Of a stretch of DNA of 64,000 bases, positions 1 to 64,000 are shown one piece after another. The position numbers and the translations under genes are program-made. Below the pieces are notes generated by a model that made no database searches, was not told the DNA's origin, and was given only the letters and a program-made list of their open reading frames with translations. How positions within the stretch are numbered: position 1 is the stretch's first letter; each line of letters begins with the position of its first letter. The DNA is from Girardia tigrina (lineage: Eukaryota). The stretch is taken from positions 1-64,000 of the forward strand of contig MQRK01213447.1 in assembly GCA_001938485.1 (NCBI GenBank), written 5' to 3'.

Positions 1-98
1 AATGGACTTTATTTCGAATCATAATCTTTATTGTGCGTTGTTTTATGAACATTTTAATTTTTAATAAAAAGTGCCCCACAACTTATGACTCACCCTAA
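1..98 (+). mobile_element. 3' end of a mariner element (transposase C-terminus plus right TIR), cut by the window edge
   Basis: Window opens with NGLYFES*, a typical mariner C-terminus. It ends in ...acttatgactcaccctaa followed by TA, the same terminus as the right TIR of the mariner at 19321-20468. Confidence 0.75.
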
Positions 99-471
99 TA
101 TATATATATATATATATATGAAACAAAAGTGGAAATATAAGCCGAAAAATACAAAGAAGAGTTCCAGAGCTGACTTCAGTTTCCCTTGGGTCGTATCCAT
201 TAGAAATTGCGACAGAGAAACTAAGCTGAAAGATTTAGGTATGGAGTGCCGGTTTATTTGGCTGCGGTCGAGGTGTTGCAGTTTACGAGCAATGCCGCAA
301 GACGAGAACGTAAAACGCCCCTTATTAGGGTCATAAATTATGATTTGTGGTGGTCGTTCCACAATGTCGGAGAACGAGAGATGACCGTCGATATCCACGG
401 AAATTGTTTTTAATTTTAATTTTTTAATTTAATTTAAAAAAGATTTAAAAAGATTTAATTTAAAGATTTGA

Positions 472-473
<2 letters not shown>

Positions 474-520
<47 letters not shown>
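474..520. repeat. (TA)n microsatellite at the 3' end of the PLE
   Basis: TA dinucleotide run read directly from the sequence. Confidence 0.95.
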
Positions 521-523
<3 letters not shown>

Positions 524-594
524 CAAAAAATTAAAAAAAAATAATGGTAAATTATGTTTAAAAACAAAAACACGCCATTTGTTAAATTTATTTT

Positions 595-641
595 TTACGA
601 CAGTTAATTTCGACGGTATAACCGTCATCGTCAGGTCTCAA
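595..641 (-). ncRNA. Minimal type I hammerhead ribozyme motif in the PLE 3' UTR (U16.1 mutated to C)
   Basis: Minus strand reads TTGAGAC-CTGACGA-T-GACGG-TTATA-CCGTC-GAAA-TTAAC-T-GTCGTAA: CUGANGA and GAAA core boxes, 5-bp stem II, short stem I. Confidence 0.8.
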
Positions 642-708
642 GAAAGAAATGAATTTTAAATCTGCTTATATAGGCAAGCCGTGATTATGTCATCAATGGA
701 TTATTATA

Positions 709-3077
709 TCATCTAAACACGCTTAATAGGGTGTTCGAGAGACCCGTTTGCACATTAATCTTAGGAACTAAAGATCTGATATAAAGTGCTTCACTGGCCA
801 CCCTCTCCCAATAGTTTTTAAAACGAGAACACAGAATTTTAAAATCATTTATGTTTATGTTTTCATTCAACTTACAACCCTTTCTGTGTTCTGCAATATT
901 ACTCCCACCTACATTCCGACCATATTCTTGGATTCTCCTACAAAGATGACGGGACATCTCTCCAATGTATATGGAATTACACCCATTACATGTAAATTGA
1001 TATACGAGATCCGAACATAATCCAAATGGGGTTGGAGATTTATTACAAAACACATTTTGGATTTTATATGTTTGTGATATTATTTTTAAATTAAAGGCAT
1101 TATTTACGCATTTTAAAATTGAACGTTTAAATTGACCAAATCCCTCTGAATATGGAATGCTTTAAACATATTTTAAAGTTGTTGAGTCTTCTTTATCATT
1201 TATAATCGGTTTATCAATTAATATATCAATTGTTTCTTTGGTCAATTTCTCAACAATTGATTTTGAATAACCATTTTTATTCAATAATTTTGTTAATTGA
1301 TTAATGCTATCACAACTTTTTGTATAAGTTGATGATAATGACCAAGATCGAAAAATTAGTACTCTAATCATATTATATTTGTAACAAGATTCACAAAAAC
1401 TGTTTGGCGTTGTATATAACCCAGTATCAGTTTTCTTTCTGTGAATCTCAGTCTCATAAACATCTCTTTTCCTTTCAATCAGTAAATCTAGGAAAGATAA
1501 TTTACCATTATTCTCTGTTTCTGTTGTAAACTTAATATTTGGATGCAAAGAATTTAAGTATCCTAAATATGGATCTATGTCAGTTTGATTATCGAAAATA
1601 AGAAAAACGTCATCAACATAGCGTTTATACGCTAGAGGTTTTTGACCCGGAAAAAAATCGATCTTATCTTCAATACTTGACAAAAATATTGAAGCGAGTG
1701 TTGGAGCTAAAGGAGAACCCATTGCTACACCATCAACCTGTTTATTCCACTCATTATTAAAAAGAAAATGAATATTAGAAGTGGCAAAACATAACAATTC
1801 ACGAAATGCAACTTCGTCGATAAGATGGTGTTCACCAACATTATCTTTCCAAAGATTGCAACATAAATCAATCGTTTCCCTCAGAGNNNNNNNNNNNNNN
1901 NNNNNNNNNNNNNCAAAAGAAACCATAATTTCATTTTTGTTACTAATCTTATAATTTGAAATAAAGTCAACAAATTCAAAACTGTCTAAACAATTAAAAC
2001 CCTTTTTCAGAAGTGGCTTTAATTTACCATCAAGATATTTCGCTACTTCATATTGAGATGTATTAACCATAGATAATACGGGACGCAAAGGAATGCCATC
2101 TTTGTGAACTTTTGGAAGTCCATAAAGTTTAGCTGGTTGAGAACCAACTGCTTTTAAACTATTACCTAAATTTTTATTAATATTTTTATTTTCAATTAAA
2201 TTTGATAATAACGACGACAAATATTCATCACCTTTTAAAGTGGGCAATTTTCCATTTTTCCTAAATTTACTAACTTTATTAAATTGCGGACAATTTAAAA
2301 CTTTTTCCATTTTATCAAAATAATCACAATTATTCATTACAACAAGTCCATTCCCTTTATCAAATTTACATATCTTTACATTCTTTTTTGATAATTTTTT
2401 TAAAATTAAAAAATCTTTATTACATTGTTCTTTATTTTTTTCCAAATATACATTCGTACTATTATTTAAAACGTGTTTTCAAATATCAAAATCCACGCTT
2501 TTAAATAATTTAGCATGATTTAATGTCAAAAATTGGAACATTGATTCAATTTTAGATTGAATTTTAAATTTATTTAACCTAGTTCTAATTCCATGTTTAG
2601 GACCAAATTTCAATAAATTAATCTCTTCGTCTGATAATTCTACATTACTTAAATTTAAGACTGTATCTTTAACATTAAATTCAAAAACACCAAATAATTT
2701 TCTTAAAGTTTTCAGTTTTTTGATCTGTGTCTCAATTTTGTTACGAGAGATTTTATTAGCATGATAATCAAAGAAAATATTACACCAATGAAAACACAAA
2801 TCACTACTTACATTATACAATGCAGATCTAACAATAGTAAGTCGTTTCACAATTTCTATTCTTCGTTTCTTCTCTGTCTCCAGCATTCTCCTTAGGATCT
2901 TCCGATGAATTTTGCGAATATCTTCTTTCTGTAAGCATTCATGCAATTTTCTTTTAAGATAAATGAGGGGATAATATTCTCGGCAACACAGGAAGCCAAA
3001 AAATATATATCCAATTCCTTTCTTCGTAACGAACAAACTAATTTCAGATATTTCTTGAATGTAACCAGCGCATCATA
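709..3077 (-). pseudogene. PLE RT / GIY-YIG polyprotein, disrupted
   Basis: ORFs 2479-3036, 1162-2445 and 709-1053 share one frame and are separated only by single stops (TGA at 2479-2481, TAA at 1162-1164). One frameshift near 2960 links to the upstream frame. Confidence 0.9.
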
Positions 3078-3340
3078 TATATATANNNNNNNNNNNNNNN
3101 NNNNNNNNNNNNNNNNNNNNNNNNNNNNNNNNNNNTATAAGCCATATTTAGTAATAAACATCCAAATGTTAAATTCGCTATCGAAATCTGAAATTTCACT
3201 CTTAATTGAAAGCGACTGTATGTAATTTACAATCAAGTTCCCAAAATTTTATATTAACTGGAAGCGACAGTAGTTTATCATCCTCCACCTTCCTACATTT
3301 TTGTGAAAAGAAGAAACTGTAATGCATTGTCTATCCTCAC

Positions 3341-3916
3341 GTCCTTAGTTACCGTGGTTACCATGACAACGGTCGCGATCACCTTATCAACGCTTCTGAT
3401 TGGTTCCTTAGCCTATGCAGCAACGGTTCCGGTTCACTTAGCTTAGGTAGAAACGCTTCTGATTGGTTCCCGCTTCCTTAACAACGGTTCCGGTTACCTT
3501 ATCAACGCTTCTGATTGGTTCCTTGGTTCCCTAGCCATAGGCAGCAACGGTCACGATACCCTATCAACGCTTCTGATTGGTTCTTGGTTCCCTAGCCATA
3601 GGCAGCAACGGTCACGGCTACGATAGCCTAGGCAGCAATGGTTCCAGTTCACTTGTGGTCGATCGCCCCCACAATGGTTCACTTGGAAACGCCCCCGCAA
3701 TGGTGGGGCCGAACATACAGCAACAGTGGGGGCGAACGCCCTTAAAATGGTGGGGCCGAACGCCACCGCATGGTGATGGTAACCAAGGTCATGGTTACCA
3801 TAGTAACGGTAACCAAGGGACTTTTTTCATTAGCAACAGATACAGTGATCCAAGGTGGTTGTAACCATGGTTACGGTTCCCGTATCCATAACAACCGTCA
3901 CCCTGTAACTAAGGAC
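3341..3916. promoter_or_regulatory. GC-rich cassette with RFX X-box-like, CTGATTGG (Y-box) and GC-box repeats, bounded by 12-bp inverted repeats
   Basis: GTCCTTAGTTAC at 3341 and GTAACTAAGGAC at 3905-3916. X-box matches GTTACCATGACAAC (3357), GTTACCATAGTAAC (3794), GTATCCATAACAAC (3882), plus palindrome GTAACCATGGTTAC (3861). Four copies of AACGCTTCTGATTGGTTC (CTGATTGG at 3396, 3459, 3511, 3573). Regulatory function is inferred. Confidence 0.5.
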
Positions 3917-4209
3917 CGTAGAAAAAAGTGCTAATCGATCACTGCCCAGTGCTCAGAGGTGCTAGGGAATATTTTGAAAGTTCTAATCGATAGTGCACAT
4001 TTTGCCACACATTTCTAATGTGCTAGCACAGTACTTTTTCAGTTGCACATGAGCAAAAGTGTAAAAATCAATACATAAAATTTTTAAAAGTACCAATTTC
4101 AAAAATCTGTATCATGTATTTAATGCACATTTTGATTCTCTATTTGAATGTGCAAATCAAATTTTCATATATTGATTACTTTTCTCTATAATAAGCATAA
4201 TGTGTAAAT

Positions 4210-4518
4210 TTACACAAATTGCACATTGATTTTAAAGGTACAAGGAAGTAGAATATCAAAAAAGTGATCATGCATTTGAATAGTAACCCACATACGTACA
4301 TTCAGATTCAACATCAACAATTTCAAAAAAGTGCTGATAAATCGATTTTTTCGAACATTTTTGAAATTCTCGAAAAAGTGCTCAAAATCCATATTTTCGT
4401 ATATATCTGAAACCTCAATGATATATGTATGTTGTTTACCATCAAACAATACCTCATGAATCTCGTAATGTACACAAGTATAATCACAAGTACCATGGTT
4501 ACCGTAACCAAGATACAT
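4210..4518 (-). pseudogene. Orphan intronless ORF fragment, possibly Polinton or virus derived
   Basis: 102-aa ORF (YEIHEVLFDGKQHTYIIEVSDIYENMDFEHFFENFKN...) with GGTTACGGTAACC motifs at and upstream of its 5' end. Only a loose resemblance to Polinton polymerase N-termini. Confidence 0.25.
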
Positions 4519-4663
4519 AACATTTTATTTTATATGTAAAATCTACATGTAAAAACTTCTGTTATCCTTCAGACATGTATCAACACTATACAAAACATCT
4601 ACATTACCTTAGTCATTAACCACCAAAAGTACCTAGGTTACCGTAACCATTATACATAACATT

Positions 4664-4719
<56 letters not shown>

Positions 4720-6100
4720 TAACTATTGTTATCTTCAATCAGACCCAATTTCTGTTCAGTGTGATCTTACATTCAATTTCGTTTTTTTCCTTCTGTTATA
4801 GTTACAAATAAAGTTTTCGTTATGAAAAAACTTGGTTTTTTTGTTTTAGTATTGGTTACAAAACAAGTTCATTGAACATTCCAAGTTCAGTTAGCTCGTT
4901 TTGTTTTTAATTAATAATTTTTTTAGCGGGAATATCGTAGAATTAATTGAAAAGGGGATATATATGAATAAAAGTGAGAAACATTTAAAAATGTTTGCCG
5001 TCCTTTGAGAAAAATTGCAAAAAAAATTGCCGCCCTTAAAGGGTTAATAAAAAGTATCTATTTATATAAATAAAATTAAAATCACCTATTCTATTAACTT
5101 AAATAAAAAAAATTTTGAATTCATTATTTTTTGTTTTAATTCTGTTTCCTTCAATTTTTTCACGTGAAAGTGAAAATCAAAGAATAATTCCTGATTTATG
5201 AGTGAACCGACTTATATTTCTGAAATATGGAGTATTTTGTATTTAACGTTAAAAAAGATTTTTTCAATTATTTTACTGATAAGTTATTTACAATTAATAA
5301 ATATGTAAAGAATAATAAATATTTAAATATTTTAGTAATTTTAAAATAATAATAATATTAATAAAAAAATATTTGTTTCTGACCATATAAAAATAATTTT
5401 TATTTATTTTAGTATATTTTTTCTAATAATATTATTAGTATTATTATTTTTAATGTACGTTTGCATTCTTTTTTGAACATATTGCAAAATATAGTAAAGG
5501 ATTACGCTGCACGAGAGCATTTAATTAATGTATTTTATTATTCTAGTACAAAGACTTAAAATAAAGTAAATAAAAGGTTAACCTAAATTTACAATATTTT
5601 AAAATATGCTGAGTTTATTTAGATAAAAGAAATTAAAATGCATTCAGTTTAAGTTTATTACTAATTGAAGAAATTTTAAAAATTTTTTTCATAATTTAAT
5701 TTCATAATTATTATATAAATTCAATGTTTAAGTTGCTGAAGAATTTTTTTGTAATTTGACACTGACATACATTCTGACCTTCTACATTAAAGTTATCAAG
5801 ACTCGCTGGTGCCACTGTAAGACCTTTCTTCCAGTTGTCGAGTAAAAGGATACTGTTAATCGTCTTTTGTCCTCATAAAATATAACTCAGTATATCTATA
5901 AAAAATAATTTTAATACAAAAATAAATTCACTTATGGAAAATGATGCTAAATTTGGGGACAGAAAGTTCATGTATTATAGAAATAGTAAACAAATGTTAT
6001 GGAATATTAAAACATAACCTAAAAAAATATTCCCTTAAAATAAATTATTTATACAACTAACACTAAAACTTACAAATATTAAATGTTAATTAAGACCCAG

Positions 6101-6516
6101 ACTTTTCTGTGGCGACAAAAATAAAATTCTGCGACCCTGTTGTAAATATTCCGCGATTTTTCCGCGATTTCTTCAAAAAACTCAGTAAAAAAGTTTTGAT
6201 GTGAAGTATGAATCTATCTCTATTTACAGATTTTTAAACATCACTGAAGCTAATGCAATACCGTTTACAAGAGTTGTTATGTAAAAAAGTCAATAATTCC
6301 AAAGGCAAAACTGTTATTTTCATGAATCTAGTCTTTCGACTCTTTGCTGATTCAGCACTGCAGAGTTATTAATAATAACGTATTATGTATTTTTCTCTGA
6401 GATTTTGTGCATTATTTGTTTTTCCGCGAATGTATTTAAATCTGCGATTTTTCCTCGATTTCGCGGAATATTTACAACAGGGTCGCGGAATATCATTTTT
6501 ATCGCCACAGAAAAGT
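6101..6516. mobile_element. MITE with roughly 55-bp terminal inverted repeats
   Basis: ACTTTTCTGTGGCGACAAAAATAAAATTCTGCGACCCTGTTGTAAATATTCCGCGA at 6101 is mirrored by TCGCGGAATATTTACAACAGGGTCGCGGAATATCATTTTTATCGCCACAGAAAAGT ending at 6516. No ORF inside. Confidence 0.8.
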
Positions 6517-9500
6517 TAATGATAATTGATGAAGATGGAATACGAAATTGAAAACATATTCAATTATCAATTTCTTAGAAAAGCTTTAACAAAATTTTTT
6601 TTCAAATGTATCAAACAGTATCACACAAGACTCTTTATATATATATATACATAAAATTATTTTTTTTCACTTTTAATAATCTTCATATAATTATTAATTT
6701 ATCATAAATTAATGAATTTTGATTAGATTTCCAAATCCTGCTCTTTTTTGTCATCTTTGTAATAAAGAAGATTAAGACAATAATTCCTGAACACTCCATG
6801 TGACTAGACAGTGTCTAATTAAATGATTTTGACGCAAAATGATACTTAATCATTGTAGCAATTCACGCAATATAATTCTCATTGAATCCCCCAGACATAC
6901 TTCGTTAAGAATATTTTAATATTATATTCGTGTAGTTCCAACTTTCTCTTTTAATCTTATTTTAAATAATAAAACTATTCCTTTTCTGATATGGTATTAT
7001 TATTAATATTGTTGTTAGTAATAATTTAAATATTTCATTTTTTATTTTTATTAGTTATAAAAATTTCTGTTTAGAAATGTCAATGTAATGGTCGGATTTA
7101 TTAGATTTCTTCTATTGTTTTTGGATTATAGCGACATCAATCACTACGTGGTTTTTCTACACATGTTTTAGATATTTAACTATTTAAAGTTTCAATTTAA
7201 AATTTAATACCCTTTGTGATACCTTTTCATTGTAAACGGATTGTGTTTGAGGTAATAATTTAAAGAGATTTATTTTATTTGCGTATGTAATTTTTATTTT
7301 TTTGACAACCCGTGGGTGCGGGGGTTTGTTTTTTTTGTTATTATGTGATTTGTGGTTTTGTCTGTATTATTATTTTTTATTACCAGTGCCGTATTATTAT
7401 TTTTTATCATTTTTTTATTCATGTTTTTTTTCGCCAAATTTTCGCCAGTTTTCTTTAATAATACATTGGCATTTTTATTTAATAATACAATTCAAATTTC
7501 AATTTGCCATAGCGAATTGAAATTTGAATTGTAATCGATTGAAAATTATCATTAATATAATTATTTTGTCAAAGGATTGGGGTTTTTTATGATTTTTATT
7601 TTGACGATGTTATTGACAAAGAAATATATTTAATCCACCGTTTTGGCGAAACATTATAACTCGACAAGGTCCAATACAATTGTTATCATTGAGAAGAAAA
7701 GAAAATAAAGACAATAATTACTTTTTGGAAGCTCAGTGATTGCTGTCATTTATTTCAAAGTATCTATTTGTAATTTGTTTTTTTTGAACGTTGTGAATCC
7801 GTCAGTTGTCGTTAATCAATAATAATTAATCAATACTTTAAAAAAACATTCTTTAATTCAATCATTTTTTTCGTAGGACTGTGAAGTTCATTTAACGCGA
7901 TAATTAAGTTAGCTTCACAATTCATATAATATAAAGAATAATTCATTTGTCCTCAAGGTGGACTAAATAAGTGAATTATTATTATTGATTTAGTAGAGAT
8001 AGTGAATTCTTTACTTCATAGGATTCATTATCTTTACACCATTTATACATTATTGTAGTAGGTCCTCTTCAAACAAGATTTTTGTTTTAACAGGTCAACA
8101 GTACAAATCCTGTTGCATCAGTATTATTATTGAACAAGTACCGGGTGTTGTGAAAGTCTTGTCAATGCAATTTGACACTAGATTTAATGAACTTAAACTG
8201 ATATGTAGCAATTTATTTATATTTGGTTTATAGATTATAAGTATTGACATTCTTTTTAAATCAATCTTTGGAATTTAGAAATCTGTATGTGAACGCATGG
8301 CAGTAAGAGTATTGTGATGATTGAGAGAACTTTGATAACCAATGCGATGAAGCGCAATCACTTTGAACAGTGTCAGGTCTTTTGAAGGACATCTTGTTTA
8401 CAAAGACGAACAAACTTTCACAGTGAATTCATCATTGAACCGTCGCAATAACTGTGTCATTAGCTTAGGGATTATTTGACATCATTGACATATGAACAAA
8501 TCATCCCTCTAGCATAATGCTACTGAGTGTGGTGGCAGCAAATGAAAAAGTCAGTCCCCAGTGTCCTTCCCTTCTGATTACAGACTGAATGGCACAGATT
8601 ACCAACAAGCTCCGAGCCAAACTGTAAAATACACATAAAATTAGATAAAATGATATAATTTTAATTATACTTTCCTCAGTAACTTTTTGTACAACGTTGA
8701 TATCTATTGCCCTTCTGTACTTTTGATGTCATATTTACGATGCCTTCTCTTAATAAAATCATTCAGGAATGGAAGAAGAATTGTGAAGTTAATATTATTA
8801 TGAAATGGTTTCATAAAATTAAAAATCGGTTCTATGTGAACTTTGTCTTTGAAAAAGAAAAAATGGGAAAATGGAATGGAAATGTTATTACTCCATGTAG
8901 AGAAGATGACATTTGATTTTTATTTGATTCAATATTTTTGTAAATTTATATCACTCAAATTATACAAATTGTTGACAGCAATCATTGAATATTTAATTCT
9001 TAAGGTTACTTTATCATATTTTGGGAATAATATTTTTTCAATTTTTATATAACCTTCTATTCGACATGTTTTTTGAAATAAAACTGATTTCCAAATCGGT
9101 TAGAGATTCCAGTGATTTCTAATTTCTAATAATTTTTAATTTGATAAAAAAATCTTAGTTTTAAGTATTTGAAAATTCGTGTAACAAGTTCTCTGTCAAA
9201 TTAATAAACAATATCTTATGAAACTGTTAACTTATAAACAAATGTCTTAAAAATAAACGTCTTAATGATGAATCCAGACATCCGTATTGCAAATGTTCTA
9301 ACATCCTGCCCTAGCACGCGTCTCTTGGTCGCGTCTCTTTCTAGACTAATGTAGCGTAAGCGCAAAAATTAGTTTGTAAAGCAGGACAACAAGTCTAACA
9401 TTTAATAATATAAAATCTAAAGTTTTATCGAATCTCCATAAAAACCCTTGATAACGGATTCTTCAAATTTAAAAATATATCAAATTGAAAATATTATTTT

Positions 9501-10279
9501 AATAAAAATGTTATATTAATTAAAATAATTTTATATTATATTAAAACTTTATATTTTAATAATATTTTTTCTTACAATAACTTATTTTTAAAACTAATAG
9601 TACACTTGACATTTTCGAGTCTCGCTAGAAATTATTTTACTTCTTATAAGTGCATATAATGCATCACAAATATAATATATAATAATATCTAGATATTAGT
9701 AGGGATAAAACGTCTTTTTTTAACTTTTTAGAACTAGCATAACATGATTTGTAAAATAGATTATTTAGCCTTAACGATAAAAATAAAATAAATATTATAA
9801 ATAGTACGTATATTTTTCAATTTATCTCAAAGATTATAACTGGTAATAATTATTATTCTTAAACTTTTCAGGAATCGATTACAGTTGTGAACAATTGAAC
9901 ATTATTATCAAATATTTATCATATATATATTTTTATCACAAAATCAAAAAGGCTTTCTTTACAATTCAGAACATTGCTTGAAAATAACAATGTTATGAGT
10001 TTTATGAACTGTTAAATTATCTGACAGGAAATTGTCGTATTCTCGATGTATATAAGGATGTAAATTTGCAAAAGATTGTTTCTAAGAATTTTTTTATGTG
10101 AATATCTGTGAATGCCTTTTGCTGAAATATTTTTTAATAATATTTATTATGAATACAAATTAAATATCATTATGCATATTATTTGATAGAAATTTGAAGC
10201 TTATTAACGTAAATTAAAGTTTATTAAATAAAATCCTCATATTATTAAAGTGTAAAGTGAACTAAAATCATTAAATGGT

Positions 10280-10410
10280 GCATTAATTAAGCAAACCCTT
10301 AATAAATTAAATCGCGAAAAAATAATATGCCGATAGTACTGAGAATTATCCTAAAGACAATTGAAGCTGTGATCAAAATAAATGGGGGCAATCATATTGG
10401 TGTTCTTAAT
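10280..10410 (+). pseudogene. Tc1-like transposase C-terminal relic
   Basis: Translates to LKTIEAVIKINGG, matching the Tc1 C-terminal R.EAVIK..GG motif. Confidence 0.4.
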
Positions 10411-10783
10411 ATATTTAATGAAGTCTATGATGATATTGATTGATAAACATTTTTAAAAATAAGATTAGTAATTGAACTAGTAAATCAAAAAATTAAATTT
10501 TTATATCCTTTCTTTATGCAGACAGAACTCTACTTTGCCAACAAATTTTTAATTAAAATAAATAATATAAACTACTTATAATTTATAAGTAGATCTTTTT
10601 CCGATTAATATTGTTCTGTAACTCCGAATTTTCCGTTTTTTCCCATTTTGGGACCTTAAAAAGTTTTTTCGATCAAATTTGTACATAATCATTTATTGTG
10701 ATCGAGAATGAGTAAATGTGCAAAGTTTGAAGAAAATAATTAAGTAAAATGCCTTCAAAAATAAGTTTCTAAATTGTATGGAT

Positions 10784-10820
<37 letters not shown>

Positions 10821-10823
<3 letters not shown>

Positions 10824-11120
10824 GAAAACATGTTTCGCCACTTTTGTGGCATCTTCAGTTCTGTATTTAATTAGAAAGTTATTGTTTATATAGAAAGATG
10901 ATCATTACGTCACAGTGTGTTACGTCAAAATACTCTAATATGATTGGTCGAATCACTTTGCACATTTAAACTAGGTTTACAAAATTTTATTAAGAGTGCT
11001 TCAGTAATTGCCTTTCATAATTTGCAAAGTGATTCGTCCAATCATAGTAGAGTATTTTGACGAAACACACTGTGAAGTAATGGTCATCTTTCTATATAAA
11101 CAATAACTTTCAAAGTAAAT
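10821..11120 (-). mobile_element. Severely 5'-truncated PLE (GIY-YIG tail, promoter and hammerhead) with an inverted 5' duplicate, between TA repeats
   Basis: Minus strand near 10955-11015 encodes AITEALLIKFCKPSLNVQ (GIY-YIG C-terminus). About 100-bp inverted arms lie at 10871-10965 and 11020-11113. Confidence 0.8.
10822..10863 (-). ncRNA. Minimal hammerhead ribozyme, intact core
   Basis: Minus strand reads CAGAA-CTGAAGA-T-GCCAC-AAAA-GTGGC-GAAA-CATG-TT-TTCG. Stem III region is palindromic (AACATGTT) and the cleavage triplet is GUU. Confidence 0.85.
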
Positions 11121-11919
11121 AAATATATATATATGTGCGTGTGTAAATGTATATAAAAATTATTAAGGATATAATTCTATTTTCAGAACTTTAATAATAA
11201 GTTAAACAATAACTTAATTTTAATAATAATTTTGAACAAAAATTAATAAATCAAACGTAGATTATTTTTAATTAAATTGTCTCAACTAAATTCTTTTATT
11301 AAAAATTTGCACCCAGAAAAAATATTTTGTCGATATATTAATTTAAAAAAACGAATTAAAACTTAATTAGACAATTTAATTTTGTTAAAGTTAATAAAAT
11401 GTAATTAAAAAGTTAATATCAATATTTTCATTATATCATATGGAATTAAATATAAATTTATTCAACTCAGTATGGAAAATTAATTGAAATATCTTTTCAA
11501 AATATTCAATTTTATAATTTGATTTAAGAATGAATATTTATTTTTTTTGATTTTTGTTGATAATTAAGAAGAATTTTTTTTAATTAGAAAATTTGGATTT
11601 TCAAAGTAGGAATAAAAGTTTATTGTTTTCGGTACCGAAAAAGACTTGTTTCAGTGAAGTTATATAGATATACCAAAAGTAGATATAAGAGTCGATTCTA
11701 ATCTCGACTCAGTACAAAAATTATTATAATGTGTAAAACAGTATTTAAAAAAATAAAATAAAATAAAAAAAAACAGTACTTAAATACTTAAAAAACATTA
11801 CTTTTATCAGCGGTCGATTATGGAAAGCTTTTTCAAAGAAATTTATTGAAAAATTCACGAAAATTTTTGATCAAATTGTCTCTGTTGTCAACCTTAATGT
11901 TATGTAAAGGCTTCTTAAG

Positions 11920-12230
11920 ATATTGAAACATAGGTCTGGCTCTAGGGTGAATGATGCAATAAAGAGAATACTATTTACAAAATTGCCTGTCTTGGGATGG
12001 TGTATTTTCTTACAATAGCCATAAAGGTGTTTCGATCTTTGCGTCTGCTCTGTCTGGCAGCTGTTCCAAGGTTATTATAGTATACTGCTTTGATAGTGCT
12101 GCCTTTCTCAGAGAAATCCAATTTTCTCACACTATTTCTGTCTTAAAACACTGTCAGCATTGATTATATTTGATGTGTTATTCCTGATCTGAGTTCGTTT
12201 GACGGCCGCTAATTTGGAAGTTTTTATTCC
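11920..12230 (-). pseudogene. Possible RTE-clade LINE 3' relic
   Basis: Degenerate minus-strand peptides TIPRQAIL and HPRARP resemble the RTE C-terminal IPR.AL...RGRP motif. Confidence 0.25.
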
Positions 12231-12399
12231 TTGGATTCATAACAGAATTCCGGAAAGTACATAGAAAATATTACTTTATCAGTTGTAATGATATTACTTA
12301 GGTTACTATCACTCCACTTCTCAAATATTTACACAGCACTACATTAAACGAATAATCATTTCACCAGTCAAAAGCTTGGGTTTTAATTTTAAATAGAAA

Positions 12400-12600
12400 T
12401 TTCGAATATCATATCTTTCACCATTGTGCAAATTTTTAAAATACTTCATCCACATTTTCACGGTAGCATAATATAGGTAATCATCCTTGTATGCATCTTA
12501 AGCATATTATTTATTCCAGTTGCATTTTGCCCTTTCAAAATAAAAGTCTTAATACATTTGTATTCAACTTTATATACTTAGCAGAAATTCGAAAATGCGG
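12400..12600 (-). pseudogene. mariner transposase N-terminal HTH relic
   Basis: Minus strand gives VEYKCIKTFILKGQNATGI and YATVKMWMKYFKN. Confidence 0.6.
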
Positions 12601-13544
12601 TACTACAATTATAAACAAAATTAATATTTAAAACAATTATTGATTTTTAACATATATATTTATGTGGTTATATGAAAACCAATATAATTATATTTATCGT
12701 TTTTCTATCCTAGGCTCATTAAACACACTACGTATATGAATATTTTAAGGTTATTAAATAATATAATTTTATAGAAAAATGTACAAATTATTTTAAACAT
12801 TATTATGTATTTAAAAGAAGGTTGTTGAAGGTGAAGGATATTATCGATTCGAACAAGTTCTACAATATGTTCTCTTGTGAATTTTATCTTGTTCAATACA
12901 TGTCGTTCATTTTATAAAATTATATATATTGTAGAAGCTTATATATGTAGTACAAAATATATTCGAAGGTAATATGTGATTCTGCCTTTTTTAGTATTGT
13001 TTTGTAAAAGAAACAAAAGTTCTGTTGGTTTTGTAATACATTCTTAATTATTATCATAAATTATTTTTAACAGTGTATTAATACATGGTTAATTTTAACA
13101 ATAAAAAATATTCCTAAATTTAAATTTGTTTTTATTATTTTTTTTCAAAAAAATCATATTGATTTTTTCCCTTTTTTATTTGTTTTTAATTCATTAATCC
13201 TGAGATTTAGTAATAAATATAGAAATATATTAATAAATAAAAAAAATTGAGGTCATTCTTTCACAAATATTGGAATAGTTAATCCGGGATTTTTTTATCA
13301 ATTACTTTGATTGTGATTTTTTTTTACAAGGAAATTCATCGGAATTATAAAAATTATTATTTATATTAATAATTTCTATTCAGAATAATGTTATTTTTGA
13401 TGTTGTTAAAGACTTTAAAGAAAATGTTGGATAAACATTATTTATTTCCGATTTAAATTTTTATCTATTGAAATTAAGTCAAAATAAGTTTGTGTTAAAC
13501 GGAAAAAAAACATTTTCTTCACCATTAATATTTTAATTATTTTG

Positions 13545-13718
13545 CTAAAAATTAAAGGTGGGGTAAGAAAGCAATTACTGCTAATACTCAAATTAAAACG
13601 AAAGAAAATTTCCTGGCAGAGAATTTTATTTTCCTAAAAAATTAAGGGTGGGATCAAAAAAAAGCAATTACTTCTAATACTCAAATTAAAGCGAAACAAA
13701 ATTTTCTGGCAGAGAATT
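13545..13718. repeat. Imperfect tandem duplication, about 90-bp period
   Basis: CTAAAAATTAA.GGTGGG...AAGCAATTACT.CTAATACTCAAATTAAA.CGAAA.AAAATTT.CTGGCAGAGAATT occurs twice. Confidence 0.85.
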
Positions 13719-16700
13719 GTGTAAAATGATGTACTGAAAGAATTTTTTAAAAAAGCTGTGTCTAAATGAAAAACGCAAACTGCATTTTTAACCGGGTCGG
13801 ATTACCAGGAGTCGGAAATATAAGACGGAAATATTTTTTTATAAATATAAAATCATTTTTGTAGTACAAAAATTTCAGAAGTCTTGTTAAGATAATAATT
13901 TGTATAAATATAGTATAAAAGGAAATTCACATTTGTTAAACATGTTACTGTAAAATACTAAACATAAGCGTACAATATTTTCAGATAAATAAAAATAAAA
14001 GTATTTTATGTTACATTTGTTTATAAAAAATTATTTATAAATAATTCATAAAAACTATATACATATTATATTGGAAGTATTTTGATATAATTTGAAATGA
14101 TTAATAAAAATAAATAAAAATAATATATACATCGTTTAACTATTTATATAAAAAAATCTTACCTAAATATCTTTGGTAAAATATGGTTGATTAAAAAAGA
14201 CGATATTTTTATATTCAAGCAAAATTACTCAGAAACTTCTTAGTACAAAATACATATAAAAAGATTAAATGAATTCAAACGATTTTTAAATAAAATAAAC
14301 AATGTTAGCTTCACATATAAATTAATATTTATTACTGTACTTAATATTTATTAATATTTATTTATTATGTTTGTGAGGAATATTTTAAATTGTTCGAATG
14401 TGTAAATGTATGGATGCTGTATGTTGATTTCAGTATGCTGAACATAGAATGGTGATTCTCTCACCCAGATGGAAATTGGTATTTTTTTATATTTAAAGTG
14501 ATTAACTATTCAAACATAATTAAAATAAAAATTTGATAAGTTTATATTTTTTAAATTAACAATTAAAATTAAGTTTAATATTTTTTTAGAAAAGAAAAGC
14601 ATTTAAGTAGATATAAATAAAATTTAAATTAAATTAATTTTTTAACAATTTGTTAACATTTTTATTATTTTGGGTTTTTATTAAGAAACGGTTTAAATTT
14701 TTATTTTTAATTAAAATTTTTAAAAATTAAATATTTTAAAAAGATTGTTTGAATAATCATGATTAAAAACAGAAATAAGAAAACCAATAAGAACGATGCC
14801 AAATGATGAAAAGACCTTCTGAGAGTTGTAATGACTGTAATTGTGATAGTAATAAAATGCTAATGAAAATTGTCTCAATTTCATAACAATGTAAACAAAA
14901 AATATTATTGTTAAGAAAGCGTATTAAAATTAAATAAATTTCTTTAGTTATAAAAAACGGGAAAAAACAGAAAAAAATGTATTAACTAATAATAAAAGAT
15001 TATAATAAACGATTTCATAAAAAGAAAACAAGTGGATGTTTCTATCACAAATGTTGGTAAAGTAAAAAATGTTGAAATCCAAAAATAATAATCGACCAAG
15101 AAATGGAATGATTGGAAGAAATAATTTTTGTTGTAGTGAATAAATAAGGAAATATGATTTTTTCGGGGAAATAACATTTGAACAACGAATTAGTCAGATT
15201 TAAATGAAAGATAATTGAATTCAGAAATATGGTTTTCTATAACGAAAGAATTATAAAAGTTCGGCCGATTTCTAGGGTTTTACATTTCTAGAAGATGTCT
15301 TTGTAAATAAAAATTCCAAATATCGAAGGTATGTCTTTAACGAAAGAAATTGGAAACTCAAATTTTGAAATAACTGTGAATTAATGAATTTTCTAAGAGT
15401 CCACAAAGAAGAAACGCGCATTCACCACGTAGACGAGCAAAAGGAATAATTAAATTAATATTTTATTTTAATTTATGCTGGCTTTTGTAGAATCCATTGA
15501 TGTCTTTGGATTAGCTTTGATTGATCGATTAAGTGAGGGCAAACAAAAGCTCTTGTCACTGACGAATAGATTGTATGGCAGATTTGTGACGAGCTCCTGG
15601 TAAAGATTGTTTTGCCTCCATTGAAGAAGAGTCACATGGCCCGCCGTCTGTTTCACTTTGTGCTGCTTTTCAAAACATATAAGTTTTATTAACTTTCTTC
15701 GTGGAAAATGGACTGCATAGAAATATGAATTCGCAATAACTAAAACATTTCAAAAATGTTTTTTCTATTAAAATAAAAAATATATATATATAATTAGATA
15801 TAGGAAAGTTATCTTAAATAACTTTGGCGAGGTGAGTAATCCAATTTCAACTTTATTTTATCATTCTGAAGATGATTTTATGTTGTAAGGGGGTTATATT
15901 TAAATAAGTATAATACAAAATGGTTTATCTTTTAATTATATATTATGAAAAAAATAAATAAAAAGAACATTAGAGGGAGAGATTAATCTCAATTAATGAA
16001 CATTCCTAAAACTGTTGTTGGAATGAGAATACTAAACAATGACATCAAGACAATATAATCCAATTTGACCTATAACTGGATAATCGCATAACAAAACTGA
16101 TAAACAGTGCAACCTTTCCCCATTAGTCATCGAAAAATGAGTCACGAAATAAATAAAAAAAATTATTTATTCTTTTAACGAAATCATAAATGAAAACAGA
16201 TTAATTTACAATAAATATTTTTGGTTATTTTTGATATTTATAAAATTTGGAAGCCGAAAGTTAACGAATTGTCAAAAATATAACAACCTTGACTGAAATA
16301 TAAGATAGAATATTGTTACTAGAATATGATCAAACACTAGGTTAAAAAATAAATATAAAATAAAATAAAATAATAATAATTTAGATATACCTTCTTTTAA
16401 TAATTTACTTAATGAATCAGTTAATAATACAACAAGATTATAACTAATATAAAATAAATTAACATTAACAAAATATAAAAAATTGAAGATGTTTTGGAAA
16501 TCGGCAATTGATAGTATAAATGCAAATATAAAATATGTCAAAAATGTATTTTGGGTTTTGATTCTTAGTGTTGTTTTACCTCTCTGAAAATACCGAATTT
16601 TATTCCTACAAATAATAATAAATGTTTTTCTTACAAAAGGTTTTGCAAAAACTTAAAGAGCAGTGAAACGTTTTGGAAACTTAGAAGACAAGGAAAAGAA

Positions 16701-17689
16701 AATATCAACAAAAATTTAAAAGAGTAATGTAGTGACCACTAATTAACACAAACTCGTTTTCTCGCGGACTTCCACATCGAAAAATAATTTAAACCGTCTT
16801 CATTGATTTCTCACATCATTCAATAAAAATCATAATTAATAAATTTTATCATTAATTAATTTTTTTAACAATTAAGAAAATAAATGTAAAAATGCTCGAA
16901 ACAAAAAGGCGAAAATGAGACAAAAATAAATGAACGAATTTAATTTGTAAATATGTATTAAAAAATGTCGAACTCAAAAATCTTTTGTTTTAATAATCAT
17001 AATAAAATTTTTAAGGCAATTTGAATTTTGTTGTTTTGATGTGTCTTAAATAAAATAATTCTCTCTTGAAAAACATCTATTAAATTATTGTTAATTCCAT
17101 TGGATGGTGGTCCCTGTGATATTCGAACGCCGGTAATTTATTATTATTACCGCCCCTTTGTTCCCGCTCCAAGTCTCAGGATCCGTTGCCGGTGATCGGA
17201 CCAGTTGATGATTCACCTCGACGGTATGGTAACCAGACAACAAGAAACAATTAGAAGCCTTACCAGATGAAGATTTGTTTTTCTATTAAACATCACTAAA
17301 CAATTTCTTTCACAACTTACACAAGCAATGCGAATAATTCAGAAGCAAGGAAATTGATTTTTGCATCAATCGTCAGAAAGAGACTTAAAAAGTCAAAAAA
17401 GATTTATCAATTGTTTCTTTAGACCACAGAAAAAACATAAACCACCAAAACAAAATATTTATGTTTATGTATCTAGTGGGATTAGTAAGATTTTATATAT
17501 TATGAACTCCTCGAACCCTTTGAAATTGGTATTTCTTGTATCTTCTATGGACCCCAATCATAATGCCTTAACCCTTAAATGCATGATTTTTTGTTTTGAA
17601 TTATAAAATTAAGTGAAGCTGATAATGTAGACAATTGGCAACAATATACTTTTAAGGTTAAATGTGCTTAGGACGATAAATGTCCGGAA

Positions 17690-17990
17690 AAGTTGATATA
17701 CATGATTTTGCATCGTAACAGCACCAGACCATATGTTCATTTCACTGTTAAATACTTTTTGGAAGAAGTGAAGTTGGAAATATTGTACCACTCTCTGTAT
17801 TCACCTGACATTTACCTCCCGATTATTAATTGCTCAGGTCGTTGAGGTCAGCTCGTTTTGGAAAGAAATTCGGTTCACATAATAACATATGAAATTCGGT
17901 AAATAAGTACATCGCTTCTTAAGAAACAGACTTCTTAGATCGAGAAATCTGTTTTAGCCTTAAATGTACCTTATGTTTTGATTAAATGTT
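17690..17990 (+). pseudogene. mariner transposase C-terminal relic
   Basis: NSTRPYV...LEILYHSLYSPDI and PDY*LLRSL: a degenerate YSPDLAPSDY motif. Confidence 0.7.
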
Positions 17991-19320
17991 TCATTTATTG
18001 GTTAATAAAATATTGCCTGATTTACTCAAAAAAAGGACGGTGACATAATTATTTTTAATATATAATTAATAATAATATTCAGTGCTCATTATCATCTATT
18101 ATTTTTACAGAATGGCTTCAAATTTCATTGAATTTAAGAAATAATGTAAATAATTGAAAACTTTTCTGATAATCATTGTTTTTTATTTAAAAATATTTAG
18201 AAAAATATCTTATTATAATATAATATAAATTATAATGAAAATTTTAATTAATAATATGATACTAATTTCCTGTAATATAATATTAATTGTTAATTAATTC
18301 TTTATAAATCAATTTTTTAATTGTATGTTTTTCTCTAATTCGATTTACAATTTGGCATCACCAATTATTCTAGTCTTTTCTAATTAATATTATTAATTTA
18401 TATTATTTTATTAAATAAAATATAAATACCACAATTATATTATTTATATTCGTGAATTATTTATTCTAATAATAAAATAATAAAATTGTTTTAATTATCA
18501 TCGTTTTTAGTTGAAATTTTCCAATTTTGTTTAATTTATCATGAATATCTTGTGTCAATCAAATGATGACAGAATTAATCACAAAAAATCAAAATGCCAT
18601 GAATATATTTTATTTTTGGAAAACAAACTAATCACAATTACAAAGATAAATTTAAACTAATTTATTTAAATGATAATGCTGATTTGGCTTCCAGACGCTT
18701 TTAGAGTTCATATAATGATAATAAATAAAAATAATTCATGATATTCGTATAATATTTATTTTGGTACCCAAAATTACAGGATATTTTTAATTTTAACAAG
18801 CTTCCTATCGTCTTCCTTCTAAACATTCTTTTTGTTGATTTTATAGAAGACGCATCTGAGATTGAATCAACCAGCAGGAAACCAATGAAGAGGATTTTTA
18901 ACCCTTAAAATTATCTAAATTTATCTCTAGTTTATAAAGTAAATAAATTAGGTGGATTACTGAGTGCAAAAAAATCACATGTATAAAAATAGTTTTATAT
19001 TAACACGTTTTGATCGTTTACTGATAATTTTATTATTTTTCTGTTTTCTCCTAAACTAGAAATTCTTTCTTTTAACTACTCTCTTTCAATTTTTATTTTC
19101 ACTTTTGTAAAATATTTTATTTCATTAAAATCAGTAAAATTTTACAAAATTATTTTTTTCCACAATATTTTTTTCAAAAATACTAAATGTAAAAAACACT
19201 TATATTATAATTAAATAATGTAAAATTTATTAAAAAGAACTATCTACTTAAAAATAAAAAGTAGTTTCATTGGTTTATAAAATATTTAACGCACAAACAA
19301 ACAAAAAAGAAAGCAAAACA

Positions 19321-20468
19321 TTAGAGTGAACCAATAGTCTTTTCGTATTTTCTACGTCTTTTTGTTCAATTGTTTCTTATTACCAAATAAAAATATTTTA
19401 TATGCCTGTGTTATACGTTTTTAAAGCTCTTGAACTGCTCTATCACAATATATATTAAAACATCTACTTAGTCGTTAATATAATTTTTATGGTCTTTTAG
19501 AAAAATCATGGAAAATATTGAAATTCATGTTCTTTTACGTCATTACTGGAAACAGGGCTTATCCGGAGCAATTCGGGGAGCTGTCGAGATAAATGCGTCA
19601 ATACTCGCCGTAGGTACTTGCAGATTGTCGGCCGAACTCTATATTCCTCAAGCATCCGTTGTACGACAGCTTCACGCTCTTGGCAAGGTCAATAGACGAT
19701 GTCGAGAAGTGCCTCATGAATTGACACAAATTCAAGCCGAAAAGCGTTTCGAAAAGCGTGTCAAAAATTGCTTGAAAATCCACGCGATGGCCGTTTGATC
19801 TGTCGAATTGTAACTTGCGATGAAAAGTGGGTTTACTTCATTAATCCAGATCAACAAAATCAATGGTTGGACCCCGGACAAATGGCGAAACCGGTAGCAA
19901 AAGGAGATCGTTTCTCAAGGAAGGCACTTTTGTGTGTTTGGTGGAATTTCGAAGGCGTGATTCACTTCGAGTTGGTTCCAAATGGTCGTACCATCGATGC
20001 TGACCTTTACTGCGCCCAACTTGATCGAATGTATGCGGTACTTGGCGAGAAATACCCTGCTTTGATCAATCGAAAGCGAGTTCTTCTACAATAGGACAAT
20101 GTAAAACCGCACACCGCCAAACAAACAAAGGAAAAAATCAAAAATCTCGACGCCTTTGAACTTCTTCCACATCCAGCGTATAGTCCGGATCTTGCGCCAT
20201 CCGACTATCACCTTTTCCGCTCTATGGCACACTTTCTTCGTGGTCGCAGCTTCAATAATCCGGCCAAGGTCGAAAACGGGTGTCACCAGTTCTTCGCTTC
20301 TAAGAACAAGGATTGGTACCGCAGCGGGATCGCACAACTTGCCCATAGATGGGTTAAAGCTATAGATTCAAATGGCCTTTACTTTGAAACTTAAATGTTT
20401 TTTATTTGTTGTAAAATTATGTTTAAATTTTTAATAAAAAATGTGAAAAGACTTTTGGTTCACCCTAA
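19321..20468 (+). mobile_element. mariner element with both TIRs; internally deleted, frameshifted transposase (about 19508-20394)
   Basis: Left TIR TTAGAGTGAACCAATAGTCTTTTC and right TIR GAAAAGACTTTTGGTTCACCCTAA followed by TA. Motifs EVPHEL, IVTCDEKWVYF, LLQ*DNVKPH, HPAYSPDLAPSDYHLF, NGLYFET. Confidence 0.95.
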
Positions 20469-21292
20469 TAATTAAAACGTGGTAAAAACTAGGGTTAGTT
20501 TTAATGCTTATATGTTTTTGGCTAGAATTTTAGAATTGTTTTCTTTTTAAAATGTAAATTATGTTTACCAAGTCTCTCCCAAGTTTGTGGTGTTACATTC
20601 ATTACATTTATAAACTTATTCGAGCACAAATTGGTGAATGGGAGACATTTATTATTAAAGATATATTGTTTGTTTATAAAATTTTTAAAAAAAATTGTAA
20701 GTTGATAGTTTTTCAAAAATAAATAACAGAACGTTTATTTTTTAGTGATGGATAATAAGAAAAAAGATCGATAGTATGTGGCATCCTATTTAAGTATATC
20801 ATATTCTTCATCAATATTTGAAATTTATGGAAATCCTTTTCCTGTTGATCTAAGAAATAAGAAAAAGTCTATTTAGCTCACTTCCATTTGTATAACGTAT
20901 TAAAAGTCGGAAAGGCGACTCAATAGATGCATCAAAATAAAAAGCTATGTTTGGTGTAGTTTCCAAGTTGCCCTAGAGACTGACCACTTACAGCAGATAT
21001 TTATGCAGTTCATGTGGTGCCTATTTTTGAGATTTCGTTTTTAAAATTCATATTGTACATTAAACAAAAATTTCAGATTTAAAAAGTAAAATAATTCGTT
21101 TTTAAAAATTTATTTTAACAACGTCAATCAAACTTCGTGTTCGAATTGGACTTCAAAATATTCAAAATTGTGACAAAATGCGAATTTCGTTTCGTTCAAA
21201 ATTTTATTACAACTACAAAAAATCAAAAAAAAATAAGGAAATAGAAGTCAGATGCCGTAAAAAGCAGTTGATGAAAGAGTATCGTCCGCGAT

Positions 21293-21965
21293 ATGCTCTG
21301 GTTATTTGGTGGCCAAGAAGATCTGGTCGAATACCAGGAATGCTTGAATGAGAGAGGAATTCTCGACACTGACGAGAAATTCAAACACCTAATTAAAGAA
21401 ACTGTGTCTGAAAAACTGATAGCAGTGATTGAACAAAGAAAGGAGTACCCAAAAATGCCAAAACCGCGTATCAAAAGAGTGCAGTGCACATATCCTCCTT
21501 ATTTCAAAGCTTTTGCGGAACAGAAGGAAGTAAGAAGACACATCAAAAACGTGCATACGGTCAAGACGCCGCAGCGTCAGTTTGGTGAAAAACCTTTCCG
21601 ATGTCCAATGGAAAATTGTCACAATACATATAAAACGGATAGATGGTTAATGAGACATTTATTGATCGATCACCGAACCCAAGGCAGTACCAGTGTACTA
21701 GTGTTTCACAAAATAAAGCAGATTTAGGATGCACAAAATCTTCGGACGCGACCGCGATGCATGATGTGTCAGTGCCCCTCGACGATACCGCGGAGACGGA
21801 CCCAATAGTGATTCCAAGGGTGGTTCTCGACTTACGGTTAAGTAATACAAATGATGTGGGGATATTTTGGTGTCCCTTTACTCATTGAACACAACATGTT
21901 TACACAGCCAAAGCTCTACAGAATCACTATACGAGGGATCATGACTGGTCCTTTCTGATTGGGTA
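21293..21965 (+). pseudogene. Intronless C2H2 zinc-finger pseudogene (three fingers)
   Basis: VQCTYPPYFKAF..VRRHIKNVH; KPFRCPMENCHNTY..LMRHLLIDH; after a frameshift FWCPFTH*TQHV..LQNHYTRDH. GC content is above the flanks. Confidence 0.7.
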
Positions 21966-22840
21966 ACCGAAGCGTACCCGTGCACTGAAAGCTCGCATTT
22001 TTGCATCTAAAGCCGTGCGAGAAAGTCAGTAGGCTCTGTATTGTCTATTTTTGGTTTCTACCCGATACAGAGTCTATGACTGACTACCCTGTACGCCAAT
22101 ACTGGTACTGTAGTCTCTGCAATACTCAGTTATCCGTTGAGTCGGGGAAGGCTTAATAACTATGAAATTGAAAAGTTGAACAATTGTTTGATTTCGATTC
22201 GGTTGAAAACAGGTTTCAAAATATTTAGGTATGAGATTTGTTAATTAAAACTTGTGGAATATGTCGGACTATTGATTAAGTACTGAATCGTCGGTTGAAT
22301 ATGAGATGAATCAGTTCAAAATATTGCGAAGACTTTGATGACTTTATTATTGTCGTCAATTATTCAAAATTTCAAGTAACTTCCATTCAGGTACAATCAA
22401 ACAACATTAATCATTGATTACATTATTTTTGATCGATTTTTTTATTGTCTAATTTTTATTGTATATATAATTAATTTCATATATATTTAAATATATTAGG
22501 GACTAGGTCACTACAGATAAATAGATTTCTAGATAAATTATTAAGTATGTGTCTTATACCGATGGAGTAAATTATAAGGCACTAGAGAATTAGACGAAGA
22601 TGGAATGGAAACTTCCGAATATGATGTCAAGTATCCGGAACTATCACTAGTTTCAGAGAAAAAAATTTAGGGATTTAAATGTTTTTTATTTCTAGAAAAA
22701 GGGAAAATGTATTTGAATTATTTAATGTTGACGATTTATTTAAAAACCTAATAAGGAAACATTTATTAATGGAAAGTAACTAGTTCATTTGATTATTAAT
22801 TTAGAAAAAAAGTACATTTATTTTTCTTTTTACATCTATT

Positions 22841-23308
22841 TACTGTCGCTGACATTTAAGAATATCAATGTAGACAGTTAATAATAATTCTATAATCTAA
22901 AATACAAAGAATTAATCAATTATCCAATGAAAAACAAGACACACTTACCAAATTAGACAATTAAGAATATCATAGACACTTAACAATATCAAATAATATA
23001 GAAAAATAAAGTCTACCCCCAAACATACATAACTTACACTCAAATACATACATACACGTACAACAAACACACATAATTTTACAGACATTTAACAATAATG
23101 TGGACATTTCAGAATATCAAAAATGATATACCATCTCGTGGAAATTTCGTATATGTGTGTATGCATGTGTGTGAGGACTGCATATCATATGTCTAATTTG
23201 GTAAGTGTGTCTTGTTTTTCATTGGATAATTGATTAATTCTTTGTATTTTAGATTATAGAATTATTATTAACTGTCTACATTGATATTCTTAAATATCAG
23301 CGACAGTA
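22841..23308. mobile_element. Foldback MITE with 119-bp near-perfect inverted arms
   Basis: 22841-22959 is the reverse complement of 23190-23308 with one mismatch seen. Both arms end in TA, a possible TA TSD. Confidence 0.9.
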
Positions 23309-25281
23309 TCTTTTATGACTTATTTAACGTTTTATAGATACAAAATGACAATAATTTGTATTTTAAGTAATCTTTGCAAATTCATGATATAAATAAAAAC
23401 ATCCATCTAATGACCCTTTCATTTGTCTCCCAAATCTTTCGTTAAATTGAGGTTAAACTGATTTGCCAAGTTTTAAATATATTGTTATACATTTATTATG
23501 GTATACAAATATTACACTAACAAATTTTTATCAACAATTCCAAGGCATTTTACTTTTGTCCTAATAGACGTAATGATAGAGATGGTTTACCGTCCTATAA
23601 ACGAAGTTAAGGTTTACCGACCACCTTTACAAATTTAATCATTTAATAAATATTCATTGTCGCAGAATAAATTTAGTCCACTTATTTTTTTAGTATTTTT
23701 AAATGATTAATTTTTATATGAAAATAATTATATAAAATATTTGTACAACTTAAAAGGCTGACGGATTACACACGTTAAGAAGGTATAAAAAGGTAGTTGG
23801 AAGGGTCCTAACTCAAAAAAAACAGTGAACGAATATGTTTTGAAAAAATATTCAAAATATAATTTTTATTATAAACAAATCAAATTAAATCAAATTTCAA
23901 AAGAAAAAATATATTAAAAAAATTTTAAAAACCTTATAATTTCGTCACAATACAAGTTTAATCGTTAATATAAATACAATAATATTTGAATATTTGGATT
24001 ATTTAAATATTATTGTATTTTTAAACGCTAATATTCTCCCGAAAATAAAAACAAATTCACTGCAATTAACTTTGAAAGTGAAATTGTTCATTGAATTAAA
24101 GCGAAGTAGTGAGACAGTAAATAAAAATCTAATTCGTAATATAATAAATGTATTCCCACCGAATATCTTCACCTCTCTAATATTAATGACAATTCTATCA
24201 TATTTCCCCTTCACAGATATTTGATAGGAATATTGGGATGTCTAATTAGGATGGGGACCGTTCCCACACTCGGCGCAGCTATCTATTTTCATTCTTGATC
24301 TTATCATCAAATCACAAATGTATCATGAAAACCAATTACACTCTCTTTTTCTATTACAATTTTTTCTCTTTCCGTAAGACATAAAAACTCTAACACTTGA
24401 TTCGGTTTTCATTATTGAGATGAATCATATATAAGATGCTGTGCACCTTGAATTTATTATCATAATATCTGAATAATAATTATTTTCAGTTTCTAGCAAA
24501 GTGTCCAGCGTCAGAATAAAAGTAGAATAGTAAATCAACAAATATCGAAAAATATTATTTTTAATAAATTATTTATATTATTTATATTTCTGTTTTTTTA
24601 AGAAGAAATTTTTTACTGATAAAAATAATTTTTACATAATTTATAAAATAAAGATTTTTAATAAAATAAAAATTATTAATAAAAATAACTTTCTTTTATG
24701 TTTTTATTAATTAAAAAACGAAAAAAATTGTGTTTCCATAATCATAAATATTATTTTTTATTCTGGTAACTAAAATTTCAAAAATAATTTTTTTAAAAAA
24801 TCAGCGGTTAATATTTTGAAGAAATAATTTTTTGTCCGTTTTGAACTGCGATGTATTTTGGGTGTTTTTTTTTAAAAAAATGATGTAAATAAAAATTTTG
24901 GTTAGAATTTTTCCTAATTATTTTATATATTTTTTTATAAGTACAATTTTATAACGCATTGGATTTTTGAAAGAAAAAATATTTTTATTAATGTTTTTTT
25001 ATTAATTTCTTTGAACATTTCTTGACATTTTCGATGGAAATACGTTTTTTAGTTGAAATTTCATGTGAAAATTTTGTTTGTCTTTATTTTCATTCTTATC
25101 TTAATCAGATTATTAAAAAAGAATTATTTCTTTTTATTTGTTAAACATAGACGAGGTTGTTGGAAGACATTTTTTGGAAAAAAATAAGTACATCATTTAT
25201 AAATCGTATTTAATTTATTTCTCTTATTATAATAAATTATTATAATAAATTATTATTGATAACAATAAATTATTATTAATA

Positions 25282-26612
25282 TTAGGTGTACAAGTATGAA
25301 ATGCGGATTAAATTTTGAAAAGAAATACGTTAAAAACAAAAGAACGATAAAAAAGCTTTATTCAAAATATCCTCCATTACTAATGATACATTTGTCCCAT
25401 CTATATCTCAAATTGTGGATACCTCGCCAGTAAAAGTCTTCCTTTTTTTCCATGAACCATTCATCGACCCATTTTTGCACATTTTCGTAAGAATCAAAGC
25501 GCTGCTGAGCAAGTGCGTGACCCATCGAAGTAAACAAATAGTAATCTGAAGGAGCCAAGTCTGGTGAATAAGCCGCATGAGGTAAAACTTCCCAATTCAT
25601 TTCCTCCAACATGGCGCGAACCGGTTTTGATGTATGTGACGAAGCGTTGTNNNNNNNNNNNNNNNNNNNNNNNNNNNNNNNNNNNNNNNNNNNNNNNNNN
25701 NNNNNNNNNNNNNNNNNNNNNNNNNNNNNNNNNNNNNNNNNNNNNNNNNNNNNNNNNNNNNNNNNNNNNNNNNNNNNNNNNNNNNNNNNNNNNNNNNNNN
25801 NNNNNNNNNNNNNNNNNNNNNNNNNNNNNNNNNNNNNNNNNNNNNNNNNNNNNNNNNNNNNNNNNNNNNNNNNNNNNNNNNNNNNNNNNNNNNNNNNNNN
25901 NNNNNNNNNNNNNNNNNNNNNNNNNNNNNNNNNNNNNNNNNNNNNNNNNNNNNNNNNNNNNNNNNNNNNNNNNNNNNNNNNNNNNNNNNNNNNNNNNNNN
26001 NNNNNNNNNNNNNNNNNNNNNNNNNNNNNNNNNNNNNNNNNNNNNNNNNNNNNNNNNNNNNNNNNNNNNNNNNNNNNNNNNNNNNNNNNNNNNNNNNNNN
26101 NNNNNNNNNNNNNNNNNNNNNNNNNNNNNNNNNNNNNNNNNNNNNNNNNNNNNNNNNNNNNNNNNNNNNNNNNNNNNNNNNNNNNNNNNNNNNNNNNNNN
26201 NNNNNNNNNNNNNNNNNNNNNNNNNNNNNNNNNNNNNNNNNNNNNNNNNNNNNNNNNNNNNNNNNNNNNNNNNNNNNNNNNNNNNNNNNNNNNNNNNNNN
26301 NNNNNNNNNNNNNNNNNNNNNNNNNNNNNNNNNNNNNNNNNNNNNNNNNNNNNNNNNNNNNNNNNNNNNNNNNNNNNNNNNNNNNNNNNNNNNNNNNNNN
26401 NNNNNNNNNNNNNNNNNNNNNNNNNNNNNNNNNNNNNNNNNNNNNNNNNNNNNNNNNNNNNNNNNNNNNNNNNNNNNNNNNNNNNNNNNNNNNNNNTATG
26501 AGACACTACATAATTACTCAATATTATGACATCATTGCCTAACCATTGACCTACTTTTTGCATTGTGCACAATCCGTTTTCAGAAATCCGCATTTCATAC
26601 TTGTACACCTAA
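25282..26612 (-). mobile_element. mauritiana-subfamily (Mos1-like) mariner, full length, interior in an N gap
   Basis: Perfect 28-bp TIR TTAGGTGTACAAGTATGAAATGCGGATT with TA on both sides, about 1.33 kb span. Open C-terminus NWEVLPHAAYSPDLAPSDYYLFTSMGHALAQQRFDSYE...GGYFE*. Confidence 0.95.
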
Positions 26613-26859
26613 TAATAATAATAAAATGATGACACCTTTTTTTTAAAAAAATATTTAAGTTAAAGTTTAATTAATATTAATATATCCCGATGGTTTTACA
26701 TTCAGTTTTCGATAAGAAAGGTGTAATAACAAAATTATAAATGATATAAATTATATATTGTAAAAAAATCAAAATCAAAATTATACATTGAAAATAAAAA
26801 ATTATTTAACTAAATAATTTAGTAGTATAACTTTACTATGACGATAAAAAATCGAAACA

Positions 26860-27300
26860 ACAGAAACTTCCTTTTGTGTCTGTTGTCTGAATCACTGCTC
26901 TCGATGACAGTAGGCCAGACCACATAGTCGTGAAACGCCCCAGTGTTTCTCTGCATCTGCTCTTCTGGTCTCGGTTGACGTGCACTGTCGTCACGCCGTT
27001 GTGTTTGAGGGAACTCTGTCGGACTGATCGACAAGAGTGTCGCGCACGACTCGATTGGGGTTCGACTAAGCAGCTTCTCGCAGAAACTACGGTGCAGTAG
27101 TATTATCACCAGTCGGAACCATCAAATGTGGGTAATGATCAGCATGGTTGTGGTCATCTTGAGTTGATTTCTTTTGGAAATCTATCGAAATTTGTAGTGA
27201 AACTTTGACACAATCTTCCGAAGCGAGCATAGTTGAGTTTTTATTGCCAAACATTAAGTTCCATCAAGATGAAGGGATCATAAAAGCGATGATAGCAAGG
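26860..27300 (-). pseudogene. Possible Gypsy pol C-terminal relic
   Basis: GC-rich patch. Minus-strand peptides SKRNQLK and RRDDSARQPRPEE...FHDYVV resemble the RH.NQL ... RRS.R.R.PP..L.DYV end of Gypsy integrases. Confidence 0.3.
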
Positions 27301-28307
27301 TACAGAAAAGTCGCTCTAATAATCATGTATTTAATAAAACTGCAGCGTGTCCGACATTATTTAAACAACTGATATGATGGATAAAACCGGAATCTCCGCA
27401 CAAATTTTTGAATAAAGAAATTGATTAAAAGAAATTGTCTTTTGAATGTCTGTAATTAGAAAAAGATTTAAAGATAAGCTGTCTGTCTGTCTAATAATAT
27501 ATCTATTCTAATTATATTTTGCAATCGATAAATGGCTTCATCAAATGGAAAATCATTGAACAGATTATCAATGGTTGCTAGCTCGAATTTTTGCTGCTGA
27601 CTGGCAATGAGCATCACAAGAGGCAATCCGAGGAGCAATTCGATTTCATGGTATTCTCGGTCAAGTGCGTTAAAAGATGTAAATTTATAAAAAATAAAGA
27701 AAGGAATCAAAATGCGATATATGAAAACGAAGGAGGAATAGAAACGGTCCTCGTAAGGGCCATAATTAAAGATTGTAAAATACGGCTACAATTGAACCTG
27801 ACCTCATAAGGGTAATAAATTGCGATTATGGCAAAAACAAAAGCACGCTTCCAAAATTCAGATATATTCGAAATCTAAGGGTTGTTCAACTGAGTGACCG
27901 TAACGTTCTCCTATTTTATTTTGATGTTGTTTGTTCCGTCACAACAACGCAATCGAACTATCATATTTACCTTACATTATTCGGCTTGTTTCAGAATGAA
28001 TTAAAAAAAAAATAATTTTATCTAAATTTATCTATATAATTATATATATATGTATATATGAATATATATGTAAATATGTTGCGTTATGATATATATATAT
28101 ATATATAATTATTTTATTTAGAGATTCGTTTGTTTTAACGAATCAGTTTTTGTTAAAGTTGGGATATCTAATAAAGATATATATAAAAAATCGATTTTTT
28201 TCTTAATCATTTTAACCATTTCAATGATTATGTCTTGGCTTTTAACTAGGGAATTTTACGTAAATGGATCTCAAAAATTAATGATAAATGCATTTAAATT
28301 GGCAATA

Positions 28308-28492
28308 GAAAGTCAAGCTCTTTGGAATCGGTTGCAATCGGTTGGCAGAGATGGAAAATTGAATTTTAACTGTGATCATCCGAAAGACCCGGAAATAATA
28401 TTTCGATATGCTCGTATAATTCGTATAGCAAGTCAAGCCTTTTGGAATCTGTTACAATCGGTTGGCGGAGATGGAAAATTGAATTTTAACTG
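28308..28492. repeat. 120-bp-period tandem repeat running into an N gap
   Basis: AAGTCAAGC..TTTGGAATC.GTT.CAATCGGTTGGC.GAGATGGAAAATTGAATTTTAACTG occurs twice, 120 bp apart. Confidence 0.85.
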
Positions 28493-28931
28493 NNNNNNNN
28501 NNNNNNNNNNNNNNNNNNNNNNNNNNNNNNNNNNNATCGGCGAAAGAAATACGGTCCTCTTAAGGACCATAATTCATGATTGTGAACTCGAATTTTGGAC
28601 CGCATCCTCATGGGCCCGGATGCTGGTGATTAACCAAAGTAGTTTTCTGGTTAATAATTTTCCACGGCTTGTTATATAAACATTTATATTTTTACATATG
28701 TGAAGAATATTTTGAATGTTTGATGTTTTGTGTTGGAATGTGTATGTTGATTTGGAAATGTATCTCTCCTACCCAGATGGATGATTAATATTTGAATTCT
28801 TATTATCTAAAAATATGCAATGTTTAAATTTATTTGTAATTTAAAATAATTGTAAAATTTTAATTAAGTTAATTAATTTTATTTACAATTTATAATAAAT
28901 AAATAGAATTAATATTTTTTTAAATAATTAA

Positions 28932-29163
28932 CCCTCCGACCGCGTTTTTCTTTTCAAATTTGGTTTAAAAAACGTATTTTTTTAAACGCACGTTCGCACG
29001 GCAACTCAGGATCGGTTTTGTTTACTACAGAAAGACAGCTTGAACGGGCAAATAGCTGGAAAGCAACGTGAGAGAACATAAATAAATGCGAGTACATTCA
29101 AATCGCGTATAATTATACCAGTGGATGCTGCACGCGTAAATCGCGGGATACCCGGTCAGAGGG
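28932..29163. mobile_element. piggyBac-type MITE (232 bp)
   Basis: TTAA|CCCTCCGACCG ... CGGTCAGAGGG|TTAA: TTAA TSD and CCC/GGG termini. Confidence 0.85.
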
Positions 29164-31970
29164 TTAATAATCATTTTAATTTTTATCCAATAAATTTTGA
29201 GTAAATATTTTAATAATTATTTTTTTTCCATTTGCTAAAAATAATAAGATTAAAGTTATTAATCAATGCACTTGTTGGAAAGCTTTGACAAAGATTGTCT
29301 TCATGACAATCAAACTTGTTGTATTAATAAAAATATGACAAGTCAAATTGGTGTTCTTAATAACATAATATATATTTTTTTCAAGTAACAAATTATTAAC
29401 TCCTAAATTTGATAATTAAATTTTTTCTTCACAACAAGAATTATGATAATTATTATCATAGAAAAACCGTTTATTTTCCAAATATCAGAAATAAAATTAA
29501 TCTGTGTTTTTTCATTGGAAATTTGTTTTCTGCATCTCTGAATTCGCACGCGATTCTAGCGAGATGCAAACAGAAATTCTCCCGTCGAATCGTTCTCAGT
29601 TCCCAAAAACGAAATGGGAAATCTTGAACAAATATTCGAAAAAAGATTGTATCAAAAACAAATAATTCAAAAAAAAATCCAATGTTTATTCTCAATTTTC
29701 ATATCGATTTTAAAATTATTTTTTTTATATTTTTTAGTGATATTTATTATATTTATTTCTATGGTTATATGTAATAAATTATTGGGAAATAAATTAACCG
29801 CAATGAGGGAGAATCACTTCTGAAATTGGAAATTCAATCGAAGTGAATCAAAAGAGCAATTGAACAGCAAGGCAAATCATTAAGAGTTTATAAGTCAAGT
29901 CTCTTTTTTTCTCAAACTCTAATTTTTTTTGAAGAAAAAATTTTCTTTTAATGATTTCTTTCAATTTTTTCGCAATGTTTTTGAACTTGATTACTCGCAA
30001 ATTGTCCCAGTTTGATTATATCTTCCTTTGACGTGCTGTTCTTGAATTCGATATTGGTAATTAATTTTCTTTCCCAATTTCTTTATAGTTTTTTGTACCA
30101 TTATTCATTATTGATTTTTTTGCGCATAAATTATTCTTTTTTATCTTTTTAACTTAGATTGGTGGAGATTCTTAAATAATATTTTACCAATATTTCTTTC
30201 TTGAAAATCGTTATCATTTTCATATTTAAGGAATTAAAGAAATATAATGTACAAATAAATATATTATATTAAGTAATATTAATTTTTTTTAATACATTTT
30301 ATATTTATTTTTATACATTTGATTGATTTATTTTTTTGTACTACAACTGAATTTTTATTTAAATATTAAATATTATATTGCAATTATTTTTTTAATTAAA
30401 ATAATTGAAATTTTTCACTTGTTTACCTTGCCCAAAGCTATTATTCGAATTTTATTTACTTTTACATTAATTAATCTATTTTTTAATATTTAATAAAATT
30501 TATAATATTATTAATATTAAAAAATGTACTTTCTCACAAAATGTTATTTTCAAGGAATTTTGAACTATAATTTTTGTGTAACATTCTTAAATTCGTATTA
30601 TATTTCTTATTTCTATTCCTTTTATTTTTATAAAATGATTCCATTCTTTAGCAATGGTTCTCATATTTTAAACTTGAAAACCTCAACAAAAGAAGATTTT
30701 GTCATTTTGATATGTTATATAAAGATAATTGAAATAATAATTTAAGATCTTTGTATTCAACTAATATTAAACATTTGCCTAAATGAAACAGTTTGGAAGA
30801 AATGTTTAATAATTCTTTTCAGTATTTTAGCTAAATTTTACCTAAATTTAAAATATAATTTTAATATATAGTAGGAAATCTGTTATTCAATGTATTTGTA
30901 TCACTTAAATGTAGATAAAATTTTACAAAGAAGACTTTACCATTATCAGCGAGTAAGTCTTAGTTAACGGTGGCCACAACAACGTGGAGACATTTCACTA
31001 TCCTTAGTAAACATGGTCTTGTCTATGCAAACGGGTCAGAAAAGAAACTTGAAATGACTTTTCAGATTTTCATTTCGGATCATGTGCTGAACCATTGTTA
31101 AGTGAATATCATTATAAAACTAATCTAGGACTATGGATACTTCTTTCGTCCTTTCAACCTTTAGAATTAAGGTATACGTTTGATACAACGCAAAAATTTA
31201 CACATTTCTTTACATTTTTTTATTTAATATCAATTTATCCGAATTTTTGATTTTTTTTATTTTACTTGATGTTTTTCTGATAACTTGTATAACGTGCCGA
31301 GTAATTATGTTAAATCAGAAAAATTATCAATCTTTTAGTTTGTTATATTTTGACCAAGACAATGATCTCAATGTCGCAAGTCTGAATTCCACACAATTAA
31401 CAATCCTGATACCGTTTTGATTTGATTTTTAGTAAATAATGGATTTTATTGAACTTTAATGAATTTACTATTGAATTTTAAATTAATATTAAACTTTCTT
31501 CTTTGGAGGAAATACATAAAGAGGATATGATAATATGTATATTTCACAGAGTGTGAATTTCTGTAGTAATTTTGAAATGGCAGATTATATTTCGAATATT
31601 CAGTATGCATATGTTTTTAGCAGCGATCGAAATTTTCCTGTAAATGTTGATTTTGAGTTATATATTCTTTGCTCTAGATCATTTAATATCCTTCATCATC
31701 ATTCAAGACCACAGTCGATTTTTCAAAGTAAAAGTATTTTTTTCCGTTAAATATTTAAATGATTTTGAAAACACTTAAGTTTTTTTTTAACCGGAATTCA
31801 GATATATTTAAATTTAAAATATTTAAACTTTCAATGTTCACTGTAAAATAAAAATAGAAAATGATTTAACAAAAATAAAATAAACTTGTTAAAATTGAAG
31901 GGGATGAGTGCTTTATCATTTAAAAAGATAAAATTTGAAACACAAAAATGTAAAAATGCACATGTAATAA

Positions 31971-32405
31971 GGTCTAGTTCGTAAAATGCATAACGCATAT
32001 GGGGGGAGGGGGTTCTGTGAAAGTGTGACACTTTGTGACAAGGGGGAATTTGTTACATCCCAAAAAATGATTATTATTGAAATATTTTTTCAAAAAACTT
32101 GATTTAACATTAAAATTATATGAATTATGTAAATTTTATTACAGGATGAATTACTTTTAAAGTCGCTATAGTTCCTTTCAAATTGAGAATATGTCAATTT
32201 TTACAATTGAAAAGCATTTAGCTCAAATTTTGGAAAAAAATGATATGAGAAATAAATAAAATATTGTAGTTTGTATATTTTTTGTTTTTGTGATTTGTGA
32301 TGTGACACCTAGGGGGGATCGTATAAAAGTGTGACAGTTTGTGACAAGGAGAAGTGGGGGTCTAAAAATCCAAATTTTTGCGTTATGTATTTTACAAACG
32401 AGCCC
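31971..32405. mobile_element. PIF/Harbinger-type MITE
   Basis: TAA|GGTCTAGTTCGTAAAATGCATAACGC ... GCGTTATGTATTTTACAAACGAGCCC|TAA: 26-bp TIR with 4 mismatches, 3-bp TAA TSD, subterminal GTGTGACA repeats. Confidence 0.85.
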
Positions 32406-32409
32406 TAAT

Positions 32410-32746
32410 CTTGAAAGCCCAAATCTGTATGCATGTATGAATGTATGTCCGTAACGTTCAATACATACTATGATTAAAATTCGTATTGGTGAAGGAATCG
32501 AAGCGAATTCATGAGGTAATTCTTGATAACCCGCATAAAGACGGTTCTGTCGGTACAGTGTGTTTGCCGAAGACACCGGGAAGCCGACGAAAATCGTCCG
32601 AAAACCGTGTTGGTCGACTGACTGTTAAATCCACAGTAAATTTGAAACACTAAATAATAAATTATAATAATAACTATTTAAAAATTAAAACAGAAACTTT
32701 CAAAGACGAAAATTCAGCTCTCCGTCATACATGACCTATTTCTAGT
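32410..32746 (+). mobile_element. Non-autonomous Helitron-like repeat (related copy at about 54600-54785)
   Basis: TGTA-type microsatellite near the 5' end and a CTAG-T 3' end. The core CCCGCAT..AGAC..TTCT.TCGGTACAGTG...GCCGAA...GACGAAA..CGAAAA.CGT..TGGTC is shared with 54690-54785. Confidence 0.5.
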
Positions 32747-34092
32747 ATTAAATAAGATTCAAAATCTAATATTTTTCATTTCTTTTCAAAGTCTGTTTTA
32801 TCCTATCTTAAAAAAAGTTTTCATTTTCTATTTTTTTTTCGACACTGTCTTTCTTCTTATTTTTATCTTGAAAGTGAGACATTTGAATCTTGATGTATTT
32901 ATCTCTTTTGCCTTTCTCTTTCTAGAGACGATCTAATTGAATTTACCCATACCATTTACACCTTACACGACAAATATTTTTTCTTAATCTTATAAAAATA
33001 TTTTTATGTGATATTAATAATAATAAAAAAATATATTTTACAATAAAAATATCAACTTAAAAGTAAAAGAATAGATGTTGTAGGCATTACTTGCTGTCTA
33101 GCATTCATAAATCCCTCTGAATTATCATAAAATTCCAAAACTTTCCTCTTGTTTTCAATAAAATAGACTAAACAAATAGAAATTATTTTTTTCTAATATT
33201 TATTTAAACTAACAAAAAAGTTCATAAAGAATATTTTGTATTCCAAAAAAATATTATTTTCAGTTTGAATAATAATAATAATAAAAATTCTTTGAAACGA
33301 TAATTATGTTAATATTTTAAATAATTTTATTTGTATTTAAGGCCTTTCCGTTCTCAATAAATTTCCATGTTGAAAATTCCGATTATTTAGTGAAATCGTT
33401 TGGAATCCAAAACAAAATCGCATTAATTGAATCCTGTTTGAGAGATTTTACCATAAAACAGGTTATATATATACTATTTAATGATTTTATATTATATTAT
33501 TTCATATGTTGATTTATTTGTTGAATTCTAGAACTGAAAATCATTAATTGCGAAATTGTCAACCTAAAATAGCTCATAAATCATATTTTATCACCTGCAA
33601 TATAAATTTATTTTAATATTTGAAAATCCTCAATTTTTTATTACCATTTCTGTTTCATTCTTATCTAAACAGATAACTTATAAACGGCTTTTTAATTATT
33701 TATCTTTTCCTTCAGGTGTGAATGTCTCTTCCTAGATTTCGGATTCTTTTAATGACTTTTTTTAATAATATTTTCTGATTTAATTTTCTTATATAATTTA
33801 ATTATTGAAAAAATAATTATAGTGAGCTTCTTCTTCTCAACTTTATGCATGGTTAATGTGGTTGCTTTCTTAGTATCAAGTCAAAATGGGTAATTAAACC
33901 TTCTAACTAAATTGTCTCATTAGGCTACTGATATGTAGAGAACCGAAAAATAATTTTAGTATCATTAATAAAAACCTTAAAATTAATTTATTTTTAAACT
34001 AAAAGCAAAATAAGAAATATAAAATAACCAAAGAATAATGTTTACACTCACTCCTCCAGTTTTTAGAAATATAAACGGCCGAAAATCAATTA

Positions 34093-34882
34093 TTAGGTTG
34101 GTACAAAAATTGTGTCAGTTATTTTAAAAACTGTAAATAATTTTATTAATGTAATTTTGTCTCATGGATTTTATATTATATATTCTTAGGAGCATTTTGA
34201 TATATTATTTGCATTGTATAGTTTTAGCTATACAAACTTATTGATTTTAAGAACAAGTTAAAATATCAAAAAAGCATGAAGAAAAACATAACTTGATTTT
34301 CCATAAATTCAAACTTAGTCTTAACGCAGAGGAAGGGTCTAAAAGGATTTGCTGTAGCAATGACTGAGATTCCTTGAATGAGATTCCGCTCCGGCAATAC
34401 ACATCGTAAAGCCTTCCGGGTGCCCAACAACCATGGGTAAACACTGCTACGCCGTTTCCTTAAAGCGGATCTGACCCAAACAACGACCCCTTAGAAGTTT
34501 ACTGCACTCAATTACACTATGCTTTGGGTATCAATAAGGCTCGTGTTGGATTTCAAAATGACCTCGTGTTTCACGCCGGACTCGCCAAAAACTTAAATAA
34601 TTAGGTTGGGATGTTCTGAACCACCCACCATATAGAACAAACGTTGCCCCATCCAACTATCATCTTTTCCGGACACTGGAATTTTCTCTTCGCGTACTCC
34701 GCTTCATTGAAGATGAACATGTGGAACAGACTCCTCAAACGTTTCTCGACCTGAAAACGCCAGAATTTTATTACCATGTAATTTTGTTATTGTAACTCAA
34801 CATCATACATTCTTTAGTTATATAACATTGCGGTAAATACCAAAAAAATTCAGAAACCTGCATTTCCTTTGCAATAACCTAT
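34093..34882 (+). mobile_element. Degenerate, deleted mariner
   Basis: TA|TTAGGTTGGTACAAAA left end, ...TTTGCAATAACCTA right end. Internal GWDVLNHPPYRTNVAPSNYHLFRTL. Confidence 0.75.
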
Positions 34883-35835
34883 TATCTACATTGTTGCCAC
34901 ATGTGTGAAACATTCAAAATCAAGTAAATGTCATTATATTTCAAATAAAACATATTTAAAGTAACATAAGTAAGAAAACTAATAAGTGCAAAAGAATATA
35001 TATGCAATATCTTCAAAACAAAAACCAAGTCAACTTTTTCATGAACATATTTGAATTTAGAGCAGTTGAATTATCTATAAGAAGTTGATGTACTTAAAGA
35101 AGCAATTTTTTGTTGTACTATGTTATTTTATGTATATTAACAATTCATATAATGCCTATAAACTTAAAATTGACTTAAAACTTAAAAAAGACTATAAACA
35201 TTTTAGTTAAAAAATAAACTAATTATTCATAATAGATCTTTTAATTTTTAAAACATCCAAAAACAACTCTTGACACTTTACATATATTGAAATATATATT
35301 GAAATATTTAAAATAAATTTTTTTAATTATTATTTATTATCCGTTTTTATCTTCAAGATTATACTAGATCCAGTCATAAATTGTCATTTTCCTAATTATT
35401 AATCATTATTTACTTTCCGAAAAATATATTAAAAATCATTTTTTAATTTCTTGTTACAATGTACAAATATTTGTCTCCTTTTTTTGCTTAACACTCATTT
35501 AAGAACAAAAAAAGAATTTACTCGACGTTGAAGTACTAGAAATATTTTCAATCATATTACTTACCTATTGTTATAATTAAAAAATAAAATGATTAAAAAT
35601 GACTTTTTAATCAAAAAATATGTTTTTTATTTAATTTGAATATAACGAAAATTATTATCTCGCGAAAATGAGTAATAAGGAAATGATATAAATGATTATT
35701 ATAAATAAGATATAAGATATAAGATATAATAAATCTGTTTAATTGAGTTGAGAGAGCTCGTAAAAGAGTTGGAATTGTAGAACGATATACAAAATTTGAA
35801 AACAAAACAAAAAAATAGCTAGCAACTCGGATCAC

Positions 35836-37572
35836 TTGATTGGGAGACTAAAGCCGGAAAAATATCAGAGACAGGACAATGTCGAAACATTTATATCGGC
35901 TTGTGCTCGATATTGCAAAGTGGCAAAGGTCCAGGAAAATATTCAGGAAATATTGGTGATAGGGTTATTGTCCCACGAGTTAATACCAATATATGAAAGT
36001 GTTCCTGCGGATATAAAAGGATATGAAGCCCGACTTCGTGAAGCTTTCCTTAAGAAAAGCACATTGACTTAGAAGAGGCTGTACATTTCGAGAGGTCCGG
36101 TGAATCGATCGAGGAGTACTTTGCTAAAGTAAATAAATTAGCAGAGAAATTAGTAAAACACCAATGGACAAAAGAGGAAATAGAAAGATGTCTTCTAATT
36201 CACGGATCAAAGGACAGTGATGTGAAAAAGGAGATTAAACTCAGAAACATAAAGGAGATACCGGAAATATAGAACGTGATGAGGAAAGTAGATGAAATCC
36301 GGAGATCTGAAAAACCGGTTCATGCGGTAAGACCAACGTATAGAGAAGCGATAAAAAGAGGAAAAACAGCCGGGAACTCGGTGAGGAAAACGGAAACATC
36401 GGAGAGACGACCTCCTTTGCGTAACAACAATACATGCTGGAACTGCAAAGAAATAGGCCATAGAAGCATTGAATGTAAGCGAGAAAAGAGGATCACGTGC
36501 TACGCATGTGGAGAAACGGACCATGTGCGCCGAGAATGTAAGACGATAATATGTAACAGGTGTAACGATCCAGGACATAAGGCGGATGTGTGTTACACGA
36601 ATCTGAACCGACGTCATCACAGAAGGAACGAGTATCAAGAGAGAAAAGAATATCATGGGAGAACACAGAGGGACAATTGACAGCCACCACAGAGTCAGGA
36701 AAGAGACGGGAGAAACTGGAAGTCGGAGGAATACCTGAGAGGTTTTCAAAGAGGACGACAGATAGCAATGATGAAAGAAGAAGAGTGCAGAGAATCTGAA
36801 AAAAACGAGCAATGCCAAGACGACGAGGAACCGATGTTGGCACTACAGTAAGTCTTTCATTACACAAACCAAACCATATAAATTATATATATAATAGTAA
36901 TAATATCAGTAATATAAATAATATTAGTAGTAAATTAAATAATAGTAGTCGTTTTAATAAAAGTGATAAAAATAAGTCACAAAGTATGAACGACCAGGAA
37001 CCAGAAATAGATCATAAAGTGATTAAGTTTATTAAAAAGATATCGGATAAATCGGGAGAACTCTTAATAATTAATAATGAGGAAAATGTACCGATTATGT
37101 ATAACAAACTACAGGGACGGCCAAGCATAAATGTTACGATTGAGAACATCGAGATTGAATGCTTATTAGATACGGGAGCTGCATTAAACGTGATAAACGA
37201 AGAACTGGTTAAGAAAATAAATAACATAAAAGTGGAACGAACAAATCAAAAATTGACGGCAGCAAATGGGTTACAAATGGATGTTAGAGGAGAAATGGAG
37301 ACGGTAGTGAAAATTGGAAAAAAAAGTGGAGAAAACAAGATTTGTAATAGTGAAAAGTTTAAAACCAGACATAATAGGAGGCATACCATTGATGGAATAG
37401 TTCCGGATAGAACTACAATGGAAAGAACAAAATCAAGAAAATAGTAAAACCAATATATGTGAAATCGAGGCGAAATTTGGAGAAAAGATTACGGATGAAG
37501 ATCGAGGTAAAGAGGCACTAAAAATGATAGAAACACAGAACGATAAATCAATAGAGAAATTAATTGAATATT
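35836..37572 (+). mobile_element. Gypsy LTR retrotransposon fragment: gag (3 CCHC knuckles) and aspartic protease, truncated before RT
   Basis: CWNCKEIGHRSIEC, CYACGETDHVRREC, CNRCNDPGHKADVC; protease LLDTGA and LTAANG. Stops and frameshifts present. Ends shortly before a TA repeat. Confidence 0.9.
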
Positions 37573-37595
37573 GAATAAATTCTAAATTTTTCTCT

Positions 37596-37636
<41 letters not shown>

Positions 37637-38739
37637 AAAAAATTGCAGTACTGTTTTACTGCATCAATTGTAATAATTTGTAATTGAAATAATAAAATTT
37701 GTAAAAAGTGAATTGACTTTTCGTTTTTGCATTGAATTCGAAATCGAAAATTTGAAAACAAAATTTATAAAGGGTTAACTAAATACAACTTAAAAAAGTT
37801 TAAAAAGCAATCGTAAAAGATTCTGATAAAATGATAGAAGACATGGCCGGGAATCCCGAAACCAAAGTTCTCCTACCCATGCATCATGGGCAAGCTTTAT
37901 TTCTACTTTATAACAATTTAATAGAAGTAATATTTAGTGTCAGTAGATATTCATTCGTATTTCATCATTTTCCTAATTTACTCATCGTAATAATTAAATT
38001 ATTTTATCCAATTTAATCAATCAACGAGAATCAATTATTATAAATTGATCAATCTGTCGATGGGACATCGTTAATTTCCTGTTCGGAATTAATTACCAAT
38101 ATTAATATACAATAATGATATATTCTATGTTGTTTTATCTTCATTAAATTGATGAAGAATTGCGTTTCAGGGGGAACGATTGACATCGAAGCAAGAATGG
38201 CGAGACTGCGACTTTTATATGTGGGGCAAATGTGGAAGAATTCTTGTTGCTGTCGAGAACAATAATTCCGTGTCTAGAGTTAGTTAAGAGATTTACTTAT
38301 TTGTAGTTGAAGCGCCTCAATATAATGTGAACTAGCATACTTTGTTATTTACATTTTCGATAGATATTTTGCACAAAAATAACTTAATAGTTTTATGTGT
38401 TCTTTAATCTGTAATAAAACAATATTGTCAGTGCAGTTCTGAATAATGCATACAACAAAATGATAAACTTAAAGACATCCCTCAATCAACTAAACTGTCA
38501 CTGACACTCAACTAGATTATACCGACAGAATATTCAGGTTTGACCGCAAATGACCGTAGAAATTACTTATTTAACAGTTTCAAAAATATTTCTTGCGCCA
38601 AAAAAGAAGTGAGTGAAAACATAATTTGTTGTTTCAAATAAAATTTATTTTCCAAAACAGAGAAAGTTTATTTCTCAAATAAAATCATATTTTCTCTAAG
38701 ACATTTTTTTCAAGTGCATAACAAGATTCAAAATGTTTT

Positions 38740-38900
38740 TAGCGAAACATTACATTGACAAACATTTTTTAGATTGTATCTTTCAAATCTTTTTTGAGCA
38801 AAGCCTTGGCTTCTGAGAACTCGCTTATGATGGTTAAGGAGATGATAAGTAGACATTGCTAAATCAGGACTGTAGGGAGGATAGGGAATAGCGACACAGT
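38740..38900 (-). pseudogene. mariner C-terminal relic
   Basis: Minus strand IPYPPYSPDLAMSTYHLL. Confidence 0.7.
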
Positions 38901-39535
38901 GGTACAAATAGTATAACTATTGTAAAAGTGGTTCTAATGGAGTATTGATTCTTCCGTTAGTATCACTTTTAACCAATAAATAAAAAAAAATAAATAACAA
39001 TAATAAATAATAATATGAATCTAATTTTAACAATTAGCAAAAACACGCAAACAAACGTACACGAATTCGGAGGTGAATATTAACGTATTCGAGATAAAAT
39101 TCAGTCCAGACAGGGATATTTTCTATGACAATTCGAGATAATTGTCATGGCTTGATTCTATTTGGTTGTTGGCGTAAAAAGAATTTGACGAAATAAATCC
39201 GTAACTAATAGGCAAAACGATAAGTTAATAATTGTCTTTCTTTGTCAACTTGGGATCGATAAATTCGTATTTCAGAGAATCCACCAGTAATAGAACGATT
39301 CTTCGCACAGTGAATATCGACACTGAACGCTCGTTCTATGGCAATCGCTGATTTCATGAATTTCCGATCGGTTTATGAGAAATCCGTACAGAAAATTCCC
39401 AATACTCACAATGATACCGATAAATAATATTAATATCGATTTATCTATTTATATATCTATAAATAAAACTATTATATAATAGAAATATATATGTCGGCGA
39501 GGGGTTCACTACAACTACTTCCTCGATAGCACGAG

Positions 39536-40575
39536 CAGTGTTACCACCCAAGTTTTTGAAAAAACCCCAGATTTTCCTTCAAAAAAAACCCAGATATACC
39601 CAGATTATGTAAATGCTAATATCATGCTAAATTACACTCTAGATGGCATATTTTTACAAATTTAATGAACTAAATAAAATTTAACCGTAAAAAATGCTAA
39701 AAAGAATAATCATTAATAATATAAACTAAACTTAATTAAAGTTAAACGTTATCAATAACTTATTGATGTTCAAAGTTTTGCTTTTAACTTCGAAATTTTT
39801 CATGTGTTTTTGTGTGACTTTATGTGCTAATAAAGCCGTTTTATTAACGTTAGTTAAAGTGCAGGAGCAGACTGTGCAGATGGCTGCATAGCGATTACCA
39901 GAGTCTGGTTTAATCCAATCTTTTAGTTCANNNNNNNNNNNNNNNNNNNNNNNNNNNNNNNNNNNNNNNNNNNNNNNNNNNNNNNNNNNNNNNNNNNNNN
40001 NNNNNNNNNNNNNNNNNNNNNNNNNNNNNNNNNNNNNNNNNNNNNNNNNNNCCATTTTATTATTGTAATTTTATGTTTTAATTAATTTTTATAATGATGA
40101 GTGTTTTTATTAGAAAAAAAATCAATAATAAGTCAATAAACAAAATCTTTTAAACCGGAAATTTAAAAAAAATTTTAATGTAATGGCTGTTAATGACGTA
40201 TAATAAATGACGTCATTATTTTAAATTCATTTGGATGGTCTGATGGTAACCGGTAAACAATTAGTGGTTATAGTGGTTACAAGATCGTTTAGATAATAGT
40301 ATACACTCTAAACACTTTTGAGTTTTGAGAATCAATAGTATACACTCTAAACATTNNNNNNNNNNNNNNNNNNNNNNNNNNNNNNNNNNNNNNNNNNNNN
40401 NNNNNNNNNNNNNNNNNNNNNNNNNNNNNNNNNNNNNNNNNNNNNNNNNNNNNAAAAAACTCAAAAATTGAAAAATACCCAGATTTAACCAAATATGGAA
40501 ATAAAATACCCAGAAACCTAGACAGCAGTCAAAAAACCCAGATCTAGTGAAAAAAACCCAGCTGTGGTAACACTG
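39536..40575 (-). mobile_element. Non-autonomous hAT element with a zinc-finger remnant
   Basis: 12-bp TIR CAGTGTTACCAC / GTGGTAACACTG and perfect 8-bp TSD AGCACGAG (39528-39535 and 40576-40583). Subterminal AAAACCCAGA repeats. Minus-strand WIKP...CTVC...LLAHKVTQKH is a BED-like finger. Confidence 0.92.
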
Positions 40576-43204
40576 AGCACGAGCCTAAAGTAGTACTCGA
40601 TGTTGATATGATCGACTGTATGAGCAAAGTCAAAGAGGATTAGGTCTTTTAAATACCAAAACGTGGTGAGTATAACAGCTTTATGAGAAATGTTGACGAC
40701 TGCATCTTCATGTTATTAGTTGTTCGTTTTGATAATCATATTGACAATAAAATATTCCCGATATTTGTCATTATTGTGGTAAATTTTGTCCTAACTCGTT
40801 ATATACGTGTGACTCGTTATAATCTATTCAAAAAGTAAAACATTCTTTAAACATCAGGTTTTCATTTGTTAGAACTTTGTATACCCGCTATTTACATTGT
40901 CATAAAACTATCTAATACGTCAAATGTACTTTACTTCAATTCTACTTTACGCCAGTAAGCATTTTATACTCTTGAAAAGATACATTGTCTTTAGGAAAAG
41001 TAAATTAATTTCTGGAACCAAAAAGAGCTTTTGTTGAATGCAGCATGTCAATTACTTACTTTACGCGTTTTCACAATCTCGCTCAGAGTAGCAAGCCTTT
41101 TATTGAGGTGGATTACAGGTCCTGGCCCTCCATCCGATGTTGGTCAGCACCTCAACAAGACAAGCTTCAGACACTATAGCCTAGAGAAGAGAGCTATAGT
41201 TTCCCACGGACACCACGTGGAGGTTTTTCCGACTGGCTTAACACAGGTTACCAAGTAACAGGTCCCCGTTGTACATGTACCTGTTTTACACCACAATATA
41301 GTTCGAAAGAACTTTCACCACTTGCACAGTTCAGTCTTTATGCGTACATGCAAGGATCTATTTTTTGACGGCATTAACATAAATTACAAATTATTACATA
41401 TAGGGTACAAAATACCATCATCACACACACATAAAGACTCAAAGCAACATACAAAGTTTAAGTAAAATTCAGATTAAAACTTTATTTATGAGTATACGTA
41501 ACCTTACTGTTTGCATTTGTTAAGAACATTGAGACAATCTTCATTTGAATTTGTATTATTATCACATTTAGAGTCATTACAACTCTCAGAAAGTCTTTCA
41601 CTGTTTGACATCGTCCTAATTGGTTTTGTTATTTATATTTTTAATCATGATTATTCGAACAATTTTTCTAAATTCTTTTAAAATATTTAATTTCTAAAAA
41701 TATTCATTAAATTAATAATTTTAATCATTTCTTAATAAAAACACAAAATAATAAAAATTTTATCAAAATATTAAAAATGAATTTAATTTAAATTTTATTA
41801 ATTTCATTTATATCTACTTAAATGCTTTTCTTTTCTTAAAAAAATATTAAACTTAATATTAATTGTTAATTTTAAAAAATATGAACTTATCAAATGATTA
41901 TTTTAATTATGTTAGAATAGAAAATCACTTTAAATAGAAAAAATACCAACTTCCATCTGGGTTCATGTATTAATATTTTCAAATTAAATTTTTTTCTTTT
42001 AATTTCTGTTTATTTATTAATATTATTATCAACTACGTGTTGATAATAACTATCGCTTAGTGTTCAATTTAAATAATATTTTATTGTTTTAAGTATTACT
42101 TAATTTTCCATGATTTAAAAGTATATATAATATTGAAAATAATAAATAAATAAATATTAGAAATATAAATATAACAGACAGTGTTTTATATTTCTTTCAT
42201 TTTATAAAGCAATGGTAATGGGATTATTTAGTGATTGTCTTTTGTGTAAATAGTGATGTGATTTATATCCATTTCTATGATAATGTCTGCCACTGTTTCA
42301 TCATCGAACAACTCACAGGCAAATATTCATTTGTTGAAAATAAAAAATAAATTATTTTTATTTATTTATTTATTTTCAGAATAAATATTGTTTCGTTCTC
42401 GATATGGCTTACACTCTTAGTAGGTTTCCATGATGAGATTTATCGATATTGGCAAAAGAAAAATACAAATTAACCCTCATATTTTAAAAAAAAATTAATA
42501 AAGAAAAATGAGTTTATTTAAAAATGCTCTCTTTTAATTAGTTAAGGGTTTTATTTTTTCAATAAATGCATTTTTAAGTAACTTCTTTCTTGTCAATTAC
42601 TGCAGATGCCAGTCAAACTTAAAACTAATTCACTTATTTCAACACTTTATGTACTACAACTTTATGTCGAGCGTAGATAGCTGACACGGATGATAGGGCG
42701 GCTTACTCATTTTGTAATGATTCAGAATATTATATTTCTAATGTCTTGTGGTTATCTATTGATAATTTTTTTTCAATAACTCATCTCTTTTGTCTTATAA
42801 AATGATTATCAATGTATCTAGTTAACACGGAATAAATTTATCTTATCTGCCCATACCGAACCCGAAAGATCAAATTAAAACCGGCCCCCTTCGTCTTCTC
42901 AACGACCAATGATCCCTTATCATCTGCAAATAATTTAGATGAACATCTGTGGAAATTTCCTTCCATTCATGTGATAATTTCTTTTTCTGTCTTATGGGAT
43001 TAATATTTTTTTAATAATACTCGTAAATAAATTGGTGTCTAACTGATATAATATAAAATCAATATTAAAATCTAGTTTAATTATTTTTAATGAAAGTTAA
43101 TTATAGATTCCTTTAATTAATGACGTTTTGTTTGAGTGTGGAAGAAATTAAATGAGTAGAAAAGAATATGAAGATTAAAAAAATAAGTTTTTGTATATAT
43201 ATAT

Positions 43205-43503
43205 ATTTAAAAAATGGCAACTTATGTTTAAAAACAAAAAAACACGCCATTTGTTCAATAAACTTTCAGTTTTTATGACAATTAATTTCGACGGTATAAC
43301 CGTCATCGTCAGGTCTCAAGAAGAAAATGAGTTTTAAATCTGCTTATATAGACAAGCATGGATTATGTCATCAATTGATTATTATGTCATTTAAACAAGC
43401 TAAATATGGTCTTCGAGAGACCCATTTGCACATTAATCTTAAGATCTAAAGATCTGATGTATTGTGCTTCACAGGCCACCCTCTCCCAATAGTTTTTAAA
43501 ACA
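43205..43503 (-). mobile_element. Solo 3' fragment (pLTR) of the same PLE family as 521-3077
   Basis: Closely matches about 535-822 (GIY-YIG tail, TATA, hammerhead) and has (TA)n on both sides. Confidence 0.92.
43273..43319 (-). ncRNA. Minimal hammerhead ribozyme, intact core
   Basis: Minus strand reads TTGAGAC-CTGACGA-T-GACGG-TTATA-CCGTC-GAAA-TTAA-TT-GTCATAA. Palindromic AATTAATT stem III region, AUU triplet. Confidence 0.85.
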
Positions 43504-44329
43504 ATATATATATATATATATATTAGATCGTCAAGTATGAAATTTATAAAAGTTTATTGATAATTTACAAATACAAATATTTATGTAATTCATCAAAGTA
43601 TGCACCCATATTATCGAAACAATTTTGCCATTTAGGCGGCAGCTAGTTGAGACAATTTTAATAAAAAATTGGTGGCCGATGTGAGGACTTTCGGAAACTT
43701 GTATCACTTTTTGAATTAAATCTCTAAACAATCTAAATTAAATTTAAAAAACATTATTGATTAAAATATAAAAATTTTACGATTAAAATAAAATAAGTTA
43801 ATATACTTTTTTTAAATTAAAAAATGGATAGTTATTATAAAAACATTTAAATTAGGAAGTTATAATTAAATTTGATAAAAGGCTTTTGGAAATGAAAATA
43901 AACTTAATAAGTTTGGAATGAAATATTTGTAATAAAATTCGAGATAAAATGGTTTGATTAAAAATTTTAAAATGTAAGACTTTAATAAAGTTTGAACTAA
44001 AAATAGGTTTTTAATTTGAAATAATTAAAGATATCAACTTTTATAAATTTTGAAATAATATATTTGTAAAATTGAAATTAAATAAAATATTAAATTATTT
44101 ATTCATATAAAAAATTTATTATTTCTATTTATAAACGTATTTGTGAAAGAAAAAATGAAAACAGTTCCTTGGAAATTTATTCAAAAAAACTTGTTTCAAA
44201 AATATGTTATGTTGTTATATTAAATAAATGTTTTAAAATGTCAAATTCTGATTCTTCGCCTGTGAATTATCAGGAACTAAACAGGCGAGAATTTATAAAT
44301 TCCCGAAAGGCCATTTTTATGGCATCTTC

Positions 44330-44900
44330 GGAATTGAATTACCACAAACTGACAATCAGCTTCTTTTGATGAATGTTATTATTTGAACTGTGTTTTGGCG
44401 CTTCAATCGTGTCCACCCAGATTGTTGTACGTTTGCGATTATCATATTAAATCCACTTTTCATCACAAGGGACAATTCGATTCAAAAAGTGATCACTTGT
44501 ATAACGAAACAGAATCACCAAGCAAGCATCCAAACTCTTTTGTTCCTACTTTTCAATTGATGTGAACCTACTTATTTAACTTTTTCACTTTACCAATTTG
44601 AGCCAAGAGATGCAATACTGTTCGCTTTGTAACAGCAAACGTTAGTGGTAATTCATTAGCCCTTTGTGTTGGATCCGACTCAACGGTTACTTTCAGTTCT
44701 TCATTGTCTACCGGCGTTCCTGGGCGACCCCAAGACTCATTATTAAGGCCAAAATTACCTTTCACAAATTTCCTGAATTCTTTTGAGATTGTCTACAGTG
44801 TAGCAGCATTTTTTCAGCAACAGCTGGACAATATTTCCAACAAGGGATTTTGATGATCAAACTTTTTTTAATTCCCGCTATCCAAACCAATCTTTTCTGT
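44330..44900 (-). pseudogene. mariner transposase fragment
   Basis: GRPGTPVDNEELKVTVESDP...LAQIGKVKKLNK and FLNRIVPCDEKWI*YDNRKR. Confidence 0.85.
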
Positions 44901-45967
44901 ACTGAATAGTGATAGACGCAACTATGATGAAATTCTAATCATTCTGCGCAACATTTTCTTTAAAACTGTTACAATTTAGATGAAAAAACGTTTTTAAATA
45001 CTAATTGACGTATTGGGAGTTGGTGTCTAATTTATAAAAGAATATCATAAATACCTAGATTTCCAAATATTTCAGAAATTGTTTCATTACTTTTATGAAA
45101 AACAATCTTCAAGAAAATTTCTAAAACGGCGGTTTTTGGAAACAACTTCAGGTATATAATTCTGTTTTAAACTGATGATGGCCAAGATTTTATCGATAAA
45201 GATAGTTTAGATTGTTCTACAACTATCACAAGACATTTAGAAGTGATTTTACAGCCAAAACTTTAATGAAATATCAGTAGTCTCATTATTGCGAAAAATC
45301 TCGATCTCTCAGACCTTATGACATCCTAAAATCAAAATGTTGCAAAAGTTTGTGCAGGGTTTGACCTGAAAAACCAGTGACTGCGAATTAAAAAATTTTA
45401 CTACCAAAATCATTGATATTTATAAGTTATGTTATAAATGTCTTTAGAAGTAATTAAATATCGTAACATTTTACTTATACTTATTTTGTGTTCTTCAAGT
45501 AAGTTTGCACGTGAGTTGTTTTAGGCTCTGTTTGTAGTGTTAACATTATCATTGACAGAACAGCGAGAGGCAGCAGAATAGTTAATGCTTCACTAGCAAC
45601 GACTGATGATCTTAAAATATTTGCTTTTTATTACTATTGTTTTTTATTTCATTTCAAAATTAATAATTTGAGTTTATAAAATTTAACAATGTAACTAATG
45701 TGTTATTTGTAAATGCACAGACATAAAAGTTGAAAGTATGAAGTACCGACGGTTTTGTACTTGAATGATGAAATGTTTTATATATAGTGTGACTTTTTAT
45801 CATAGTTGTTGCTATCTTAAGAAACAAAAGATTATTTTATTTTGTTGCACAGATTTTAATAAATTAATCTCTACAGATTTTGATTAAAGACAAATATTTC
45901 TCCTTTTAGAATGAGAGTTAGGTTAATTTTTCATACTGACCGGCAGGAATAGTAATCATAAAGGGTA

Positions 45968-46435
45968 CGTGGTGCGTTCGAAAAGTACCCGACCTAAGGT
46001 GAAAAATGCAATAACATATTTTAGTTTTATTGTGTGATTTAAAAAGTTTAGGATTTAATTTTTGTAACTGTTTTATTTATTCAAACGCTTTCAAATTTTT
46101 ATTACGTCATTTTGAATTTTCGTCAGTCCGATGATTTCAGGCGTCGAATATCGCAGCGTTATCACGTTTTTGTGTTGCGGAAGAAGACGTGAGTGAAATC
46201 TACGACATTTTGCAGTCAACGTAATTACATGATTCTCCATCTCTGAAAACTGCAAAATATTGAGTCAGTGAGTTTAATGGTGGTCACACCTCAGTTTTTG
46301 ATCAGGAAACATCGGGTCATCCACAACACCTTTTTGACACACTAGATGAAAAATTGGAGAAGATTGTCCAAGAAAAAAGGCACTTATTGGCATTCGTTTT
46401 CTTTGTTAGGCCGGGTATTTATTGAACGCACCAAA
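45968..46435 (+). mobile_element. mariner deletion derivative (irritans-like TIR)
   Basis: TIRs GGTGCGTTCGAAAAGTACCCGACCTAA / TTAGGCCGGGTATTTATTGAACGCACC with flanking TA. Internal VEYRSVITF and SPSLKTAKY*VSEFNGGHTSVFDQETSGHP. Confidence 0.8.
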
Positions 46436-47207
46436 TATATTTATTTATGAAAATTTAAATAATTTCAATTAAATCCACAAAAGAAATATTATTTTTAAGT
46501 TCATGATGAACTTGATTAAGAAATTAAACTGTTTTTTACAAGTGATGACCTTTGTTTATTTTACTAATGATCACTTGATGAACCTTGTATATCTAGAAAA
46601 ATAATACGTTTGTTTTTATTTTTTTGATAATATTTATGATGTATTTATATTTTGTAGGTGAAATGATTCTAAACACTTCATAAAGCATGACCAGGTGTGG
46701 CCTGTCAATAGATCCCCCACGTCGTTTTGTAACTTTTACAATCTACAGTCATCATATTTTTATGCAAAAAAATAGATGAATATTATCGAGTTATATTAAG
46801 ATATTTATTAAACTTACAATTACTTACTTTAAATTAAAATGAACAAGTTCTAAATAATTTATACAGGGTACTTTGAGTTCATTAATATCTATAGATCATC
46901 ATAAAAATGTCTTGTGGCATTTGGACTGAAGAATTCCACCAAACATTTTCATCAAATCAAATGTTTAAGTAGATTCTTAAATAGTTAAACCCTTCCATTA
47001 GGATGAAATTTAGTAGCTTCTCCATATTGCTGGAAAGCATACTTTACATTATGCAAGTTTTCTTAAATGTTAAAAACATGAATGTTTGCTGAAGCTTAAA
47101 AGAAAAGTGTAATAATTAAATTCAGAGACTGATGGTGTTATTGTTATAAAAGAGACGATTGAAGAATGACTATTATTTTTTTATGATCAGCAATATTACT
47201 CTAATTA

Positions 47208-47250
47208 GTGATCTCATGATGACGGTTAAACCGTCGAAATATATTATTAC
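47208..47250 (+). ncRNA. Hammerhead relic (G5 to C) in a decayed PLE 3' end
   Basis: GTGAT-CTCATGA-T-GACGG-TTAAA-CCGTC-GAAA-TATA-TT-ATTAC. The downstream AAATGGCGTTT...TTACCAT tract matches the 3' UTR of the main PLE. Confidence 0.7.
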
Positions 47251-48136
47251 AAAATATATTTCTAAATGGCGTTTATTTGTTTTTAATAAAAAATTACCAT
47301 CTATTTTACCACGTTTTACTTAGCTTCGTTTCTTGTCTGGAACAAATCTTGCGATTGATTTTTCGACCACTTTCAGTCATCTAATTGAGCTGAATTTTTT
47401 TATACAGACTTGCTTCCGATGACAATACAATATTTTAAAACATTTATGGCTCTACATAAACCGCATATGCTATAATTTAACTTTATGAAAATTTTAACTT
47501 TATGAAAAAAATCAATAATATTAATTAATACGTACAAAAAATTATTTTGAAATAAAACTTTCTTTTATTAAAATAAAATTTTGTTATTTTGGTTTTATTA
47601 TCATTTCTGTTATTCGAAATCAATCGAAAGATTTGAATTCCTAAATGATAACTAAAAATAGTTAAATAATATTATTAATANNNNNNNNNNNNNNNNNNNN
47701 NNNNNNNNNNNNNNNNNNNNNNNNNNNNNNATTTCTATGCCCCACGTTTTTGGTTAGGTATAAAATTTCGCACATGTCTAGAAAAAAATTATTTTCCTCT
47801 TTTTAGTGCATTGGTAATGCTTGAAAAACGTGGTTGTTTTTATAAAAGAATTTTTTTATTAATAATATTATTTAAGTTTATTTTAATATTATCGATATTT
47901 TATAAATGATATTCTTAAATCTTCTAAATCCTTTTGAATTTGGAATTTTTATAATTTTGATACTCACATATTCGTCTCTTTTCTTGGTCTTGTCAGTGTG
48001 GACTCTATTCAACATTAGCCTAATGTTAGTTTCTATTTTCTTATTATAGTACATTTAGAAGATTTTAAAGGATTTATAAATAGTAATTACGTGTAACAAT
48101 ATCTATAACGTTAAAATAGTTTCAGTAATATCTAAA

Positions 48137-48510
48137 GTGACGGTATTCTTAACAGTGAAATCAAAAACTGACTTGATAAAGAAAACTTTTAATTTTAAAT
48201 TTAATTTAAAACTTAAATTTAATTGTCATTGGTGTAAATATTCGTACATTGGAGAGACAAATCGTCATCTCAAAACACGGATTATTGAACATTCACAGTC
48301 GAGTAGATCGAGTAAGGTTCTTGATCGCTGTAAATGTTGCAAAGATAGAATTTCTTCAATTTCAAAAAAATGAATTTTCTATTCTTCAAAAGAACTTTGA
48401 TTCACCTTAAGAGATATTGTATTGTGAAACATTGCTAATAAGAAACTCTTACTATTGATTAACATTCAAAATCTGAAAAAAAGAGGCATCACTATAAAAT
48501 TTCTTCAATT

Positions 48511-48551
<41 letters not shown>

Positions 48552-48754
48552 GTAACATACAAAATAAAATAATAATTATTATCATATAAAATTAAATTTG
48601 AATAAAATACTAATATGTTTAGTTTCCATATATTGATTATTATATAAAGTTGCTCAAGATGACCAAATTACCTGATCAAAACATATTTAAAGATAATTTT
48701 TTAAAAAGTGCTTTAACGAATATTTAATAGAAAAATATTACATTTATGTTCACT

Positions 48755-48760
<6 letters not shown>
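48137..48760 (+). mobile_element. PLE GIY-YIG fragment and degenerate 3' UTR
   Basis: KFNCHWCKYSYIGETNRHLKTRIIEH. A degenerate hammerhead-like CTCAAGA-T-GACCA..TGATC-AAAA-CATATT lies at about 48653-48688. TA repeats interrupt and follow it. Confidence 0.8.
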
Positions 48761-48789
<29 letters not shown>

Positions 48790-48839
48790 NNNNNNNNNNN
48801 NNNNNNNNNNNNNNNNNNNNNNNNNNNNNNNNNNNNNNN

Positions 48840-48880
<41 letters not shown>

Positions 48881-49651
48881 GATTTAATTTTTTTTATTAT
48901 ATTAATAAATTAATTATGTTTTTCTTTGAAAATAACGTTGTTAGAAAATTCAACTGTACAAAAAAGTTTTCTTTTAATTAATAATTAAATTAGACAGATT
49001 AATTTTTGAAGTTAACAAAATCATCTTATTTTCTGAGAGAATAATATTAATAATTAATTATGAATTAATCAAGAAATATTATGTTCGTATTTATTCAGAG
49101 ATTGAAAATTTTGTTTGTCTTGACGAGTTTAATTGGTACTTCTTATTGATGTGAAAAACATTAATTAAAAACAGCTTCAAAATGCCTCTCGGTTGTTCGA
49201 TTATTAAAGTAGATAGAAAATATTTTAAATAAACAATTGTATGTTTTACAAACAATCTTGAGTAAATGTCTAGGAGAATTTTATGTGAGAATTATGCGTT
49301 TCTGGGGTGTGTTTACAAAAATAATATCCTGTTTCTCATGGTTTTGTGACAATAACAAAGCAAAATGGTTTTTTTATTATGAAAATTATTTTTTTCTTGT
49401 AACTATCGATAAAACTTTCATAGAAATAAAAAATCAAATTGTTAATAGGATTTTTTTTACTTTATTTTAACAAAATCTAACAATAAACAATATTTAATTT
49501 TAATAGTATTTTTTTATATTTGCATTTTAAAAAAAACAGTATTGTACCGATTATTATAACCCCCTTAACAAGGACACCCTTTCGAGTACAAATATGCTAT
49601 AAACTGTGAGTAGACTCATTTTTTTGACGCAACAGCCCACTAAAGGTGACA

Positions 49652-50745
49652 CTTGTTGCAAAATGAATGCAGGTTTTTGATTTTTTTGTATTTACCGCAA
49701 TGTTATACGACTAAAGCATGTATGATGTTATCAGTCATTCGAAAGCTTAATTTATACTCTTTCAGATATATTTGTTTAAAACTTATTATAATGTTTCTTT
49801 TGTGAGTAATTTCGAATTTAATTGCAGATGTCATAACGTAATTTTCAAAGCAATTACTTCTACGAGTTCCAGCTAGGGTGTAATGCACTTCAAATGAATC
49901 GAAACATCAACGAAGTTTGGGGCAAGGGAAGTGTCACTTGAAACAATTCGGCACTTGAAGCAATTTGGAAAGTCGTAAAAGGTCGATAAATGGGTGCCTC
50001 ACGAATTGAACGAAAGTCAGGAAATCGTCGTTTTGAAGTGTCTTCCGCGCTTCTTCTGTACAACAAGAACGACTGGTTTCTCGATCGAATTGTGAAATGT
50101 GATGAGAAGTGGATTCTCTACGACAATCGGCGATGTTCAGCACAATGGTTGGACCGCGATGAGGCTCCTTAACTTTTTCCGAAACGATTGTCCACCAAAA
50201 TAAGGTCACGGTGACTGTTTGCTGGTCTGCAACGGGTCTCATCTATCACAGCTTTCTGAATACTGGTGAAACGATCACCACAGAGAAGTACTGCCAACAA
50301 ATCGACAAAATGCATCACGAACTTGGAGGTATGTGCCCGAGATTGGTCAATATTAAAAGGTCAATTCTCCTCCACGAAACACCAGGCTACACATCGCCAA
50401 ACCGACTCTACAAAAGCCAGAGGATTTGAGCTACGAAGCTCTGCCTCATTCACCCTACTCAGCGGACCTTTCGCCCACCGACTACCATTTTTTCAAGCAT
50501 CTGTAAAACTTCCTTCAGGAAAAATACTTCAAATACCAAGACGACGCCAAAGATGCATTTGACGCTTTCATCGCGTCTAGAACTCAGGAGGTCTACACTA
50601 GGAGCATCAATAAACTTGTTTCTGGTTTGCAAAAATGTATTGATCCTGATGGTTTTTATTTCGATTAATAAAGTTTATTCTGTGCTGAGTTACATTTGTT
50701 TAAAGTTTAGGTTCAAGAACCTGTATTGTTTTTGCAACTACCTAA
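49652..50745 (+). mobile_element. Degenerate mariner (cecropia-like)
   Basis: KWVPHEL, FLDRIVKCDEKWILYDNRR, TVCWSATGLIYHSFL, LPHSPYSADLSPTDYHFFKHL. Right TIR ...TTTTTGCAACTACCTAA followed by TA; eroded left TIR GTTGCAAAATGAATGCAGG. Confidence 0.9.
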
Positions 50746-51345
50746 TATAATATGACTAGAATGTGTTTGTGTGTTTATCTGTGTAATTTCCTGTGTGTGG
50801 TCATAATATTATATCTCATAATGTATTATGGATCAAACTATTAAAAATTTGGTATGAACTTCAAATAATTTTCTTTTGACTCAATCTTTTGATATAAACT
50901 TTTTTAATCTTGATTCTGATATTGAGTATATATTTTCTAACAGACATAAAAGGGATAGGGAAAATAGCGAATTTCGAGTGTTTTATGCAAATTTCGATTT
51001 GTCTAATGACGTGTCTATCTTGAACCCCTCTACGGAAGTGGATCCCAACCAAATTTTATGAGAAGTAACATTACTTATCAGTGTATCTGAGTAGAGATTC
51101 TTCGTGTCAAATGGACAACATAATAAAATTAGATAAATAGATTTTGCAAAAATTAAACATATCATTTTTCAATGGAGCTACTAAAACACTGATCAAAGTA
51201 AGACCAGCAAAAGTTGATGATAACTATTTGACGACACTATATGATGGGGAATATTATAATAAAACCTTAAAAAATCAAATCTGCAGAGGTTTTCAAAAAG
51301 AACTTTTTAACAATTCATTGACTTCTGTGAAGAAGACTCCTAGAT

Positions 51346-53447
51346 CAGTGGTGGGTAAACGATCGATCGCGAGCTGTTTGATTGTAGATCTCAGACGTTT
51401 TTCCAGATAAATTTTAAATATTTAACAATAGATTTACCTGAGTAAAAGTGAATTGTAAAAATAAAATGGAAATTCACAAATTTCCATTAAGATTGTAAAT
51501 TAAGACTCAAAATTCAACGTTTAAAATTAAAATATATTTTAAGTTTAAATTAATTTGAATTAATTTAAATTAATTAATTAATTAATTAATTTTAATTAAT
51601 TTAAATTAATTAAGTTTAAATTAAAATGAAATGATTGGATTTTGTTTGAATTTTCAAAAATTTGGTGTCGACTCATGTATTAAAATTAACCGCACAGCAT
51701 CTTATACTTCAAAAGTCTTCGCCACAATCTAAGTTAGCAACTGAAGCATTCGATGTGATCTCCTATGTTTGGGAAAACATAAAAGGTCTTATCGTGATTG
51801 TGAAGTTTTCGTGATAGAAGCTTTCCTTGTGAGCAGTGAAAAATTATTTAACAACTTTAAAAATAAAAACAAATTTCTTAATGCCATTAAAGATTAGCAA
51901 CTTCCTCGCCGAATTTTAACTCGACGTAATGAAGAAATGAATGGTACTGTAACTCAACAATTTGAAGATCCCATACAAAACTGCAGTTTCTTTTCATTAC
52001 AGTTTGACGAATCAACTAATAACATTGATACTGCACAATTAATTATGTTTATAAGAATGATATTCTCCGATATTTCGACCAAAGAGGAATTTTTCCAATT
52101 CTTCCGATGAAAGGTACCACTCGAGAAGAAGACATTTTCACAACAATTATTACATTTACAGATAAAACAAAATTAACTCTACATAAGTGGATTTCTATAT
52201 CAACCGATGGAGCACCTGCAATTGTTGTTCTAAAAAATGGATTTGTAACTATTTGTCAACAAAATGAACAATTTACTGATTTTATTTCATTTCTTTGCAT
52301 CATAATATCATAACACCTTATATGCAAAAATATTGGATGTTAATTATATTATGAAAATAAATAACTCAATAAGGCCCGTACTTTAACTAGGTGACTGTCC
52401 CGTAGTACGGAATCCGTACTCAACTTGAAGAAAATGTTTCCCAATACGAAGATTTTTTACTTTTTTTTGTAATGTCATTTGACGTAGCCAGGAAAGCTTT
52501 TTAAAAAGATTTTAAAATATTTTGCCTAAAATAGTTCAATTTTTAAGTTCATTGAGAGAAAAACAAGAAAAGTCTGAAGATCCAGTTTAGTTACAAAATT
52601 TAGCTTCTCTAAAGTAATTTATCGATCGTTATAACTCTCTCAATTTGCAATCACAGGGAAAAGGAAATAATATTATTGAGTTAGTCAGTTCTGTAAATGC
52701 TTTTAAAGCAAAATTAAAATTGTTTATCTCAGAATTAAAATATAATGACTTATATAATTTTCTATATTAAGAAAATCAGATTAAACTGACTGGTCAATGC
52801 AGCATCTAAAAGTTTTGTTCTAAAATATATTATTAATTCAGAATTTTAGAGACGATTTTCAAATCTAATTCGTTTTCAAACTATTTTTGAATTTATTTCC
52901 TTTCCATTGGGAAAATATAATATCGAGCATATGTCATCCAATACAGCTCATATTTTCCAAATTTATCAGATGTAGAGTCGGAAGTTTTAAAAATAAAATC
53001 AATTATAATTTTGAAATCACGTGCAAATAAAATTTTTTGGAAGTTTGTACCAGAAGAAAAAACTCCATTATTGAGATCAGTAGCATAAAGAATATTTGCA
53101 TGCTTTGGTTCTGCTTATTTATACAAATTAGCATTTTCGCAAATGAAAATAATCATATCGCAAAATTATTTTCTTTTCACAAATCTGACTGATACCCGCT
53201 TGATGATTTCTACCAGACTGTGTATCAGTGAATATAAACCTTACTTTACAAGACTTAGCGATGAAATGGAATGCCATGCGTCAACATCCAAAAATTAATT
53301 ACACTTACCTTGTAAAATAATTATGCAATTTTATAATAAAATTAATAAACATACTGTGTTATGTTTACTCATCTCTGAAAGAGTCGATCGCAGTTAAGTA
53401 ATAAAAATTTTAGACGATCATACAGCGTTTAAGTGTGCCCACCCCTG
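51346..53447 (+). mobile_element. hAT element of the Buster/Charlie (GTF2IRD2-like) group with a decayed transposase
   Basis: Ends CAGTGGTGGGTAAAC and GTGTGCCCACCCCTG with perfect 8-bp TSD TCCTAGAT. Motifs FSLQFDESTNNIDTAQL, PMKGTTREEDIF, ISTDGAPAIV, LQSQGK, FGSAYL. Confidence 0.92.
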
Positions 53448-55404
53448 TCCTAGATTAAAAGAACAAATAAATTACCGTTACAATGACAAACCTTGATCTA
53501 TAAATTGCTTAAAACTTTAAAGATTTTATTTGAATACAATTGAATATTATTTTTTTTAATTTTGCTACAATTTCATATTTAACAATTTAATATAATGTAT
53601 TATAGTTATTATTATTTCATTTAAAAATTTATAGGGTGTTCCAAAAGTTAATAAACATTAAATTAAATAGACATTTTAAAAATATTTAAATTTCTTTTAT
53701 TATAAATATAATTATATTTTTTATTAAATATTGATCACTTTTATAGATTTATTTTTTTATTTATTTTTTTTGTAATTATCATTAGTATTATTTTCATTTT
53801 TATCATAATATATAATTAATATTTATTTAAATATCACAATTCAAAAAATATTTTTTACGAATACTTTTTTGTTAAAACAGAAAAAAATCTTTACTAAGTG
53901 AATATATTATATTATATTTTACGACTAAAAACTTCTCAACAAGTAATTTAGCATTGCATCTCGGTTGTAATTATTTCAATTATATCTCTAAAAAAACATC
54001 AAAGACATTATTTTTCGTTTTTTTTCAAAAAAAAACGAATTTAGAAATATAGAAAAATCAATATATGAATATTATTTATTTATTTATTTATTATTTTATA
54101 CTTATATTTAGAGTATGTGATAATCATTTTATCTAAACTAAATTAACGAAGTATTGTTTTGTAAATGGATTTTTTCTATTTAACATCATAAATTAATTAA
54201 TATTTATGCAATGCGATATGATAATTGATATTTGGGAATAATATAATATTTGTTCTATTTGATGCAGCAAGTGCCAGTGAGACTGAATATCAACATGGAC
54301 AAAAGTACAAATCTGACTGTCTACAAGGATAAATTACAGAGAAATGTTTCGATTGCAAGTGGAACAAAAATAGTAATTTTAGTTTTTTTTGCTATGACAA
54401 ATGATAAAACTATTTGAAGTTATTTTGATAAAAAAGAAAATAATTATTAATAATTCTAGAAATATTTCTCTTCAATTATCATAAATTAATACGCAAATTC
54501 TGGTATTATTTGCTAAAATATTTCATTTGATTAATTTTATGGAAAAGAATACAAATAAAAAGCATTTATGATGTATCAATAAATGATATATATAATATTT
54601 GTCTAAAAAGTGTGTTTGTTTGTCGATCACGCTTTTAAATGTGAAATCGCGGAGGAACAGGAGTGAATCCATTTAAGGACGCGGTCAATATGGATATCCC
54701 GCATCGAGACAATTCTATCGGTACAGTGCCGTCGCCGAAAGATGCCCGGAAGTTGACGAAATCGATCGAAAATCGTCCTGGTCATTAAATGGTTTAATTT
54801 TTTGATTACTAAAAAAAACTTAATCGAGTAGTAAAAGAAATACGAATGTTCGATGTAACCTCCAGGTTAGCATAGAGACTGACCGGTGGTAGCAGAGTCA
54901 GGGGTTTTGTGGTATTGGGCCCATTTTATTGATAAAGGGTTGTCCATTGATAATTTATTTGTTTAATAATCGTCGATAATAATTCAAACTGTCTCAACTG
55001 CCATATAAACCAATCTCGCATAACAATTCAATTGTGAATCCTTAAATTGTCAATCTTTAAATGTCAATTTCTACAAATTTATTATAAGAAAATCTAATTT
55101 TATATAATTTATACAAAATATATACTTACATACAGATTAAATTGGACTGTACCGTCATTTTTATTCAATTTAAGACTCTTCCTTCACAAACAGTAGATAC
55201 TATTCTCCAAACACGAATAAGTGAATCCTCACAGTCATGTAGATCAAGTTAGGTTGTTGATAACTGCAAATGTTGCAAAATATTAATTTCCTTTTTTCTC
55301 AGATGATAGGTTTTTTTATATATTTTTTTTTATTTTTATCATCGAATAAGATGAAATTATAATATAAATTAATTACTTCAATGCCTGTTAATACCGTAAT
55401 ATTA

Positions 55405-55478
55405 TTTTTCCTGTGTAATTTTTTCTATGTATAATTTGTTATGTGTAATGTTTTCTTGTGTAATGTTATCCTGAAACC
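55405..55478. repeat. Short tandem TGTGTAATGTT-type repeats ending in CCTGAAACC (possible MITE terminus)
   Basis: Four imperfect units of about 15 bp read directly. The element class is uncertain. Confidence 0.4.
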
Positions 55479-56562
55479 CTTATAGTTCACCCTTTATGTC
55501 TAAATAACGGAATGACAACTTGTTAACCTTGTTTGTTATAGTATTTTACAATTCAACCCACGTAGTGTACAATCATGTACTTATTCCACAATTAGAAATC
55601 TCTTTAAGAAATAGGATTTTTGTTCATCCAGCAATTTTTGGATGTTGAAATGTAATGTAATGTACGATAGACCATTAGCTTAATGTACCAGTGGATAATT
55701 GGATGAACTATTGATTATTTTTGAGTCAGTCCGGAAAACAAGTATGACCAAAGAGATTCATTTAGTAACTTAATTAAATACAAAGTCAATCTTGTTTTTA
55801 GGTGTAAAGAATTTTAACTTGTTAATAGAAAGAATAATATAACAGCCCAGAAAATGTGATACAAAATGTTGCTAATAGGCTATCACTGATTGTTTAATAA
55901 CATTCTTCTAATTAAAAATAATTAACGTAGGATATTTAAGGAACATTGTAATCAGAGCCAGTTTTTAAATGCAAAATATTACGATACTCATAGGGAAGTT
56001 TGTAAGACAAGTAAATAGAGAATCCTTAAAATTAATTTTTACTGTTTTTGACACGATTAACGTTATTTTAGATTTTGATAAAAACTGTTAGTTTTAAAGC
56101 TTCTAGTTTAACATAACGAAAGAAGTGAACATAGTGGATCAAATAAGTAACAAAATTGTTTACTTTCAATTGTGATGGATACAATAGTTTATTGTTTATA
56201 TTCAAGAACTTATTGGAGATATTTTACAAAATTTTGATTTAAGTTATAAGGAATTTAGTAATTAAAACCTATTTAAAATAATTCAATACCAATTATAATT
56301 TTATAAGTGTTGAAAATACAATTAGCACTACTCAATATAAATAATCTGACCCTTCATCTTGAAAATGTTTTAAGTGTGTCCAAGCAACTTCATGAATCAG
56401 AATATATACACCACCCACTATATTTTACTTTTTAATACGAATTTGAATACGTACTTTTTAATTATTTTATTATCAGAATGACCATTTTTACTGTTGACGT
56501 GAATAGATGTATATAACTTAACTTATGAATTTATAATGAAATATTCCTCCGACCGGTGTTTT

Positions 56563-57316
56563 TTAGTAGTTCTCAAGCCCTATTAAGACACTATTCTCCG
56601 ATACTTTAATAGATAATAGGAACAAAAATTATTTTAAAGAGACAATATAAATCAATTTTTGTTAATTTATAATGTCTCTAGTTTATATTAGAATAAACCA
56701 ATACTGAATATTAAGAATACAAATTAACTGTTTTATTTCACCAACCCTAATATAAAGGTTGAAAAAGAGGTTTATATCCTAATCAATAAGAAAGAGGATT
56801 AGTCATAGATAAAATATATATAAAGGACATATTGGTATAACTTCTCTGGTCGATTTCANNNNNNNNNNNNNNNNNNNNNNNNNNNNNNNNNNNNNNNNNN
56901 NNNNNNNNAATAATTGAAAACTGAGGGTACACTAAAATTGTCTTTTCTGACCCAGAAAAGTTATTTTGTCCTTTTGAGTGCATTATGAAAAGTGCTTAGT
57001 ATTTTTTTTAAAATTCTGTTATTAGTAGTTCTCAAGCCCTATTAAGACACTATTCTCAGATACTTTAATAGATAATAGGAACAAAAATTATTTTAAAGAG
57101 ACAATATAAATCAATTTTGTTAATTTATAATGTCTCTAGTTCATATTAGAATAAACCAATACTGAATATTAAGAATACAAATTAACTGTTTTATTTAACC
57201 AACCCTAATATAAAGGTTGAAAAAGAGGTTTATATCCTAATCAATAAGAAAGAGGATTAGTCATAGATAAAATATATATAAAGGACATATTGGTATAACT
57301 TCTCTGGTCGATTTCA
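56563..57316. repeat. About 295-bp near-identical direct repeat on either side of an N gap
   Basis: 56563-56858 matches 57022-57316 with a few substitutions and one indel. Confidence 0.9.
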
Positions 57317-59203
57317 AGTTTTTATTTTTATATTTCTATTAAGCTGGGTTGAAATTATAAAGAAATTTATATTTTATACAAGTCGTGCAATTGGTTCATA
57401 TTTATACAGATTTGTTTAAAAATCAGGTGTCCGGTGAATTTTGGAGCTATGGTAGTATAACCTTAATTTTGAGGTAAGACGTAACATAGAGGTGTCTTGA
57501 GCTTTGTTATAAAAACAAACAATTAAAAGATGTTTCAAATCGTCTTTGAAACTAAGATGATCCTTTCTTACGTAGATGCATATCTAGGGAGGCAAAATAG
57601 ATTGAGTACTTAAATTCTAAGATGAGACAATCGTTCATCCCAAATGTGTTTCAAAGTTTAAATCTTCGTAACACATAATTACTTGTGGAATTATCTTGTG
57701 GACCAGAAGGATTGTTAACCAATTTTTATCAAGTAATTTATTTAATGGAATGTCGATGAAAAAACTTTTGATTTTAATTACATTGAGGACTTTTATTATT
57801 ATTTCTTTTTGCGTTATAATATTTTGGAAAGCTCTTTCTTTTCAAAAAGGAAATACTCAGCATCAACTATTGATTTCCTTTTAAAAATAATAGTTATTAA
57901 CTATTAATTATTTTTTCATTTTAACATTTAAGTATTGAATGCATCGAAAAATATTATATATTATATATAAATATAACTTTAATCAATTTATATAATTAAT
58001 CTAGTGGTTTGCAATTGATAAGTAATAAATAATAATTAGTTATAATTATCGCTTACCTTTTGTTCCTGCTACTCTTTTATTAATACTCAGATCAAAAAAA
58101 TGTATAACCTGTTATTCTTTTTATGGTAAACTTGGGAAAATAAGTTAGAATTGCTAATAAAATATTCGGTAATATTGTATCAACGCCGGATACGAACTAA
58201 TATATTCCAATCATTCCATTCTACAGCTTTTGTTATTTACTTAATGAATATTTTATTTTTCATCATTTTATAATATTTTTACGATATATTTCAGTATGAA
58301 AAAGTAATATTCATCGAAAAATAATCCAAAAATAATAAATAAAATATACAAAAGTTTTTAAAGAATACTTTATTATTATTATCATTTTGAAGTTTAAATA
58401 CTTTTATTATCAAAAATAGAGTACAAAAATATTTATTCTTAGAAGAAAATAGTGTATAAAGTAATCTACATGGACGAATATGTTTTTTTATGGAAATGCA
58501 TACGGCAGCAGATATAAACTAAAGCTTCGTACTCTTTTATTTTCCACATTCGTTGTTTTTTGAAAGATTTATATATTCCTGATCGATCACTATAAAAGAT
58601 TATAACAAAATAGTTATTTATTTAGGAGTTTCAAGGAAAAGGTTTTTTACAATAATCCCAAATTCGATTGTTTTGATAAGATATATTTAATTATACAAAT
58701 GATTTGGAGTTTTATCCATTTCAGTAACTTCTTCTTAAAGGAGCTGAGGCTATGGTGACAAGGTATTAAGACATCAAAGTAATGAAATGTAATATCTTTT
58801 TATGTATGCTTATATTGTATAATAAAATTATTATTTTGATTATATTTTTGAAATTGTCTATCTGTTGTAAAAAATATTTTAAATATTTTTAAATATTTTA
58901 ATTTTTAAAGTACTATAAAAGGACCCGTAATGTAACACATGGAAGCTATATTTTCATAATTGAAAGTTTCTCTTTTATTCATATATTTTAAAATATTTTT
59001 TAATCTTAACATTCTAGAATAAATGATAAATATATATATATATATATATATAGCATTTTGGACTTTCATTTATTCGATGAAATTTATTAATCTATTTTCT
59101 TTTCTGTAATATCGTTCTAAACATTTAAAATTTTTCAAAAATATTAACAAATTGGTATTGTTAGAAGATAGTGATTGACCTTTAATTATTAAAAAATTAA
59201 CAT

Positions 59204-59388
59204 AAACCAAACCTTAACCCTAACCCTTACCCATAACTCTAACACTAAACCAAGGATAAAGCCTAACGCTACCCCTAAATTTAACCCTAACCTGCACATC
59301 TCACCCTAAGCATAATCCTAAGCTCTAACCCAAACCACGAAATCTAACCCTAACTCATTACACTAACCCTCACATCTCACCTTAATCT
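59204..59388 (+). repeat. Degenerate (CCCTAA)n telomere-like array
   Basis: Many CCCTAA, CCTAAC, CTCTAA and CCTTAA hexamer variants over about 185 bp. Confidence 0.75.
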
Positions 59389-59469
59389 ATATCAAATACA
59401 TTAGTATTTTATTAGTATTAATGACAGAGTGTGCGTAGCGTGGCCTGTAAGAGTGGGATCTTTTCGGGT

Positions 59470-59995
59470 AGAGGGGAATCTTCATGGAGGTTTTGAACTC
59501 TGTGTCCTTTATGAGCTGTCGTATCTGTGTACCATCGAAAATGCCGGCCTTCAGCTTTTCAATCGTCATTCGAGGAAAGGCTCGGCACAGGTAGTTGAAG
59601 CACCTCCCATACTTGTCCAGAGCGCACGTAAACTGTTTCATTAACCCAAGCTTCAGGTGTACCAGTGGGATCAATATCTTCTTTCGGTCAACAAGAGGTT
59701 TGTTTATGATGTTTTTCGCCCTAGGTACTAACTGCTCTCACGCCGGCCACTCTTTCTTTACAAGTGTCGGGCTCTGTCTCGAATGTCCCACATATATATA
59801 AAGCATGAGTACTTCGTGAACCCGGACTGCTGACCAAGTAGAAAGTTTACCATCTTTAAGTCGACGCAGATAATCCATTGGTGCTGCTCATATTGGATTT
59901 TGTGGAACACGTACTTAAATGCTTCATATTTCTCTTTGAGAGTTGTGGAGTATGCAAGAGGGATTTAGGCGAAATAGTTCCCGTTGTGGAGGATA
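59470..59995 (-). mobile_element. Chapaev3-like (CMC) transposase fragment
   Basis: ILHNGNYFA*IPLAYS..LKEKYE; WIICVDLKMVNFLLGQQSGFTKYSCF; PLVHLKLGLMKQF..ALDK; KAGIFDGTQIRQL. Family assignment is from recalled motifs. Confidence 0.75.
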
Positions 59996-60149
59996 TATTT
60001 ATATATATATATATATANNNNNNNNNNNNNNNNNNNNNNNNNNNNNNNNNNNNNNNNNNNNNNNNNNTATATAATTATATATATGTTAGGAAGGTTTATG
60101 GCTGTATCCCAAAAAGTTGACCTGATAGAGAAAAATCAATATGATATTC

Positions 60150-62334
60150 GGACTCAGAACATCAAAATTAGTCTAAATGGGTTGAAAACCCCTAACTATT
60201 TTTTGCCTGTTACCCAGTGTTAAGTTACAAATTTCTATAAACAAAGACGTTCCCAATGCCGATGCAATCAACATCTCAACAATTTTTCTCAAATTTCTTA
60301 CTTCTTCAACGTGAGCAAAAACTGGTCTTTTCTTCATTTCTCTCACAAAATCCGGCAAAAGATTCAAATGCCTTTTAAAAGCCGGAGAGCTAACATCAGA
60401 GAAAAGAAGGACAGACTCGTCTAAGGGAATATCTTCTGCTCCAATGCAGTTTGAGACCGCCACAAGCATTTTTTTTTATTTGAAAGACATTTCTAAAGAG
60501 ACTTGGGAGAGATGCCTGGTAAAATATTTGCAGACTTTGTCCACGCTACAAAAAATGACTCTGTGATAGTCTTCTGCTGACTCATGACAATGAGATCGCA
60601 ATACTTGTTCAAATTGTTTCAGAGGACACTTTCTGCGTCATGAGCAGGGTCTTTCTGTCCCATTTGCTGCTTGTCTCAGGTTTTCATAGAAATGGCGAAA
60701 TTCTTCTTCTGAATGACCTTTGAAGGTAGTCTCTCAGGAATTCACAAGGCTCAATTCTTTCCTGAACATTGATGGCTTTGCTCTGAATTTGTGACGAAAC
60801 AGCTCTAACCTGTAAAAAGATCAAGTGGCACAAATGCAGCTCAAAATATGTATCAAACCTATATAGCCACCATAAGAGACCACGAGCTTTTTGTCCTTCA
60901 ATATCGATACTATTATCAATGATTTCTTCCAGTATCTACTTGAGTTGTTCATAACTATCTAAAACAAACGGAATTGAGCTCGAACCGAGTTGAACAGAGA
61001 TGCTTCAAACTAGTAGCTTTAGAAGAGAGCTCTGCTTTTACATTCATGAAAAGTTGCTGTCATTTTGCAGAATGGACAAACAGGTGAGAAATTATTTGGA
61101 TTATACTAAAGTTAATATAATATACTAATAATATACTAAAGGTAACTCTAATAATAATACAAGTTTTTGCAGCATCATGAAGACAAAGATTCCAACAATG
61201 AACTGGTATCACCCTCACTTCTACTATTTTTAGTTGTACTGCTACATCAAGTAGGTGTCTCATATTGCTTGCAGCTCCATCGTCACTCGAAAGGTGGATG
61301 GTTTGCTCGGTTCTTCGACACTCGGTCCGAATGAGTAGTCGGGGAGATTGTGGGGATCTGACTGATTGAGGCCGCTGTTCGAATTATCATCCATTAAAAA
61401 CTAAAATCAGAATTACACAAGAAGGAATAACATTTATTTCACTTTTCAAAATGCAAACACCATGTCTTTATTTCTTTAGTTTATTTAAACATTTATTAAT
61501 TTTTTTAATTATTATTTTTTTTAATATAATTGTATTGTGTTTTTAATATAATTTTTCGTGCACCACAACGATCTTTGGTCCAAATATTTAGTCTGTCAAT
61601 GTCTTCACAAGGTAACCTTCTTCACTTTCATGTCCACGAATTGCATGGCCTTGACGCGCAAGATAATGAGACTGCTTAGCTATTTTAGAAACATATCGCA
61701 TCGAAAGGCTTGAACTGTATTATACTAGTCATGTAACTAAGTCAAAATGGACATTTCTTTTCTTTGTTCTTGTTTCATTGCAGCTTCCACATGCACTTGA
61801 CTCGTTTGATCGATTTAAAAGATCTGGACTGTCTTTTTCCAGTTGTTAAATTCATTAATCGTAAAAGCAGTTTCCAGATTTTTGCTGAAATGTATGAGGT
61901 TTCCTTCAATGGACGTATCAAAAATACAGTAAAATACTTTTATTTTTGAAACACAAAACGATATCTTCGGGAATTCTTTGTAACAATAAGACTTAGAAGT
62001 TTGAATTGAAATATTACCACAATCTCGGTGGGTGCCTCTCAATATATTGTCTGATGCAGGTTGAAATGGCACTTCTGAGGTATCTGACAATTAACTATAA
62101 TCATTAAAACATACTTTAGAACAATAAAACATACTTTTGTGATAATAAAAAGCCTCATGTTTGTTTTTAGATGTATTTTCAGTGTAATAATATATATATA
62201 TATATTATATATTATATAACATAATACTTTTTTTAACATTGCTCGTTCATATATGACTGCCGGGGTGCTGATGTATGCTTCAGCCCCTATAGATATAAAT
62301 CAGCCCTCTCTGCCCCCTGGTTCCGGCACCTATG
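60150..62334 (-). mobile_element. ZMYM1/Tip100-like hAT transposon relic, internally deleted
   Basis: Terminus CATAGGTGCCGGAACCAGGGGGCAGAGAGGGCTG at 62334 on the minus strand. Peptides FNNWKK, YLARQGHAIRGHESEEG, DGAASNM, HCWNLCLHDA. Confidence 0.8.
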
Positions 62335-64000
62335 CTATCCAGTATTTATTCTTTAATCATTATACTCAAAGTTTTTGTACTCAAAGTTTTTTTTATACTC
62401 GAAGTTTTATACTCAAAATATGATTTGATTTGTAAACATTGTGAACTTATTTGATCATATTTCTATCATCTATAGAGGCAAGCAAAAAAATTTGTTTTCG
62501 AAATTTTTCACATCACTTTCAGAGTGTCATTAGAGATGATGAAGAGAATGTTTAGACTTCTTTATGGTTTACTAGCACTCTCAGTACCAGCGTTTTTCAC
62601 ATATAAATGTTTTAAATTTAATTTTTTTTAGATCTCGATAAAATTTCATCGACTATTGGGCGTGTTGTAGAGGGTGCTCAGAAATTTCGTTTCCTCATCT
62701 TTTTATGAACACCTTATATCCAGTCATTTGCTTTTCCATTAGGACTTCCTTAATTTATGATGCCATAAATGAAAAATATGTTTCCTTCAAAAAAATTTGA
62801 ATTTCGCTTTCATATTTTAAATGTTTTTATTAAATTGTATTATTAATGGAAAATGCATTTGTTAATAGTGTTATACTTTTATACGATATTAAAAATTTAA
62901 TTTTAAGTTATTCTCTTTACTAAGATATATAATAAAAGTTATAACGAATATAAATTATTATAACAGTCTAAATTATTATAATTTGCATGAATGTGTTTGT
63001 TTTAATTTTCAATTTTCGACTGTTTAGTTTTTTTTAGTTTGAATTTATTGAGAAAAATATTTAATTAGATTTATAAACTTAATTTATTTTTCATAATTAA
63101 AACAATGTCATCATTTGAAGCGTGCAGAGGGCAGAAAAATATAATTTTTAGAAAAACAAATTTAGAAGCAAAGTTAGTTTGCAATTATGATTCATATGAA
63201 ATAAAAAGCATTTGGAGAATATACAATTTAAACAAATATATATTGGTCAAAATATTGGACAATAATTAAATTAAACAGCTCAATGCTTTTTGGGGGATGT
63301 GGGTATTCGTCGCAAATAATACTGGTTACGATAAATAATAATAATAATAATAACAATAATAATAATAATTGTAATAAGCCTTATCAATAAACTTATCTAT
63401 TATGTTAATATTATTTTATATTATTAGATCAACATTAATAATAATAGAAGTATTGATCAGATGACAACGTTAACTGATCTTAACATTCATTCAATGTGGG
63501 TGTTAAGTTCATAATATTATTATAAATTTTAATTAAATTTTAATATTATATCATTTTAAAATTATTTATTAATATAAAAATTGCTTTTTATTACTAATTG
63601 ATTAATTAGTTTAATATTTAATTTTAATTTCGAAAACCTATTTTAATACGGAATATCCATTTGCATTTATTATCACTAATTAATTAATATTCTGCTCATA
63701 GGAAATTCTTTCATAATTTTAATGATTTTATAAAATACGTTTTAATTTTTTCTTTTGATTGAGCAAAAAATTTTAATATTATTATTTTGTAATTAATTGT
63801 TAAGAAAATAATTTATAAAAATAATCAAACAAGAAATTAAAATAATAATCTATAAATTGTATGATATAAATTGAATTATAATTTATTAATGATGATAATA
63901 AAACATTTGTAATCTACAAGTTGGTTCAAATTGAAAAGAATATTGATAAAAGTTTATTTTTTCCATTGTTGCGATTAGAACTATGACATGGAAGAATGAG

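Follow-up and report, generated by a model that had tools for sequence, protein, structure and literature searches.

A GC-rich island with X-box-like and CCAAT words forms one end of a highly abundant non-coding repeat

The 64-kb stretch analyzed here (hereafter the window) is AT-rich animal DNA (27.6% GC) that consists mostly of transposon remnants, including Penelope-like, mariner, gypsy and other elements, and its CpG content is not depleted (observed/expected, 1.08). Between two inverted copies of a 12-bp word, a 576-bp island at 3341 to 3916 carries words resembling RFX and NF-Y binding sites, which raises the question of whether this island is a self-contained regulatory cassette or part of something larger. 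The original prediction favored a cassette rich in GC and CpG, delimited by the inverted repeat and used as an enhancer or origin by a mobile or viral element. We found that the island is GC rich (51%), whereas its CpG observed/expected ratio of 0.86 lies below that of the window. The inverted repeat is perfect (3341 to 3352, forward strand; 3905 to 3916, reverse strand), a 12-bp inverted repeat was reached in 4 of 1,000 mononucleotide shuffles, and the single strand of the island is able to pair its own ends (z -2.37).

Extent, layout and abundance of the repeat

Public contigs of runs X1 and X2 (organism A, one study) and X4 (organism B) were placed on 3136 to 4665 at 80% likeness, with 4 of the 24 listed runs used; X1 may come from the source sample itself, and the fourth run, X21 (organism G), contributed 0 reads and carries no weight. 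The matching contigs numbered 172,013 for X1, 135,818 for X2 and 5,280 for X4. At 3340, the summed depth rose 32,000-, 10,800- and 7,400-fold between the flanking bins of the three runs; in X1, for example, it was 1,204 at 3289 to 3339 vs 38.8 million at 3340 to 3390, although this first high bin may owe part of its depth to a repeated unit and the exact terminal base is located indirectly. Since contigs of Penelope-family paralogues match the left flank up to 3337 and 3339 and then diverge into other letters, the repeat starts at 3340 or 3341, and the 12-bp word at 3341 to 3352 is likely its true left end. A start at 3338, where the flank reads CAC as at the ends of CACTA and Transib-type elements, was rejected, since 61,419 is the upper limit of depth for any base in 3289 to 3339 in X1.

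On the right side of the island, no such step was seen. Summed depth in X1 was 20.8, 18.6 and 17.6 million in the three bins around 3916, and at least seven contigs span this position. Since depth is unbroken across 3916, the right copy of the 12-bp repeat is internal to the family and is not its boundary. Joints from 3467 to 3922 (depth 5,000 in X1 and 7,021 in X2) and from 3884 to 3919 (16,992, in X2 only) skip this inner copy, which is therefore dispensable in at least two amplified subfamilies; for comparison, flank contigs have a depth of 20 to 36. A self-bounded 576-bp MITE or cassette was rejected on these grounds. The motifs of the island are real, but the 576-bp cassette is not a unit.

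Depth in X1 averaged 16.6 million over 3952 to 4563 and then fell to 0.7 to 1.3 million at 4564 to 4665, which is still far above the flank. The highest-depth part thus covers 3341 to 4563 on the forward strand, and the right end of the repeat lies past 4563, probably at about 4770. We rejected a target duplication of TATCCT (3332 and 4563), since the only left-flank 6-mer to recur does so at 4563, inside family sequence that runs on past this point. Foldback-type elements are flanked by target duplications of 8 to 10 bp; no duplication of at least 7 bp was found in the window, with the right end of the repeat lying at or beyond the edge of 3136 to 4665.

From left to right, the terminal word is followed by tandem units pairing an X-box-like and a Y-box word (3353 to 3650), a GC-box tandem block (3651 to 3770, forward strand) with a period of about 23 to 26 bp, a cluster of X-box-like words and GGTNACC palindromes (3771 to 3904, forward strand; family depth about 20 million) and the inner 12-bp copy. 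Beyond it lie an AT-rich domain with repeated AAAAGTGCT-type words (3917 to 4465, forward strand) and two units of about 135 to 140 bp (4466 to 4770, forward strand, the end being approximate), each with a GGTTAC-C-GTAACC palindrome and then a T-run, the second with a (TA)n expansion. Palindromes at 3940 to 3951, 4496 to 4510 and 4636 to 4648 are each followed by a T-run (at 3972 to 3975 for the first). Joints at 4599 and 4604 lead back to 4466 to 4468, in the zone of the 135- to 140-bp units.

Subfamilies differ in the middle of the island. Joints from 3438 to 3440 into 3771 to 3822 remove 332 to 382 bp, and a joint at 3534 leads back to 3367, as expected of a repeated unit. The GC-box block is rare: depth at 3697 to 3747 was 2,255 in X1, 715 in X2 and 0 in X4, or about one ten-thousandth of the family, and one X2 contig (depth 406) is identical to the window over 3624 to 3800. 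These findings suggest that the block is nearly private to a small young subfamily.

Summed depth is not a copy number, and some joints went uncounted, but a rough floor of 1.5 to 2.7 x 10^4 copies follows if single-copy depth is 20 to 36 and at most 31 unitigs cover each base. The window holds one copy of the repeat, in line with some 10^4 copies dispersed over a large genome. None of seven frames of 59 to 104 amino acids across 3258 to 4529 matched Pfam, and searches of 1 to 8000 with Rfam and ARAGORN for a known RNA family or a tRNA-derived SINE gave no matches. The island is thus the left, GC-rich end of a non-coding repeat that is at least 1.2 kb long and very abundant. This family ranks among the most numerous repeats of the genome; it has to be masked correctly and would skew any genome-wide count of RFX or NF-Y motifs. 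The depth profile of X4, presumed to be an RNA run, follows the DNA runs (log-depth correlation, 0.92) and gives no transcription signal; in organism A, three presumed RNA runs contained none of the words of the repeat, although this does not prove that they are absent.

X-box and CCAAT words and their pairing

X-boxes were scored with the pattern GTNRCC-N0-3-RGYAAC against 500 dinucleotide shuffles and against 719 permuted decoy patterns run on the real sequence. There are two exact sites (3348 and 3794), six with up to one mismatch (adding 3357, 3493, 3861 and 3897) and 17 with up to two, 3882 among them. None of the 500 shuffles matched these counts at any mismatch level, and the decoys reached them in 1, 0 and 3 of 719 cases at zero, one and two mismatches, respectively. 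The enrichment over shuffled controls that had been set as a check is thus present for X-box-like words, while plain CCAAT is not clearly enriched (at least four in 30 of 500 shuffles). The GC boxes described in the center were confirmed as three EGR-type words at 3664, 3690 and 3726 (0 of 500 shuffles), and of the two X-boxes named in the right part, 3794 is exact but 3882 qualifies within two mismatches only.

The X-Y units (four and a partial fifth, forward strand) each consist of an RFX-type right half-site, a spacer and CTGATTGG, and their number varies within the family. In the window, CTGATTGG stands at 3396, 3459, 3511 and 3573, giving unit spacings of 63, 52 and 62 bp. The X-Y spacers of units 1 to 4 are 25, 34, 25 and 24 nt, unit 2 carrying a 9-nt insertion, and the invariant parts are CAACGGT and AACGCTTCTGATTGGTT, with a variable left half-site. 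The claim that four units pair an X-box with a Y-box holds for the Y-box, which is found in all four, while unit 2 has half an X-site only. Since the four units are, by alignment, tandem repeats of a single unit, their pairing has to be counted as one independent event. A single shuffled unit contained an X-box with up to one mismatch together with CCAATSR in 19 of 40,000 trials, about 5 in 10,000, and an X-box together with plain CCAAT in 65 of 40,000; given the hundreds of possible factor pairs, the former odds are only moderate.

In the family majority unit, the sequence after the Y-box includes the half-site CCTAGCAAC and passes into the following unit, whose CTGATTGG comes 25 nt later, whereas the window copy is degenerate and lacks an exact CCTAGCAAC. 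This half-site was read in the predominant loose end behind 3404 (agreement of 0.97 over 758 contigs in X1 and 0.84 over 553 in X2), and ATTGG is kept in a divergent variant (the loose end behind 3488 in X2) and before three different 3' continuations. RFX1 to RFX3 bind a palindrome of two half-sites, while the site of RFX5 and RFX7 is CCTAGCAACA, which frequently lies close to a CCAAT box (PMC11344851, PMC8287911), and CCTAGCAAC agrees with CCTAGCAACA in 9 of 10 letters. Since the conserved part is one half-site of the RFX5/RFX7 type with a CCAAT box, and not the palindromic site of RFX1 to RFX3, the predicted role in ciliated or spermatogenic cells is less favored than one of the ubiquitous RFX5/RFX7-NF-Y type.

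As in the S-X-Y modules of MHC class I and II genes and other RFX5/RFX7-NF-Y promoters, a single RFX half-site stands upstream of a Y-box in ATTGG orientation, at what may be a fixed distance. Order and spacing are fixed in MHC modules (PMC2278383), with X-Y distances given as 20 to 22 bp (PMC4374748) or as 17 to 18 bp to ATTGG (PMC7753138), depending on where the box edges are drawn. With an X box of 14 nt and a Y box counted from CTG, the distance in the repeat comes to 20 nt, so that the unit spacing appears compatible with the MHC arrangement but does not prove it. Unlike an MHC module, the unit has no evident S or X2 box, is tandemly repeated and lies within a repeat of an invertebrate-type genome; no X2/CRE word is visible in the unit spacer. 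By its letters, the majority unit seems closer to the MHC X-Y pair than to the ciliary palindromic X-box.

Our favored hypothesis is that the repeat is the arm of a non-autonomous DNA transposon whose X-Y units are a predicted host RFX/NF-Y promoter, inherited from a coding parent; we hold this reading to be plausible, though short of probable. A partner transposase, supplied in trans, would move the element by its ends, and slippage or unequal exchange would alter the number of units. Each unit would be bound at fixed spacing by an RFX5/RFX7-type complex and NF-Y, the MHC-like orientation would point transcription into the element, toward the transposase gene of the parent, and with each further insertion more such modules would be spread across the genome.

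The main rival to the promoter reading is that the X-box-like words serve as repeated binding sites for a transposase or Rep protein belonging to the element itself, or arose neutrally by slippage, with the CCAAT box being incidental. We consider this possible but doubtful. Besides the units, X-like words are found at the terminus, in the right cluster and, in the form GGTTAC-C-GTAACC, at 4496 and 4636, and they share a GGTNACC/CAACGG vocabulary that could mark transposase sites, as in Galileo, whose arms carry repeated sites for a THAP domain (PMC3688188). The variability of the left half-site between units and the weak enrichment of CCAAT point the same way. On the other hand, the exact order of the X-box outdid the 719 decoys, and the majority unit combines its close match to the RFX5/RFX7 site with a full Y-box in MHC orientation (PMC11344851, PMC7753138).

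Returning to the promoter reading, its most far-reaching form seems unlikely, namely that tandem modules of an RFX half-site and NF-Y box, spaced like the X-Y enhancer of vertebrate MHC genes, were dispersed in their tens of thousands by an invertebrate DNA transposon. If true, the X-Y grammar would be an old animal promoter code, used by transposons for their expression and seeded across genomes. If the sites are bound, the family would amount to a large store of RFX/NF-Y promoters ready for use, much like the heat-shock arrays of Caenorhabditis Helitrons, and its thousands of natural unit variants would make the X-Y spacing rule testable outside vertebrate immunity genes.

Class of the element

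Judging from its layout, the repeat is probably a single modular arm belonging to a non-autonomous DNA transposon. Like the foldback element Tetris, it has a long, internally repetitive arm of several domains, here three over about 1.4 kb (PMC4079207), and its repeat-rich outer domain, AT-rich domain and 135- to 140-bp tandem units would together work like a foldback arm. Unlike foldbacks (Tetris, Galileo and Mutator-derived elements), it presents one arm only, this arm contains a further copy of its terminus in inverted orientation, and its copy number is far above the 610 TIR-220 repeats reported for Tetris (PMC4079207). Neither a mirror-image second arm nor a right terminal repeat was found in the 64-kb window, whose copy may be truncated, and no autonomous partner turned up in the material analyzed. 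We thus describe the repeat as what would work like the modular arm of a DNA transposon and assign it to no superfamily.

Helentrons offer a second point of comparison. DINE-1, HINE-Mo and Cg_HINE have an inverted pair of 11 to 15 bp around tandem repeats, a palindrome after the second copy and a high copy number (PMC4067079, PMC7492417). The repeat could accordingly be a Helentron-type rolling-circle element (HINE) with 12-bp subterminal repeats around central tandems, to which read-through added more sequence downstream and extra 3' hairpins, a tentative alternative that we likewise doubt. Its perfect 12-bp pair encloses tandem arrays of variable number, its copy number is very high, the palindrome 23 nt and the T-run 56 nt after the inner repeat lie within HINE ranges (PMC4067079), and palindrome and T-run are repeated at 4496 and 4636. 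However, HINEs have the 3' repeat 38 to 60 bp and a 3' palindrome 8 to 35 bp from the end, and in this family depth continues for at least 650 bp past 3916. Moreover, some subfamilies lack the inner repeat. HINEs insert into T-rich sequence and have T's at both ends, while the left flank of the one copy seen here reads CAC instead of a T-run. The 5' end has no nearby short inverted repeat or microsatellite, and short hairpins are common in this stretch at about one per 150 nt. Canonical Helitrons begin with TC after a host A and end with CTRR before a host T. No such end is present at 3341.

A solo terminal repeat of a retroelement (LTR or tyrosine-recombinase), in which a U3-like part would hold enhancer repeats, is a quite improbable reading. 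The length of 1.2 to 1.4 kb, sharp end, even depth and tandem promoter-like units would suit a solo LTR, and the inner inverted copy resembles an internal complementary region. LTRs begin with TG, but this left end does not, no gag or pol abuts it, and the window holds no inverted partner for what follows the inner repeat; a circle junction of the DIRS type was rejected on the same ground for 3917 to 3936.

It is more improbable still that the repeat is a lone monomer from a long, complex satellite array, in spite of its extreme summed depth, its internal tandem units and the uncounted joints. No strong junction back into 3341 was found among the 15 of 439 joints listed, and the 18 loose ends listed out of 2,088 include no conserved one ahead of this position; varied flanks are therefore favored, within the joints and loose ends listed.

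The least probable reading of all is that of a self-contained 576-bp module, bounded by its inverted repeat, that serves a Polinton or virus as enhancer or origin: the perfect 12-bp pair, the pairing of single-strand ends and the motif enrichment would suit it, but depth and contigs continue past 3916, some subfamilies lack the inner repeat, the frames tested contain no viral gene and the collection scans gave matches at chance level. These scans found 1, 2, 2, 0 and 0 loci in five viral contig collections, 0 and 11 in two metagenome collections and 0 and 0 in two prokaryote genome collections. As copies, the 16 loci were rejected and put down to chance: 15 match the repeat over 17 to 26 nt only, the sixteenth gave no alignment at E below 1, and all have 42 to 67% GC. 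The proposed link to a mobile or viral element thus survives as a mobile multi-copy element, but not as a link to Polintons or viruses. What adjoins the copy at this locus is a Penelope-like reverse transcriptase and GIY-YIG domain, and not pPolB, integrase or capsid genes.

As a transposon arm with factor-site words, the repeat would resemble the Helitron-borne heat-shock elements and the CERP2 and CELE2 germline promoters of Caenorhabditis, where abundant non-coding transposons spread transcription-factor motifs in arrays or pairs (PMC6927752, PMC9757741). The Caenorhabditis cases involve other factors and have support from ChIP, ATAC and expression data. The repeat would thus join the transposons that carry factor-site arrays, with the X-Y spacing parallel as the interesting but unproven part. 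As far as titles and the openings of abstracts show, papers on RFX and transposons, planarian repeats, modular elements, foldbacks and factor-site arrays describe neither this family nor an invertebrate transposon carrying RFX/NF-Y sites. None of six sequence words of the repeat was found within a described repeat in the papers searched, where at least eight papers match the 12-bp word alone and, by their titles, deal with other subjects; a Repbase or Dfam name is possible.

The Penelope-like flank and other elements of the window

The left flank of the repeat is a broken Penelope-like retroelement (539 to 3339, reverse strand) with reverse transcriptase and GIY-YIG domains, a frameshift near 2960 to 2985, internal stops and assembly gaps. 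It is 61% identical to an 841-amino-acid relative over 712 to 2985, and the left end of the repeat lies about 80 to 90 bp upstream of its inferred start codon. We ruled out a Penelope pseudo-LTR, for which a 3'-end repeat and a hammerhead would be expected, since the repeat has no similarity to 521 to 900. Within the 64-kb window, the repeat does not resume beyond the other side of this retroelement. The first CCAAT box of the repeat lies about 60 bp from the 5' sequence of the retroelement, in its sense orientation (3162 to 3403); since this retroelement copy is broken, an effect of the box on it is doubtful here.

A minimal hammerhead-like core (CTGACGA, a 6-bp stem and GAAA) is present on the reverse strand at 608 to 634 and at about 43286 to 43312, at the 3' end of Penelope-like copies. 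The core is identical in the two copies, which are 87% alike overall, and was not detected by Rfam; the motif is known for this class of elements (PMC7761336).

Other remnants are spread over the window. At 5027 to 5047, AAGGG is followed by TTAA, which we take to be the pattern of a piggyBac-type end, and this end has no partner in the window at up to five mismatches. A C2H2 zinc-finger frame at 21275 to 21727, 90% identical to a 524-amino-acid protein with a reverse transcriptase and then C2H2 fingers, is a non-LTR fragment. Gypsy-like gag (with a zinc knuckle) and protease fragments occupy 35800 to 37444, the gag part being 93% identical to one protein, and a degenerate AACCCT array at 59210 to 59370 (26 copies, 59% matches) lies beside a transposase-like fragment. 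Two MITE-like inverted repeats, at 22841 to 23308 and 10864 to 11121, have arms of 119 nt (99%) and 103 nt (92%), respectively. Finally, a dispersed AT-rich repeat occurs in inverted orientation at 14483 to 14811 and 41596 to 41943, with the two copies 72 to 83% alike.
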